A stretch of 64,000 bases of DNA, from the NCBI GenBank assembly GCA_951406725.2, contig OX597819.1:96286001-96350000 (forward strand). Direction: 5' to 3'. Below, in pieces: positions 1-64,000 of the stretch. Position 1 is the stretch's first letter. Each line of letters starts with the position of its first letter. A program made the position numbers and the translations under genes. The notes under the pieces were generated by a model that saw only the letters and a program-made list of their open reading frames with translations, was not told the origin of the DNA and made no database searches. This DNA comes from Octopus vulgaris. Lineage: Eukaryota.

Positions 1-31
1 TATACATATGCATATATATAAATATGTATGA

Positions 32-108
<77 letters not shown>

Positions 109-305
109 CATACATATGCATAAATACGTACATGGATGTAAATCTATGTAAATAAATATGTATGTATAGATATATGCGTACATATACTTACCTACACATA
201 TGTATGTATATATACATATACATGTATGTATATATGACACACGCACACTCACATACACACACACATTCATTAATAACTCTGTAAGCTTACAGTATAACTT
301 TCGCT

Positions 306-462
306 AGATATGAAATTCAAGCCTAATGAATGAAACTATTAATACCAAAGTTTTCAAAACATCACTAGACGCCGGGAAAAACATTCTACCCCGGCGTCTA
401 ACAATATTTTCAAATCTGTGATATTAATATTTTCATTCATTTAACTTTGAAAATCAATATCT
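306..462. repeat. Imperfect fold-back (MITE-like palindrome)
   Basis: Perfect inner arms tagacgccggg (366-376) / cccggcgtcta (390-400). Outer arms gaatgaaactattaata / tattaatattttcattc and agatatgaaattcaa / ttgaaaatcaatatct. Confidence 0.7.
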
Positions 463-666
463 GCCGTTAGCAAAATTTTGGAGAAGCTGATAGTCTTATT
501 AATAATAAAGATGTCTCACGCTGCTATTATTGTATTGAGTACTTCAATATTAACTATGGTTTATATCTATAATATTACTTGGTCTGTCTATTCATCAGTC
601 AGCCTGTCTGTCTATCTATCTGTCTACCTGTCTGTCAGTATGTCTGTCTTTATACTTGACGATATG

Positions 667-891
667 ACTGTCTGTCCGACTGTCTGTCCGACTGTCTGTC
701 CGACTGTCTGTCCGACTGTCTGTCCGACTGTCTGTCCGACTGTCTGTCCGACTGTCTGTCCGACTGTCTGTCCGACTGTCTGTCCGACTGTCTGTCCGAC
801 TGTCTGTCCGACTGTCTGTCCGACTGTCTGTCCGACTGTCTGTCCGACTGTCTGTCCGACTGTCTGTCCGACTGTCTGTCCGACTGTCTGT
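667..891. repeat. 12-bp minisatellite (ACTGTCTGTCCG)n, ~18 copies
   Basis: Perfect tandem array; it accounts for the VCPT-repeat ORF 478-906. Confidence 0.97.
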
Positions 892-1402
892 ATCTATTAT
901 GTGTAAATCAAAGCGATATATGAATATACATTTTTCATACAGTATGGGAGACTTGGAGGTGAATATGCTTTACACTGTTGAATTCCCTATTCATAGAACA
1001 AACTCTCGCTTAAGTTGACGTGTATGGACAACGCACTCGCTTTAATACCGTAGAGAACTTAGAGACACTGGTAGTTCAGCATACTTGTATCTCCTCAGTC
1101 ACAGACACCATCTAATCGTTCTTATATATATGATAAACGAAATTGTAAAATAAAAGGAAATAAATTTTGAGTATGAACAAGACTTCATATTCTATTTCGT
1201 CATAATTATTGCTAATATACACTCCAGATAATATTACCAACCAGAGAAGCGAACACGAAATCACCCATCGGAGATATTTTACAGCGTGAGTGACAACTCA
1301 TAGTAGTCATAGATGTTGAATATTAATCGATGCGGCTAGCCGTAATCTGCAACATAATTGAGAGCCACCAAGGTATCTGCACGGATAATATATCCCTCTA
1401 AG

Positions 1403-1443
<41 letters not shown>

Positions 1444-1449
1444 TTCACT

Positions 1450-2268
1450 GCCCCAGATTATCTCAATGCATTTCTCCCCAGTGCCTAGTGGGGTAATCTA
1501 TATTTACCTTGATACTTTGGTGGATGGACTTCCATTATGTTCCTCTCAGTTTCTACATTACCGTTACTAAAGTTGATCTTACCTGGGATATTAATATCGT
1601 CTGAATGCCTACTGTAAAGTAAAAGAGTTGTGGATTGTTCAGCTAAGGGTTGCTTAAGGCCGGCCACATCTCCAGCTACACCGACCCCAATGGCTGCACC
1701 TTGAGCCTGCATCTATAGTTTCTTGTTAAACTTTACTATGTGGTTCTTCAAGGTGGTGCTTACGCTAGCCCGTATTGCATGTGCAATCATTCCATTCACC
1801 TCATTGTTGTTCTCGGGGTCTTGGGTGGGTGCAGTCCAGCCACTCCAGCCACTCCAGCCACTCCAGCACTCTGTGGTGATTTTCATCACTTCTGAGCTGA
1901 TGGTGCGTAGTCTTTCCCTCTGTGACCTGGTGGGGCAGAATCTACTGAGCTCATGGTCGTCTAAATAGTCACTGTCGTAGCTTAGTACAAGGAGGAGGAC
2001 CTAGTTCTGTGGGCTATATATTGACAATCTGCCACCAATTCCCTGTTCCTAACTCGCTGTTTCAGTTTTTGTAGGCCTTTGGCAACAGATGAACTGAGTT
2101 GGTGGGACCCCTTCCCATTATGTTCTTTAGTGGTTTTGTTGTACCGGACTAAGATGTGTTGGAGTCTATTTCCAGCTAAGGAGATCTTTGCTGCTGTTTC
2201 ACTGTCAATTTGGAGTGGGATACATATCCTTTTGTTGAAGTCTGTGGCGAAAGAGTCAGCAGAAGTTC
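1450..2268 (-). pseudogene. Decayed Penelope-like reverse transcriptase fragment (family distinct from the two full elements)
   Basis: Minus-strand translation gives KRICIPLQIDSE...KGLQKLKQRVRNRELV (PLE N-terminal region), then TELG/LLVLSYDSDYLDDHELSRFCPTR. It continues TTLKNHIVKFNKKL*MQAQGAAIGVGVAGDVA (RT motif B, QxxGxxIG) and LLLYSRHSDDINI (motif C, degenerate RYVDD). The 3' side abuts (TA)n at 1406-1442. Confidence 0.72.
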
Positions 2269-2405
2269 ATCATTACCTTCTACCGGAGCCGCGTGGAGCT
2301 TAGGTGTTTCACTTATAAGCACAAGCATCACCCGGTCTGAGATTCAAACCCACGATCCCTCAAGCGCGACTCCGCTGGTTTAACCACAAGGCCATGTGCC
2401 TCCAC
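2268..2405 (-). mobile_element. tRNA-derived SINE family C, 5' fragment
   Basis: Similar to 14790-14926 (ccggagcc..gtgga..taggtgttt..cccggtctg..tcgaaacc..taaccac..gcctccac). Confidence 0.75.
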
Positions 2406-3492
2406 ATAACTATGATTAAGCTGTCAAAAATATTTTCTGATCTAGCAGACAAGTGACAAAAAGCATTCCAGCTATGACCATCACCTTTTCTTATGGGATG
2501 TAGTGTCACAAAAATTACGAGTCTTTTTGTTGGAGCGAGCTCTACAAGTTAATGTTGAAGTTATCACAATGAATATTGCAAGCTAACCACTATTCCATTG
2601 TTTCTGGTAATGGAATTTTTATAAATTTTGTAAACTACCTGCTTAATTATTTATTAGGCGGGCAAGTATTCTGCCCGAGAAATAGTCAGACAATTATAAG
2701 CTAGCTAATTCAATGAAGAGGTACATCATTTGATCGAACAATTGTATAGTCATCGTTGAAACTGACGGAGTTCTATTGAATTTGATCACTGATTCAGACA
2801 CTGCGATTCAGACACTGCGATGCACAAAATCAATTACGTTAAACTCACCAATCTGAAAGGACCTGCATGATGTTATGGGTACTGTCCCCTAATCTTTGAC
2901 TGGCAAAATGATTTGTTGTGTTTAATACATCTCCGAATTCATATCCTTCTGGTTAACTTAAACATTTATCACTGCAAGATCGATAAAATGTCTATAAAAT
3001 ACTTTGGTTAATGTATGCCACTTTACGTTTCTCACAAACTTTCTGGTTAGTTGTTATTTAAAACAATAGAGAAGAGATAGAAATCTCTCTCGTGTCGCCA
3101 TGACTAAAATCAATAATAAAATGTCTTAATTTTTGTTTTATTGAAAGCTAATAGCAGTACCCGGCATTAGCCTGGTTAATAGAAAACAACCAAGATTTTA
3201 AGTTTTGCCAGATGGCTTACTGAACAAGTGAAAAAAGACTTTTCTTGTGATTATTAGGAAAAAAGATGGAAAGCTTCATTAAATAGTAGAAAGAGAGCAA
3301 CAGTTGTTAAATTTCAAGTAAAAGTAGTTTGTATTTTATTTGTAGCAGAAATCTGATAAAGCCGAAAGTTAGGAAACAAATTCGAAGAAGGCGAGGAGAA
3401 GCGAAATTTAAAATCCCGGTGAAAACGAATTTTATGAATTTTATTCTATTTTTGATATTGAGTCTCCTTACCAATAAAAAAATGTCTGTGAA

Positions 3493-3533
3493 TAATTGCT
3501 AATTATATTGTGAAACAATATAATTAGCAATTA
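3493..3533. repeat. Perfect 19-bp inverted repeat with GAA loop
   Basis: taattgctaattatattgt-gaa-acaatataattagcaatta. Confidence 0.9.
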
Positions 3534-4416
3534 AGGAAGAATTTCATTAGAAATACTTAATTTACAGATGGATTAGCGGATTGAATGACTTATGATATTA
3601 GTTACTTATCTCTAGGTTCCGAGTTCATGTCGCACCGAAGTTGACACTTGATCTTCATCATTCTGAGATCGATCATGTATTGGGATCAAATAAATCAACA
3701 ACACTCATTCCTCCAAAAAAATTTTAAACTGGTTTTAAAATTATTTCAAAAGAAATATAGAAATCAGTTAAAATAACAGCCAAATCTCCCTCAAACTGCA
3801 ACCTTTAATCTTAAATAAAGGACACGTAAAATAATGTATTCCTACCCATGACCCTAAAAAGATAACTTATTCTCAATAGGAATGTTTTTGGTTATAGATA
3901 TTTAGCAGGTCTGCACTTGATTGTAATCCCAGAACTTGTTTGTAAACAAACGGAATTTTGGCAATTTGGTTAATGATGTAAAGCAAAAATCTAGCCTATG
4001 AACATCTTTGTCAATCACTTTCGGATTTTCGAGTGATAATAAAATTTGCTTTGGAGCATATAAAAAAGAAACCATATCTGAAAAGAAAAACAGAGCGTGA
4101 GGTGCATCTGAAAGACAAGAGAGGACAGAATATAGAATACAGTCATGTGTTCACTTCAGGTGTTATTCACTATTAGCTGATGTGGACGGCCAGACCCACC
4201 AGATGGGAAAGGTCTGCAGAGGATATGGGACACGTTTTGGCAGGTGACTCTAGAATCCATTCAATTATCTCCCTCTCTCACTTCCCTCTCCTCTGCACAC
4301 AACCGCAGAAGCTGTTCAATCAAGTCACTACTACGAAAAGAACCGTTTAACGTTCTCTTTTTTTTTTTAGACAGTCGCAACCAACACAATAATTTAGTAT
4401 AAATAGATGATATATT

Positions 4417-4804
4417 CTTTTCTACCCTAGGCACAAGGCCCGAAATTTTTGGAGAGGAGGCCAGTCGATTAGATCGACCCCAGTACGCAACTAGTACTTA
4501 ATTTATCGATTCCGAAACAATGAAAGGCAGAGTCGACCTCGGCGGAATTTGAACTCAGAACGTAAAGACGAAATACCTATTTCTTTATTGCCTATAAGGG
4601 GCTAAACATAGAGGGGACAAACAAGTACAGACAAATGGATTAAGTCGATTACATCGACCCTAGTGCGTCACTGGTACTTAACTTATCGACCCCGAAAGGA
4701 TGAAAAGTAAAGTCTACCTCGGCGGAATTTGAACTCAGAACGCAGCGGCGGATAAATACCGCAAAGCGTTTCGCCCGGCGTGCTAACGTTTCTGCCAGCT
4801 CGCC
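4417..4804 (-). mobile_element. tRNA-derived SINE family A, dimeric copy
   Basis: The reverse complement begins ggcgagctggcagaaacgttagc (A box) ... gagttcaaattcc (B box), followed by the core gaggtcgactttgcctttcatcctttcggggtcgataa. The B box/core unit occurs twice. Confidence 0.9.
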
Positions 4805-5213
4805 GACTTTAATAGATGATATATTGAAAGCTAACGACTTTGCTTCTCCTCCAGTCAATTTTCCTGTTATGCCATTCGAACACTTCATCTTATTGTTAAA
4901 GAACCGCTCGGTTTTCGCTGACTTGGGGCTAAATGACACAAATGATTTGGTGCCCAAATTACCTAGATGAGGGCACAATTTGTGCCTTGTTATATTAACA
5001 CACTAAAAATGTCTTTGTTTTAGAAATATTTCAGCTATAACCAAGAAATTAACTAAGTAACATTAGTGACATGGGTATAGGCATAGCAAGGAAGCTAAGA
5101 TATTCGTTTTCTAAAAATATGTGGTTCGATTACAGTTTGTGCAGGTGTTTTCTATTATAGCCGCGAGTTGAAACAATGCCTTAGTGTGTATAAATAAAGC
5201 CTGTCGTATAATA

Positions 5214-5297
<84 letters not shown>

Positions 5298-6239
5298 ATA
5301 TGTATACATACATATATACGCCCACACAAACATATATGTGTGTATATATATATATGTGTGTATGTGTACATATATATATAGTGGTACTCGCGTCGATATA
5401 GTAGACTAAACACTTGAAAGCGATGCTCCAGCGTGACCGCCGACTACCGACTGAAAACATCAAAATAAGCAAAGCACAATGGTAACATCACTTCCGTAAC
5501 GACTAACAAATGGGAATAACATTATTGGTAGGTTTCACTTTATTATGGATCGATTTTTCTTAGAAGCCGCAACAGTAGTCTACATATGTATATTGTCACA
5601 TTAATGAGTGACGGCTGTAGTTTATTAACCCCTTATCTCAAGGTGAAAGATACTTCAATATTTATAATATGTGACTGCCCCCTTTGTAATCTCTTGGTTC
5701 TTTTAAAATGAACTGAAATATTCCAGTGTTAAGAGGCCACTACATAAAACTTTTCTTAATTGAGATCATTAACGTAAATAAATGTTCAAATTTATACATA
5801 TATATGTGTAGATGGGTGCAATCTATATGTTTCTATATATGTGGCTATATGCTGGTGATTGTATAACTACACGTAACAAAGGTTATTTTATTCTGCTCTT
5901 TGTCTATGAGAGATTCAAGAAGTTTCACGTTTCACCTTGCCAGCCAGAATCGACAAAAGGTTCAAGGAGGATATTTCGTGAAACTATAATACCACATTGG
6001 TTAACTGACCACTATAATACCTACATAGCAACTATAACCAACTATTCCTTGACCACACGGTCACACTAATGCTCACATGACTGGATTGGACTGGATTGCC
6101 GATGTTCAGTCCACAACCTGTTCCCTCCACCAACAACGATGTGACGTGGAGGCCGTGAATTTGAGCTTGAAATCATACTGGTTTGATGAGCTTACTCTGT
6201 CACGCTGGCTCGACATGACTTCGCAGAGGGGTGCAGTTT

Positions 6240-6390
6240 TTATACTCTTACCCAGGAGTAGTTAAGTCGATTAAATCAACCCCAGTGTCCAACTGGTACT
6301 TTTTTATCGACCCAGAAAGGATGAAAGGCAAAGTCAATCTCGGCGGAATTTGAACTCAGAACGTTATGCTAACAATTCTAACAAGCTCTC
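6240..6390 (-). mobile_element. SINE family A, truncated
   Basis: ccccagtgtccaactggtact..gaaaggatgaaaggcaaagtcaatctcggcggaatttgaactcagaacg. Confidence 0.85.
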
Positions 6391-9126
6391 TTTAATTACC
6401 TGTAAAACAACTATGACGTGCTGTCCCTGACCCACACTAATATCTACGCAGTAACAACAGCCAACTATTTTGTGACCACACTAATACCAAATTAATTAAT
6501 CTCTACTATGAAATTGATTAATCTTTTTCTCGATAGTCAACGTTAAAGGGATATTCATTCGTTCACCTCCGACGTGGTTGAACCACCAATTCCAACCTGT
6601 CGAGATATACAGCGCGGGTTGTACTATTCATCCTCTCGATTGGTGAATAGGAAACGTGGCTCGCGAGATTTCCGCTCGGGTGAATTTCCTGAATCACCAT
6701 CTCACATTTGTTCGCTAATCTGTCACAAAATTATCCTCTATTTAGAAACTGAATGGACTGGAGCATTGTGAAATGGAGTGTTTTGCTCGGCGCGATTGCG
6801 TGTATCACACACACACACACGCGCGCGCGCAGGAATGATAGTGAAAATATCCAGGGATGCTTAATTAAAATTTCTTAGAATCTGGAATGAGAATGGGTTA
6901 GTAATGAGTTCATGGATGATTTCTAACATGCTATTCTGGGATTTCGCAACGGACTGAAGTCTACGAGTTCCTGTTAGTAGAAGATTAATTAGAGACCTAT
7001 ATAAGGATTTTTGTGAACACAGTCTGTGTGCACATGTGTGTGTATATGTGCGTGTGTATACAGAAAACAAGAAAATATTTATAAAACAATAATATCTAAT
7101 ATTAAAAATTATGCGACAAAAGCGCCACCTATAGACACCCACAGAGGCCAAATTGATTATTTTCTGAATTTCTAGCGACGATGAATGAGAAAGTTGAAAT
7201 CATCGTTTTTTTTTTTTACCAAATAAATAATGCAATAAACTCATAGTTAATTCTTATCTCTTTGGAATTAACATAAGCAGAATGGAATTAATGGCAGAGT
7301 CAACCTTGATTGCCTGGGAGGAGAGCGAGAAAGAAGTGGGGGGAAAAAAGTTACTCTGAAACTCATTCAAATAAATGAGTCAAAACAAAAAAAACGATAA
7401 GACAATTTCCATTTTCTTTTCTGGCTGATAATTTTGGAGATATATCTGTATATGTGATTAGAATTCTTAGATTAAATTTGAAGTTCCTTGCAGGTAATCT
7501 CATCCATGTAGGGCGAGGTCTTCTTTGAGATAGTTTTGTCATTTATCACTAGCAAAAGTAAAGAAAATGGCTTCTTTTAGAGTTTTTTTTTTTAGTTATG
7601 TCCGATAGCTAAAAAGATAATACGAAGCGCTCGGTACAATAAAGACGAAAACTGTGTGTTTATTGATTTCTACTGTGAATGCTTGTAAAATTAGGTACTT
7701 TAGTCCTCCTGTCCTGTTACTGATCTCTCTGATAAGTGTTGTTTATCATGTGCGAAAAACTTATGAGCCACGCTCTAAGTTAGGTATGGACAACCCTTTT
7801 CGAGAAGTGGGCCCTCTGAGACATCACTCATCATCAGGTGGGCCACACTACTAAAAAAAAAAATTCGGGGTAATATTTCGTTAGGCGTGCCATTCAGAAA
7901 GTTCAGTGGACTGCAGGTTGCCTTTGACTGCTCTGTGTGAACACACGGTCGCTAGAAATAATAGCATTTACATTCTCTCAAATCATATCCTACAAAGTCA
8001 TTGCTCTATGGAAGACAACATCGCTAAAAAGATGGGATGATTATGATTGGAATGTCTCTGAACGTAAACCAATAGATTCAAGGATGAGAAATGGGAGCCA
8101 AAAATAAAAGTGACAGTTCCGCATGTTTCGGCCTTATCAGACCTTATTATTTTGCCTTTTGATGCCTACTTTTTGCCAGTATAATTTGCATAATTATAAA
8201 ACCTGAGCTAAGGGAAACTCACCTAAGCCAATGTCACAACTTCAGGTAATTCACATAGGTGTGGTCGTATACTGAATGTCGTAGAAAAAACAAAATCTTG
8301 ATTATTTGGAATTTGCCTCTTAGTTGGAGTAAGAAAATATTTTATCGACTCAGGATCAGAAAATCACAGTTGATAACCAGTCAAGATTTAAACTCAGAAT
8401 TTAAATTAAGTTTGAACTCTTTTCTATGTGTAAAAATTTGTCCACTAGCGAAAACAGACTCAAGAAGATTATGTTTCGCTAATGAGATGTCATAAGACAG
8501 AAACATGAACATATCTGTCGCCTTGCCTGCTAATAGTGTTCAAATCTCTTCCGACTGAGGATGAAAGTTAAATTTCCCGTAGACTTAATTCTTAATGTCT
8601 GAAACATACTTATTATTTTCTTTGATAGCGGTTAACCATATAGGTTAAGCTATAGGTTTTTCTTTCTTCAACTAAAAAGAGAATTTCAATTCTTTACGTC
8701 ATTCAGTACGTTAAAATCTATCTGAAGCAGCTGTTAGTTTACTGGTGTTTATTTGGAAAGAGATTCTGCAGCATATTGATTCGTTGTTGGCGCCACATTC
8801 TTATCATTAAGGCAAAAGAACTCTCTCTTAAACGTGAAAACCTAGAAAAGTATTTTCTTACACGAAGAAACTGAAGCAATGTTAAATTGCTATCGATGTG
8901 AAACTGTTGTTGGCGCTACATAAGTTATCTCACAATATACTAATGTAACGCTGTTATTGGTGTTACAGATGTGACAATGTTGGTGTTTCAGCCACAATGT
9001 GACAATATATTGAGGCGACACTGCTGTTGGGGTTACAGCAGTTATGTAACAACATGTTTATATGAAAACGCTGTCGGAGTTACAGTCTTTATGCAACTAT
9101 ATATTGAAGTGACGCTCTTGTTGGTA

Positions 9127-9501
9127 TTCCTTTTTACTATAGGCACAAGGCTTGAAATTTAGGGGAGGGGGATAGTCAATTACATCGACCCCAGTGTTTC
9201 ACCGGTACTTAATTTATCGACCCCGAAAGGATGAAAGGTAAAGTGACCTCGGCGGAATTTGAGCTCAGAACGTAGCGGCAGACGAAATACCTATTTCTTT
9301 ACTACCCAAAAGGGGCTAAACACAGAGAGGACAAACGGATTAAGTCGATTATATCGACCCCAGTGCGTAACTGGTACTTAATTTATCGAAAGGTTGAAAG
9401 GCAAAGTCGACCTCGGCGGAATTTGAACCCAGAACGTAGCGGCAGACGAAATTCTGCTAAGTATTTCGCCCGGCGTGCTAACGATTCTACCAGCTCACCG
9501 C
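9127..9501 (-). mobile_element. SINE family A, dimeric copy
   Basis: Same two-unit structure and same junction (gacgaaatacc|tatttcttta) as 4417-4804. Confidence 0.9.
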
Positions 9502-9884
9502 TGGTATTGTAGTATTTATATAACTACATATCGGTATGACACAGCTTTGACAGGCACTACGTAACAATATATTGATGTGACAATGTTATTGGTGTTACAG
9601 TAGCTAAGTAAATACATATTCATATGACACCGTTTTGAGCACTTGTCACCATGAAATAACATATTGATGTTACAAAGTTGTTGGCGTATAAAGATTAATG
9701 GAATTAAAAGAAATGGTGATGGTATTGTCAACTTTTCAAATTCTGACTTTATTCTGAAATTGAAGCTTTGATCTGGTCACGGTTGACTTTACCTTTCACC
9801 AATAATCAACAGTGAAACTCAAACTTCAAGGTATTTGTTACAGCTATACATCAACTACTGATACATGACATGTGTTTATAGCGA

Positions 9885-10740
9885 TCATAGTGTAGTGAGG
9901 TATAGCATGGCGGTTCCTAGTGTAGAGAAGTATAGTATGGTGGTTCATAGTATAGTGTGTTATAGTATGTAGTTAATGAAGCAGTGTAGCATAGCATACT
10001 AAAGTATTTCGTAGTGTAGTGTAGTAAACTATCGGAGTTCATAGTGTTGTCTGGTATAGTACAAGGGTTTATAGTGTAGTACATTATAGTATAGCATGGT
10101 AGTATAGTGGATGTTGTATAATACAACACAGTAATGTACGATACAAGTAAGATGATTTTTTTCCGAACGCTGAGTTGCCGTTAGAACAATAAAAATAGTG
10201 GGTAAATTGCCCCTAGAAGGCGGAAAAATTTGCCATGGCTCGTTGTTGACAAATTTTTCTGCCTTGTAAAGGTAATCTAACCAGTAATTCTGCTGTTCTA
10301 ACGACAACTCTACGTTCGAAAATATATCATCTTATTTGTTTCGTACAATAGACATTTCGACGCTTCCAAAAAAAAAAAAAACACAAAAAAAAACCAAACA
10401 AGCAAATATTTGTTTATTTACATTTATACTCACATAGTACAGTAAGTCATATTGTAGTGCGTATAGAACTGTAGTTCATAGTGTTTTGTGGTATAGTATG
10501 GTAGTCCATAGGATAGTGTAGAGTGGCAGTTGTATAGTGTAATGTGGAATAGTATCGTAGTCCATAGTGTTGTGTGGTTAATATCATAGTTTATAGTGTA
10601 GTATGACGTCGTATGCCAGTCCACTATATAGTGTGGTTAGTATGGTAACACATAGTATGACATAGTGTGATATAGTTTTGTTGTTTGCAGTGAAGTATAT
10701 CGTAGTCCAGTACAGATTAGTGTAGCGTTGTTGTTATAGA
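9885..10740. repeat. Degenerate pentamer satellite (TAGTG/TATAG-like), interrupted at ~10145-10430; similar tract at 11380-11520
   Basis: Recurrent tagtg/tagta/catag units. Confidence 0.65.
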
Positions 10741-10964
10741 TGTTGTTTAACCACAGGTTTGTTCGAATCGAGATTTATGATTAAAGAAGTTCCAGTTGTG
10801 ACCATCCTATCATTGTGTATACGGTGAACTACATTGTCTAATTTGTCCTTCCTTTTTTAAGATGGTAGAGTGTGAGTTGAGGGACGTTTGTCTGCTATTT
10901 CTACCATGTAATATTGTATAATGTGGTGATGTGTAATTTACTAGATCTTTTACATTTTATCTCT

Positions 10965-11181
10965 TATCTTTAGTTCCAGTTTTTGAACTACGGTCATACT
11001 GGGGCACTGCCTTGAAGGGTTTAGTCGAAGGAATCGTTCCCAGTATTTATTTTTTTACAAAGCCCAGTACTTATTTATATAGATTTATATAGATCCCTTT
11101 TTGCCGAACCGCTAAGTTATGGAGACGTAAACAAACTAATACCATTGTCAAGCAGTAGTAGAAGACAAACACAAGCACGAG

Positions 11182-11215
<34 letters not shown>

Positions 11216-11370
11216 GACGGGCTTCTTTCAGTTTCCGTCTACCAACTCCATTCACAAGGCTTGGTATAGCTATAGTAGAAGACACTTACTCAAGGTACCG
11301 TGCAGTGGGACTGAACCCAAGGACGCATCGTTAGGAAGCAACCTTCTTACCACAAGCACAGCAGTGCCTA
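10965..11370 (-). mobile_element. tRNA-derived SINE family B (internal microsatellite)
   Basis: Reverse complement of the 20545-21025 family: gccgaaccgctaagtt, acgacgggcttctttcagtttccgtctacc, agtgggactgaaccc. Confidence 0.85.
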
Positions 11371-12910
11371 TAATGTACTCTCAGCGTATTATATCGGTGT
11401 ACATTGTAGCGTGGCACAGTATAGTATATTGTAATATAGTTTGGTGTAGTGATGTGTAATTTAGCATATTGTGTAGTGTGATATAGTACTGTACAATGTA
11501 GTGTAGTGTTATACAAGTTATACTAGGAGTAATTTAAGATATTGTCATACGTGTAGAAAATGTAGCTTTTTATCTCAAGACATTATTTATTTCTTCAAAT
11601 ATTCCATTATTTCCACAAAACACTGTTCCATCACACCAAAGATATATAATACGCTAGCTTACTATTGGAAATAATCTAGCTTTTCTTCTTATGTCTTGAA
11701 AGGAGGTGACGTTTGTAGCTGTATTGATAAATAAATCGCCATCAGATAGATTGAACAGGAAATAGGATAACTTTTCTGATAGTGTTCCCCTCAATATCGA
11801 TTTATTTGAAAATACAATGAAAATGTGTAGAATATTCTAGAAATATAAGTAATAGTAATTAAGATAATATATGTTATATAAGTGATGTTATTTTCAGAAA
11901 TGTGTTACGAAATACGTTCGATATAGTTAATGTAGCGAAGTCGAGAAAAAGTAAACTGCCAACAAAGTAGAGCGAATGGTTCGATTCCGAACGGAAACCG
12001 TTCCATTATATAAACTTCAGTAGTCTCCTCTAGAAAACCATGAACGCCACAAAAACAGTCGTCTTGGTTATATATGTGTGACTATGATTAGGTAAGAAAA
12101 CTGTTCTGCAACGTAGACATAGAAGAACAAACAAATGTATGAAAATAGAGAGCAATATCTGAAATACGGTTGCAAGGATTAAGAAATGACAGAAAATTAC
12201 TGTAGGATAGAAACGGAGCTGACAGGATGGGGGAGCCGAATTGAAAAGAAAAAAAAAACTGGCAGTAAATGAAACTATGAGAGAGGAAGGACAGGCAAAT
12301 TTTGAAATTAAGGCTGAAAAAAATGGAGAAGTGACAACAGAATATAGCGAGGATTGATAGCAAATGAGACAAAGAAAAATAACTGATTAATAGGAAGTGA
12401 GAGGACAAAATATAGATTCTTAGGAAAAGAGACAATCCAAGATATAGAAAGTACGATACACAAAGTGGGAGCAGGTTTGATAATGGACTTATAAGAAATG
12501 AAACCGGGCGAAAGAAAATACTGAAAATACAAAGAGAGCACAAGCATTGAAAGTAAGTGACACCAAGAAAGAATAAGTATTGGATGAAATGAGATCAGGA
12601 CAGCGCAAGTATTGACAGGAAGTAAAACTAAGAGAGAAGTACTGACAGGAAGGGACTCCAGGACGAAAACTCGCTGACAGGAAGTGAGACTAAAGATCTT
12701 TTCAAAACTAGGTATTGCGAAAAAGAAAAAAATCAATAAATACTTTTTCGTGTTTCGAGTATCATAAAATATGCTAGAATCACTCGAGATGATACCATGA
12801 GATGTTTCGATTTCAGGTTGAAGTAAATTTGCTTTAACGGCAACGCTAAAGTACTTTGAAAAAAGCATGAACGCCACACAAACTCCATAAATACTCCAAA
12901 CGTTATAAAC

Positions 12911-12913
12911 CTA

Positions 12914-12992
<79 letters not shown>

Positions 12993-13091
12993 GTCTGTCT
13001 ATCTATGTATCTGTCTGTCTGTCTGCCTGCCTGCCTGCCTGCCTGTCTGCCTGCTTGTCTGTCTGTCTGTCTGTATGTATGTATGTCTGTC
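12911..13091. repeat. Compound tetranucleotide microsatellite (CTGT/CTAT/CTGC)n
   Basis: Direct inspection. Confidence 0.95.
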
Positions 13092-13279
13092 TAACTATGA
13101 ATTTGAAAATATAATATATATATATATATAATAGAAATATTAAAATTACTAAGTCTCTCTAAAAGAGAACAACGGCAGCGTTTCCGGAAAATAATAGTTA
13201 TCGCCATACTAATATGGAGCTAATAAGCGGACAGCTTTATTCTTATTTTTATAAGAATGCCATATTAGTATGGCGATAA

Positions 13280-13328
<49 letters not shown>

Positions 13329-14536
13329 GCACAAACACACACATATATATGTATGTACGTATATATGTATGTATATACGCGTAAATGTACATATACATAT
13401 ATGTGTTTGTAAGCTTGTGTGTAAAAGTATGTTATGCGTGTGTACGACTATGATGATGTGTGTGTCGATGAATTTCTTACGAAATTCTCTGTAATTAAGA
13501 ACAGGCGATAAATCCGTTAAGGAAATATCTTATTTCAGAGCACGAGGTCCCTTAATAGAGCGAGCAACACTAATGAGACTGGTGAAATTAGTAATTTCCT
13601 AACAACCACCGAAAACAATTCTATTTGTTTCCAACTGGGACACTAATTGCTTCTTTGATTAACTTTTCGTTGATCCTTCATCAATCTTAATAATTTCTCT
13701 CAAATGGGTTTAACTTCCGTACTCCCAGTCTGATTATTCTCTTACCTTCGTTCCGTAGGTAAAATTTATTAGTTCTTTCACAAATACAATCTTAGATTTG
13801 ATGATTTCATTCAGAAAATATTTATCTTTTCGTAAGTCGTTGATTTATGTTTTTGTTTGTGATTATCTAAGATAGGAAACTGTCTAATGAATTAATACAC
13901 GTCCTACTTTTACGCATTTTGAAGCACATTATGTTCTGTGTATTTTATTTAGCAATTTCTAAAATTCTCTTTAGCTAATATCATGGTCACCAAGTGTAGA
14001 TATATCGATGAAAAAGAAAAAGCATTAATTTGTTTAACTTCCTCACCGGGAATAACACACTTCTTATATGTTACTGTAAATGTGAACCTACTTTCAAAGT
14101 AAACTCTTCGTGCATTATATTAAAAAGCAGTATGTTCAAAATATCGTGGCTTCTGTCTCGGATTCGTATTCCGGTATTGAAGACCTTCAAAGAGCACATA
14201 GACAACTCCGACATCATACTAAACTCCATTAATTAGATCCAGTTATTTATAGAGATAACTAGTGCACTTCCAGCCTGAACATGGTTTTCTCTGTCTATAT
14301 TTGTATGGATTCAATTTGTTGAACACATCCTGATAGCAAGCACATCTCATTTCTGTCTACCAATGTGAATTCTCTCAGTTTAATTTGGGTAGATTTTAAT
14401 AATTTGACCATCGGAGATCATACGTATTAATCTGTTGACAGATATGTAATAAAGCTTCACCAGTTCAGACTGTAAAAGCACCATCGCTAGCACATACAGA
14501 GACGAATATATATTAGCGAATCTCTTCTGTCTGTAT

Positions 14537-14926
14537 GGAATGGAAGCACTCCGTCGGTTACGACGACGAGGGTTCCGGTTGATCCGAATCAACGGAACAG
14601 CCTGCTCGTGAAATTAACGTGTAAGTGGCTGAGCACTCCACAGACACGTGTACCCTTAACGTAGTTCTCGGGGATATTCAGCGTGACACAGAGAGTGACA
14701 AGGCCGGCCCTTTGAAATACAGGTACAACAGAAACAGGAAGTAAGAGTGAGATAAAGTTGTGGTGAAAGAGTACAGCAGGGATCACCACCATCTCCTGCC
14801 GGAGCCTCGTGGAACTTTTAGGTGTTTTCGCTCAATAAACACTCACAACGCCCGGTCTGGGAATCGAAACCGCGATCCTATGACCGTGAGTCCGCTGCCC
14901 TAACCACTGGGCCATTGCGCCTCCAC
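14537..14926 (-). mobile_element. SINE family C, full length with 11-bp TSD
   Basis: The reverse complement starts gtggaggcgcaatggcccagtggttagggcagc..gcggtttcgattccc (pol III A/B boxes). TSD tctgtctgtat at 14526-14536 and 14927-14937. Confidence 0.92.
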
Positions 14927-15289
14927 TCTGTCTGTATATGAACCAGGCAACAGGGAAACAAAGCTCTAGCTTTGGCTTTTGTCGTAAATCGAGCTCGTGG
15001 CTTGGAAATAAGCACGAAAGATTCTCAGATCTATAATTCTGCTCTTCAAGTTGAAAATCACACAAAAGTGACTGGAGAGAAATCTCTGAATTCTGAAGCA
15101 TCAAACGTTTTGTGCAGTGGAACACATTGGAATCTGGGTTTTGTGCAGTGCACCACTTGGGGAGTCCAGATGTTATTTTTGCGGCATCATGTTTCTCTGA
15201 CATGATTCGTACTCAATATTCACCTGCAGTATTACTTATTTCCTTCGAAAGAATCGTTCAGTATTTCTAATATTTCTGTGACATTTAAG

Positions 15290-15435
15290 ATGGCTGGATC
15301 GTTAGCACGCCGGGCAAAATGCTTAATGGCACTTCGTCCATTTTACGCCGAGATTGACTTAACCTTTCATCCTTTCGATAAAGTAAGTATCAGTTGAGTA
15401 CTGGAGTCAATGTAATCGACCTCCCCTCTCCCAAG
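15290..15435 (+). mobile_element. SINE family A, decayed
   Basis: gttagcacgccgggcaaaatgctta..cctttcatcctttcg..tgtaatcgac. Confidence 0.75.
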
Positions 15436-15543
15436 AAATATGGAGTTTTATATGTTCTCAAAAAGTGACGCCATTTTCTTTTAGATAAACGATTTTTCTC
15501 AGGGACTAATCGGATATAATAATGAATATGCGAACCTCTGTAT

Positions 15544-15920
15544 AGGTGCAGGTATAGCTGTGTCCTTAAGGGGTTTGTTTTGCAATGACGTACTTTCGGG
15601 TCCGGTTCCAATGCGCGGCAACTTGGGCTAGTGTCTTCTATTAGAGTCTCGGCCAGACCAATGCTTTGCGAATAAATTTGGTTGGGAGAAACTGTGTGGA
15701 AACCTCTCGCATATCTGAATGCAAATGCGTGAGTGTGTCTTTGTGTCCTGTGTTTGTCTTCCTCCATCTCGCTTGACAATCATTTGCAGCCCCTTCAATT
15801 AACTATTCGGTGATAGAAACCGATAAAATATGAACTGTCATCGATTTGTTCGACTAAATCCTTTGAAGGTGATTCCCAGCATAGCTGCAGTCCACAGACT
15901 GAAACAAGTATAATAGATAA
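15544..15920 (+). mobile_element. SINE family B, diverged
   Basis: Head aggtgcaggtatagctgtgt, cttgggctagtgtcttcta, tcgcttgacaa; tail gctgcagtcc..gactgaaacaagta. Confidence 0.75.
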
Positions 15921-16159
15921 AGCACAAATGGCTATCTGGTAATGCTACTATCACTACTATTGTATCATTAAATAACAACTTTCCGTTGGGAACTTAGTGA
16001 ATTACAGTCTTGTTTAAATTGACCTTCATCATGTGTTGTTCACACCTAACAGATATATAAATCAGTTACTGTCGTTCTGAAACTCCAGGTCAGCCATGTT
16101 TAAATTAGATTTATGATCAACAGCATTCTGGCCGTGATCATCTAATCCTTTTGTGTATC

Positions 16160-16389
16160 AGCGAGCTGGCAGAAACGTTAGCACGTCCGGCTAAATGCTT
16201 AGCAGTATTTCGTCTGCTGTTACGTTCTGAGTTCAAATTCCGCCGAGGTCGACTTTGCCTTTCATCCTTTCGGGGTCGATAAATTAAGTACCAGTGACGT
16301 ACTGGGGTCGATGTAATCGACTTAATCCCATTGTCTGTTCTTGTTTGTCCCCTCTATGTTTAGCTCTTTGTGGGCAATAAAGAAATAAG
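16160..16389 (+). mobile_element. SINE family A, full-length monomer, inserted in an older dispersed repeat (16060-16500; related to 3770-3920, 7950-8100, 10740-10905, 53300-53460)
   Basis: gcgagctggcagaaacgttagcacg..gagttcaaattccgccgaggtcgactttgcctttcatcctttcggggtcgataaattaagtacc..aataaagaaata. Confidence 0.92.
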
Positions 16390-17109
16390 ATACTACATTG
16401 TCTTACATTCCTTAATTAATATGGTAGGGTGTGACTAGAAGATTTGGTTGCTATTTCTAGCAGATGGATCGACTATGCATAAACACTCCCTTGTAGGCTA
16501 AAAATGTCCATGAACAGCAAACAAGGTGTAAATCCGGTATCAGGTTTAACAGATTTAACATATTAATAGAAGTTACGTGATTATTGATGGAAAAGCGTCG
16601 TTCAGAGTTACATACATTTGCTCTATCCTGCATCTACTCTATTTTCTGGCAGACAAGTCGACGCATTTTGAAGTGAAAACATATGATGTAAACATTGAAA
16701 CAACGTTACTATCTTCACAAATCCTGCTGCATTTAATATGATCCTCCAAGTCATTGTAGTGTATAAGTCGACGTACTTTTTGGCTGTAAATTTTCGTTTG
16801 AAAAACTCGACTTGTATGCCGGAAAATATGATACAGATTACAATACAAAGTATTACATACCACTCTAATGTCTTCTTTCTGAATTATGCCGACTATCTGA
16901 TAATAACATTTTTTGACGGAGAAACTATTTCCAGTGGTACAGATATACAGATGTACAGATGTACAGATGAACAGATGTAGATGGATTTCAATATCTAACA
17001 ACCAGTCGAATCAGGATTTCTTTTGTATTTATGTGTGTATGTATGCATGTCTACATGTGTTAGCACCAGTGTGTTCCCCTCTCTCTCTTTCTCTTTCTTA
17101 CTTTTATTC

Positions 17110-17139
17110 TCTGTGTGTGTGTCTGTGCGCGTCTCACAC

Positions 17140-17199
<60 letters not shown>

Positions 17200-17330
17200 G
17201 GATATATATATTTATATATATGTACATGTGAGTATATGTGAATGAATGCATGTGTGAGTGTATATTTGTAAGCGTGTGCACGAGTGTGTCTATCAACATG
17301 ATTATATATATCTTTCCATATACTTATCTG

Positions 17331-17419
<89 letters not shown>

Positions 17420-18260
17420 TTATCTATCTGTCTGCTTGTCTGTCTGTTTGTATGTGTGCATGTATGCATGTCTGTCTTTCTCGCTATCTATCTACACATA
17501 CATGCATGCATGCATACATACATACATACATACATACATCCATACATGTATGCATACATATAAAGATATACTCATATTAGTATGTACATCCATATATACA
17601 TACGTTGATGCATACGTACGTTTGTACATACGTACACACAACCAGACATGCATGTGAATCGGTCGGGCTGTTTGTGTGTGACATGTCTGGAACAAAAGAA
17701 CGTATCTCATTGAAACGTTTTCCCCTTCTTTATATAATTATATAGATATACATTGATCAATGAGTTATCGCAAGGCTGACCAAGCATGTCCAGTCCACAG
17801 GCAAAGACATATCACATCTATTGTCTAGCTTTCTCATAAATAGTTTCACCTTGGAACAATTATTGTAGCTATATAGGTCGCCGTATTTTTTTATTAAACA
17901 TTTATAGCGATTTTTTTCTTCTTCACGCTTCACTGCATTTCATATTTGACTATTCACATGCATATATGCAATCTAAGAAACTTTTATTCGCTATACTAAC
18001 ATTTTCCCATTCATATACATGACAATAACAAAATAAGAAATAAATAAAGGAAAGAAAAAAAAAGAAAACATCGTATTCATCACACGAATTTTATTTATAT
18101 ACATATATTCTTCTTTGTTATATACTCGCTTATCTTCAGGTCACCACCATTTAAACAACCTCATGATTGATTACAATACATGCACACATTTCTACGTACA
18201 CAGTCATGTTTATAAATAAATATAAATTTACATATATGTAACTGTGCATGTATATGTATG

Positions 18261-18335
<75 letters not shown>

Positions 18336-18415
18336 GTATGTATGTATATGTATATATATATGTATATACGTATACATACATACTTACATGTATATATGTA
18401 TATTTATCTATCTAT

Positions 18416-18459
<44 letters not shown>

Positions 18460-18482
18460 GCATGCATACACCACAGACACAT

Positions 18483-18529
<47 letters not shown>

Positions 18530-18659
18530 TAAAAGGACCTCCAGTAGTTTCGACGATAAGTATGCAGTTACATAGTATCGACTTAACCGTACGTTCTTTC
18601 ATTCGTATATGTTTGTATGTACGTACGTACTCGTTCACATACACATTCGCATGCATACA

Positions 18660-18690
<31 letters not shown>

Positions 18691-18712
18691 CATACATACA
18701 TACATACATACA

Positions 18713-18744
<32 letters not shown>

Positions 18745-18780
18745 CATATGCATGCATACATACAGTCATATACACATACG
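17110..18780. repeat. Cluster of microsatellites (CA)n, (TATC)n, (TACA)n, (TA)n, (TC)n
   Basis: Direct inspection; source of many spurious ORFs. Confidence 0.9.
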
Positions 18781-19644
18781 TGGATAGTTACTGTTAACTC
18801 ATTGACGAGTATTGACATCACTGACAAATCATTTAATCTTAAGTGCTAAAGATAATGGCTGTCAGCAATGCCTGTGCTTATATTTAAAGTCAATAACTGA
18901 TTGCATGACATCACTAACACTCTTACTTACACACTCAAGTAGTCCTTTGATTATAGACCTACTCAGAGCAAACAAGCAAGGACAAGATCGGCTTCGCATT
19001 GAGACGGGGGTTATTTAGGAGATGTCTAAACAAAGAATAGAGGCCTTCCATTTCCAGCTGTTGGATGATCTCTTAGTCTACTCAGTTCATCTGCCCTTTG
19101 ACTAGTTTTCATTTTTGCCCTTCAAAGTGTTCAACGAAAACCACCATCCTTACCATGGTTGAGTGCAAGTTTATTCTTAAACAAGAATAGTTTTGACAAC
19201 CAACAATATTCTTGTTTTAGAATAAACTTGTGCGTGTGAATAGAGTAAATGTTTATAAATAAGCAATTTTTTATTACCCGATTTTGTATGGAAGTCTATA
19301 AATTTCAGTGACACATCACGTAAAAACCTACGTGTCTCTGATGACACATGAGCTTCGTAGTTGCATGTTCATTGATCTAGAACAATGTAAATGGGTATGA
19401 CAAAAAGGCAGAAAACGACGTAGTGTAGAACAATTGGAGTTGTAGGATATAGAATGACTGGTTGTAGCATAGTAGGGCATAGAATGATATGCTACAGCAT
19501 GGCATAGATGTAGAATGGTAAGGATAAGATATAGAATGGATGGGTGTAGAACTGTAGGTAGGAATTAGTCGTTGTCATGTATAGTATGCTTTTGCTGAGC
19601 GTTGATGATATTACAACGAAAATCTCAGTTAAGCGCTAAGTGCG

Positions 19645-19920
19645 AGTTCTCCCATGACTTTCTCATAGGGTTTTCTTGGCAGAGATATTGAAGCGGTTTG
19701 CCAGGGCCTTCCCCAACTGGATGGCCGTAGGCTCACAAGGAGCTCACCCGTCATTCGACAAGTTTTGTTTTTAGCCCTGCTGGGTGTCCAGACACCCTCC
19801 TTACAAGAGTAGCAAGCCAGTTTGGTTGCCGACCACCCGGCCCATGAAACAAGTAGTGCTGGTTTACATGGTACCAGTAGTAGGTTTCCTCAGTCTGTGA
19901 TGAAATCCCTGTTCTGACTC
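19645..19920. mobile_element. Probable RTE-type LINE/SINE-related fragment
   Basis: gggttttcttggcagagatattgaagcggtttgccagggccttc resembles the reverse complement of the RTE/BovB-associated segment gaaggcaatggcaaaccac..ttgccaagaaaaccc (recalled, not aligned). Confidence 0.45.
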
Positions 19921-20039
19921 AAGTAATTAGAAGCGTATGTAATTGGAAGGTGCTGCTGTTTCTGACGACAGATAAGCTCTGAGCAGGTTTATAATCAAAG
20001 GCCCATTCCAGTACATAAGACTATATTGTTCTGGCATCG

Positions 20040-20406
20040 TATATCTATGACTACATTATTTAATCTGATATAGTGTGTCTAGGACTGCATTAGTATGACG
20101 TGGTGTATTTAGTACTACATTATCTTATGTCACAGTGCATCTAGTACTACATTATCTAATGTGACATGTGTTTATCTGAAGTGACAGTGTATCCTAAACC
20201 ACATTATCTAACATGCCACAGCGTATACTGGTTTACATTATCTAATGTGATACAATGTATCTAGCACTATGTCATCTAATGTGTCATAGTGCATGTAGCA
20301 TTGTATTATCCTATGTTACAGAGTAAACTGTCTCATGTAATGTGAATAATTGTATTTAAAACTAATTTATCTGATGTGTCATAGTGTATCTAGGAGTACA
20401 CTATCT
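20040..20406. repeat. Degenerate minisatellite (actacattatctaatgtg..agtgtatctag units, ~30-35 bp)
   Basis: About ten recurrences of acattatctaa/gtgtatctag. Confidence 0.7.
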
Positions 20407-20544
20407 CATATGATATTCCCATTTTTAAATGAGAGGGTGTTGAATATGAGGGTATATAATGGGCATATAATGTCAGCGTATATATAACGAGAGGATATAT
20501 AACAAGTGTGTATATAATTGGTGGTTACATAATGAAAGCACACA

Positions 20545-21025
<481 letters not shown>

Positions 21026-21096
21026 GCAAGAGAGAGTAATGAGTTGCTATAGAATGAAAAGTTATAGAAAGGGAAGATGCAAGGGGCTGCTTAAAA

Positions 21097-21410
21097 GTGT
21101 GTGGTTCGGTTGAAAAAGGGACCAACCGTTCTGCTTGTAACACGGAAGTCGAGCCGGTAGCCAAGATCAAGGAGATGTTCAAAAATCTTCCCAGGGAAAC
21201 AATGAAGAAAACATGCGCCGGATTCCGGAGCCGTCTTGTGGCCGTGGTGGAAGCTAAGGTCGGTTACTTTGAGGAAACTGCTATCTTCCTGTCGTAATCT
21301 AGTTCATATTTTTTTTTATTTTATTAAAAAAATTCTGTTATTTTTGGATGGGATGTTGTGTTTTCTTTCCTTTTATGCAAACTATCGAATATAGCCCGAA
21401 CGCCTTGTAT
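21097..21410 (+). pseudogene. Tc1/maT-like transposase C-terminus plus right end
   Basis: VEKGTNRSACNT..VAKIKEMFKNLPRETMKKTCAGFRSRLVAVVEAKVGYFE matches the Tc1/DD37D C-terminal pattern (C..FR.RL.AV.EA.GGYFE). Ends cgccttgTA. Confidence 0.7.
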
Positions 21411-21600
21411 AATGTGGCGTATATAATGGTGGGCTCTCCGTCAGACTCAACGATGAACATTCAGCTGTACAGTCAACTGAATTAATAATTGTGAAATTAA
21501 TATTTGCGTAGCTGAGTAATTCATAAACACATGTATCTTTAATGCTTTGTGCAGCTCGACACGATATGACAAAGCTGGAGTTTTAAATAACTGTCGATGG

Positions 21601-21688
<88 letters not shown>

Positions 21689-22203
21689 CGTGTGGATATC
21701 AACATTAGTACTGCTCTCGTATTTTATGTATTAACTTCGAAAAGATGAAAGGTAATTTTATATTTCTTTTGCGGGTGTTGAACTCAGAGCAAGCTGATCA
21801 TGATATTACCAAACTCACTGGGTATAAAATCAATAGGTGTATACGTTGTTGAACGATGTCAATAGGTGGAAATGACAAAATGCTGGGAAACACCGAATAC
21901 AAAGTGAAACGTCTACTTACGTTGTTCCATAAATAAATAAATCGATCGCACTTCATGTCATCTTGGCAAGATGGGAAGATATGAAATGGAATGCAGAAGA
22001 CTCCTCATGAATTCACTGGTGTTTTTGTAAAAAAAAAAGACAAAGTTGTCTTAGATGTATGCTATAAACATAACGGTAACGATACCATAAAAAGCGAACG
22101 TGATGTTATTATGAAATTTCATCACTACGAGATATATAGTCAAATGGGAACTAACTAACCAGATATCAGTCTTTAGGATCAGTCTTTAGGATCTTATATT
22201 ATG

Positions 22204-22274
<71 letters not shown>

Positions 22275-22383
22275 TAAGAGAGGTAGACGAAACATACTTC
22301 TTCTTCCACATTCAAACACGCTTTCTAATCTGTTGCTGGGCTGATAGCGGCAAATTATGTGTGTATATATATATATATATATA

Positions 22384-22575
22384 GGGAAAGTTTACGAAAA
22401 AAACAAAAGACGAAGACAGGTGGTGTACAAAACAAACACATGTATTAGTATAATGCTCAGGAATAGAAAAAGTCTTTTACGTTTCGAGTCTACTCTCTTC
22501 TACAGAAAGGGACACAGAAAACAAGGAGAGAAACAAGGAGAGAAAAATGTGTGTAGTGGCTAACGATCTATCATG
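22384..22575 (-). mobile_element. Solo PLE 3'-end fragment related to the Neptune end at 38512-38720, flanked by (TA)n
   Basis: Colinear with 38513-38716 (aaacaaaagacgaag.caggtgg..tgtattagtat..gctcagga..acgtttcgag..cagaaag..gctaacga). Confidence 0.85.
22474..22509 (-). ncRNA. Minimal type I hammerhead ribozyme motif (A6U variant)
   Basis: Reverse complement: cttt-CTGTAGA-a-gag(agtaga)ctc-GAAA-cGTA-aaag. Confidence 0.6.
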
Positions 22576-23117
22576 ATATATATATATATATATATATATA
22601 AAGACATAGTGAGGGAGAAAGAGCAGCTAAAGCTAAACTCCAACGAATTGCATGGCCGTTGCTTTTTTTAAAATAAAAATAAAATATAACAAAACGGATT
22701 TTTCTCCTTGGTACGAAAACCGTATCTTTACCTTTTGACCTACATATTTAAAAAATATTTTTTTTTTGTAACTAAACACTTTCAAACTTCGGACACTGGT
22801 AGAATATGCCATATAAAACACCTTTTACTCTTAGCATTTTTGAGAAAAAACTTATATTTACGAAGTTATTTCACGTTAAAGTTCTCGTATTTCGGTAATT
22901 TCAACCAATAAATGACGTGTATATAGCTAAATAAAATTACTGCCGTTGTTTGTCAGCAAGAACTTCCGGCGGAGTATATTTCGTTTGTCACTGATTAAGG
23001 GTCGTTTCTCTGTGTTTACTTCTGTTTTCCATTTTTTCTCTCGTTTACGTATTTAACTCGTTTGTCTACGTATTTCATGTTGTTTACACAGTTGGCGATG
23101 TCCTATACCCATATATG

Positions 23118-23182
<65 letters not shown>

Positions 23183-24499
23183 TCAAATTTTGAATTTATT
23201 TTGTATTACAATATTAGAAGGAACTCTAAAATATAAATATTATCGATGTCACATACTTAATGTCTTAAGACCAGTCAATCGCCATAGATTTACCCTGTTT
23301 TGACGTTGTTATTTCGCTTCCTTAAGGACAACATTGCTGATGGGGTGCTGTCTGGCATAGCCGCAGAGTCCTTTCTGCTGACCTATCACTGCCGACCTAC
23401 CATAGTGTGTTTCGTGGTGATCCTGGAGGAACGTATTCAAGTAACCTGTATATAGTTTATACATCACATTCAAGAACGCTGTGCGACTGTACTTTTTGAC
23501 CGTGTGCGATTCCTAGTTTTTAACCACTGGTGTTGTACGTGCAACTGCCAACCTGTCTGGCATGTCAGTTTAAGCGTTGATTGCTCTTTTGAACAGGTTA
23601 ACGAAGTCTTCCCTGTAGCTTTCTGTACTGAAAACTATTAAGTCTCTTCCAGATGATTTTTCGTTTGGTAGTGTTGCAGGAATCATCAAGAGGTTCATTG
23701 TCTGCTTTATAACTTGTGGGAAAGATGTTTGCTCACCTTCCACATCGTAATTCACCTAATGTTTTGTTTGATTATTGCTTTTTATCTCCTGAAAAAAAAA
23801 AAAAAAAAAAAAAGAAACAAGAAACAGGACGCTTCTTCGTATATATCCGAAATTACCAATTTTTGACTAGGATTAGATCAATGGCAACATTTCTAGGGGA
23901 TAATATTCATTTTAGAAAGATAGTTTTTCTTGTACTGACTTGACTGAATTCATCGCCATATTATGTATGTATGTATGTATGTATGTATGTATGTATGTAT
24001 GTATGTATGTATGTATGTATGTATGTATGTATGTATGTATGCATGTATGTCTGATATATGTGTTTATGTATGTATGTATGTATGTATGTATGTATGTATG
24101 TATGTATGTATGTGTGTTTAGGTATATATGTGTGTATGTATATCTATGTGTGTGCAAGTATGTTTATATATATGCATGCTTATATGTATGTATATACGTA
24201 TGCATGTACGTATGCATGCATGTATATATGTCTGTATGTATGTATCTATGTATATATGAATGTATGTATGTATGTATGCATGCATGCATGTATATACAGC
24301 CACCAGCAGAGGAGAAACTTTCAATATAATTGAAAGAAGCTGATGAATTACTATTGATTCCATCTTTGGTAAAGTAGCAGAACTAACCTAAAGGAATGAA
24401 CGATGGAGTCAGACACACTGGCATTGTCAGAGATATGGAAAGGGGGGGAGGGTAGTGAGGAGTGGTGGAAGAGGAGTTACTGTTGTTGTTGCTTCTGTT

Positions 24500-24504
24500 G
24501 CATC

Positions 24505-24547
<43 letters not shown>

Positions 24548-24770
24548 GCGACAGCGACAACAACAACGACAACAGTGTTAATAGTTACAAAGATATCCAT
24601 CACTAAATTGGTAGCTCTAGTTACAGTTGAACAACAGCAGCAGCAGCAGCAGAAGCAGCAGCAGAAGCAGCACCAGAAGCAGCAGCAGAAGCAGCAGCAG
24701 CAATAGCAACAACAACGACGACAACGACGACTACGACGACAACAACAACAATAACAACAACAACAGCAGC
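24500..24770. repeat. Trinucleotide microsatellites (AAC)n/(CAG)n/(GAC)n
   Basis: Direct inspection. Confidence 0.9.
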
Positions 24771-24934
24771 ACACAGTTGTAATGATAGCATCTGTATTCT
24801 ACCAATACTATGAATATAGCAACAATATCTAAGCCCTCCCCCCTCCCCAGCACCACCACTACCCAATAGCACAACTACTAACACCATCAATATATAGAGG
24901 GTGCACAGTACGATAGTGCATAGCATATATATAT

Positions 24935-25158
24935 ATTTCTTTACTACCCACAAGGGGCTAAACACAGAGAGGACAAACTAGGACAGACAAAGGGATTAAG
25001 TCGATTACATCGACCCCAGTGCGTAACTGGTACTTATTTAATCGACCCCGAAAGGATGAAAGGCAAAGTCGACCTCGGCGGAATTTGAACTCAGAACGTA
25101 ACGGCAGACGAAATACGGCTATGCATTTCGCCCGGCGTGCTAACGATTCTGCCAGCTC
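24935..25158 (-). mobile_element. SINE family A, full-length monomer
   Basis: Reverse complement of 16160-16389. Confidence 0.92.
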
Positions 25159-25849
25159 GTGTGGCTATGTACAGTGTGTATAGCACTGGGCAACGTATAT
25201 AATATATAGAAAGTATATAGTGTGACAGTGTATATGGTATGCCACAGTGTATATAGTGTACAATATGGTAGTGTATTGAGTATAAACAGTATAGAGCGAT
25301 AAGATATGTAGCCTGCAATGGTAATGTCTAAAGTCGTGAAATACAGTTTGGTATGGTGTAGTAGTTTAAAGCATAGGATACAGAAAGGGGAGGTAATCAA
25401 TTGGAAGGTGGTGAATTGTGATTGGTGGTGTATAAAACGTGTTAGAGTCTAGATAATATATATAATAGCTTAAATGATAATTATTGTAATGTAGATGTGT
25501 TGTACTCTAGGTCAGTGCTAATCAAAGTGTTGTAATGTAGATGTGTTCTGCTCTAGATCAGTCTAGTCCGTGAGCCATCAGCTACCGGTATGTGGTGAGT
25601 TTCCAGAAAAGAAACATTATAAAATGCTTATAAAATGCTTATGTAATATTGTATTATTTGTTTACAAAATAAATATAAGATAAAAAAAAATTGTCAACTT
25701 TTATTATATGTATATATATTGTTTCCGGCATAAATTAATATTACTAAGAAATATTACCGGTTCCTGGTACATTGGAAAAAATAAATTGCCGGTACGCCAC
25801 ATGAGATAGCTTGAGAAGCACTGCACTAGATAATACAGACTAAAGTCTA

Positions 25850-27160
25850 CATAATACATGTCACAGTCTTGATGATATATTTAGTAATCTAGATATATTG
25901 GAGCCTAGAAAATATCTAACGTTGTAAATAATACGTACTTTAGACAATATATATTGTGGTCTAGATAATAATATTGTAGTCTTGATTACATGTTTGTGGG
26001 TGGATAGTAATGTTCTATTCCAAGTGATACATGTTGGAGCCTTGTTAATAGATACTGGAGTTGTAGTCTTGATAATATATGTTGTGAGGCTGATTATATA
26101 TAAGGTAGTCTTGATCTCTAACTTAACGTGGAGGCGATGTAAGAATACAAAATTCTCAAAGTAAATAACCGAATCTCTCGTCAGTGACCGTAGCAGACGA
26201 TTCTCTTCTGTCAACGATATAATTATGTGTTGTTTTATGCACCACGATGCATAACGAGTCCTTATGAGAGATCCTCTCGAGGTAAATAATGCGGTATTTT
26301 GTGTTCTGACACAACATCCACGATACGTTGGAGATGAAGATTACCTTTTCGTATTAATACTGCTACTGATTCTAATAATAATTTTTTTAATATGCCCACT
26401 GACTATTTGCTACACCAGTGCTTGAATAGACATGGAAGTTCTATATATCATTGATGGGAGATTCGGTTGAACATCTATCACTGAAGAACCCATAGCAGGA
26501 TGAAATGACGTGATCTGACGGTTCCGACGGCCGTAGCAGACGATTCTCGTCTGACAACAGTATAATCTTGTGTGCTTCTATGCACCATGAGCCCTTATGA
26601 GAGATCCACTCAGGGTAAATAACGCAGTATTCTGTATTCTAATACGACATCCACGTTAAGTTGGAGATCAAGATTACTTTTTTCTTATTAATACTGCTCC
26701 TACGGCTTTTTATTACTTTTTAATATATGCTGTAGTCTGGATAATATATATTATTGTCTAGATAATAGGCTTTGTACTCTGGATAATTATAGCCTAGATT
26801 ATAGCCTATTGCTCCTACCACTATTGACTATTTATTAATATATGTTACAGTCTAGATAATTTGTATTATAGCATAGATAATATATGTTGTAGTCCAGATA
26901 ATACATGGTATTTGTAGAATGCAGATGTTATCATTACAACTGTTATTGCTGTTGTTGTTGTTGTCGTTGTCATCGTTGTTGTTGCTGTTGTTGCTGTTGT
27001 TTCAACTGTAACTAGAGTTTAGTGATGAGTATCTTTGTATTATCTGGCTAGATAATAAATACTGTAGTTTAAAATGTGTATGTTATATTGTTGATACTAC
27101 GTGTTGTGGTCTAGATAATGTTATTGCTGTCTACATATTATACGTTGTGGTCCAGATAAT
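25850..27160. repeat. Degenerate ~23-bp minisatellite (gttgtagtctagataatatat) enclosing a ~180-bp direct repeat (26188-26368 / 26532-26700)
   Basis: Recurrent tctagataata units; duplicated ccgtagcagacgattctc...tattaatactgct. Confidence 0.7.
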
Positions 27161-27473
27161 ATATGAATTTCAACTAAATGACCGGACAAAGTCATTCGGC
27201 TCATCAGAGATGGCTGCTAAACTTCGATCAAATTACACTTTACAGGCTTAGGTAACAAGGTGTTTGAAATAACCCCCCCCCCCCAAAAAAAAAAAAAACA
27301 ACAACAATAAGACCAAAAACAAAACAAGAACAAACAAAACAAACACAAAATTAAAAGCAAACAAAACAAAAAAAGGCCATGGTCACAAGTAGAATACTTT
27401 ATATGTCTGCTTAATCAGAGATGACCAAGAAATGAGCAGCAGCACCGCCGCCGCGTCCACCGCTACCACCACC

Positions 27474-27518
<45 letters not shown>

Positions 27519-28162
27519 AACGACAATGACGACGACGACGATGATAAGGACAGCTGAAACGAACAATAAAATCATCATTATCATCGTTATCAGCAACATC
27601 AAAAACAATATGCAATAATATATTATTGACAAGAAGACCGTTAAAAAAGTATTCAGTAGGGTGAATGAATTCGAACGAGTGAGCGAGAGAACAAAATATT
27701 AAAAAGGCTGATGTCAAATAAGTCAGCGTCGAATCAGCATCACCAGGTAAACGGCGTCAAAACAGCAGTATCAAAATCATACACCATCGAAATGTTATAT
27801 TTTATATTTAACTCTTAGTACTAGGCGGGCCAAAAGTCATGAAATCTGACAGCATTTTGCGATCTGTAAGCATAAAATGGTGGCTTCAGCTACTTCACTA
27901 AATACATTTTTATGCTTCGTGATATTTTTCCTGCCTTATAATTTATATTCTCTCCCTCTTTATTTGCATGTATATATATATATGTGTGTATGTATGAATC
28001 AGCTTTTGTGTTATATATTTAAGCTGTTGAGTGTGATAGTTGATTGTATTTGGTATTCTCCGGTATTACAGGTAAGAAGAGGCACATAGAATTTGGTAAG
28101 TAGGTGCTGCTTTAAGTTTATTATTTTTGGAACCAGATTTATAGGTTTGGAGTAGCTTTTCT

Positions 28163-28555
28163 TTTACTTGTTTTTAATCATTTGACTGCAGCCATGCTGG
28201 AGCACCACTTTTAGTCGAGCAAATCGACCCCAGAGCTTATTCTGTGTAAGCCTAGTACTTATTCTATCGGTCTCTTTTACCGAGCCGCTAAGTTACAGGG
28301 ACGTAAACGCACCAGCATCGGTTGTCAAGCAATGTTGGGGGGACAAACATGGACACACAAACATATATACACACACACATTTATATGTATACACATATAT
28401 GACGGGTTTCTTCCAGTTTTCGTCTACCAAATCCACTCGCAAGGCTTTGGTCGGCTCGAGTAGAAGACACTTGTCCAAGGTGCCACGCAGTGGGACTGAA
28501 CCCACGACCATGTGGCTGGTAAGCAAGCTACGTACCACACAGCCACTCCTGCGCC
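28163..28555 (-). mobile_element. SINE family B, full length
   Basis: Reverse complement of 20545-21025; head aggcgcaggagtggctgtgtggtacgtagcttgc. Confidence 0.92.
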
Positions 28556-28559
28556 TAGT

Positions 28560-29150
28560 TGTGTAGTGGAGTAAAGAGAATAGCTGTAAGATGTGCGAGT
28601 GTGATGTTATTTGTGTTTGATGTTACAAGCATTTTTCATAACGGTGCGGTGAGATCGTATAGGAGAAGGTTGGAAAGCGTGGGTAAGAGATCGCATCATT
28701 GTGAAATGTCATTCACGAAATTGTAAGTTCTGTAGATGCTGGTCACGTACATAAAATAGGATTATCCACCTGATTGTATCGAGTTATTAGGGACCAGACA
28801 ATAATAAGCGTTTAGTCATCTAACAGTGTTGAGTACCTCAGGGATCTGAGTGTATTGAGTATCTCGTGACTTGAGAGTGTTGAGTATTCAGTGACTATAT
28901 AATGCAGAGTAGTTGATGACCTGACAGTTTTGGGTACTTATTGTGTAACGGATTAGCGAGTGGAGCAAGGAATAGTGTTGAAAACTGTGGATATTGAAGA
29001 AAATCAGAATGTTAAATGTTTTTTTCTGTTTTTGAAGATCTCCTATAATTTCTGTTAGGCTTGTGAGTAGTATTGGATGGAGCTCAGCGTAGCGGTGCAC
29101 TTCCACGTTGTGATTTTAATGGAGTGGTGACTACATGGCTTTGTGACGCC
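28560..29150 (-). pseudogene. Possible heavily decayed PLE RT-thumb region
   Basis: Minus-strand fragments TTHKPN and STVFNTIPCS/SLIRY echo the PLE motifs Y.KPT and S.HP...IPYSQ..R; many indels. Confidence 0.35.
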
Positions 29151-29297
29151 AACGATTAAGCTTTCTAGAATATGTGTGCGTATGTGTGTGTGTATTCTAC
29201 TATTTCACTTTGGATTTTGGTAGACCTGTTATGCTTTTGGCCAGCTTCCAGACTGACGGAATTTGACAGAGTTAGTACCAATTGTTGTAAATGTTGA

Positions 29298-29720
29298 GTC
29301 TTAGATTCCCACATTATTTTACGGGGTCTGATGGAAGTAAGAGGTCAAAATGAATGTCTAGGTGGTATGTATGTATTTTTTCATTTAGTGTTCCCATCTT
29401 CTTTGTATATTATTTTTCTTTTTTTGGCGGGTGGCTGCCATTTCTCAAAAATGTCTGTTATGCACGTTTGCTTAGTATTATTGTAGTGTATGTGTATTGT
29501 TGGAAAGTCTTAGATTCTCGCATTATTTTACGGGGTCTGATGGAAGGAAGAGGTCAAAATGATGGTCTAGGTGGCATGTGTGTATTTTTCATTTTATGTC
29601 CCCATCTTCTTTGTATGTTATTTTTCTTTTTTGGCGGGTGGCTGCCATTTCCCAAAATTGTCTATGCACGTTTGCTTAGTATTATGGTAGTGTGTGTGTG
29701 TGTGTGTGTGTATTGTTGAA
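29298..29720. repeat. ~210-bp tandem duplication
   Basis: agtcttagattc..acggggtctgatggaag..ggcgggtggctgccatt..tatgcacgtttgcttagtatta occurs at 29298 and 29507. Confidence 0.9.
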
Positions 29721-29939
29721 AAGTGTAGTGTGACACCTGGTGTGGCCGTTACTGATGTTGTTAATTAGTCTATATACTGTCTCATTGTTTGCTTTGTGGT
29801 TTAGTGGTGGTGGTGGTGGCAGTGGAGCTGATGGCAGTGGTGGTGGTGGCAGCGGTAGTGGTAGCAATGGTGGTAGAAGTAGTACTGATGGTGGGTAGTA
29901 GTATAGAAGCGGTGGCTTGGTGGTGTAGTTGCGGGGTTT

Positions 29940-29993
<54 letters not shown>

Positions 29994-30003
29994 CAGCAGC
30001 AGC

Positions 30004-30046
<43 letters not shown>

Positions 30047-30452
30047 TAAACTGCAACAGCAGAAACGGAGCTAACAATTGTAGTTGCACGAACCCCACCT
30101 ATTTGCTATTATTTCGAACGTTTATAGATTTAAATTGCTTCTGAAAGTTAGTTTGTTACTCATTGATATTCTGAACACACTTTGATATTAATGATTACAG
30201 AAACTCTTTGGGTGGTTGTTGTTGATCCAATTAAAAAGTGAATAAGCATAAAACTAGATTTGAATATGTGCAACTAGAAGTGAATATATGTGTTAACTAG
30301 AAATAAACCAGTGTAACAGAAGTGCACTGGTGTAACTGAAAGTAAAATATATTATGACTAGAGTCGAATGTGTACTAAGAAATATATCAAAGACGTGGGT
30401 TGGTGTAACCATATGTATGTGTGTGTATGTGTGTGTGTGTGTGTGTGTGTAT

Positions 30453-30750
30453 GAAGGCGCGTGGCCTAATGGTTAGGGTGTTCGGCTTACGATCGTAAAA
30501 TCATGAGTTCAGTTCTCGACGTCGCGTTTTGTCCTGAGCAAGATATTTTATTTCACGTTGCTCTAGTCCAATCAGCTGGCAAAAACGAGTAGTGTGTGTT
30601 TCAAAGGGCCGGCTTTGTCACACTTGTGTTACGCTGTATCTCAGGGTATTCGAGTTTGTGGAATGCTCAGCCACTTGCACGTTAATTTCACGAGCAGGCT
30701 GTTCCGTTGACTGGATCAGCTGGAATCCTCATCGTCGTAACCGATTGAGT
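30453..30750 (+). mobile_element. SINE family C
   Basis: gaaggcgcgtggcctaatggttagggtg (A box), gagttcagttctc (B box), cacgttaatttcacgagcaggctgttccgttga..tcgtcgtaaccga. Confidence 0.88.
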
Positions 30751-30776
30751 GCTTATGTATGTATATATTGTTACAT

Positions 30777-30813
<37 letters not shown>

Positions 30814-30816
<3 letters not shown>

Positions 30817-32095
30817 GGTGCTTAAGGTATTTGAGTACATCCCTTTTTTGGGTCATTGCTGGATTTTAGCTAACTTTGTATAATCTTTGTTTCAGAAAAC
30901 GATAATAGCAGATCCTCAGCTTACTCAAGAATTGAAGAGGTATGCTGTTATTGTGGTTATAAAGGCTGAGCATAACGATTTAGAAATATCTTAATTTTTA
31001 AAAGTTGCCAGATCTTTCGTCTAGAAAGTCTGTAAGGAGCTAGAGACTGAAGATGGAAACGTATCACCAGTATCAAAGCATAAAAAGCATTCTAAACGCT
31101 CTGAAATCATCAGAAAACCTGAATTTACCCAGAAAGTTCAACAGACCATTAATTACAATCCCAAAAAGTCCATAAGGTCAATTGCAAAAGATCTTCACGT
31201 GTAAGAAGGAACAGTCAGAAATGTTGTCCACGAAGACATCAGATGTATGTCTTATATGATGAGGAAAGGTCAATTTGTCAGAAAAAGCAAAAGAAAATCC
31301 CTACATTAGATCTAAAAGGCTCTTAAACAAACTGAAAAATCCAGCAGAAGAGTTGATTTGGTTTTTCTTAAACGAGATAGTTATGTGCAGACCTTTCTGA
31401 AGTTCCAAGTGTTATGTACAAAAATTTCCTGCACCTGTCATGATTTTGGGGGTTGTCAGCAATGAAGGGCATACGATGCCTCCTTACTTCTTTCCACAAC
31501 GCCTTAGAGTTAACTGCCGCGTATATTAAGGTCCTGGAAATAATTGTTAAGCCCTGGATAGATAGTGTATGCAATGGAAGGCCATGTGTTTCAGTAAGAC
31601 TCTATACTAACACACATGGCTCTAGGTCCTGGAAATAACTGTTACGCCCTGGACAGACAGTGTATGCAATGGAAGGCCATATGTGTTTCAGTAAGACTCT
31701 GCACTATCTCACATGGCTCTTGTAACACAGGTATGGATGGCTGAAAATGTTCATGATCACATAATCCCTAACATTAAGCCTTCTAATTCCCCAGATCTCA
31801 ATTCATTGGGCTATTACATGTGGAGTATTGTTGAGAGAGAGGTCAATGAACACGCCCATAACACCAAAGATTCTTTGAAAGCTTCCACAGTCAGAGTAAA
31901 GTCCAAAATGAACCAGGACCACTTGATTTAGATCTCATATAAAAGCAGTAGTTGAAGCTGAAAGTGGCTTTATTGAATAACATTATAGAAAAGAAGGTTT
32001 ATTCTTATGCTCATAGAATTTTTTGATAAATAGGGTTATTATCTGTTATTATTATTTTTTTTATAAACATAAATCTGTCCTCACATATCTTACGC

Positions 32096-32101
<6 letters not shown>
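30814..32101 (+). mobile_element. Tc1/maT-like DNA transposon with both TIRs and decayed transposase
   Basis: TA|cagggtgcttaaggtatttgagtaca versus the right-end reverse complement cagagtgcgtaagatatgtgaggaca. Pseudo-ORF KSIRSIAKDLHV*EGTVRNVVHED (HTH) and PSNSPDLNSLGYYMWSIVE (SPDLNP.DY motif). Internal ~95-bp tandem duplication 31529-31720. Confidence 0.88.
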
Positions 32102-32135
<34 letters not shown>

Positions 32136-32322
32136 CAGCTGTATGATATATACATATATATACATACACAGCTGTAGAAATGAGTTGCGACGTCACAGGT
32201 GCCAAGCTGTATCGGTCGTTGACCTTCCCTTGGATAACACTGGTAGCGTGGAGAGGGGAGGCCGGTATGCATGTGCGACTGTTGGTCTTCCATAAAACAA
32301 CCTTACCATATATATATATGTA

Positions 32323-34583
32323 TCTCTTATGATAAAAGGCAGATTTTCTCTGCCAGTTCCCATGTTCCTTTTTAATACAATTTTACAATATAGAATTTCT
32401 TCAATTGGAATTTACCTATGATTCGATTGGGTCATGGCATATAAAGCTTTTTCAATTTGAGCCCCCAATTAAGCAAAAATTCGAGAAAACTCAATATTTT
32501 ACGATTTGCCTCTCTCATTTCAAGTGGTTTACTCCTGCTATTACCACCACACTTTCTCCTACTTTCTTTTTGCAAGTGCGAAACTATTAAAGTGAAAGTA
32601 TTATATAACAGGGATGAGCCATTAATAGTGGTCATCATTTTTACAAGAGGAAGATCCGCTATGGTCTTATATGCTACACTACTGGTTTTCAATTCATATT
32701 AATCAAATTAATATTCAATTTTTCACCCTTATTATGTTGGGAACACTTTCAAACCTGCCTTACATTCGAACCAGAATCTCAAAAACATTGTCCCCTTCAG
32801 CGCCAAGCTCAACTGCTCTATCCTGTCATGGAGGGTATCAGCAATGAAATCTATAACAAAACACTCATTGACGTTGAAGACAGAATTGCTAAACTGGGTG
32901 GAAATGAATTGTCGACGTATGGCCTGCCACAAGCATTCAGGTCAGGGTCAAATAGCCTTCCCACAGCTGTCATTCGTGAAACAACCTACGACACTCAAGC
33001 GCTTTCAAAGTACATTGTTGAAAATGAGCCTAAATTACTTCTGGACCAGCTGCAGGCCTACAAAACTATTCTTAACAGTGTGCGCCAACACGAGGGATGA
33101 ATCTTCTTCCTCGATGCTCCTGGAGGGACAGGAAAAACATTTATTACAAAGCTTCTCCTTGCAGAAGTTAGGTAGCATCAGGACATTGCAGTAGCTGTAG
33201 CCTCCTCTGGGATTGCAGCTACTTTGTTACCCGGTGGCAGGACAGCATACTCAACTTTTAAACTCCCTCTCAATTTAGCAGCATCCGAAATGCCTTCATG
33301 CAACATCAACAAAAGCTCAGATCAGGGACAAGTACTTAAAATGTGTTATGTAATTGTCTGGGATGAGTGCACTATGGCTCACAAGGGAGCTTTGGAAGCA
33401 TTAGATAGAGCCCTGAAAGACATCCGAGACTGTCAGGCTCCAATGGGAGGTGTAACGCTTCTGTTGTCAGGTGATTTCAGGCAAACTCTTCTTGTCATTC
33501 CGAAAGGCACTAGAGCTGATGAAGTTCAAGCATGCCTAAAGTCCTCTACCCTGTGGCATCATGTTACAATCTTTAGTCTCACCACTAACATGAGAGCTTA
33601 GCTACACGGCGACAAAATGTCCACAAAGTTTGCACAGAACATTTTGACACTTGGTGAAGGCAAAATGCCTCTCGATGCTGCAGGACAAATGGAAGTGTGG
33701 TCATTTTCTACTGTTGTTAATTCTGTAGATGACCTCAAAAACAAAGTCTTTCCCAACTTCACACAAAACTACCAAAATCACAATTGGCTGTGTGAAAGAG
33801 CAATATTAGCTCCAAAAAACGTCGCTGTTAACAAAATTAATCAACAGCTAATGCATTCTCTTCCCGGCACTATACACACTTACAAGTCTGTTGATACAAT
33901 TCCAGATATAAATGAAGTTGTGAACTATCCTCCTGAATGTCCCAATTCACTGGAGCCTCCTCGACTACCTCCACACACATTACCACTTAAAGTTGGAACT
34001 CCTGTAATGCTACTCCGCAATCTGGAACCACCAAGACTTTGCAATGGAATACGACTGGTGATAAAGAAAATGATATCACACGTTATGGAGGCGATCATTC
34101 TTTCTGGATGTGGAAAAGGTGATGACGTCCTTATTCTAAGATTTCCTCTTACTCCATCAGGAGCAGAAATTCCATTTACATTCAGAAGACTGCAATTCCC
34201 CCTTCGTGTCAGCTTTGCCATGTCCATTAACAAATCTCAGGGTCAAACCCTCTCTGTAGCTGGTCTTCTCTTGGAAGAGCCCTGCTTCTCGCATAGGCAA
34301 CTGTATGTTGGCTGCTCAAGAGTAGGAACCAAAAGAAATCTTTTTGTATATGCTCCACAAGGAAAAACAAGGAACATTGTTTACAACGAGGTGTTATAAT
34401 CTCAACAGTCAGGAGGTATATACATGATCCCCTTTTTTTTTAACAAACTTCATGTACTTTCATGTATTTATATTAATATACATATATTTGTGTGTGTGTG
34501 TGTATCCATATATATATATATATAACAGAAAATTCTAATTCTTCTATTGAATGTAACCGGGCAACGCCGGGTATCTCTGCTAG
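32323..34583 (+). mobile_element. Helitron, internally deleted (no Rep domain seen)
   Basis: Candidate 5' A|TC end (tctcttatgataaaagg); 3' hairpin ccgggcaacgccggg followed by CTAG|T at 34580-34584; encloses PIF1 helicase. Confidence 0.85.
32828..34399 (+). pseudogene. Helitron PIF1-family helicase (RepHel C-terminal part), three in-frame stops
   Basis: One frame with motifs FFLDAPGGTGKTF, ASSGIAATLLPGGRT, IVWDECTMAHK, GDFRQ, FAMSINKSQGQTL, FSHRQLYVGCSRV. Confidence 0.95.
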
Positions 34584-34646
34584 TATATATATACGTATAT
34601 ATATATACGTATATATATATATACGTATATATATATATATATATGT

Positions 34647-34682
<36 letters not shown>

Positions 34683-34724
34683 GTATATATATATAAATAT
34701 ACATACATACATACATACATATAA

Positions 34725-35058
34725 GTAACTGTGTGGTAAGTAGTTTGCTAACCAACCACATGGTTCCAGGTTCAATCCCACTCAGTGGCACCTTCGGCAA
34801 ATATCTTCTACTATTTCCTAGGGCCGACTAAAGGCTTGTGAGTGGATTTGGTAGACAGAAACTGAAAGAAGCGCGTCATACATATATATATATATATATA
34901 TATACGACGGGCTTCTTTCAGTTTCCGTCAACCAAATCCACTGACAAGGCTTTCGTAGGCCTGAGGCTAAAGTAGAATACACTTGCCCAAGGTGCCACGT
35001 AGTAGGACTGAACCCAGAATCATGTGGTTGCGAAGCAAGCTTCCTACCATACAGCCAC
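34725..35058. mobile_element. Two SINE family B 5' halves in inverted orientation joined by (TA)n
   Basis: 34725-34880 (+) and 34902-35058 (-) are diverged reverse complements of each other. Confidence 0.9.
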
Positions 35059-35127
35059 AGCTATTTCGTTATCATTATCTATAGTTAATGTACGGTGAAG
35101 ACTCATAATTCTATTCTCAATATACCA

Positions 35128-35678
35128 GCAGCCATATTCCTACCGCTCTATGTCACGCTGGTGAGACCCATATTGGAGTACGGGATTCAAGCCTCTTCTC
35201 CTTATCTCCTCAAAGACATACAGCATCTCGAAAGAGTCCAGAAGCTGGCTACCCGCATGGTTCTTGGTTTCAAGAATTTGTCTTATGAAGAAAGGCTGAA
35301 GACGCTCGACCTTTATTCTCTAGAAAAACGACGACGCCGTGGTGATCTCACAACATCATAAGCGGAAAGTGTAACCTCTCGAAAGAGCTGTTCTTTACTC
35401 CTGCTCCAGAGCGTCGGCTGCGGGGTCACTCCGAAAAGCTCAATCTGTGTCGATTTCATCTCAATCGAAGGGAGAGGGGCTTTCTCCGTCCGGGTTGCGG
35501 ATCCGTGGAATAAGCTGCCGGACGAGATGGTGAAGATGCCGACGACCGCTCGGTTCAAAGTCTCCCTAGACCACAAGTGGCCTGAACTCTTCACATGAAC
35601 ACCACCCTGTACATAACTCCATGTCCCCCTACATGGCCTTGCTTTTTGCTTTTTGAGTCAAAAATTAACTAACTAACA
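35128..35678 (+). mobile_element. CR1-type LINE 3' fragment (ORF2 C-terminus, 3' UTR, (TAAC)n tail)
   Basis: LYVTLVRPILEYG..LERVQKLATRMV..LSYEERLKTLDLYSLEKRRRRGDL..LRGHSEKL..FSVRVADPWNKLP; ends aattaactaactaac. Confidence 0.92.
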
Positions 35679-35738
35679 AACATAAAATATGATGTATGAT
35701 ATATATGATATATAATATTAGTACAATATATATATATA

Positions 35739-35833
<95 letters not shown>

Positions 35834-36266
35834 TATGACCTTCCTTTCTTTGTATTTCGCTATGAACATATTTTAATATTTCTAACATTGTATGTGCAGT
35901 GATCCGTATATATACAGCTAACGCAGACACACACACATACACACACACACACACACACATACTTCTAAACACTTCGCACTCACAAACATGTACATATATG
36001 TATATATATATATGTACTCACATATATCTATACGTGTGTGTGGGCGCGTATATATATATTATATGTTTATACATATGAAGGTGGACGTCGGCCCATACAC
36101 GGAATGGGCTGACAAAAGAGAAAAGCATATACGATGGTGGTGATATGAAAATCCCACCACCCTGAAGAAACCAGCCAATGTAGAATCATATGTAAAAGTG
36201 CAAAATCACGGTGGTTCTCCAGCATGACCGCAGCCACAAAGTTGAGATGAAAAAAAGAATAAAAGA

Positions 36267-36306
<40 letters not shown>

Positions 36307-36339
36307 ACAGATATGTATGTATGTATGTGTGTATGTATT

Positions 36340-36371
<32 letters not shown>

Positions 36372-36619
36372 TGTATGTATGTATGTATGTATGTACGTAT
36401 GTATGTATGTATGTATACATACATACATATTTATACACATACGTATGTACTTCATTCCATATCTGTCATCTCTGAAGATCACTGGGTTATATAATCAGAC
36501 TATTACTTAACTCTCCATTGATGCCCTAATGCGAAACCGATTGTTTTGATATGCTGTAATGGATATATAATACAGTACATCTCGATTAATATGTGAGTGC
36601 GTGCGCGCCCGCGTTCGTC

Positions 36620-36795
36620 CCCCATCACCGCTCGACAACTGCTGTTGGTGTCTGTACGTTCCCGTAACAGCGGTTCGGCATAAAAGTTCGGTAGTATACG
36701 TACCAGGTTTTTAAAAAAGTATCGGATTCGACTAAAAGCTCTTTCAAACGGTGCCCCAGCATGGCCGCAGTCCAATGACTGAAACAAGTAAAAAA
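36620..36795 (+). mobile_element. SINE family B, 3' half
   Basis: cagcggttcggca..ggtgccccagcatggccgcagtccaatgactgaaacaagtaaaa. Confidence 0.75.
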
Positions 36796-38046
36796 AAAAA
36801 AGAAACCAAGCAAACAAAATAGAAATATAAATAAGATTCACAAATAACAGGTTAACTTAAACACTCCTCTGTTAGGGAGAGTATATGTGAAGTTGTATTC
36901 CACCATAGATGGCAAACAATACGGAAATATAACGAGGGTTTTGAAAACATGGCATGTGTAGGCAACCAAGTGGGGACATAAGAACTACATTATATGATAA
37001 GTATTAATATATGGATTCTTTTTGTTATGTTATTCACTGGCAAACAATGGAGATGTATTTAACTACCAATGGACCCCGTAGCGCTATATCCTGGTATTTT
37101 TAAATACAATTGTCTGGTTAGTTATGTCAGCGTGTTACCGCAATTACTTGTATTCATAAGTGTGGGAAGAAATCCAGTTCCAGTAAATGTCTACAGCTGA
37201 CCCAATATGTTGTTGCTAGCAACTGCAATATTGACACCAACATGGAGTCTAACAGACATTTATTGCTGTTTTACTTCCGTCATGTTTGTTTTGAGCGACA
37301 ATCTTTGGTGAATGCAGAGTGTTTATAAGTGTGTGTGTGTGTGTGAGTGTATCTATGTATGTATGTGTGTGAGAGAGAAAGAGAGAGACAGAGGGAGAGA
37401 GAGACAGAGGGGTCTATACACACGGATCACTGCACATACAACGTTTGAAACATATTAAAATACTTTCATAGCGAAATACAAAGAAAGGAAAGCTACTTAT
37501 TTCAGATGAAGATCGAGAAGACGGGGTGAAGGAGAGAAAGGGGAAAGAAGAAAGAACAAAAAGGAGGAAAGGAAAGCAGAGAAAAATGAGAAAGAAGGGT
37601 GAGAGAATGAGAGAAAGAGATAAGAGAGAGAAAGAGAGAGAGGAGGAGTGGGAGAAAGTTAAGGCGTGTAAGAAAGAAAAGGCGAAGCGCAGTACGGTGG
37701 GAAATATGTGGTTATGTACATAAGTAAACGTTTATTCTTTTTGTTGCCATTTATAGACATTTGTCTATGGATGAATACACATCTGTCCATGGATGAATGC
37801 GCTTCAATCAATGGTTGAATACATATTTTCTCCATAGATATTTAATTGGGAAAAATTCGCTTATCGTTATTTTCTCACCAGAAGAATCAAGCGTTCGAAG
37901 AAAAGCGTTGTCATTTGTTGGTATTTACAAGACAAAAACTGAAATGTTAGCCAAAAGCTAAAAACTCGCTAAAAATCAAAGGATTTCAGGAGGTTTCAGA
38001 AATGCAAAGCCTTAAATTTTCTCTTTCTTTTTTATTTTTTATGCTA

Positions 38047-38270
38047 TACTTGTTTCTGTCATTGGACTGCTGCCATGCTGTGGCAGCACTTTGATGGGGT
38101 TTAGTCGAAGAAATCAGCCCTAGTGCCAACTTTTACAAAGCCTGGTGCGTATTCCATGGGTCTCTTTTGAGACCTTTGAGAGCCATAACTTTTAACTTAC
38201 AAGAACGTAAACAACTCAACACGGTCGTCAAGCGATGTGGAGAGCAGACGTAAAGATATAGAGACATAGA
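38047..38270 (-). mobile_element. SINE family B, 3' half
   Basis: tacttgtttctgtcattggactgctgccatgctg..ttagtcgaa..gtcgtcaagcgatg. Confidence 0.7.
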
Positions 38271-38294
38271 CACACATGTATACATACGCCTTGC

Positions 38295-38341
<47 letters not shown>

Positions 38342-38472
38342 AAAGTAAAAAAATATACAAACTGGGACAAGAAACACCTAGAAGACGACACAAGAAACAC
38401 AGAACGGGACATTCGAAGCCCTCAATCATCAGTCAAGAACCGGATCATCTTCACAATTTCGGCTGATTAATC

Positions 38473-38512
<40 letters not shown>

Positions 38513-38608
38513 GGGAAGCTTTATGAAAATAAACAAAAGACGAAGGCAGGTGGAAAACAAACGAACAATTGTATTAGTATGGCGCTCAGGAAATATAAAT
38601 AAAACAAG

Positions 38609-38646
38609 TCTTTAACGTTTCGAGCCTACGCTCTTCAACAGAAAGA
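38609..38646 (-). ncRNA. Minimal type I hammerhead ribozyme motif (A6U variant) at the Neptune 3' end
   Basis: Reverse complement: tcttt-CTGTTGA-a-gagc(gtag)gctc-GAAA-cGTT-aaaga; palindromic AACGTT replaces stem III. Confidence 0.7.
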
Positions 38647-38818
38647 TACACAGAGAGAGAAAAACACAGAAAGAAGGAGAGAAAAAAAATGCGTGCAGTA
38701 GCTAACGAATCAACATGGCGATCTGATTTCGGCCAGAGGTCAAAGATCAAACATGAGACGCGAGAGCGAAATAAGGGGAGATAATAGGGTTGATAAAAGG
38801 GTTGAGGGACCAGCTAAA

Positions 38819-38879
38819 AGTGCGTGGGAGGGGTCTGGATGTGTGTATGTATAGGGTTGGTGTATGTATTAGTATGTAT

Positions 38880-38918
<39 letters not shown>

Positions 38919-39170
38919 AGAGAGTATTAGTGCGTAAGATTGGTCTGGACGTGCGTATGTATGGGGTTGGTGTATGTATTAGTATGTATTAGTATGTATT
39001 AGTACGTATTGGTATGTATAGGTATGTGTGTGTGTTTGTGTGAGAGAGTATAAGTGCGTATGCGGCGTCTGGACGTGTGTATGTATAGGGTTGGTGTAAG
39101 TATTAGTATGTACTAGTATGTATTAGTACGTATTAGTATGTATTAGTTGGTGTGTGTATTAGTATGGCAC
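38819..39170. repeat. Three ~115-bp repeats with gtattagtat subrepeats in the PLE 3' region
   Basis: agtgcgt..gtctggacgtg.gtatgtat.gggttggtgta repeated at ~38819, 38929 and 39053. Confidence 0.8.
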
Positions 39171-39471
39171 ATCATATGTGATGTGATGTGTAAAGTCATG
39201 TGGTGTAGTGAGGAGAAGAGGGGGAGGGGGAGAAGAGGGGAGAGGGGGAGAGGGGGAGGGGAGAGAAGAGGGGGAGGAGAAGGGGGAAGAGGAGAGGATG
39301 GGGGAGAAGGAAGTGGAGGAGGGGGATGAAGGAGGAAAGAGGGAGAGGGGGAGAGAGGGAGTGAGGGAGCAGAGGGAAGGGGAAGGGAAGGGGGGAGTAG
39401 GGGTGAAAGGATGAAGGACTGAAGAAGTAGGGGTCGGGGGAGAAAGGATAGGTGAGGAGGGGGAGAGGGGG

Positions 39472-41529
39472 TTAGATGAGGAGGGGGGCAGAGTTGAGAC
39501 CAAATGGCGTATAAGAGCGAAGAGAGAAGATTAATTCCTGTTCACGGCGCAAACGGGAATCCGGATGGCCTCTGTGTAAGGACAAACCGAACACAGATAG
39601 GTGTTGCAAGGAGTGACCGGTGGAGCGGAAATGGCGTGAGACCGGTGTGTCGTTCGCAAGGTGGATGTCACGAAGGTGTTCCGCGAACCGGTCAGCCAAG
39701 CGGCGTCCCGTTTGTCCGATGTACAAGGAATTGCAGAGAGAGCAAGAGATGCAATAGATAATATTGCTGGAGGTGCAGGTGAAGGAGTGGATGATGGGAT
39801 AGGGTCGATGGTGGGTGCTAGTGAGGCGGGTGGTGTTGGAGAGGTAAGGGCAAGTGCGGCAACGTGGGCGGGAGCAGGGGAACGAGCCGGGTTGGGAGGT
39901 AGGGTCAGGGAAGGAGCTATGGACCAAAAGGTCTCGAAGGTTGTGGGCTCGTTTGAAAGAGGGGAGGGGTCGGTTAGGGAAGAGGTGTGAAGTGGACGGG
40001 TCGGACTGGAGATGACGGAAAGCTCGAAGAATGGTGCGTTGGAGACGTAGGGTCGTGGGGTGGTAAGTGAGGGGAAAAGGGAGGCGGGAGACTACAGGGC
40101 GGGTTCGGGGAGAGAGAGCAGATACACGGTCCACGGACCGTGCTCTGGCAAGGGCGGTGTGGATAGTGGTGAGGGGGTATCCACGTAGGGTGAAGTGGTG
40201 AGCCATACGTTGAGACTGAGTCTCAAAGTCATGGTCGTCACTACAGAGCCTACGTAGACGGAGGAATTGGGAATAGGGGATGGAAAGCTTGGTGTGTTCT
40301 GGGTGGGAGGAAGAGAAGTTGAGGTATGAGTGTGAGTCTGTGTGTTTGTAGTGAATGGAGGTGGTAAGAGTGGAGTGAAGAATGCTAACCGAAATGTCGA
40401 GGAAGGAGACAGAGGTGTTGGAGATAGTGGAAGTGAAGTGGAGGGCTGGATGGAAAGATTGGACGAAAGAGAGGAAGGAATCTAGATGTTCGCGGGAGAG
40501 TGAGGTGGCACCGATAATGTCGTCAATATAACGACCATATAGTTCAGGAGTGGGACCAGTGAAATTAGAGAATATTTGGGCCTCAACATAGCCAACGAAC
40601 AGGTTCGCATAGTTGGGGCCCATTCGCGTTCCCATGGCCACTCCCGAGACCTGATGGTAGAACTCGCCCGCGAACGAGAAGCAGTTCAGAGTAAGGACAA
40701 GTTCGGCCAGACGAATGAGTGTGGAGGTGTCAGGTACAGGGTTAGAGCGGAGGTCAAGAAAGTGTCGAAGGGCCTGCAGTCCTTCGTGGTGAGGGATAAC
40801 AGTATAGAGGCTTTGGATGTCCATAGTAAAAAGGATTTTGGAGGAGCCGGGAGGAAAGGAGAAAGAGTTGAAAAGCCGGAGAGCATGGTTGGTATCGTGG
40901 ATGTGGGAGGGAAGAGATGCCACTAGGGGGGCAAGGACACGGTCGAGGTATTTAGAGATGAGCTCCGTGGGGCAGTTACAGGCGGAGACGATGGGGCGGC
41001 CAGGGTTGTTGGGTTTGTGGATTTTGGGGAGGAAGTAAATGGTGGGGGTACGTGGGGTTCGCACAATTAGGTTGGATGCGGTGCGGGGGAGACGGGAGGA
41101 CGAGATGAGGTCTTGGACGGTAGAGGATACCGTCTGTTGGTAGCTACGTGTGGGGTTAGAGGGCAGAGGGGAATAGAAGGAGGTGTCATTGAGTTGGCGG
41201 AAAGCCTCGGCCCTATAGAGGTCAGCGCGCCACACCACTACAGCTCCACCCTTGTCAGCCGGTTTGATGATAATGTCAGCGCGCCGTTGGAGGGAACGAA
41301 GAGCCAAGAGCTCAGCCGGGGAGATGTTGAGGCGGCGTTGGCGCCTGGAGAAGTTGAACCGCTCCAATGCACGCTGACAAGCGCCCGCGAAAAGATCCAC
41401 TGCTAGGATCTGGCCAGGGGCAGGCGTCCACGGGGATGGTCGGCGGCCCAGGCCAGTGAAGCAGTCGTCCTCTTCGTGGGGTGTGGGTGGCGAGTCGTGG
41501 TAATGCGCACCCAACCGGACACGGCGCAC
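39472..41529 (-). CDS. PLE (Neptune-type) reverse transcriptase and GIY-YIG endonuclease; this frame stays open upstream to ~41775
   Basis: IKPADKGGAVVV, YFLPKIHK..PGRPIVS, FTMDIQSLYT, QVSGVAMG, YGRYIDD, FLD, SSHPEHTKLSIPYSQFLR; linker CSRPRCRTC; NIIYCISCSLCNSLYIGQTGRRLADRFAEH..REQELI..GLN. Confidence 0.97.
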   Translation of the reverse strand: MRRVRLGAHYHDSPPTPHEEDDCFTGLGRRPSPWTPAPGQILAVDLFAGACQRALERFNFSRRQRRLNISPAELLALRSLQRRADIIIKPADKGGAVVVWRADLYRAEAFRQLNDTSFYSPLPSNPTRSYQQTVSSTVQDLISSSRLPRTASNLIVRTPRTPTIYFLPKIHKPNNPGRPIVSACNCPTELISKYLDRVLAPLVASLPSHIHDTNHALRLFNSFSFPPGSSKILFTMDIQSLYTVIPHHEGLQALRHFLDLRSNPVPDTSTLIRLAELVLTLNCFSFAGEFYHQVSGVAMGTRMGPNYANLFVGYVEAQIFSNFTGPTPELYGRYIDDIIGATSLSREHLDSFLSFVQSFHPALHFTSTISNTSVSFLDISVSILHSTLTTSIHYKHTDSHSYLNFSSSHPEHTKLSIPYSQFLRLRRLCSDDHDFETQSQRMAHHFTLRGYPLTTIHTALARARSVDRVSALSPRTRPVVSRLPFPLTYHPTTLRLQRTILRAFRHLQSDPSTSHLFPNRPLPSFKRAHNLRDLLVHSSFPDPTSQPGSFPCSRPRCRTCPYLSNTTRLTSTHHRPYPIIHSFTCTSSNIIYCISCSLCNSLYIGQTGRRLADRFAEHLRDIHLANDTPVSRHFRSTGHSLQHLSVFGLSLHRGHPDSRLRREQELIFSLRSYTPFGLNSAPLLI

Positions 41530-42416
41530 AAAGCTGTGGACATCAACTCGCGTCTGGAATTCCTTACAGGATGGAGTGAGGGGGATGAAACGCAGACCCC
41601 TACCAAGGACGGAGCGTTCAGCCGCAGAGAGGGGAAGATCGGGGGGAATGGTAACAACAGACGGAAGTGGAGAAGGGGTGGGTGGAATAGAAGTAGGAGG
41701 GGTGGTAGGTCTCGTGGAGGTCTGAGGGGGAGGGATTGTGGAGGTGTGTGGGGGTGGTTGGGCGGGGCAGTAGGGTTAGGTGTAGGTGGATGGAGCCTAA
41801 CGGGAGGGGAGAAGGGGTTGTAGGGAGGGGCAGTGGGGTTAGGTGTGGGTGGATGGAGCCTATCGGGAGGGGAGAAGGGTGGTGGAGGAGTTGGGGTAGT
41901 GGCGTCGGGTAGGGTGGAATGGAAGAGTGATTGGAGTTTACGAAGTTTGGTATCAGAAAGAAATTGATGGAAGAGTTGATTCAAATGGATAATGAAGCGT
42001 AGCGTGTTTGGAGCATAGAGAGGCGGCAGAGAGGAGAAGAAGGTGGAGAAAGCAGGAGGAAGAAGGCGGTTGATGGCATGTAGTTTGGAGAGATTGGAGC
42101 GAATGGTGGCCCGCATAAGGCGGTAAGATGTGTTGCGGAGTATGGGTAAGATGGAAGAATCCGAGTGGAGAGCAGGGTGGAAGTGGAGGCGGAAACCTTT
42201 AGGGATGAGTCGGTGATGTAGGCAGCGGCTTAGGAAAGAGACATGGCTAGAGAAGCGGGTTTTTTTAAAAAGAAGTAGAGAGAGATTAACGGACGGCTGA
42301 AGGCAATATACAGGAAGCGAACGTAGATGATCCTTCAAACGGTGATGGAGGGTGAGGAGGTAGGACCTAGGATCCGGCATGATGGGATAGCGGAAAAAAA
42401 ACGTTCGAAAAAACAA
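41403..42416 (-). CDS. N-terminal domain and Pro-rich linker of the same PLE polyprotein (joined by a -1 frameshift at ~41660-41775)
   Basis: HVSFLSRCLHHRLIPKGFR is a typical PLE N-terminal motif. The RT frame reads PSVVTIPPDLPLSAAERSVLGRGLRFIP upstream of 41529. Confidence 0.85.
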   Translation of the reverse strand: MFFRTFFFRYPIMPDPRSYLLTLHHRLKDHLRSLPVYCLQPSVNLSLLLFKKTRFSSHVSFLSRCLHHRLIPKGFRLHFHPALHSDSSILPILRNTSYRLMRATIRSNLSKLHAINRLLPPAFSTFFSSLPPLYAPNTLRFIIHLNQLFHQFLSDTKLRKLQSLFHSTLPDATTPTPPPPFSPPDRLHPPTPNPTAPPYNPFSPPVRLHPPTPNPTAPPNHPHTPPQSLPLRPPRDLPPLLLLFHPPLLHFRLLLPFPPIFPSLRLNAPSLVGVCVSSPSLHPVRNSRRELMSTALCAVSGWVRITTTRHPHPTKRTTASLAWAADHPRGRLPLARS

Positions 42417-42851
42417 AAAAAAACAAAAAACAAAAATTATCGTATGAAAAAAATAGAAGAAAAGGATAGCGAAAAAAGGGGAAAAAGCAAACGTTCAAAA
42501 AAAACAAAAAAATAATAATCGTATGAAAAAACTAGATAAGTAAGCGATAGGGGCAGAAAAGACGGGGCAAACGGAAAAGGGAAAGAAAGAAGGGAAGCAG
42601 AGAGAGGGGGATATATATACGTACATGTATGCATATGCCTCTGATTAGGTGTCGCCGTGACAACTTTCTCTGTCATGGTCAATACGACAGTCACACTTTA
42701 CACACGTAGTTCGAAGCACTGGTGTAAAAAGCAGAAGTGACCTAGAACCATAAAACTTAGTCCAGAAATACAGCAGCGGTCAAGGTCAATCTGTGCCAAG
42801 CGGTTTTACACTGTGTGCTTTATCAGTCCGGCTACTTATTGAGCAGACCTC

Positions 42852-42920
<69 letters not shown>

Positions 42921-42923
<3 letters not shown>

Positions 42924-43368
42924 AGTAAAAAAGGGGTAGAATTAATTAATTGTTAATCAATTCGACCAAGCAGTATTCGGTATGTAAAAGGACCATTTAC
43001 GGTATATTTGAAGTATTAATTTATAAAAATATGGTAAAGTAAAAAAATTCACTTTACCACACACCCGAACGGGTATGTTTGATTCTTAGTATTTTCAAAT
43101 CTAAATCAGAAGAAATCTCTGAGCTGATGAAGGAAAAGTGGCGTTTAACCCACAAATCCAGAAACAGGCTGTCCTCGGGTATCTTATATGGATGTGATCT
43201 TTCATTGTTTTTCCCTTATACCTATGTGAGTTATTTTCTGAGTATGCATTGTCTGGAGACTTTTATTTGCAGTTGAAGAAATAGCCAAATTTTTGGCTGC
43301 TATTTCTGAAAAGTTCGGTGTGTGGTAAAGTGAATTTTTTTACTTTACCATATTTTTATAAATTAATA

Positions 43369-43372
<4 letters not shown>
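42921..43372 (+). mobile_element. Isolated PLE pseudo-LTR-like fragment with hammerhead and ~60-bp inverted repeat, flanked by (TA)n
   Basis: IR 43011-43070 / 43313-43371 (aagtattaatttataaaaatatggtaaag..ccacacacc.gaac); hammerhead lies between the arms. Confidence 0.75.
43118..43179 (+). ncRNA. Type I hammerhead ribozyme (intact core, GUC site)
   Basis: tctgag-CTGATGA-a-gga..gtgg(cgtttaac)ccac..tcc-a-GAAA-cag-g-ct-GTC-ctcggg; cleavage predicted after 43173. Confidence 0.85.
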
Positions 43373-43404
<32 letters not shown>

Positions 43405-43434
43405 CATATGTGTGTGTGTGTGTGTGTGTGTGTG

Positions 43435-43600
43435 TACAACGTGTTTCCTTCGGTTTCCATCAACCAAATCCACTCTCAAGGCCTCGGTCTGTTCGGGGCT
43501 ATAGTAGAAAACTTGCCCATGGTGCTGCGCAATAGGACTGAACCTAAGACCATATGGTTGGGAAGTAAGTTTTTTAACCACACAACAACGCCTGTGCCTA
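43435..43600 (-). mobile_element. SINE family B, 5' half
   Basis: accaaatccactc.caaggc..ggggctatagtagaa..cttgccca..ggactgaacc. Confidence 0.8.
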
Positions 43601-44841
43601 CTTTGCAGATATTTAATTTTGAATTCCAAATAAAAGTGTATTATAATATTTAAAAAACAAACAAAGCTATCATTATTAGTATAATTACATCGATTGAGCA
43701 ACCATAGAACAATTGATACACATGTAATGGGTAAGAAAATGTTGCTTTGCTGACATGTATGTTTGCGTGAGTTTACGTTATCCACAGTGTGATATTGGGG
43801 GTGGGGGTGTCAAGAGCAAAGGTATGGAAAGTGGTCGTACATGATAGCGAATCGAAAGCTATCCGCCCTACCAAATCATAATCACATACAGGAACACACA
43901 CTCGCGCATACATATTCACGCACACACATACATACATACATACATACATACATACATACATACATACATACATACATACACACACAAATACACAAACACA
44001 GGCACACAGACACACACACACATACACTCACAGTTACGCACACATATACTTATATACATTCATGCTGTACACATAAACCGATATAAATGTATTGAAACAT
44101 ACAATGGAAGTTGACTTGATATAAAGAATATGACCATCGCTTATTAATGAGAAAGGAAATGAAAGTGACTTTTTTTCTTGCCTCAGTCGATAGTTTTCAA
44201 CTTTTATTTAAATATTTAAATATCTCTTCTCAGTTAAATGCAACGCAGAAACATGACATTTGACATTGTGTAAAAACATGTATCTCCTTCAGTTCACCAG
44301 TAAGAAAAACAACAGTTTTTGCACTATTTGCAGAAATATATTTAGTCTGGTGATGAAGATCAGTTATTTGCTGACTTCTTGAATTGTTAAGAAACCCACT
44401 GTTGAAATTGAAACTCGGTTACAAGTTGAACATTTAAAGGGATCATTATTTATGAGGTTCTTTTCCCTTGCGTCACGTTTCAATTTTGCATGTGTAATGC
44501 GATTCCCAATGCATGGTTACACTATGTATATCTTTGCTCCATGATGTCCTATCAATTTCGCTTATTTCTCATCTTTCCAAATGAATATCACTATTTTTGG
44601 ATCAGATTTAATGCATTTATCTTAACTTTGTTGCATAAAGAACATTCTCCAAAACATAATTGCCCCTAGAGTAAACTCTTATGAATTATATTCATCCTTC
44701 ATACAAAATACGAGATTTGTATCGAAAGTAACACAAAAATGGACATAGCTGTTTCATTAACTGACATAATTCATTCAAATGGGTAGAGTAACTCTTCCTC
44801 TAAAGTAACGTTTTCTCCTGGTCTTTCAATTGGGGCAAATA

Positions 44842-45210
44842 ATGGGTTTTAAGAATAAGCAACGTGTCATCGTTGATTTCTTGATGAACGAAGAGTGCAG
44901 TCTGACCGACATCCACAGATGTCTACAGGCTGTTTACGGAGATGGCACCATTGCCAAGAGCAGTGTGTACAGATGAACGAAGAAGTTTAAAGAAATAAAA
45001 AAAATAAGTATTGAGGAGTTGCCACGCACTGGGAGATCATCAACTCCGAGTACTGACATGGATCACCAGCGAGTGGACGAATTCATTTGCGCGAAGAGAC
45101 GGGTCACAATCCGTGACTATGATGTATTATGGACGAGGTAGAACACTGTAACGAAAAGTGCTTGCAAAATGGCTACCTTGGTAGTTGACACTCGATTTGA
45201 AGGAGGGACG
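44842..45210 (+). pseudogene. Mariner-type transposase N-terminal HTH fragment, truncated by the PLE insertion
   Basis: MGFKNKQRVIVDFL..TDIHRCLQAVYGDGTIAKSSVYR*TKKFK..SIEELPRTGR..RRVTIR..KVLAKWLPW*LT (WVPHEL-like motif). Confidence 0.85.
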
Positions 45211-45211
45211 A

Positions 45212-45261
45212 CAAAATCTGTTACTCTGAGTTTCTCGTTGCCGTTCGTCAGACAGTTTTTG
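45212..45261 (-). ncRNA. Type I hammerhead ribozyme (inverted copy)
   Basis: Reverse complement: caaaaactgt-CTGACGA-a-cg(gcaa)cg-a-GAAA-ctc-a-ga-GTA-acagattttg. Confidence 0.8.
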
Positions 45262-45987
45262 CTAGAATGGAACCGATATATCAATTCAATCTAGACTCTT
45301 ACAAACGCTACACCTTTAAAAAGAAATGGACTTGTTTGATTGGCCCTTTAGAAAAAAACGGTCAATCTTCGAGCGATAAACAAAAAGGTCAAAAATATAT
45401 GTATATATATATAAAAAAACTTATAAAAAATTATAAAATCCGAGGAAAAAACCTTACATTGAATAAAATACATATTGACGTTAATGAAGAAAGTATAAAT
45501 TAATTCATAGGAATTAAACCTGTTATAAATATTACACTGCAATACATATTTTTATTAAAATGTGCATATATATATCAACATGCACAAAAGGATGCGCGCC
45601 AACGCCATACATATACAGACGTATGGATATAAATCTAAATATACACATAAATGCATGTGTACATATATTCACGCAAACCATCTCGCACGCAAGTTAAAAA
45701 TCATGTATGTAGCGATTCTCATATACTGAGTAAGAGGGGGGAACGAAAGAAAGGAAGAGAGAGAAAAAGGAACGAAGGAGGGGTGGGGAAAAAACGAAAT
45801 AAGAAAAAATTATGTATACAATCTGTGTAACGGCATTATTGGCATATATGGAGACAAGTATACAAACAAGTTCGAATGGATACATACACATACAGTCGTG
45901 TATATGTGTGCTTAAGCACAAACATACTCTCACTTACACATACACAGATACGCATGCTTACAAATACATATATCGGTTCCATTCTAG

Positions 45988-46037
45988 CAAAAACTGTCTG
46001 ATGAACGGCAACGAGAAACTCAGAGTAACAGATTTTG
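45988..46037 (+). ncRNA. Type I hammerhead ribozyme (5' pseudo-LTR)
   Basis: caaaaactgt-CTGATGA-a-cg(gcaa)cg-a-GAAA-ctc-a-ga-GTA-acagattttg; GUA site at 46025-46027. Confidence 0.85.
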
Positions 46038-46202
46038 TTGAATTTTCTGCTGCTTAAAATAAAGCATATTACTCTACCACTGGTATTTGAGTACTCTTTT
46101 TTCCACCTTGTTTCACATTTATGTGTTTACTCCGGTGTAACCCGCTCCTTATAAAAGTTTGAGCGACTCTGCACAAGTAGGAAGAACAAATAGCTGAAAA
46201 AG

Positions 46203-47219
46203 ATGGAACTTTACCCGCTGGATTTTTCTCAGAAAAATATACCTATCCCTGCACGGAAACAATATCTCAAAGGTCTTATAGAGAAAACGGAAGAGTTTAT
46301 TCGAAGATTGAGATGGAAAGCCTTCTTCTTTGATAATAAACAGAAAATAGAAGGAAACAAATATGGATTTAAATCTCCCAGAAACCCGCCACCTATTCCG
46401 GAATTAGAAGCCTTCGAGAAAGACCTTTTCGAGCTTATTAGGAAAATTAAATTCCGCAAATATACCAACGTATTGCAGAAAAATATGAGTGAAAAAATTA
46501 AGGAGATTAACGACTCGAATAAGATCTTCGTTAATTCTGATAAGACAAGGAACTTATATGCACTTGATAAGGACGTTTATAAGCGCCTGATTTCGAATAG
46601 TGTCACAGACACGTACAAAAAAGACAACACGAATATATACAAAGAGGTGAACTTAGAAGCAAGAGGAATAGCTGACGATCTTAAGATTAGCGATAGGATT
46701 GAATATCTTTCACCACGACCAGCTTTTATTACTCTGAAAGACCATAAAGCCAATTTTAGTAGAAACCCCAAATGTAGATTGATAAATCCGGCTAAAACTG
46801 AGATAGGAATTATTAGCAAAAATATTTTGGACCGTATTTTAGTTAAGTTAGATAGTGAAGTAGACTTGAGAATTTGGAAGAATAGTAAGTCAGTCATAGA
46901 GTGGTTTAAATGTATTAGCTATAAGAATAATTGTAGTTTCACACAATTCGACATTATTGACTTTTACCCGTCAATATCTAGGACGTTGCTCCTAAGGGCA
47001 TTGGACTTCGCCAAACAATATGTCAACATCGATAGCTCGGAAATTGATATTATTATGCATGCGAGGAAATCGCTTCTTTTTTTCGAGGATTCCACCTGGA
47101 TTAAGAAGACTGAGGATTCTCTTTTCGATGTACCGATGGGGGCATACGACGGGGCTGAGTTATGTATGCTCATAGGAGCCTTTATTCTCCATAATCTAAA
47201 AATAGAATTCCCTTTATAG
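46203..47219 (+). CDS. Naiad-type PLE RT, N-terminal half (-1 frameshift at ~47210-47216)
   Basis: SQKNIPIP, FIRRLRWKAFFF, NSDKTRNLY, AFITLKDHK.NF..NPKCRLINPAK, FTQFDIIDFYPSI, FDVPMGAYDGAELC. Confidence 0.93.
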   Translation: MELYPLDFSQKNIPIPARKQYLKGLIEKTEEFIRRLRWKAFFFDNKQKIEGNKYGFKSPRNPPPIPELEAFEKDLFELIRKIKFRKYTNVLQKNMSEKIKEINDSNKIFVNSDKTRNLYALDKDVYKRLISNSVTDTYKKDNTNIYKEVNLEARGIADDLKISDRIEYLSPRPAFITLKDHKANFSRNPKCRLINPAKTEIGIISKNILDRILVKLDSEVDLRIWKNSKSVIEWFKCISYKNNCSFTQFDIIDFYPSISRTLLLRALDFAKQYVNIDSSEIDIIMHARKSLLFFEDSTWIKKTEDSLFDVPMGAYDGAELCMLIGAFILHNLKIEFPL

Positions 47220-48337
47220 ATGCAGGTTTATATAGGGATGACGGCCTTATAGCCACGCATAATCTAAACGGCCATGAATCAGATAGACTTAGGAAGGACC
47301 TCATAGCTTTCTTTCAAAGGATGGGCTTACGGGTTACGATAGATGCTAACCTGAATAGTGTAGATTTTTTAGACGTAAATTTTAATGTAAGATCGGATAG
47401 ATTTAAACCTTTCCGTAAGCCCAATGAAAAGCTATCGTATATTAGCAAAGATTCGAACCATCCACCAGTTATCCTTAGGAACTTAGTCAGCAATGTAGGT
47501 AGAAGAATATCTTCAATTTCTTCGGACGAGGCAGCATTCCATAATGCTGCACCTTATTACGATAGCGCATTAAAGAATAGTGGATTCTCTGAGAAGATCC
47601 AGTTCAACCAGCTTAATGCTGATAATAATGCTGCACGAAGAACTAGGACCAGGAAAGTTTTGTGGTTCAACCCGGCTTTCAATTTGGCCGTAAAGACTAA
47701 TATAGGTAAGGAATTTTTGAGATTAGTCTCTAAGCATTTTAAGCAGGGTCATAAATACTATAGGATTTTTAATAGAAGAACCCTGAAGGTTAGCTATTCT
47801 TGTTGCAGAAATTTCGCCTCTTACATTAGCCAACATAATAGGAAGCTAATTGAGATTAGACATGGTGCCGAGCCCATTAAGAAATGCAATTACAAAAACG
47901 AAAGCTCCTGTCCGTTAGAAGGGAAATGTCTAGTGAAAGGAGTAGTTTATAGAGCCAAGGTGCAAGTGGAAGGCTCATCAGAATACAAGACATACACAGG
48001 GGCTTCAGAAAATTCATTTAAAACAAGATTTTATTCTCATAAAAATTCATTTAAATACCCAGAGAATAGGAAGAGGACCAGCCTAGCAAAATATGTCTGG
48101 GAACTAAAAGAAAAGGAAGCCCCACCTTTCAACGTGACATGGAGCATTCTGGACAGGGCGGCACCATACAGGCATGGAGCATACAAAAATAATTTCAAGT
48201 GCAAACTTTGTCTATTAGAAAAAATGTACATCTTATTCAAAGACAATAATTCTTTGAATCAAAGAAGTGAGCTAATGAACTTATGTAGGCACGCGGCTAA
48301 ATTTAAAATGTCGAATATAAATGTACCATATGGATAG
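47213..48337 (+). CDS. Naiad-type PLE RT C-terminal half and GIY-YIG endonuclease
   Basis: The frame is open from ~47213: FIDAGLYRDDGL, VDFLDV, SNHPP, WFNP, KVSYSC, CPLEGKC..GVVYRAKV..YTGASENSFKTRF..H, CKLCLLEK..LNQRSEL..CRH. Confidence 0.93.
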   Translation, partial: FIDAGLYRDDGLIATHNLNGHESDRLRKDLIAFFQRMGLRVTIDANLNSVDFLDVNFNVRSDRFKPFRKPNEKLSYISKDSNHPPVILRNLVSNVGRRISSISSDEAAFHNAAPYYDSALKNSGFSEKIQFNQLNADNNAARRTRTRKVLWFNPAFNLAVKTNIGKEFLRLVSKHFKQGHKYYRIFNRRTLKVSYSCCRNFASYISQHNRKLIEIRHGAEPIKKCNYKNESSCPLEGKCLVKGVVYRAKVQVEGSSEYKTYTGASENSFKTRFYSHKNSFKYPENRKRTSLAKYVWELKEKEAPPFNVTWSILDRAAPYRHGAYKNNFKCKLCLLEKMYILFKDNNSLNQRSELMNLCRHAAKFKMSNINVPYG

Positions 48338-49403
48338 AGTATATATTTTGTATTTTTGATTTTTGAAATTTTGATTTTGACTCTTGAACGATGAGCGCTA
48401 CGATGGATTTTGTTTCCAAGCTATGCGGATCTTAATCCGTATAGCAAAGTCTTATGTTTCTACATATACATCAGGAAAAACCTTCGACCCTGTTTTCAGG
48501 TTATTGTATTGTATAGGATTACCTTGATTATTTATATTACCTTGATTATTTATAAATGATCCAAAATAGGGTGTTATATTTTATTTTATATGTCTTTCGT
48601 ATATATTTTTATTAATGCACCCATTCTTTTAAAAAAAAGCAATGTTTTTTTAAAAAAAGCAATGTTGTCAAAATTAGAATGTTGATGTAAGTATGTGTAT
48701 AGTCGAGGATATGTATTTGTAAGCATGCGTATCTGTGTATGTGTAAGTGAGAGTATGTTTGTGCTTAAGCACACATATACACGACTGTATGTGTATGTAT
48801 CCATTCGAACTTGTTTGTATACTTGTCTCCATATATGCCAATAATGCCGTTACACAGATTGTATACATAATTTTTTCTTATTTCGTTTTTTTCCCCACCC
48901 CTCCTTCGTTCCTTTTTCTCTCTCTTCCTTTCTTTCGTTCCCCCCTTACTCAGTATATGAGAATCGCTACATACATGATTTTTAACTTGCGTGCGAGATG
49001 GTTTGCGTGAATATATGTACACATGCATTTATGTGTATATTTAGATTTATATTCATACGTCTGTATATGTATGGCTTTGGCGCGCATCCTTTTGTGTATG
49101 TTGATATATATATGCACATTTTAATAAAAATATGTATTGCAGTGTAATATTTATAACAGGTTTAATTCCTATGAATTAATTTATACTTTCTTCATTAACG
49201 TCAATATGTATTTTATTCAATATGTATTTTATAATTTTTTATAAGTTTTTTTATATATATATACATATATTTTTGACCTTTTTGTTTATCGCTCGAAGAT
49301 TGACCGTTTTTTTCTAAAGGGCCAATCAAACAAGTCCATTACTTTTTAAAGGTGTAGCGTTTGTAAGAGTCTAGATTGAATTGATATATCGGTTCCATTC
49401 TAG

Positions 49404-49453
49404 CAAAAACTGTCTGATGAACGGCAACGAGAAACTCAGAGTAACAGATTTTG
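49404..49453 (+). ncRNA. Type I hammerhead ribozyme (3' pseudo-LTR)
   Basis: Identical to 45988-46037. Confidence 0.85.
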
Positions 49454-49479
49454 TTGAATTTTCTGCTGCTTAAAATAAA

Positions 49480-49552
<73 letters not shown>

Positions 49553-49621
49553 TATGTATATATGTATATATGTATGTATTCGAGACATTTACACATCGTC
49601 ATACTGATATAGACGATAACA

Positions 49622-49938
49622 TTGGAAGACTCCGCCGGTTACGACGACGAGGGTCCCAGCTGATACGATCAACGGAACAGCTTGCTCGTGAAATTAACGT
49701 GCAAATGGCTGAGCATTCCACAGACACGTGTACCCTTAACGTAGTTCTCGGGGATAATCAGCGTGACACAGAGAGTGACAAGGCTGACCCTTTGAAATAC
49801 AAGTACAACTCATTTTTGCCAGCTGAGTGGACTGGAGCAACGTGAAATAAAGTGTCTTGCTCAAGGACACAACGCGTCGCCGGGAATCGAACTCACAACC
49901 TTACGATCATGAGCCGAATGCCCTAACCACTAAGCCAC
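49622..49938 (-). mobile_element. SINE family C
   Basis: Matches 14537-14730 and the reverse complement of 30453-30750. Confidence 0.9.
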
Positions 49939-50673
49939 ATTATGGTGTAGATGTATCTCTATGTTGACTTGTAAGACTTATAATGTTTTGCAAATCGTAA
50001 AATTGCTTCACTGACTTCAACTTAATAAATAGTAAAGTGCTGACTTCTTAAGTAGATTAAGATAGACATATACGTACGATACTTCTGTTCTGATTATTAA
50101 TATATTATGCTTTGAGAGAGTTAAAACTCTTAAAAGAGTTAAAATCTTTAGAAAAATTTAATATGACGCCCTCTTTGCTTCTTTAGATACAGAGTCGCTT
50201 AACTTGCAATAAATAATAGCCTAATAGCTTTTGAGTCACCCGCCACGTCTTAAATAAGTGAAGTTCACATACAGTAATGTAGACTCTCACCCTCTCCACT
50301 CTCTTTCTCTCTCTTTCTCACACACGCGCGCGCACACACAGCATAAATAGTGGTGTAGTCCAAGCCTTTAATAGCATGATTGGTGTGTCAGAGTTGACCT
50401 CGATTAAGCAATATCAGAAGCAACGATGACAACATCTTTATATATGTCACCAATTTAAAGGTTTTCCTATGCAGCCCCTAATGGAGCTAACAGACAAATT
50501 GTTAAGGATATCCTGTTATTTACCTCATTCTCCGACACCGCAAAAGTCCTCTTACAAAACCCACAATTTGCTTTCGTCACTACGAGGCTTGAATTTGCTA
50601 ACCTTTACGATACATCTTAAATAGGTATCATATTGTTTAAAGACATACGGTATTCTTTAAATACATACATACA

Positions 50674-50733
<60 letters not shown>

Positions 50734-50734
50734 C

Positions 50735-50796
<62 letters not shown>

Positions 50797-50797
<1 letters not shown>

Positions 50798-51004
50798 CCT
50801 TTCAACTAAAGGCACAAAGACTGAAATTTGTGGGAGGGGGATAGTCGATTACATCAACTCCAGTACACAACTGGTACTCAGTTTATCGATCCCGAAAGGA
50901 TGAAAGGTAAAGTCGACCTCGGCGGAATTTGAACTTAGAACGTGGAGACAAAGTACCGCTAAGCACTTCGCCCGCGTGCTAACGATTCTGCCACCTCACC
51001 GCCT
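50797..51004 (-). mobile_element. SINE family A monomer (second tail type) between (AAT)n and (AAC)n
   Basis: aggcacaaag..gatagtcgattacatc..gtcgacctcggcggaatttgaac..gctaacgattctgccacctcaccgcc. Confidence 0.88.
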
Positions 51005-51005
51005 T

Positions 51006-51077
<72 letters not shown>

Positions 51078-51102
51078 AACAATAATAATAATAATAATAA
51101 TT

Positions 51103-51644
51103 TTCAACGATGCCCTGATGCAGTACGAGGCAGTGGCTCTAGTGGCTTCTGATCTTAACTTATTGGAAGTGTTATCATGTACATTGTTTCGTCTTGGAAT
51201 AAAAGATGGGCTACACTCTGCTCAATACTACAGATTTGATTGTCAGTTGTTTGATCTTAACCAGTTGAGCATGTCCTTTAGTGGCTGACGATATGTGCAA
51301 TTCTGAGAATGAGCAGAAGTAGTGGGGGAGCATCATAGCCATGTGTTGAGAGGGTTTCTTTGGGGTTTGAATAATTCACCTTTGGAAACATGGGTGTTTT
51401 GTTCAACATCCTTAAACAACTCTCATTCAGGGACCTTTGGAGCGAGATGGGTTACTCGACCGGAAGAAAATTCTAACTGGGCCCCACCCGCAAGGTCATG
51501 TGCTGTTAATCTTGATATGAGATCACCATGTCAAGCACATATGGTTGTGATGCATGTGCCTCGTGTACCCTTATCAGACGGGTAAACTGGGCTTCGTAAA
51601 TTTACCCCAGTGTCACTTTGATGGCATGCACTGCTCCCTCACTC

Positions 51645-51645
<1 letters not shown>
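51103..51645 (+). mobile_element. Unclassified insertion ending in (AAT)n, possibly the 3' UTR of a non-LTR element
   Basis: Complex, higher-GC block bounded by (AAT)n on both sides. Confidence 0.4.
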
Positions 51646-51669
<24 letters not shown>

Positions 51670-51675
<6 letters not shown>

Positions 51676-52058
51676 GTTGCATGCCCCTTTCACCCATGAA
51701 TAGTGGCGAAAGGGAGGCGAAAAGATAGATAAATACAGTACGAATTAGCCCGGCTATGGAAAACGAAGAAGGTGAATATAATGCCAATTATTGTTGAGTC
51801 CTTGGGAACAGTATAAGAAGGTATCAAGGGGAATATAGAGGAAATTGGAATAAAGTGCCCAGTAGAACTGGTACAAAAGGTTTGCCTTCTTGGCATAGCC
51901 AGAAGAATCAGGAAAGTATTAGATAGTCGAAAAGAATGGATAGCATGGTAACGTAGGCTGCAGGTAGCAAACCCGCTATACATTTAAGACTCCAAGACCT
52001 CCGACAAAATCTGCGATAAAGAGCTACAACAACAACAACAACAACAACAATAATAATA
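51670..52058 (+). mobile_element. R4/Dong-clade non-LTR retrotransposon 3' fragment (restriction-like endonuclease domain)
   Basis: INVACPF..KIDKY..ELARLWKTKKVNIMPIIVESLGTV..IGIKCPVELVQKVCLLGIARRIRKVLD; (AAC)n(AAT)n tail; preceded by (AAT)n. Confidence 0.8.
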
Positions 52059-52656
52059 TTTATTAAATAAATAAACAAATAAAAACATGTATATATATAT
52101 ATATATATATAAACAATAAAATACTGGTTTTATATAAACAATAAAATACTGGTTTTAGCGTGATAACCTGAAAAATAGTGCTTAGAGAGATCAGAATCTT
52201 AAACTCCAATATCTTCAAGAGAGTGAGATAATTCAGAGCTGGAAAAGTCAGCTAGAAGATCGATTGGAATCGAGTGGGTATGGGAGTAGAAAGACAGAAA
52301 AACGATAATAGACGCTAGGAGTGTATTTATATGAAAATTTACGTATGCAATTTACATATGATGAGGTCATATCTTTACAGCTGTTTCGAATGGTCGATGA
52401 CTGGCTGATATAACAATGAATATTAGACAAGCAAGTTCAATATTAAAGCAATATTGTAAGTATACATAAAAGTAAAGTTACATTTGGCGAGGATTTTAGT
52501 AATTTCATACAGTGGCGTCGCCACGGCATTCTCTCCAGAAGATGACCAAACACACACATATATATATATATATGTGTGTATATATTTGTGAGTATATGTG
52601 TATGTGTGCGTATGTGTGCGCGCGCGTGCGTGTGTGTGAATGTGTATGTATATGTA

Positions 52657-52694
<38 letters not shown>

Positions 52695-53038
52695 CAAAAA
52701 TCACAATAATATTGTATAATAACAACAGTCATCGAGGGTACCTCGATGTGAGCACTTGACAAGCTCAAAATACCAGGTAGATTCTTGCTATATGAGAAAA
52801 GGAATGTCTCAATAAAAAAATGAAATTTCTTCATACATTGTCTAACAATAGGTTGAAACGGTCATGGATTAAGGTTTTTGTCATGGTTCTTCTTGGTCGT
52901 TACTATAATCATAATTAGAACTTCATGCTCGTAGGTCTTTTTAGTCACTGTTATAATTATAACTGGAACATTTTCATAATTGGTTTGCTTGATCAGAACC
53001 AACCTGGGGCTAAACAACAACATCAGCGTAAGCATTGA

Positions 53039-53245
53039 CCCTGTCACACTATATTTCCACTATAGCGTGAATAAGTTAAACGTTTTTTCTGCCGGATTCC
53101 CGGTAAGGTTGTAATGAACAACATAGAAAAAAATGATGCAATCGATTCTATCCATTAGTTTGCCTGCGATCGTTACTAAATAATTTTTTGATTAGAAGCC
53201 TAGGTTGACGGTAAAGCTAGACACAGGGGCCCAGGTCTGAGAGGG
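53039..53245. mobile_element. Possible piggyBac-type MITE
   Basis: TTGA|ccctgtcacac ... gtctgagaggg|TTAA: imperfect TIRs with one TTAA and one degenerate TSD. Confidence 0.4.
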
Positions 53246-56200
53246 TTAACAACAACAATAACGACGACGACGACGACGATGACGACAACTTGCCCGCCAT
53301 ATTAACTAGAAATAGCAAATTACAATCCACTATTAAAAAAGAAAAGCTAATTATAAACACTAGATAATGTAGCCTTAGATAAACTTTGAATGGTTATGGG
53401 TGGGGTGTCTTTGATCATTGGTCTGATCGATCAGACTTGATTGGAGTTAAACAACAACAATAACAGACCAGCATCATGTCTTACTTAATGAAAATAATGA
53501 TATTGATGATGATAATAATAAATAATAATAATGATTTCTTTTATTAATAATAAATAATAACAATAACGACATGATGATGATGATGAAGATGATGATGATG
53601 ATGATCATCATCATCATGACGACGACGACGACGATGATAACTAAGATGATGATAATGATGATGATAACTTTTATCAATAGCATCAACAAAGATCAGAGGC
53701 AAGTATAAAGTGGCAGAAGCAGCGAAGCAGAAAGCGTCATTGACTAAGTAATAAAACTGACATAAAACATGTAGGTTTTTGTCATATTATATGAAAATAA
53801 AGACTTTTGTTGTTCTGTAAGAAATTCTCCCTGTCTATTGTGAAAGCCGTCATGCACGCCTGAATATATAGGTTTGTATTTCAAAACAATCTTTCTGAAG
53901 TATGAATGGTGCTTTTCATTTATTTATATATATATATATATATATTTTTTTTTTATGTGTGGTGTTTTCAGTGAAGGTTTTATTTATTCACAGAGAAAAT
54001 TGTGAAGATATTGAATACATTTTAGCGTCACTAAAGCAACAATTATTTTCTTTTTCATTCAAAATATTTCGGTATAGTGAGAGAGTTTAGTAAATAGACA
54101 GAAGGGATACAAAAGGTTAACGTCAGTTTAACTGAAGTAAATGCTTCACACAAAACATAGATCTCGTTATGACCAGCTGCTTTCTAAAATTAGTGGGAAA
54201 GAATCGTTTTTGTTAAGGAAATAGGCTCCAACACCAAGGCCGCAGTAAATTTAACTTCTTCAAATGAAAGAAAGTAAAATGGCTGAAGTTTTTGCTGTAT
54301 AAATAGCTTCAATATAATTCTCAATGGTGACTGTATCTGATCACGGGGCATAATCCTGGGGCGGTGGGGTTAAAGGCTGTGATAAATAAACACAGTGTAT
54401 ATTATTTGAAAAAGTAACTTGAGAAGACATGTTACTTTTTTAACCAGATCTAAAATAAGACCTTAAAAGTCTGAAATCGTGTTACTTCGATTGCTGGGCC
54501 CAGAAATACTGGGCCCTGGTGGAGTCTCAAAAACCGGTAAGAGTGATGTGGTTTATGTTCCTGTTGAACAATAGCTGCAGGAAAACATGCAGAGGGAGGG
54601 AAATTTCAGACAGCCGACGTTCTGAGGAAGAAGAACTGGACGTAGTGGTTAGTGTAGGGCCTGGGGGAGACAGGACACAGTATAAAGTGTCTCCTCTCAT
54701 TAGAGAGGAGAGACAAATCAGGATTGTCTGAGTAAAAATTGCAAGAGACCAACCAATCAATCAACCAGAGACTGGAGTGTGTTAGTGACCGGTCACTTGA
54801 AATTTTACTGACCACGCCAACTATTGAGATTAATAGACATTACCGATAGTTGTTCCTAACAAATCAGTTGTTCCCAAACTCCCGAAATAAATGATAATCA
54901 TATGTAGACCAATAACAAATGTTTTGTATCAAAATTTTCATTCTTTGAATTAAAAAAATGTGGTAGCTAATGCTGGCAAGTCAAGTGATAGCGTTAAGCT
55001 GTAAAGGGCAACTTGCGGTGCGCGAGACTGTTTGAATGGCATGCCGAACGAAAAATTACCTTGAACTTTTTAGTAGTGCAGTACGCAAGATGGTGAGCCT
55101 TGTCGTACGCAGCCTACTTCTCGTAAAAGGTTGCCCACACCTAGTGCAGAGGCAGTCTTTTCGGTTCATCTAATATTTAAGTAAAACTGCACTGACGACT
55201 ATTACTATTGAGCCATCGTACACTATCCAGGCGAACGCAGCTTTCGCGAATCTATCACCGGTTATAGAAGGCGATCCACCAACTGTTTAACTGCTAGTCA
55301 GCTCTACTCTCAAAACGGCAATCTACGGCTTTCAATTACAGAATAGAATAATCTTCAAGAAAATAGATGATTGATATAGGAGAGTGCAAATATCGATTTA
55401 TTTGATATAAAAGGAAAATGGAAAAAATTTAAAAGAAAAAGCAGTAAAATAAAATATACGAAAGCGAGAAAAAACTTTAAAAAATATCTTTAATTGAGCA
55501 ATATAGTTTCTTTGTTGAAAACTTTGGAAATCTGACAGTTTTGGCTCAGAATAAGGATTGCTGCTAAATTGATAATCTCTGACTATCGTAGATATTTGGA
55601 AACACGTGTTTTCGACGTTTTAATAAATCAAATTAGACAATCGATAAATAAAACAAAAAACATTACACTAGCGAAGTAAAAAAGAAATAACATTCTGCAA
55701 TTACATTAGCTGAATGAGGTAGGCGTGTTGGACCCTTGATTTAGTAAGAGGTAGGGGAAACCAATATTGGCATTGCTATGTTATAATATTCAACGATATT
55801 ATGAAGGGACTATTCATCATTTTATTAAAAAAAAAGAGAGAAATAAACAGCAGTTGTAGGAAATTCAGCAACTGATCAAATTGGTAAATGAAACTTCAAT
55901 GTAGCAGGTTGATGAAAGAAACTAGAGTTGAATATATTGCTGGTAATTAATCTATTTTGATAAATGGGTATTGCTGGCTGGGACTGATTGATGTCTACAT
56001 TTCGTAAATCCGACTGGAATCACGATACTTAACATGAAGAAATCTGGTCAGCTTCTTGGAGTTTGCAGTAAGTTAATCGAATTTCAATTTAAAAGAAATG
56101 GTAAATATCAAACTAATTTCAGCCATGGATATGGAGTTTCAGAATAAATAAGAGAGAGAAGTTGAACTGTTGAGGTGTTTATGTTGATGCTATTCAAGTG

Positions 56201-57758
56201 GCGTACTTTCAAATAAAATTTGAAACAAAGTTGCTAATTTGATTCAGAATATACTGGTTCGTGCTTAATGATATCAAAAATGCCAATGAAGAGGAGCTGT
56301 TGTGACATTTAAGCATTTTGCGATAGTGACAGGGACTTAAAGGAAGTAATTTTCATAATTATATAGGTCGATAAGTTATAATACCAAAGAAGTATTAATC
56401 GACTAACTTCTACTCGAGGTTTCTAATCCTGTACCAATGCTAGAAACAATTATTATTAAATCTGTTGTCTACTAGAAGAATAGGTAGATCACTGAACAAA
56501 ATGTCATGTAGTTGTTCGTTTACGTCCAAACCCAGCTCAGGAATGCCTTACTTTTCACTCTTACTGAATCGATTAATAAAGTACTACTAAAAGATATAGT
56601 CAGTCTGCCCTTCCTTCAAAATGTATGTCATTTATTAGACTTAGATATTTGGTTTTGTTCCTTTATGTTCTGAATTCAAATCCTGCTGAGAACAACTTTA
56701 CCTTTTACCTTTTCAAGGTTGACAAAATAAGAAACAGTCGAGTAGTGAGGTTGCTTAAATAGATAACACCAATCTTCGCAACGTTGTGAACTTATTAGTT
56801 ATTTATTGATACTATTACTAAAAGTGTCTGCTTTGAATTTATTTGTATCCCACGTCCAAGGATAACATTAGTTAATTCTCTGAAACCTTGTTTAACTGCA
56901 ACTAAATCTTAGAGTGTAGAGAGTAGCAGTTTTGTTTTGTCAATATATATGAACACATTGCAAGCGAATTATGCTTGCAGTTATTTATAGTAAGGTCACA
57001 TAAATATGAGGGTTTGTGAAACCTTGTTATCATTTCTATTCTCGTAATCTTAAAAGTTCCGAGTGTCGTTGCTAGCAGAGTGTTTCTCCAGTTCACTGCT
57101 GGTTACTGCTTGTAGGAAGCGTATTCTGTTTGGCAAAGACCGTTTGTCTTTGGCGAACAGCTTGTTGCAAATGGCTACTTGAGAAAAATATACGACTACT
57201 TGTGAGTAATGGAGCATATGAAATTATCAGCGTTTGACATTTAGCTTAAGAAAAGAATTTCACTTAAGAATTGTTGTCGTACTTTTCTAATATTAGTGTT
57301 GAACTTTAAGGAAGGCATTGAAAATTACTTCTACGTCGTTATATTTACTTGGAGTCTTCTATTCAAGGTCAGCTACTTTTCTGGTCAACCAGAAATAACG
57401 CAGCTGAACAGAAACAGAATAAGTATCACTTTCTGCCGTTACTTTATGTCCAGTTAACAACAGAAGCTGACATTACGCTTTATCTTAAATGTTACAAAGA
57501 TTCCTTGCTAAAATTGCTTTGTATTAATTCCATACAAAAATGCAAAAACCATTATCAGCACAGCAAATTTCGTGCGGAGAAAAGAAGCCATTAAAAACCA
57601 ATAGAAGTGACTTTTTTGTGAATTTTCTATCCAAAACCCAATCAAAATGCCCGAAACTTGATACGCCAATTGAAAGCTTGCTAGCTGTATGTGATTGGTT
57701 GGAGATTTGGACAGTACTCGCCTGTATGTGCGCACGCACGCAGCTGTATATGCATGCT

Positions 57759-57797
57759 CTAGCACTATGACCCGGCGTTGCTGGGTCATAATACTAG
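57759..57797. mobile_element. Helitron-like 3' terminal hairpin
   Basis: CTAG-cac-tatgacccggcgttgctgggtcata-ata-CTAG; the reverse complement contains gcaacgccgggt, as at 34561-34572. Confidence 0.6.
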
Positions 57798-59943
57798 TCA
57801 AAAAATAAAAAGGTAACATTGTTTTATATTAAGGTAACTTTCGTTTACTTGCATTATAAACTATAATCTAAAAATTACCTTTTCCAGATCTAGTTTAAGA
57901 AAATTTGATGTTGAGACAGAGAATCCCAACTTCATATAGAAGTTTATGTCCTTCGTTCATTACAAAGGTATTGTTTGATTCCTTTTAATCCATGATACTC
58001 ATTATTCCACTTTTCAGTTTTGAAAATGTGCAGCAATCACTGCAGCTGGCAGCTATATGTGACAAAGGGATGTGCAAGGTACAGCTGCATCTGCAAAACC
58101 AAATTTCGAAATATTGTTAATCACGAAATTCCTAAACTGATCAAGTGGTTGTTGTTGCTACCGTTATTTAGCTTGAGCTCAATTTTCCTCAAGCGGCGAC
58201 ATTCTACTCACGATCAACCCTTCTTTTTATTTAGACTTAACCTCGTACTTTATTATCCAATGTGTGTTTCTGTTAAGTCGGTAGAGTGTATTCTGATGGA
58301 TGTGTGTCTACTGCTTCTCGGAAGTTCAACAACAAAGGAAAAGTTCTCTCGTTATGCTGCGTTATTTTATGAAAGCAGCAATTCTAGTGGAAGGAAATCG
58401 ACATTTTGAATGATCTAGTCACCCGACTAGATTTAGAATGAATGGTTATGATATACTTGCTGTTAATGTGTTATCAGTGTATTATCTGCGTGATACATAT
58501 ATGATAAAGCTTCTAATTATTTCTGATATAAGTACAAGGCCTGTAATTGAGAGGGGGGAGAGTTGATTACATCGACCCCAATACTTAACTGATACTTATT
58601 TTACATACCTGACTGGAGAACAAAAAGAAATGAGAGAAATAAAACAACATCCTTCAAAAACTCATAGAAGGAAATCCTATACACGTAAGAAACTTACCCT
58701 CTTTCTGTTACTCAATCTCTTTCCTTCTTTGTTTCTCCTCCACTGTTAAAAGTAAAGAAAATAGAAAATATCGATTGTACTTGTGTGTAATGTTAATTTT
58801 AATTTTAAATGACTCTGACGCTGTCATTGCCTTGCTGCTATCTCTTCACTGTTAAGAGGGTAAGAAAGAAACAAAAAACAGAAGAAAAGGAAAATGACCG
58901 TGAATAGTTCTTAAATGTTTTAAATGAACATAGATCAATTAGTTTCATGATTCCAAGTTATGTTGTATCGATAAGCTACAATGAGAGCGAAATAACGTTA
59001 TCTGCAGCTACTAGGACATCCAAAATGGGAGAAAATAAATGAATTATATGGAAATTTTATTTCACGTTCTCTCACTCATAAGGAAAAGATCTCGCATAAT
59101 AATAATAATAAAGCAAAAGAAAAAAAATTATAAGACCTGAGTGTTTCTCTCCACTTAACGGAAAATTCACCCTCCCTTCTATTTGTTAGCAAATATTTTT
59201 TCTCTCCGTCTCTGACACCGAAAGCAATCATAGGTGGCAGCACCAACAGTCGTCAGGCAAAATTCCCACCATAATGAACTGCGAAATTCAAATTGAATCT
59301 GCTCTTAGCATTGAGTTTTCCCATCGGTAAATGTTCCGTTTTAGTTCTTAAATGTGTTTTAAAATAATATCCTTAAATGAACATTTGTTTGATAATGACA
59401 CACCAGTTACAAAGTTTATATTGGAAATTATATTATATTATATTATATTACATAAAACATTATAAATCTAGAAACAGTTCAAGCTTCAGAATACCTCGCA
59501 TTAAAATGGATGTATTTCTATCTTAACACTCCTCTCCACACACATACACACACACAAACACCCCCCACACACACACTCACGCACGCGCACATGAATACAC
59601 AAACGCACACATACATATACATATACACACATACATATTCTTTTATCTTCTTTTACTGGTTCATTCATTGGACTGCAGTCATGCTAGGGCACCACCTTAA
59701 AAAATGTCACTTGAAGTATATTCTCTTCCTGATTCGTGTTTTATTGAATATTTTGTTATGTTGTTAGCCAAAAGATATATAAAGAAAACACATTAAAAAA
59801 AGTTTGCCTTGCTCTTTGCGTTACTCTTCGTACTTGTGAGTACTGAGTGCGTATACATGCATATATGTATATACATTTATGTTTGTATGTATGTATGTAT
59901 GTATGTATGTATGTATGTATGTATGTATGTATATATATAAATA

Positions 59944-60016
<73 letters not shown>

Positions 60017-60019
<3 letters not shown>

Positions 60020-60186
60020 TCTGTCTTCCCTTCCTTGGACCTTTCCCTTTTTTTTATATTTCTAACGAAGAGCTCCGCTCGTAACGTTAAATCCTCCTTC
60101 TTTCTTTCCTTTCCTGAGCGTCAAATAACACTATACTTTATGCACGTCCTCGCGTTGATGTGTTTTCTCTTTGTTCATGTTTGGAT

Positions 60187-60190
<4 letters not shown>
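60017..60190 (+). mobile_element. Solo PLE 3'-end fragment with degenerate hammerhead (60058-60092), flanked by (TA)n
   Basis: attt-CTAACGA-a-gagc(tcc)gctc-GTAA-cgtt-aaat followed by ttcctgagcg, as downstream of the Neptune hammerhead. Confidence 0.7.
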
Positions 60191-60256
<66 letters not shown>

Positions 60257-61170
60257 TCCATCCATCCATACATACATACATACATACACGCATACATAAA
60301 TACATACATACATATATACATACTTATCCGTTTTTTGCCATAATAGTTGTGTGGAGCCCTGCAATAGCTGTTCGAAGAGTATATGTGACTTAGTGCAATA
60401 AAGTGTCCTCTGATGGTCCGTTGTCGTTGAACAGCTAAAAACACTGGGAACACCTATGCCAGGGCTCCTCCAAACGACAATATTGGGGAAACGTATATAG
60501 GAACTATAACACAAACTTGATTTTTTTCTTTCTTTCTCCCACATTTGCTCTGGAGTTCATAGCTAGTGATACTACTCCATTATAGAGGAATCAGACAGGA
60601 TTATGAAAATCTACGTAGAGCTCTGAGCATTGTAGTAGCAATAGTAAGTTTATTGTTACACGTAAATATTACACACACATACACATACACTCACACACAC
60701 ACACACACAGTCGCACACATATACATTTATACACACACGCACACAAATATATAGATAGATATATAAATGTAAGATCCAAGGATCGAAGTGTGGGAAGAAG
60801 ATGAGCTTATAACAATCCATAGAAAATATAAAAAAACAACAACTTTCGGGAACAAAAGTTGCGAATTTTCCTCGTATCGAAGTACAATATATATATATAT
60901 ATGCACGTATGTATGTATGTATGTATGTATGTATGTATGTATGTATGTATGTATGTATGTATGTATGTATGTATGTATGTATGTACGTACGTACGTATGT
61001 ATGTATGTATTTGGCCTGCATTTATTAAACTTTAAATCACATAAAAAAATGCACACATGCACAGACACGCATACACTTCCGTGTCATACACACATACACA
61101 CTCACACCCACATACACACACACACTCTCTATCTCTCTCTGTCTGTCTCTCTCTCTCACACACACACACA

Positions 61171-61208
<38 letters not shown>

Positions 61209-61839
61209 CACACATATATGTCAGTATGTAGATATGACGAATGTTGTTTTTCCATTTGTCTATTTATGTCGTGATAAATTATCTATGGAAATGCCGAAGG
61301 TCATGTGACATTATCTTGACTGATGTATATAATAAAAGATATACGATTAGCTCATCGCACGTCACGTGATAGATAAAGTCATCGTTTTGGGGATAGTAAA
61401 GTTAATGAGGATATGCAGGGAAGTTTCGGTAACCTTCAAAGTAATCTGTGTCAGAGCGTAATAGACAGGGGTGAGGGTGGTAATTACACCTTCACCCCTA
61501 CCTCATGTCTCCCCACAAAAGTAATTGTTTCAGAGAACAGCAGAATAATGTACACTGAATGGATGGTATTCATCGGTGGCTAGAGCACCAAAACAGAATG
61601 GAACACACACGCTCACGCACATAAAGACGTAGACACACATTCACACATGCACACAAATAGATATTCAAATGTACATGTATAGATACACATATTCCTACAC
61701 ATATGTACGTGAGTGTATGTGTGCGTGTGTGCATGCCTGTATACATACACACATATATGCATGTGTGTGTGTGTGTGTGTAAGTTAGTGTTAGCCCACTC
61801 TCAGTTTTTCTATTCCCCCACTTGTTTGAATTAATAACA

Positions 61840-61918
<79 letters not shown>

Positions 61919-61921
<3 letters not shown>

Positions 61922-63120
61922 AAAAAGAAATGGAGTTGAAATTGCACAGAGGAATATATTAGAATTAATTACAACTTGAGTATCTTTTAAAATATAGGGA
62001 TATATTTAACCGGTTTCTCATTATACTTTCAAAAGCGCTGTGGCGCGAATTATATCTATTCTCGCCGTTGTTTTAAAAATAGTTTGTTTTTTAAGTAGGA
62101 AAGTAGCTCAGAACGCTGTCTGTTAATGTATAAATTGATTGGTCAACGTTGATGCATTAAGCTGATGTGGAAATCACGTGAGGTCACATAAAAACTTTTT
62201 TCCATTGAATATGTCATACAGCAGTTGGAAAAGAGAGATATAAATAAGTGATATAATAATCGTTTGCATAAAATTGTTATTGGTAATTATTGTTTATTAT
62301 TCAGTCGAAGAATAATGTTATCAGTTAGTGTTAGTTTACTCCCACTGAACATGTTAAAACATATCACTTTATTAACAAGGTGTGGGATATGTGAGATAAT
62401 GAGGTGTGGAGTAAATAAGATAAATGATAGCTGCTACATTTAATTTTAGTCTTCTTAAGAACTAGTCTAAGTAGACAGTCTACAATAATTAATCCATGGG
62501 AAAGGCAAATCGTGTATTACTGATGCTTTATATAACCTGTTCAGCTGTAGCTTGTATTTTTTAATAAACGAACTTTCCTTATTAATTCTTGTTTGGTGTG
62601 TGATTATTGTCTGCACATTGATAGTAGGAGGAGAAGATATTTGAGAGATTTGGTTTTCGTGCATATGTCCAGATGTTTACAATGTAGAATTTGTCTAGTT
62701 TGGGACTATTTATTTGTTGACAATGGATATTTAATCTCATTTTTAACGTGAGTTTAGTTTGTTCAATGTTGTCTTCCCTGCATCCACTGCATTTGATGGC
62801 ATATGCTAAATGTTTTGAAGAAGTTGTCCTGATTTAAATCTGTAAGTTGTGTTCTTAATAAATTTAGCACAAGTTCCACAATTGGATCGTCCACACATTT
62901 TAACTGTTGGAGTTGAGTCCGTAGTTGATAATTTCGCGTTGGTAAATAGTTTTTTAGGGACTTTGGTTGTCTTTTGCATTTGACAATTTTGTATGATTTG
63001 GTACTTTTGGTGTGCAGTAACACTTTTGGTACTACACTGCAATAAATTGATACTTTTTTCAAATTTTTTCGCTTTATGTAAAAAAAAAAAATGTTTATAG
63101 CGTATGTAAGTGAACAATGT
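61919..63120 (-). pseudogene. Decayed Neptune-type PLE: linker and GIY-YIG region plus 3' end at (TA)n
   Basis: KCKRQPKSLK/KLFTNAKL..TVKMCGRSNCGTC..YRFKSGQ and YAIKCSGCREDNIEQT across frameshifts. Confidence 0.75.
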
Positions 63121-63353
63121 AACAATTAATACATTACGTTACTATTGGACTAACTATTTTATATCAAAATATATTTTGCGACATTTTATAACGAGGCAGT
63201 TTATGGCTAATTGGTATAGAACGTGTTAAATACGTGAATCGTACGTACCATCCAATATCACTGCTAGTCAGTAGCATGTTTTATACATAAGTGACAAGTG
63301 TTTCCTTACTACCCCGTTAAACCTTTATCAATTATGAGTCATTTATAACCCTC

Positions 63354-64000
63354 ATGATGTGCAAGAATACGAAAGATAAAAGCAGTGATGAAACTGATTT
63401 AGGTTTTACTCCGCCAAAGAAAAGAATTAAACAATATAATCATAAATTATCGAACAAACTTTTATTGAATTCTCGATTTTCATCATGGTTAGAACCAAGT
63501 AAAACAAATATCGAAAGAGCATACTGTAAGTTTTGTTGTTGTGAAATTCAAGGTCGTGTAACTCATCTGGAGGGGCACTGAAAAACAGATGAATTTATTA
63601 AAAATGTTAATTCAGAAAATAAAAGTGGAAAACTGACCGACTTTTCTGCCGCCTACAACTTCTGTTCATATTAAAAACATAGCAGCTACGGGAGCTTAAG
63701 CTTTGTTCTTTCATTGGAGAACATAACTTACCAGTAAGACTAATGGATCATTTACCTGGACTAATTCAGAATGCATGTCTTGATTCCAAATTAGCTAAAG
63801 ATATTAAATGTGCAGTAACCAAAGCTACTTAAATATATAAAAAATGTTTTAGATTCTTATTAGTTTGAAAACCTCATTAAACAGTTCAAAGAGTGCAAAT
63901 TTTTATTAATTGTTGATGAAACTACTGATGTAAGTACAAAAACAAAGCAAAAAACAACAACAACAAAAAACAGTAGGTTCTGTTAGTTGGATTTTATGAT
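63354..64000 (+). pseudogene. hAT-superfamily transposase remnant (BED-like finger and first catalytic Asp)
   Basis: WLEP..AYCKFCCCEI..HLEGH; ELKLCSFIGEHNLPVRLMDHL..DSKLAKDIKC..TKAT; LIVDETTDVS. Runs off the window end. Confidence 0.8.

Follow-up and report, generated by a model that had tools for sequence, protein, structure and literature searches.

Penelope-like elements (PLEs) of the Hydra clade, for example, Hydra-1_Obim, Hydra-2_Amil, Penelope-3_HM and Penelope-13_HM, were described by Craig et al. 2021 (PMC8557442), and a stem II base mismatch (U-U) is common in their published hammerheads (PMC8557442 File S2). Naiads, another group of PLEs, have an N-terminal endonuclease and no canonical hammerheads (PMC8557442). 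Minimal hammerheads in PLE pseudo-LTRs were reported by Cervera and De la Pena 2014 (PMC4209133), and excision and circularization by these hammerheads is a hypothesis of the same paper. In PAc Poseidon of Anolis (Frangieh et al. 2024, PMC11167929), two reverse transcriptase (RT) start sites define the tail; in vitro, ribozyme mutants still insert and uncut RNA is the main substrate.

In this study, a locus of Octopus vulgaris located in a 64,000-nt window (the whole stretch of DNA analyzed) was compared with these systems. We consider it probable that the locus belongs to an abundant Hydra-clade PLE family, as a copy with a frameshifted ORF, and that its three hammerheads are copies of one terminal-repeat motif, likely resulting from both-strand priming on RNA from a single source.

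Organization of the locus

The features of the locus are listed in Table 1. An initial sequence-only reading had proposed a recent PLE with hammerheads in its pseudo-LTRs, which was correct, and most of the layout that it described was borne out. Alignment of the inverted arms (45211-45971 and 48709-49454) confirmed an inverted copy of the 3' region of about 750 bp, with 739 of the 745 paired bases identical and 17 gap bases; the differences amount to 6 substitutions and 3 indels. The 97-bp direct pseudo-LTR is repeated at an offset of 3416 nt, and (TA)n follows its 3' copy as described. A private C of the left arm is T in 27/27, 32/32 and 50/50 other arms, a private T of the right arm is G in 26/27 other arms, and the 14-bp gap is private to the right arm.

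Table 1. Features of the locus in window coordinates
Feature	Coordinates	Strand	Basis or remark
Left flank, decayed repeat	44720..45210	+	translation
Inverted arm, 5'-truncated copy of the element 3' region	45211..45971	-	without (TA)n at outer end
Antisense hammerhead motif, CUGACGA core at 45251, GUA ending 45222	45211..45265	-	
Microhomology ATAT, 4 nt, at head-to-head arm junction	45968..45971	.	inverted arm end 45971, direct repeat start 45968
5' pseudo-LTR, 97 bp, 5'-truncated end of partial tandem	45968..46064	+	97/97 identical to 49384-49480
Type I hammerhead motif, predicted cut after 46027	45984..46040	+	sequence, folds, comparison with Hydra hammerheads (PMC8557442 File S2)
72-nt "tail" between the two fixed 3' ends of the family (equivalents 46064, ~46136)	46065..46136	+	internal here
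ORF part 1: N-terminal domain (RWK, DKT), first half of RT	46203..47219	+	ends after 1-base deletion
ORF part 2: YRDD RT, thumb, Cys linker, C-terminal GIY-YIG-type endonuclease	47195..48337	+	
3' untranslated region, AT-rich	48338..49383	+	14-bp deletion absent from inverted arm
3' pseudo-LTR with hammerhead motif (core 49414)	49384..49480	+	stops at the tail-less 3' end of the family
(TA)n target microsatellite	49481..49550	.	sequence

The outer end of the left arm lies 26 nt short of the tail-less 3' end of the family and lacks (TA)n, and was therefore likely clipped. The left-flank repeat is presumably mariner-transposase-like, judging from its translation, and its right-side continuation was not found within the 64-kb window. 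In the window copy, the tail continues into the 5' UTR, and in four sequencing runs, loose ends of contigs beyond 46069 and 46136 lead into (TA)n. Contigs from two presumed RNA runs cover the ORF; such contigs cannot show transcript ends or strand.

Protein and clade assignment

The predicted ORF with RT and GIY-YIG endonuclease is present, but it is not whole in the window copy, where the loss of one base near 47212 divides it into the two parts listed; an intact single ORF (710 aa) was found in another locus, L043. The FD..YRDD and GVVY..YTG motifs were aligned with those of 10 homologs, and both domains were assigned by motif only; the Pfam search gave no match for either ORF half or for an intact copy. 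This single ORF, together with pseudo-LTRs formed by a partial tandem, an inverted 5' copy and a tail at one end, corresponds to an EN+ PLE.

ORF part 1 contains RRLRWK and SDKT; RWK was found in 98/120 and DKT (changed from DKG) in 118/120 homologs. In ORF part 2, the endonuclease carries GVVY..YTG, CKLCLLEK and LCRH, the latter two corresponding to CxxC and CxH around conserved E and N, and no CCHH. As compared with the published description, a C-terminal endonuclease without CCHH, RWK, DKT, CxxC, CxH, insertion into (TA)n and a canonical hammerhead are all shared with the Hydra clade (PMC8557442). A comparison by eye with the reference proteins of File S4 showed that the protein closely resembles the N-terminal part of Hydra-1_Obim and not Naiad_Ovul. 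The position of the endonuclease, these motifs and the (TA)n target thus indicate a Hydra-clade PLE, and the Naiad label given in the sequence-only reading was wrong: the RT motifs precede the endonuclease, DKT replaces the DKA of Naiads, and a hammerhead is present, whereas Naiads carry an N-terminal endonuclease, a CxC domain, CCHH and no canonical hammerhead. Partial tandems, an inverted 5' copy, a tail at one end and a microsatellite bias are common to both.

The octopus family also departs from its closest relatives. Hydra-1_Obim belongs to another family, with a different hammerhead and a length of 2507 bp; the unit is ~3.35-3.45 kb here compared with <3 kb in the Hydra clade, and the tail is 72 nt instead of the usual 30-40. 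The CxCx5C linker was found in 112/120 homologs, while its second Cys is replaced in most octopus family copies (of the 49 copies read by motif, 35 have Phe and 14 have Cys) and is Tyr in the window copy. Comparison of the sequences indicates that the linker is present in the family and was lost in the lineage of the window copy.

Hammerhead motifs

A motif scan found hammerhead cores at 45998 (+), 49414 (+) and 45251 (-), and these are the sole such motifs in the 64-kb window. The earlier claim of three hammerheads on both strands therefore stands, but they do not all lie inside the inverted repeat: two are in the inverted arms, and the 5' sense motif is located just inward of the left arm. 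The GUA sites of the sense motifs end at 46027 and 49443, with predicted cuts after both; they bracket the ORF at the proposed distance of 3416 nt, which is the unit length of the window copy only (3337-3453 in 18 other loci).

The core CUGANGA...GAAA...UH is flanked by stems I and III, as in type I hammerheads; a paired 10.1-11.1 position and the usual stem II length were not found. Stem I has 4+7 bp, and stem III is quasi-palindromic (ACUC-A-GAGU with a 1-nt loop, as had been noticed). Stem II consists of only 2 bp with a GCAA loop over an A-A mismatch, which the first reading had missed. This arrangement recurs in 3,935 cores, and in 99 others position 11.1 is G (76), U (18) or C (5). The core is almost invariant among the loci compared, which argues that the ribozyme matters. 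The N7 variant CUGACGA does occur in the antisense copy, but it is not the only ribozyme difference in the locus, since this copy is also cut off 11 nt beyond its GUA. It was found in 1/68 copies as a private mutation; being a singleton, it was rejected as a sign of selection.

The suggested covariance-model check gave no support: no hammerhead family was matched at E<=1 in the Rfam scan of positions 43000-52000, so the ribozyme assignment rests on inspection of motif and stems. The local fold was not significantly stable (z -1.67; 14/200 shuffles equally good). Folding prediction gave -6.3 kcal/mol for the active monomer fold compared with an MFE of -12.2 kcal/mol, and -7.4 kcal/mol for an intermolecular stem III, which supports the proposal that the pseudo-LTR hammerheads need a dimer. 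The motifs would probably be slow RNA cutters that act in pairs. Dimeric PLE hammerheads were reportedly described by Lunse et al. in 2017. In a transcript reading through the locus, the whole 5' ribozyme is predicted to base-pair with the inverted arm, which is also complementary to the 3' ribozyme; since the arm would bury the ribozymes, the proposed ~750-bp dsRNA and double cleavage cannot both occur on one transcript.

Among the hammerheads of File S2 (PMC8557442), that of Hydra-2_aMil has an identical stem I (ctgt/acag) and a nearly identical stem III, that of Penelope-3_HM has an identical actc-a-gagt stem III, and Penelope-13_HM has, as here, an inverted copy truncated at its 5' end, so that each strand carries a hammerhead. 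Stem II, however, is 3-7 bp long in the Hydra rows of that file. The motifs of PMC4209133 likewise occur in pairs ~3 kb apart flanking the ORF, with others 100-700 bp apart on opposite strands, and have a palindromic stem III requiring a dimer; they differ in a stem II of 7-8 bp with conserved G10.1-C11.1. Animal non-LTR retrozymes share type I hammerheads, a link to PLE pseudo-LTRs and a proposed rolling-circle spread (10.64898/2026.07.22.740005), but they are small non-coding tandem arrays, whereas the octopus element encodes its own protein.

Copies of the family in the genome

The 24-nt ribozyme core had 3,935 exact matches in the genome and its reversed control had none, so chance is not an issue. 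Among the 35 loci picked by ORF, the three-ribozyme layout (one antisense and two sense) was found in 8 and open frames of at least 718 codons in 16; 31 head-to-head pairs were seen by eye among the first 100 core matches listed. (TA)n flanks most of these 35 loci and most of a set of 38 loci. The family is thus abundant and recently active, and the three-hammerhead layout is routine in it and already published for PLEs.

The family has a tailed and a tail-less 3' end, both fixed and separated by 72 nt. At head-to-head loci, a tailed end was paired with a tail-less one in 32/35; 3 were unclassed on one side and none had two alike. PAc Poseidon similarly has two RT start sites bounding the tail, an AT-rich target of which both strands are cut and extended, and a hammerhead upstream of the start sites, although it belongs to a different clade and showed no strand difference in start site in vitro (PMC11167929).

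Within a locus, 129/22,791 columns differ between inverted arms and 100/15,928 between direct partial copies, while the median divergence between loci is mostly 2-4%; 869 minor alleles were shared, compared with 30 common ones that were discordant. By this sequence comparison, the arms of one locus share one template lineage. An origin of the two arms from different source elements was rejected, because within-locus arms are far closer than arms of different loci in long comparisons. Locus L057 is an exception to the pattern of arms being closer within a locus.

Partial tandems reach 1.9-2.1 units, their starts are widely spread and no difference recurs between loci. Tandem source loci with differences shared by daughters were rejected, since the only cluster (L090/L097) resulted from an alignment that overshot into (TA)n. 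In L043, the two units show 3-4 differences over ~3,450 columns. Alleles are common to partial and full copies, which means that these are not insertions beside older copies. Both 3' ends lie downstream of the cut, at 37 and 109 nt, so that a cut RNA would be copied further only if rejoined.

At least 3,935 copies pass the cut site and ~66 end there (99 pattern matches, 20/30 inspected being true truncations). Truncations per position, in window-unit positions, were ~16 at 32-44 (244 matches, 25/30 true), ~10 at 49-61 (226, 18/30), ~22 at the cut site, 59-61 (99, 20/30), ~32 at 59-71 in two subfamilies (701, 18/30; peak at 65-66) and ~17 at 74-85 in tailed arms only (295, 21/30); these estimates are rough, as the position windows differ in the subfamilies caught. 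By eye, among the first 100 of the 226 matches listed, truncations at the cut were ~2 times denser than within the 10 nt upstream (26 over 3 positions compared with 44 over 10). No run-off spike at the ribozyme cut, that is, no excess over the positions just downstream, was found in these pattern searches with 30 matches inspected per window. Reverse transcription thus usually passed an intact site, either uncut or rejoined. Ligation scars at the cut, counted by eye, were not in excess of those at control AA sites: 5 single-base deletions and 2 insertions among 99 matches, against 2 deletions in 100 of 244 matches listed and 4 in 100 of 295 at a third site. Short copies show frequent microhomology jumps, including skips across stem I in L124 and L129. 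L096 has an ORF-to-pLTR joint in both arms; its joint at the cut site is equally explained by a 9-nt microhomology.

Discussion

In the explanation that we prefer, both strands of the cut (TA)n target would be primed on RNA of a single source element. One cDNA would have begun at the tail-less end and run for 3513 nt (more than one unit), leaving the partial tandem, and the other likely began at the tailed end and stopped at <900 nt. The two would then have been joined head to head via the 4-nt microhomology, the left end being clipped later. The template would have kept its ribozyme site intact, most likely through slow cutting by a weak ribozyme: given the 2-bp stem II and dimer-dependent stem III, uncut longer-than-unit RNA could be copied. 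The main effect of cutting would be to release or retire transcripts; insertion would not depend on it.

It is possible, though rather unlikely, that the two sense ribozymes pair via stem III and release a unit-length RNA, which is ligated into a circle and copied round and round from the two start sites. Such a circle, which was stated in PMC4209133, agrees with seamless copies of more than one unit (up to 2.1), the near identity of the L043 units, the alleles common to partial and full copies, the 3' ends beyond the cut that make rejoining necessary and the predicted dimer helix; for the spread starts and the longest tandems, a circular template fits as well as or better than tandem source loci. 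However, neither a run-off spike nor an excess of 1-base scars marks the cut, stem II has 2 bp over A-A with the U that would pair in only 18/4,034 cores, and in the anole Poseidon insertion was normal in ribozyme mutants, its cut marking neither the start nor the end of any RNA-seq read (PMC11167929). Circular copying would concern intact source elements and not specially the window copy. In the fuller version, the family would replicate on a 3.4-kb circular RNA that arises through dimeric cleavage by a hammerhead with a 2-bp stem II, and the two target strands would be primed by a dimeric enzyme, each at its own fixed site on RNA from a single source. This version would account for the rule of one tail per insertion, the alleles shared by arms and the seamless long copies, but we regard it as more doubtful still. 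The idea of release and circularization is not new, and the layout is likewise published (Cervera and De la Pena 2014; Craig et al. 2021).

Long copies could also be formed by RT jumps between or within RNAs at short microhomologies, without tandem sources or circles. The jumps seen in L124, L129 and L096 are in line with this, but long copies have seamless, in-register internal pLTR joints, whereas jumps elsewhere leave deletions, and this route appears improbable. It is very improbable that the inverted arm stems from misassembly or from later duplication at this locus, with read-through giving a functional ~750-bp dsRNA. A unitig of DNA run X1 does track the left flank to 45212 and then continues with 244 other letters, and no assembled piece was seen bridging the left junction; against this, the private changes on both arms would not result from the collapse or duplication of a read, many loci have this layout, and no promoter or transcript was found across the locus. 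Finally, a Naiad that retained or regained canonical hammerheads would match in length (~3.4 kb) and (TA)n preference, but it can practically be dismissed in view of the DKT motif, the missing CCHH, the protein match to Hydra and not Naiad entries and, decisive already, the domain order.

The locus itself, a broken copy with a published layout, is of little weight. The family, on the other hand, is a natural data set for the role of hammerheads in EN+ PLEs, a question left open in PMC8557442. Its copies show RT passing the ribozyme site in nearly all cases and starting at a different site for each strand, and they extend Hydra-clade hammerheads to a 2-bp stem II. If the circular-RNA reading is true, the ~4,000 recent copies with many intact ORFs would allow the role of PLE hammerheads to be tested directly.

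Structure of the window copy

Alignment and a motif scan agreed with the sequence-only reading on the inverted repeat, the 97-bp direct repeat and the three hammerhead motifs on both strands, and the scan revealed no further hammerhead core in the 64-kb window.

Features of the Penelope-like element (PLE) copy, in window positions
Feature	Position	Details
Inverted arm	45211–45971 vs 48709–49454	739/745 paired bases identical, 17 gap bases
Direct repeat	45968–46064 = 49384–49480	97/97 identical, offset 3416
Hammerhead cores	45998 (+), 49414 (+), 45251 (−)	motif scan of whole window
Predicted cuts	after 46027 and 49443	GUA sites of the sense motifs
(TA)n	49481–49550	sequence, directly beyond the right end
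ORF	start 46203	1-base deletion near 47212 splits the frame

The RT-GIY-YIG order was read correctly, but the frame is not intact; the base missing near 47212 is present in contigs from three of four sequencing runs. The window arms differ by 0.76%, pooled inverted pairs of the family slightly less (0.57%), and the closest long relatives among the loci compared are about 98% identical. By these comparisons the copy is recent, yet outside the youngest set; it is now non-coding. A 22-nt stretch within the endonuclease coding region (48078–48099) matches one side of stem I, its 5' strand, to 82%.

Other elements were also found in the window. A second PLE lies 3 kb upstream on the minus strand (~38600–42700) and is Neptune-like by motif according to the descriptions in PMC8557442 (DKG, Cx4CxxC linker, CCHH), with RVT_1 at E 6e-8, a weak C-terminal GIY-YIG and two frames, 363 and 767 codons long, that overlap. 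Broken PIF1-type helicase frames on the plus strand (32618–34396) are Helitron-like (Pif1_2B_dom, E 1.5e-14). A perfect, MITE-like 55-bp inverted repeat (43011–43065/43317–43371, 251 nt between) adjoins (TA)n. SINEs in the flanking sequence suggest an octopus host.

Clade assignment

The element had been called Naiad-type. As described by Craig et al. 2021 (PMC8557442), Naiads have an N-terminal GIY-YIG domain, DKA and CCHH, and no canonical hammerheads, whereas in the window element RT precedes the endonuclease, CCHH is absent and RRLRWK, SDKT, CKLC and LCRH are present. The same source gives for Hydra a C-terminal endonuclease without CCHH, RWK, DKT, a CxCx5C linker, CxxC and CxH, together with canonical hammerheads and insertion into (TA)n. 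The second linker Cys is Tyr in the window copy; of 49 family copies read by motif, 35 have Phe and 14 Cys at that position, and 112/120 homologs have Cys. By eye, the protein is close to Hydra-1_Obim over the N-terminal part that is printed, but not to Naiad_Ovul. On motifs and this comparison, the element is assigned to the Hydra clade.

A Pfam search of the element protein gave no matches. The homolog search retained 1050 of 7999 scored proteins at E ≤ 1e-20, almost all without a name, the top one 58% identical. No entry for the family was found by name in the Hydra sheet of PMC8557442 File S1. A repeat library may already include the family, since an octopus annotation (PMC13282606) lists 31 recently active Penelope-like families, as far as consulted without clade or ribozyme detail.

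The family in the genome

Exact matches to the 24-nt ribozyme core number 3935 across the 2.8-Gb genome, against 0 for the reversed control; 99 additional cores vary at position 11.1, where 76 have G, 18 have U and 5 have C. Two locus sets were used, 38 loci chosen by pseudo-LTR and tail (the 72 nt between the family's two fixed 3' ends) and 35 by the ORF 5' end. Among the latter, 16 have an open frame of at least 718 codons and eight carry an antisense motif and two sense motifs around the ORF. Sense-to-sense spacing is 3337–3453 in 18 of them; thus the 3416-nt offset, correctly read, is merely the unit length of the window copy. CUGACGA occurred in 1/68 motifs of the 38-locus set plus window, and in none of 50 other arms.

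One subfamily is marked by G, U or C at 11.1 together with linked changes to stem I and to positions farther downstream, and some of its members also have U→C at core position 4 (12/239 copies compared). On contig C1, six of 31 head-to-head pairs (e.g., 4679300–4679371; by eye, 100 matches listed) meet in the middle of the CTAG palindrome found at the stem I base; these are tiny elements of just two ribozyme-bearing ends, either recurrent truncations or a mini-family. Head-to-head loci with four ribozyme motifs and longer arrays also occur, including G000:C1:64214611–64222049, locus L108 and locus L043 (G000:C12:43651200–43661199; 2.1 head-to-tail units). Loci L033 and L034 (G000:C16, ~270 kb apart) have nearly identical insertions with a shared flank, the result of either local duplication or a duplicate in the assembly.

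Hammerhead structure

Stem I has 4+7 bp flanking an A-A mismatch, and stem III reads ACUC-A-GAGU. Stem II, overlooked earlier, has only 2 bp, which carry a GCAA loop and sit above an A-A mismatch. The proposed Infernal check gave no Rfam hammerhead match in 43000–52000 (E ≤ 1); the call comes from motif and stem inspection. In PMC8557442 File S2, Penelope-3_HM has the same 1-nt loop III and Penelope-13_HM likewise has hammerheads on both strands.

The suggested need for a dimer is plausible and already in print. The active monomer fold is predicted 5.9 kcal/mol above the minimum and intermolecular stem III at −7.4 kcal/mol (tertiary contacts ignored by the program). Cervera and De la Pena 2014 (PMC4209133) described motifs flanking the ORF at a spacing of ~3 kb, opposite-strand pairs separated by 100–700 bp, low activity seen in multimers only, and an excise-ligate-copy model; the dimer and circle ideas are restated in a review (PMC6765202). 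The proposed ~750-bp dsRNA would need host read-through, and no evidence of it was found. Such RNA would bury the 5' ribozyme, because all bases of 45985–46039 pair with the inverted arm in the predicted fold of 45200–46100; the long duplex would bury the 3' ribozyme too.

Origin of the layout

Family copies have two fixed ends, 37 and ~109 nt past the cut site, with (TA)n beyond each. A tailed end is paired with a tail-less one in 32 of 35 head-to-head loci with both ends read; the other three have one unclassed end, and none has two like ends. For 22 of these 35, which belong to the set chosen for having at least one tail, only the second end is informative.

Insertion beside an older copy is disfavoured, since same-locus arms share alleles and differ little. 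Inverted arms within a locus show 129 differences in 22,791 columns and direct partial copies 100 in 15,928; shared minor alleles number 869 against 30 discordant common alleles (121 arms, 66 loci, L034 omitted as a near-duplicate of L033). Because arms within one locus are much closer than copies from different loci, we infer that both arms and the partial tandem derive from one source in one event. The two ends and two-strand layout fit the system of Frangieh et al. 2024 (PMC11167929), in which the tail is delimited by two internal start sites and cutting and extension take place on both target strands.

Since the window right end is tail-less, the left arm is expected to bear tail and (TA)n. 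It ends ~98 nt before that expected end, abutting a decayed repeat; a deletion probably clipped it. In DNA run X1, one unitig tracks the left flank up to 45212 and then has 244 different letters, a hint that this individual carries another allele. The left junction is taken from the assembly only.

The ribozyme site in the template

Release and circularisation of a unit-length RNA had been proposed. Because cDNA synthesis begins downstream of the cut site, all core-bearing copies (at least 3935) passed it, and ~66 copies stop within three bases of it (99 pattern matches, 20 of 30 inspected being true truncations). With equal-design patterns (30 loci per pattern scripted, 100 listed matches by eye), truncation density is similar or higher downstream of the cut, peaking at a T run 5 nt past it, and roughly half as high within the 10 nt upstream. 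This comparison showed neither a truncation spike at the cut site nor an excess of 1-base scars; therefore, the template site was intact, either uncut or rejoined. In literature searches, largely of papers outside subscription, no paper was found that deals with where copies are truncated relative to PLE ribozyme sites, or with a stem II of 2 bp.

At locus L096 (G000:C5:73538665–73548664), both arms lack the same internal segment, and the ORF, at a 9-nt match to the pseudo-LTR, runs straight into the bases past the cut site.

Partial tandems extend to 1.9 units (locus L109) and 2.1 units (L043; units 99.9% identical), with scattered start points and no differences recurring between loci. The copies are compatible with both a circular template and uncut RNA and do not separate them; in its full form, the circular reading is considered unlikely. 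Uncut template RNA in the octopus family would agree with the anole element, whose ribozyme mutants insert normally and for which no reads ending at the cut are reported in PMC11167929.
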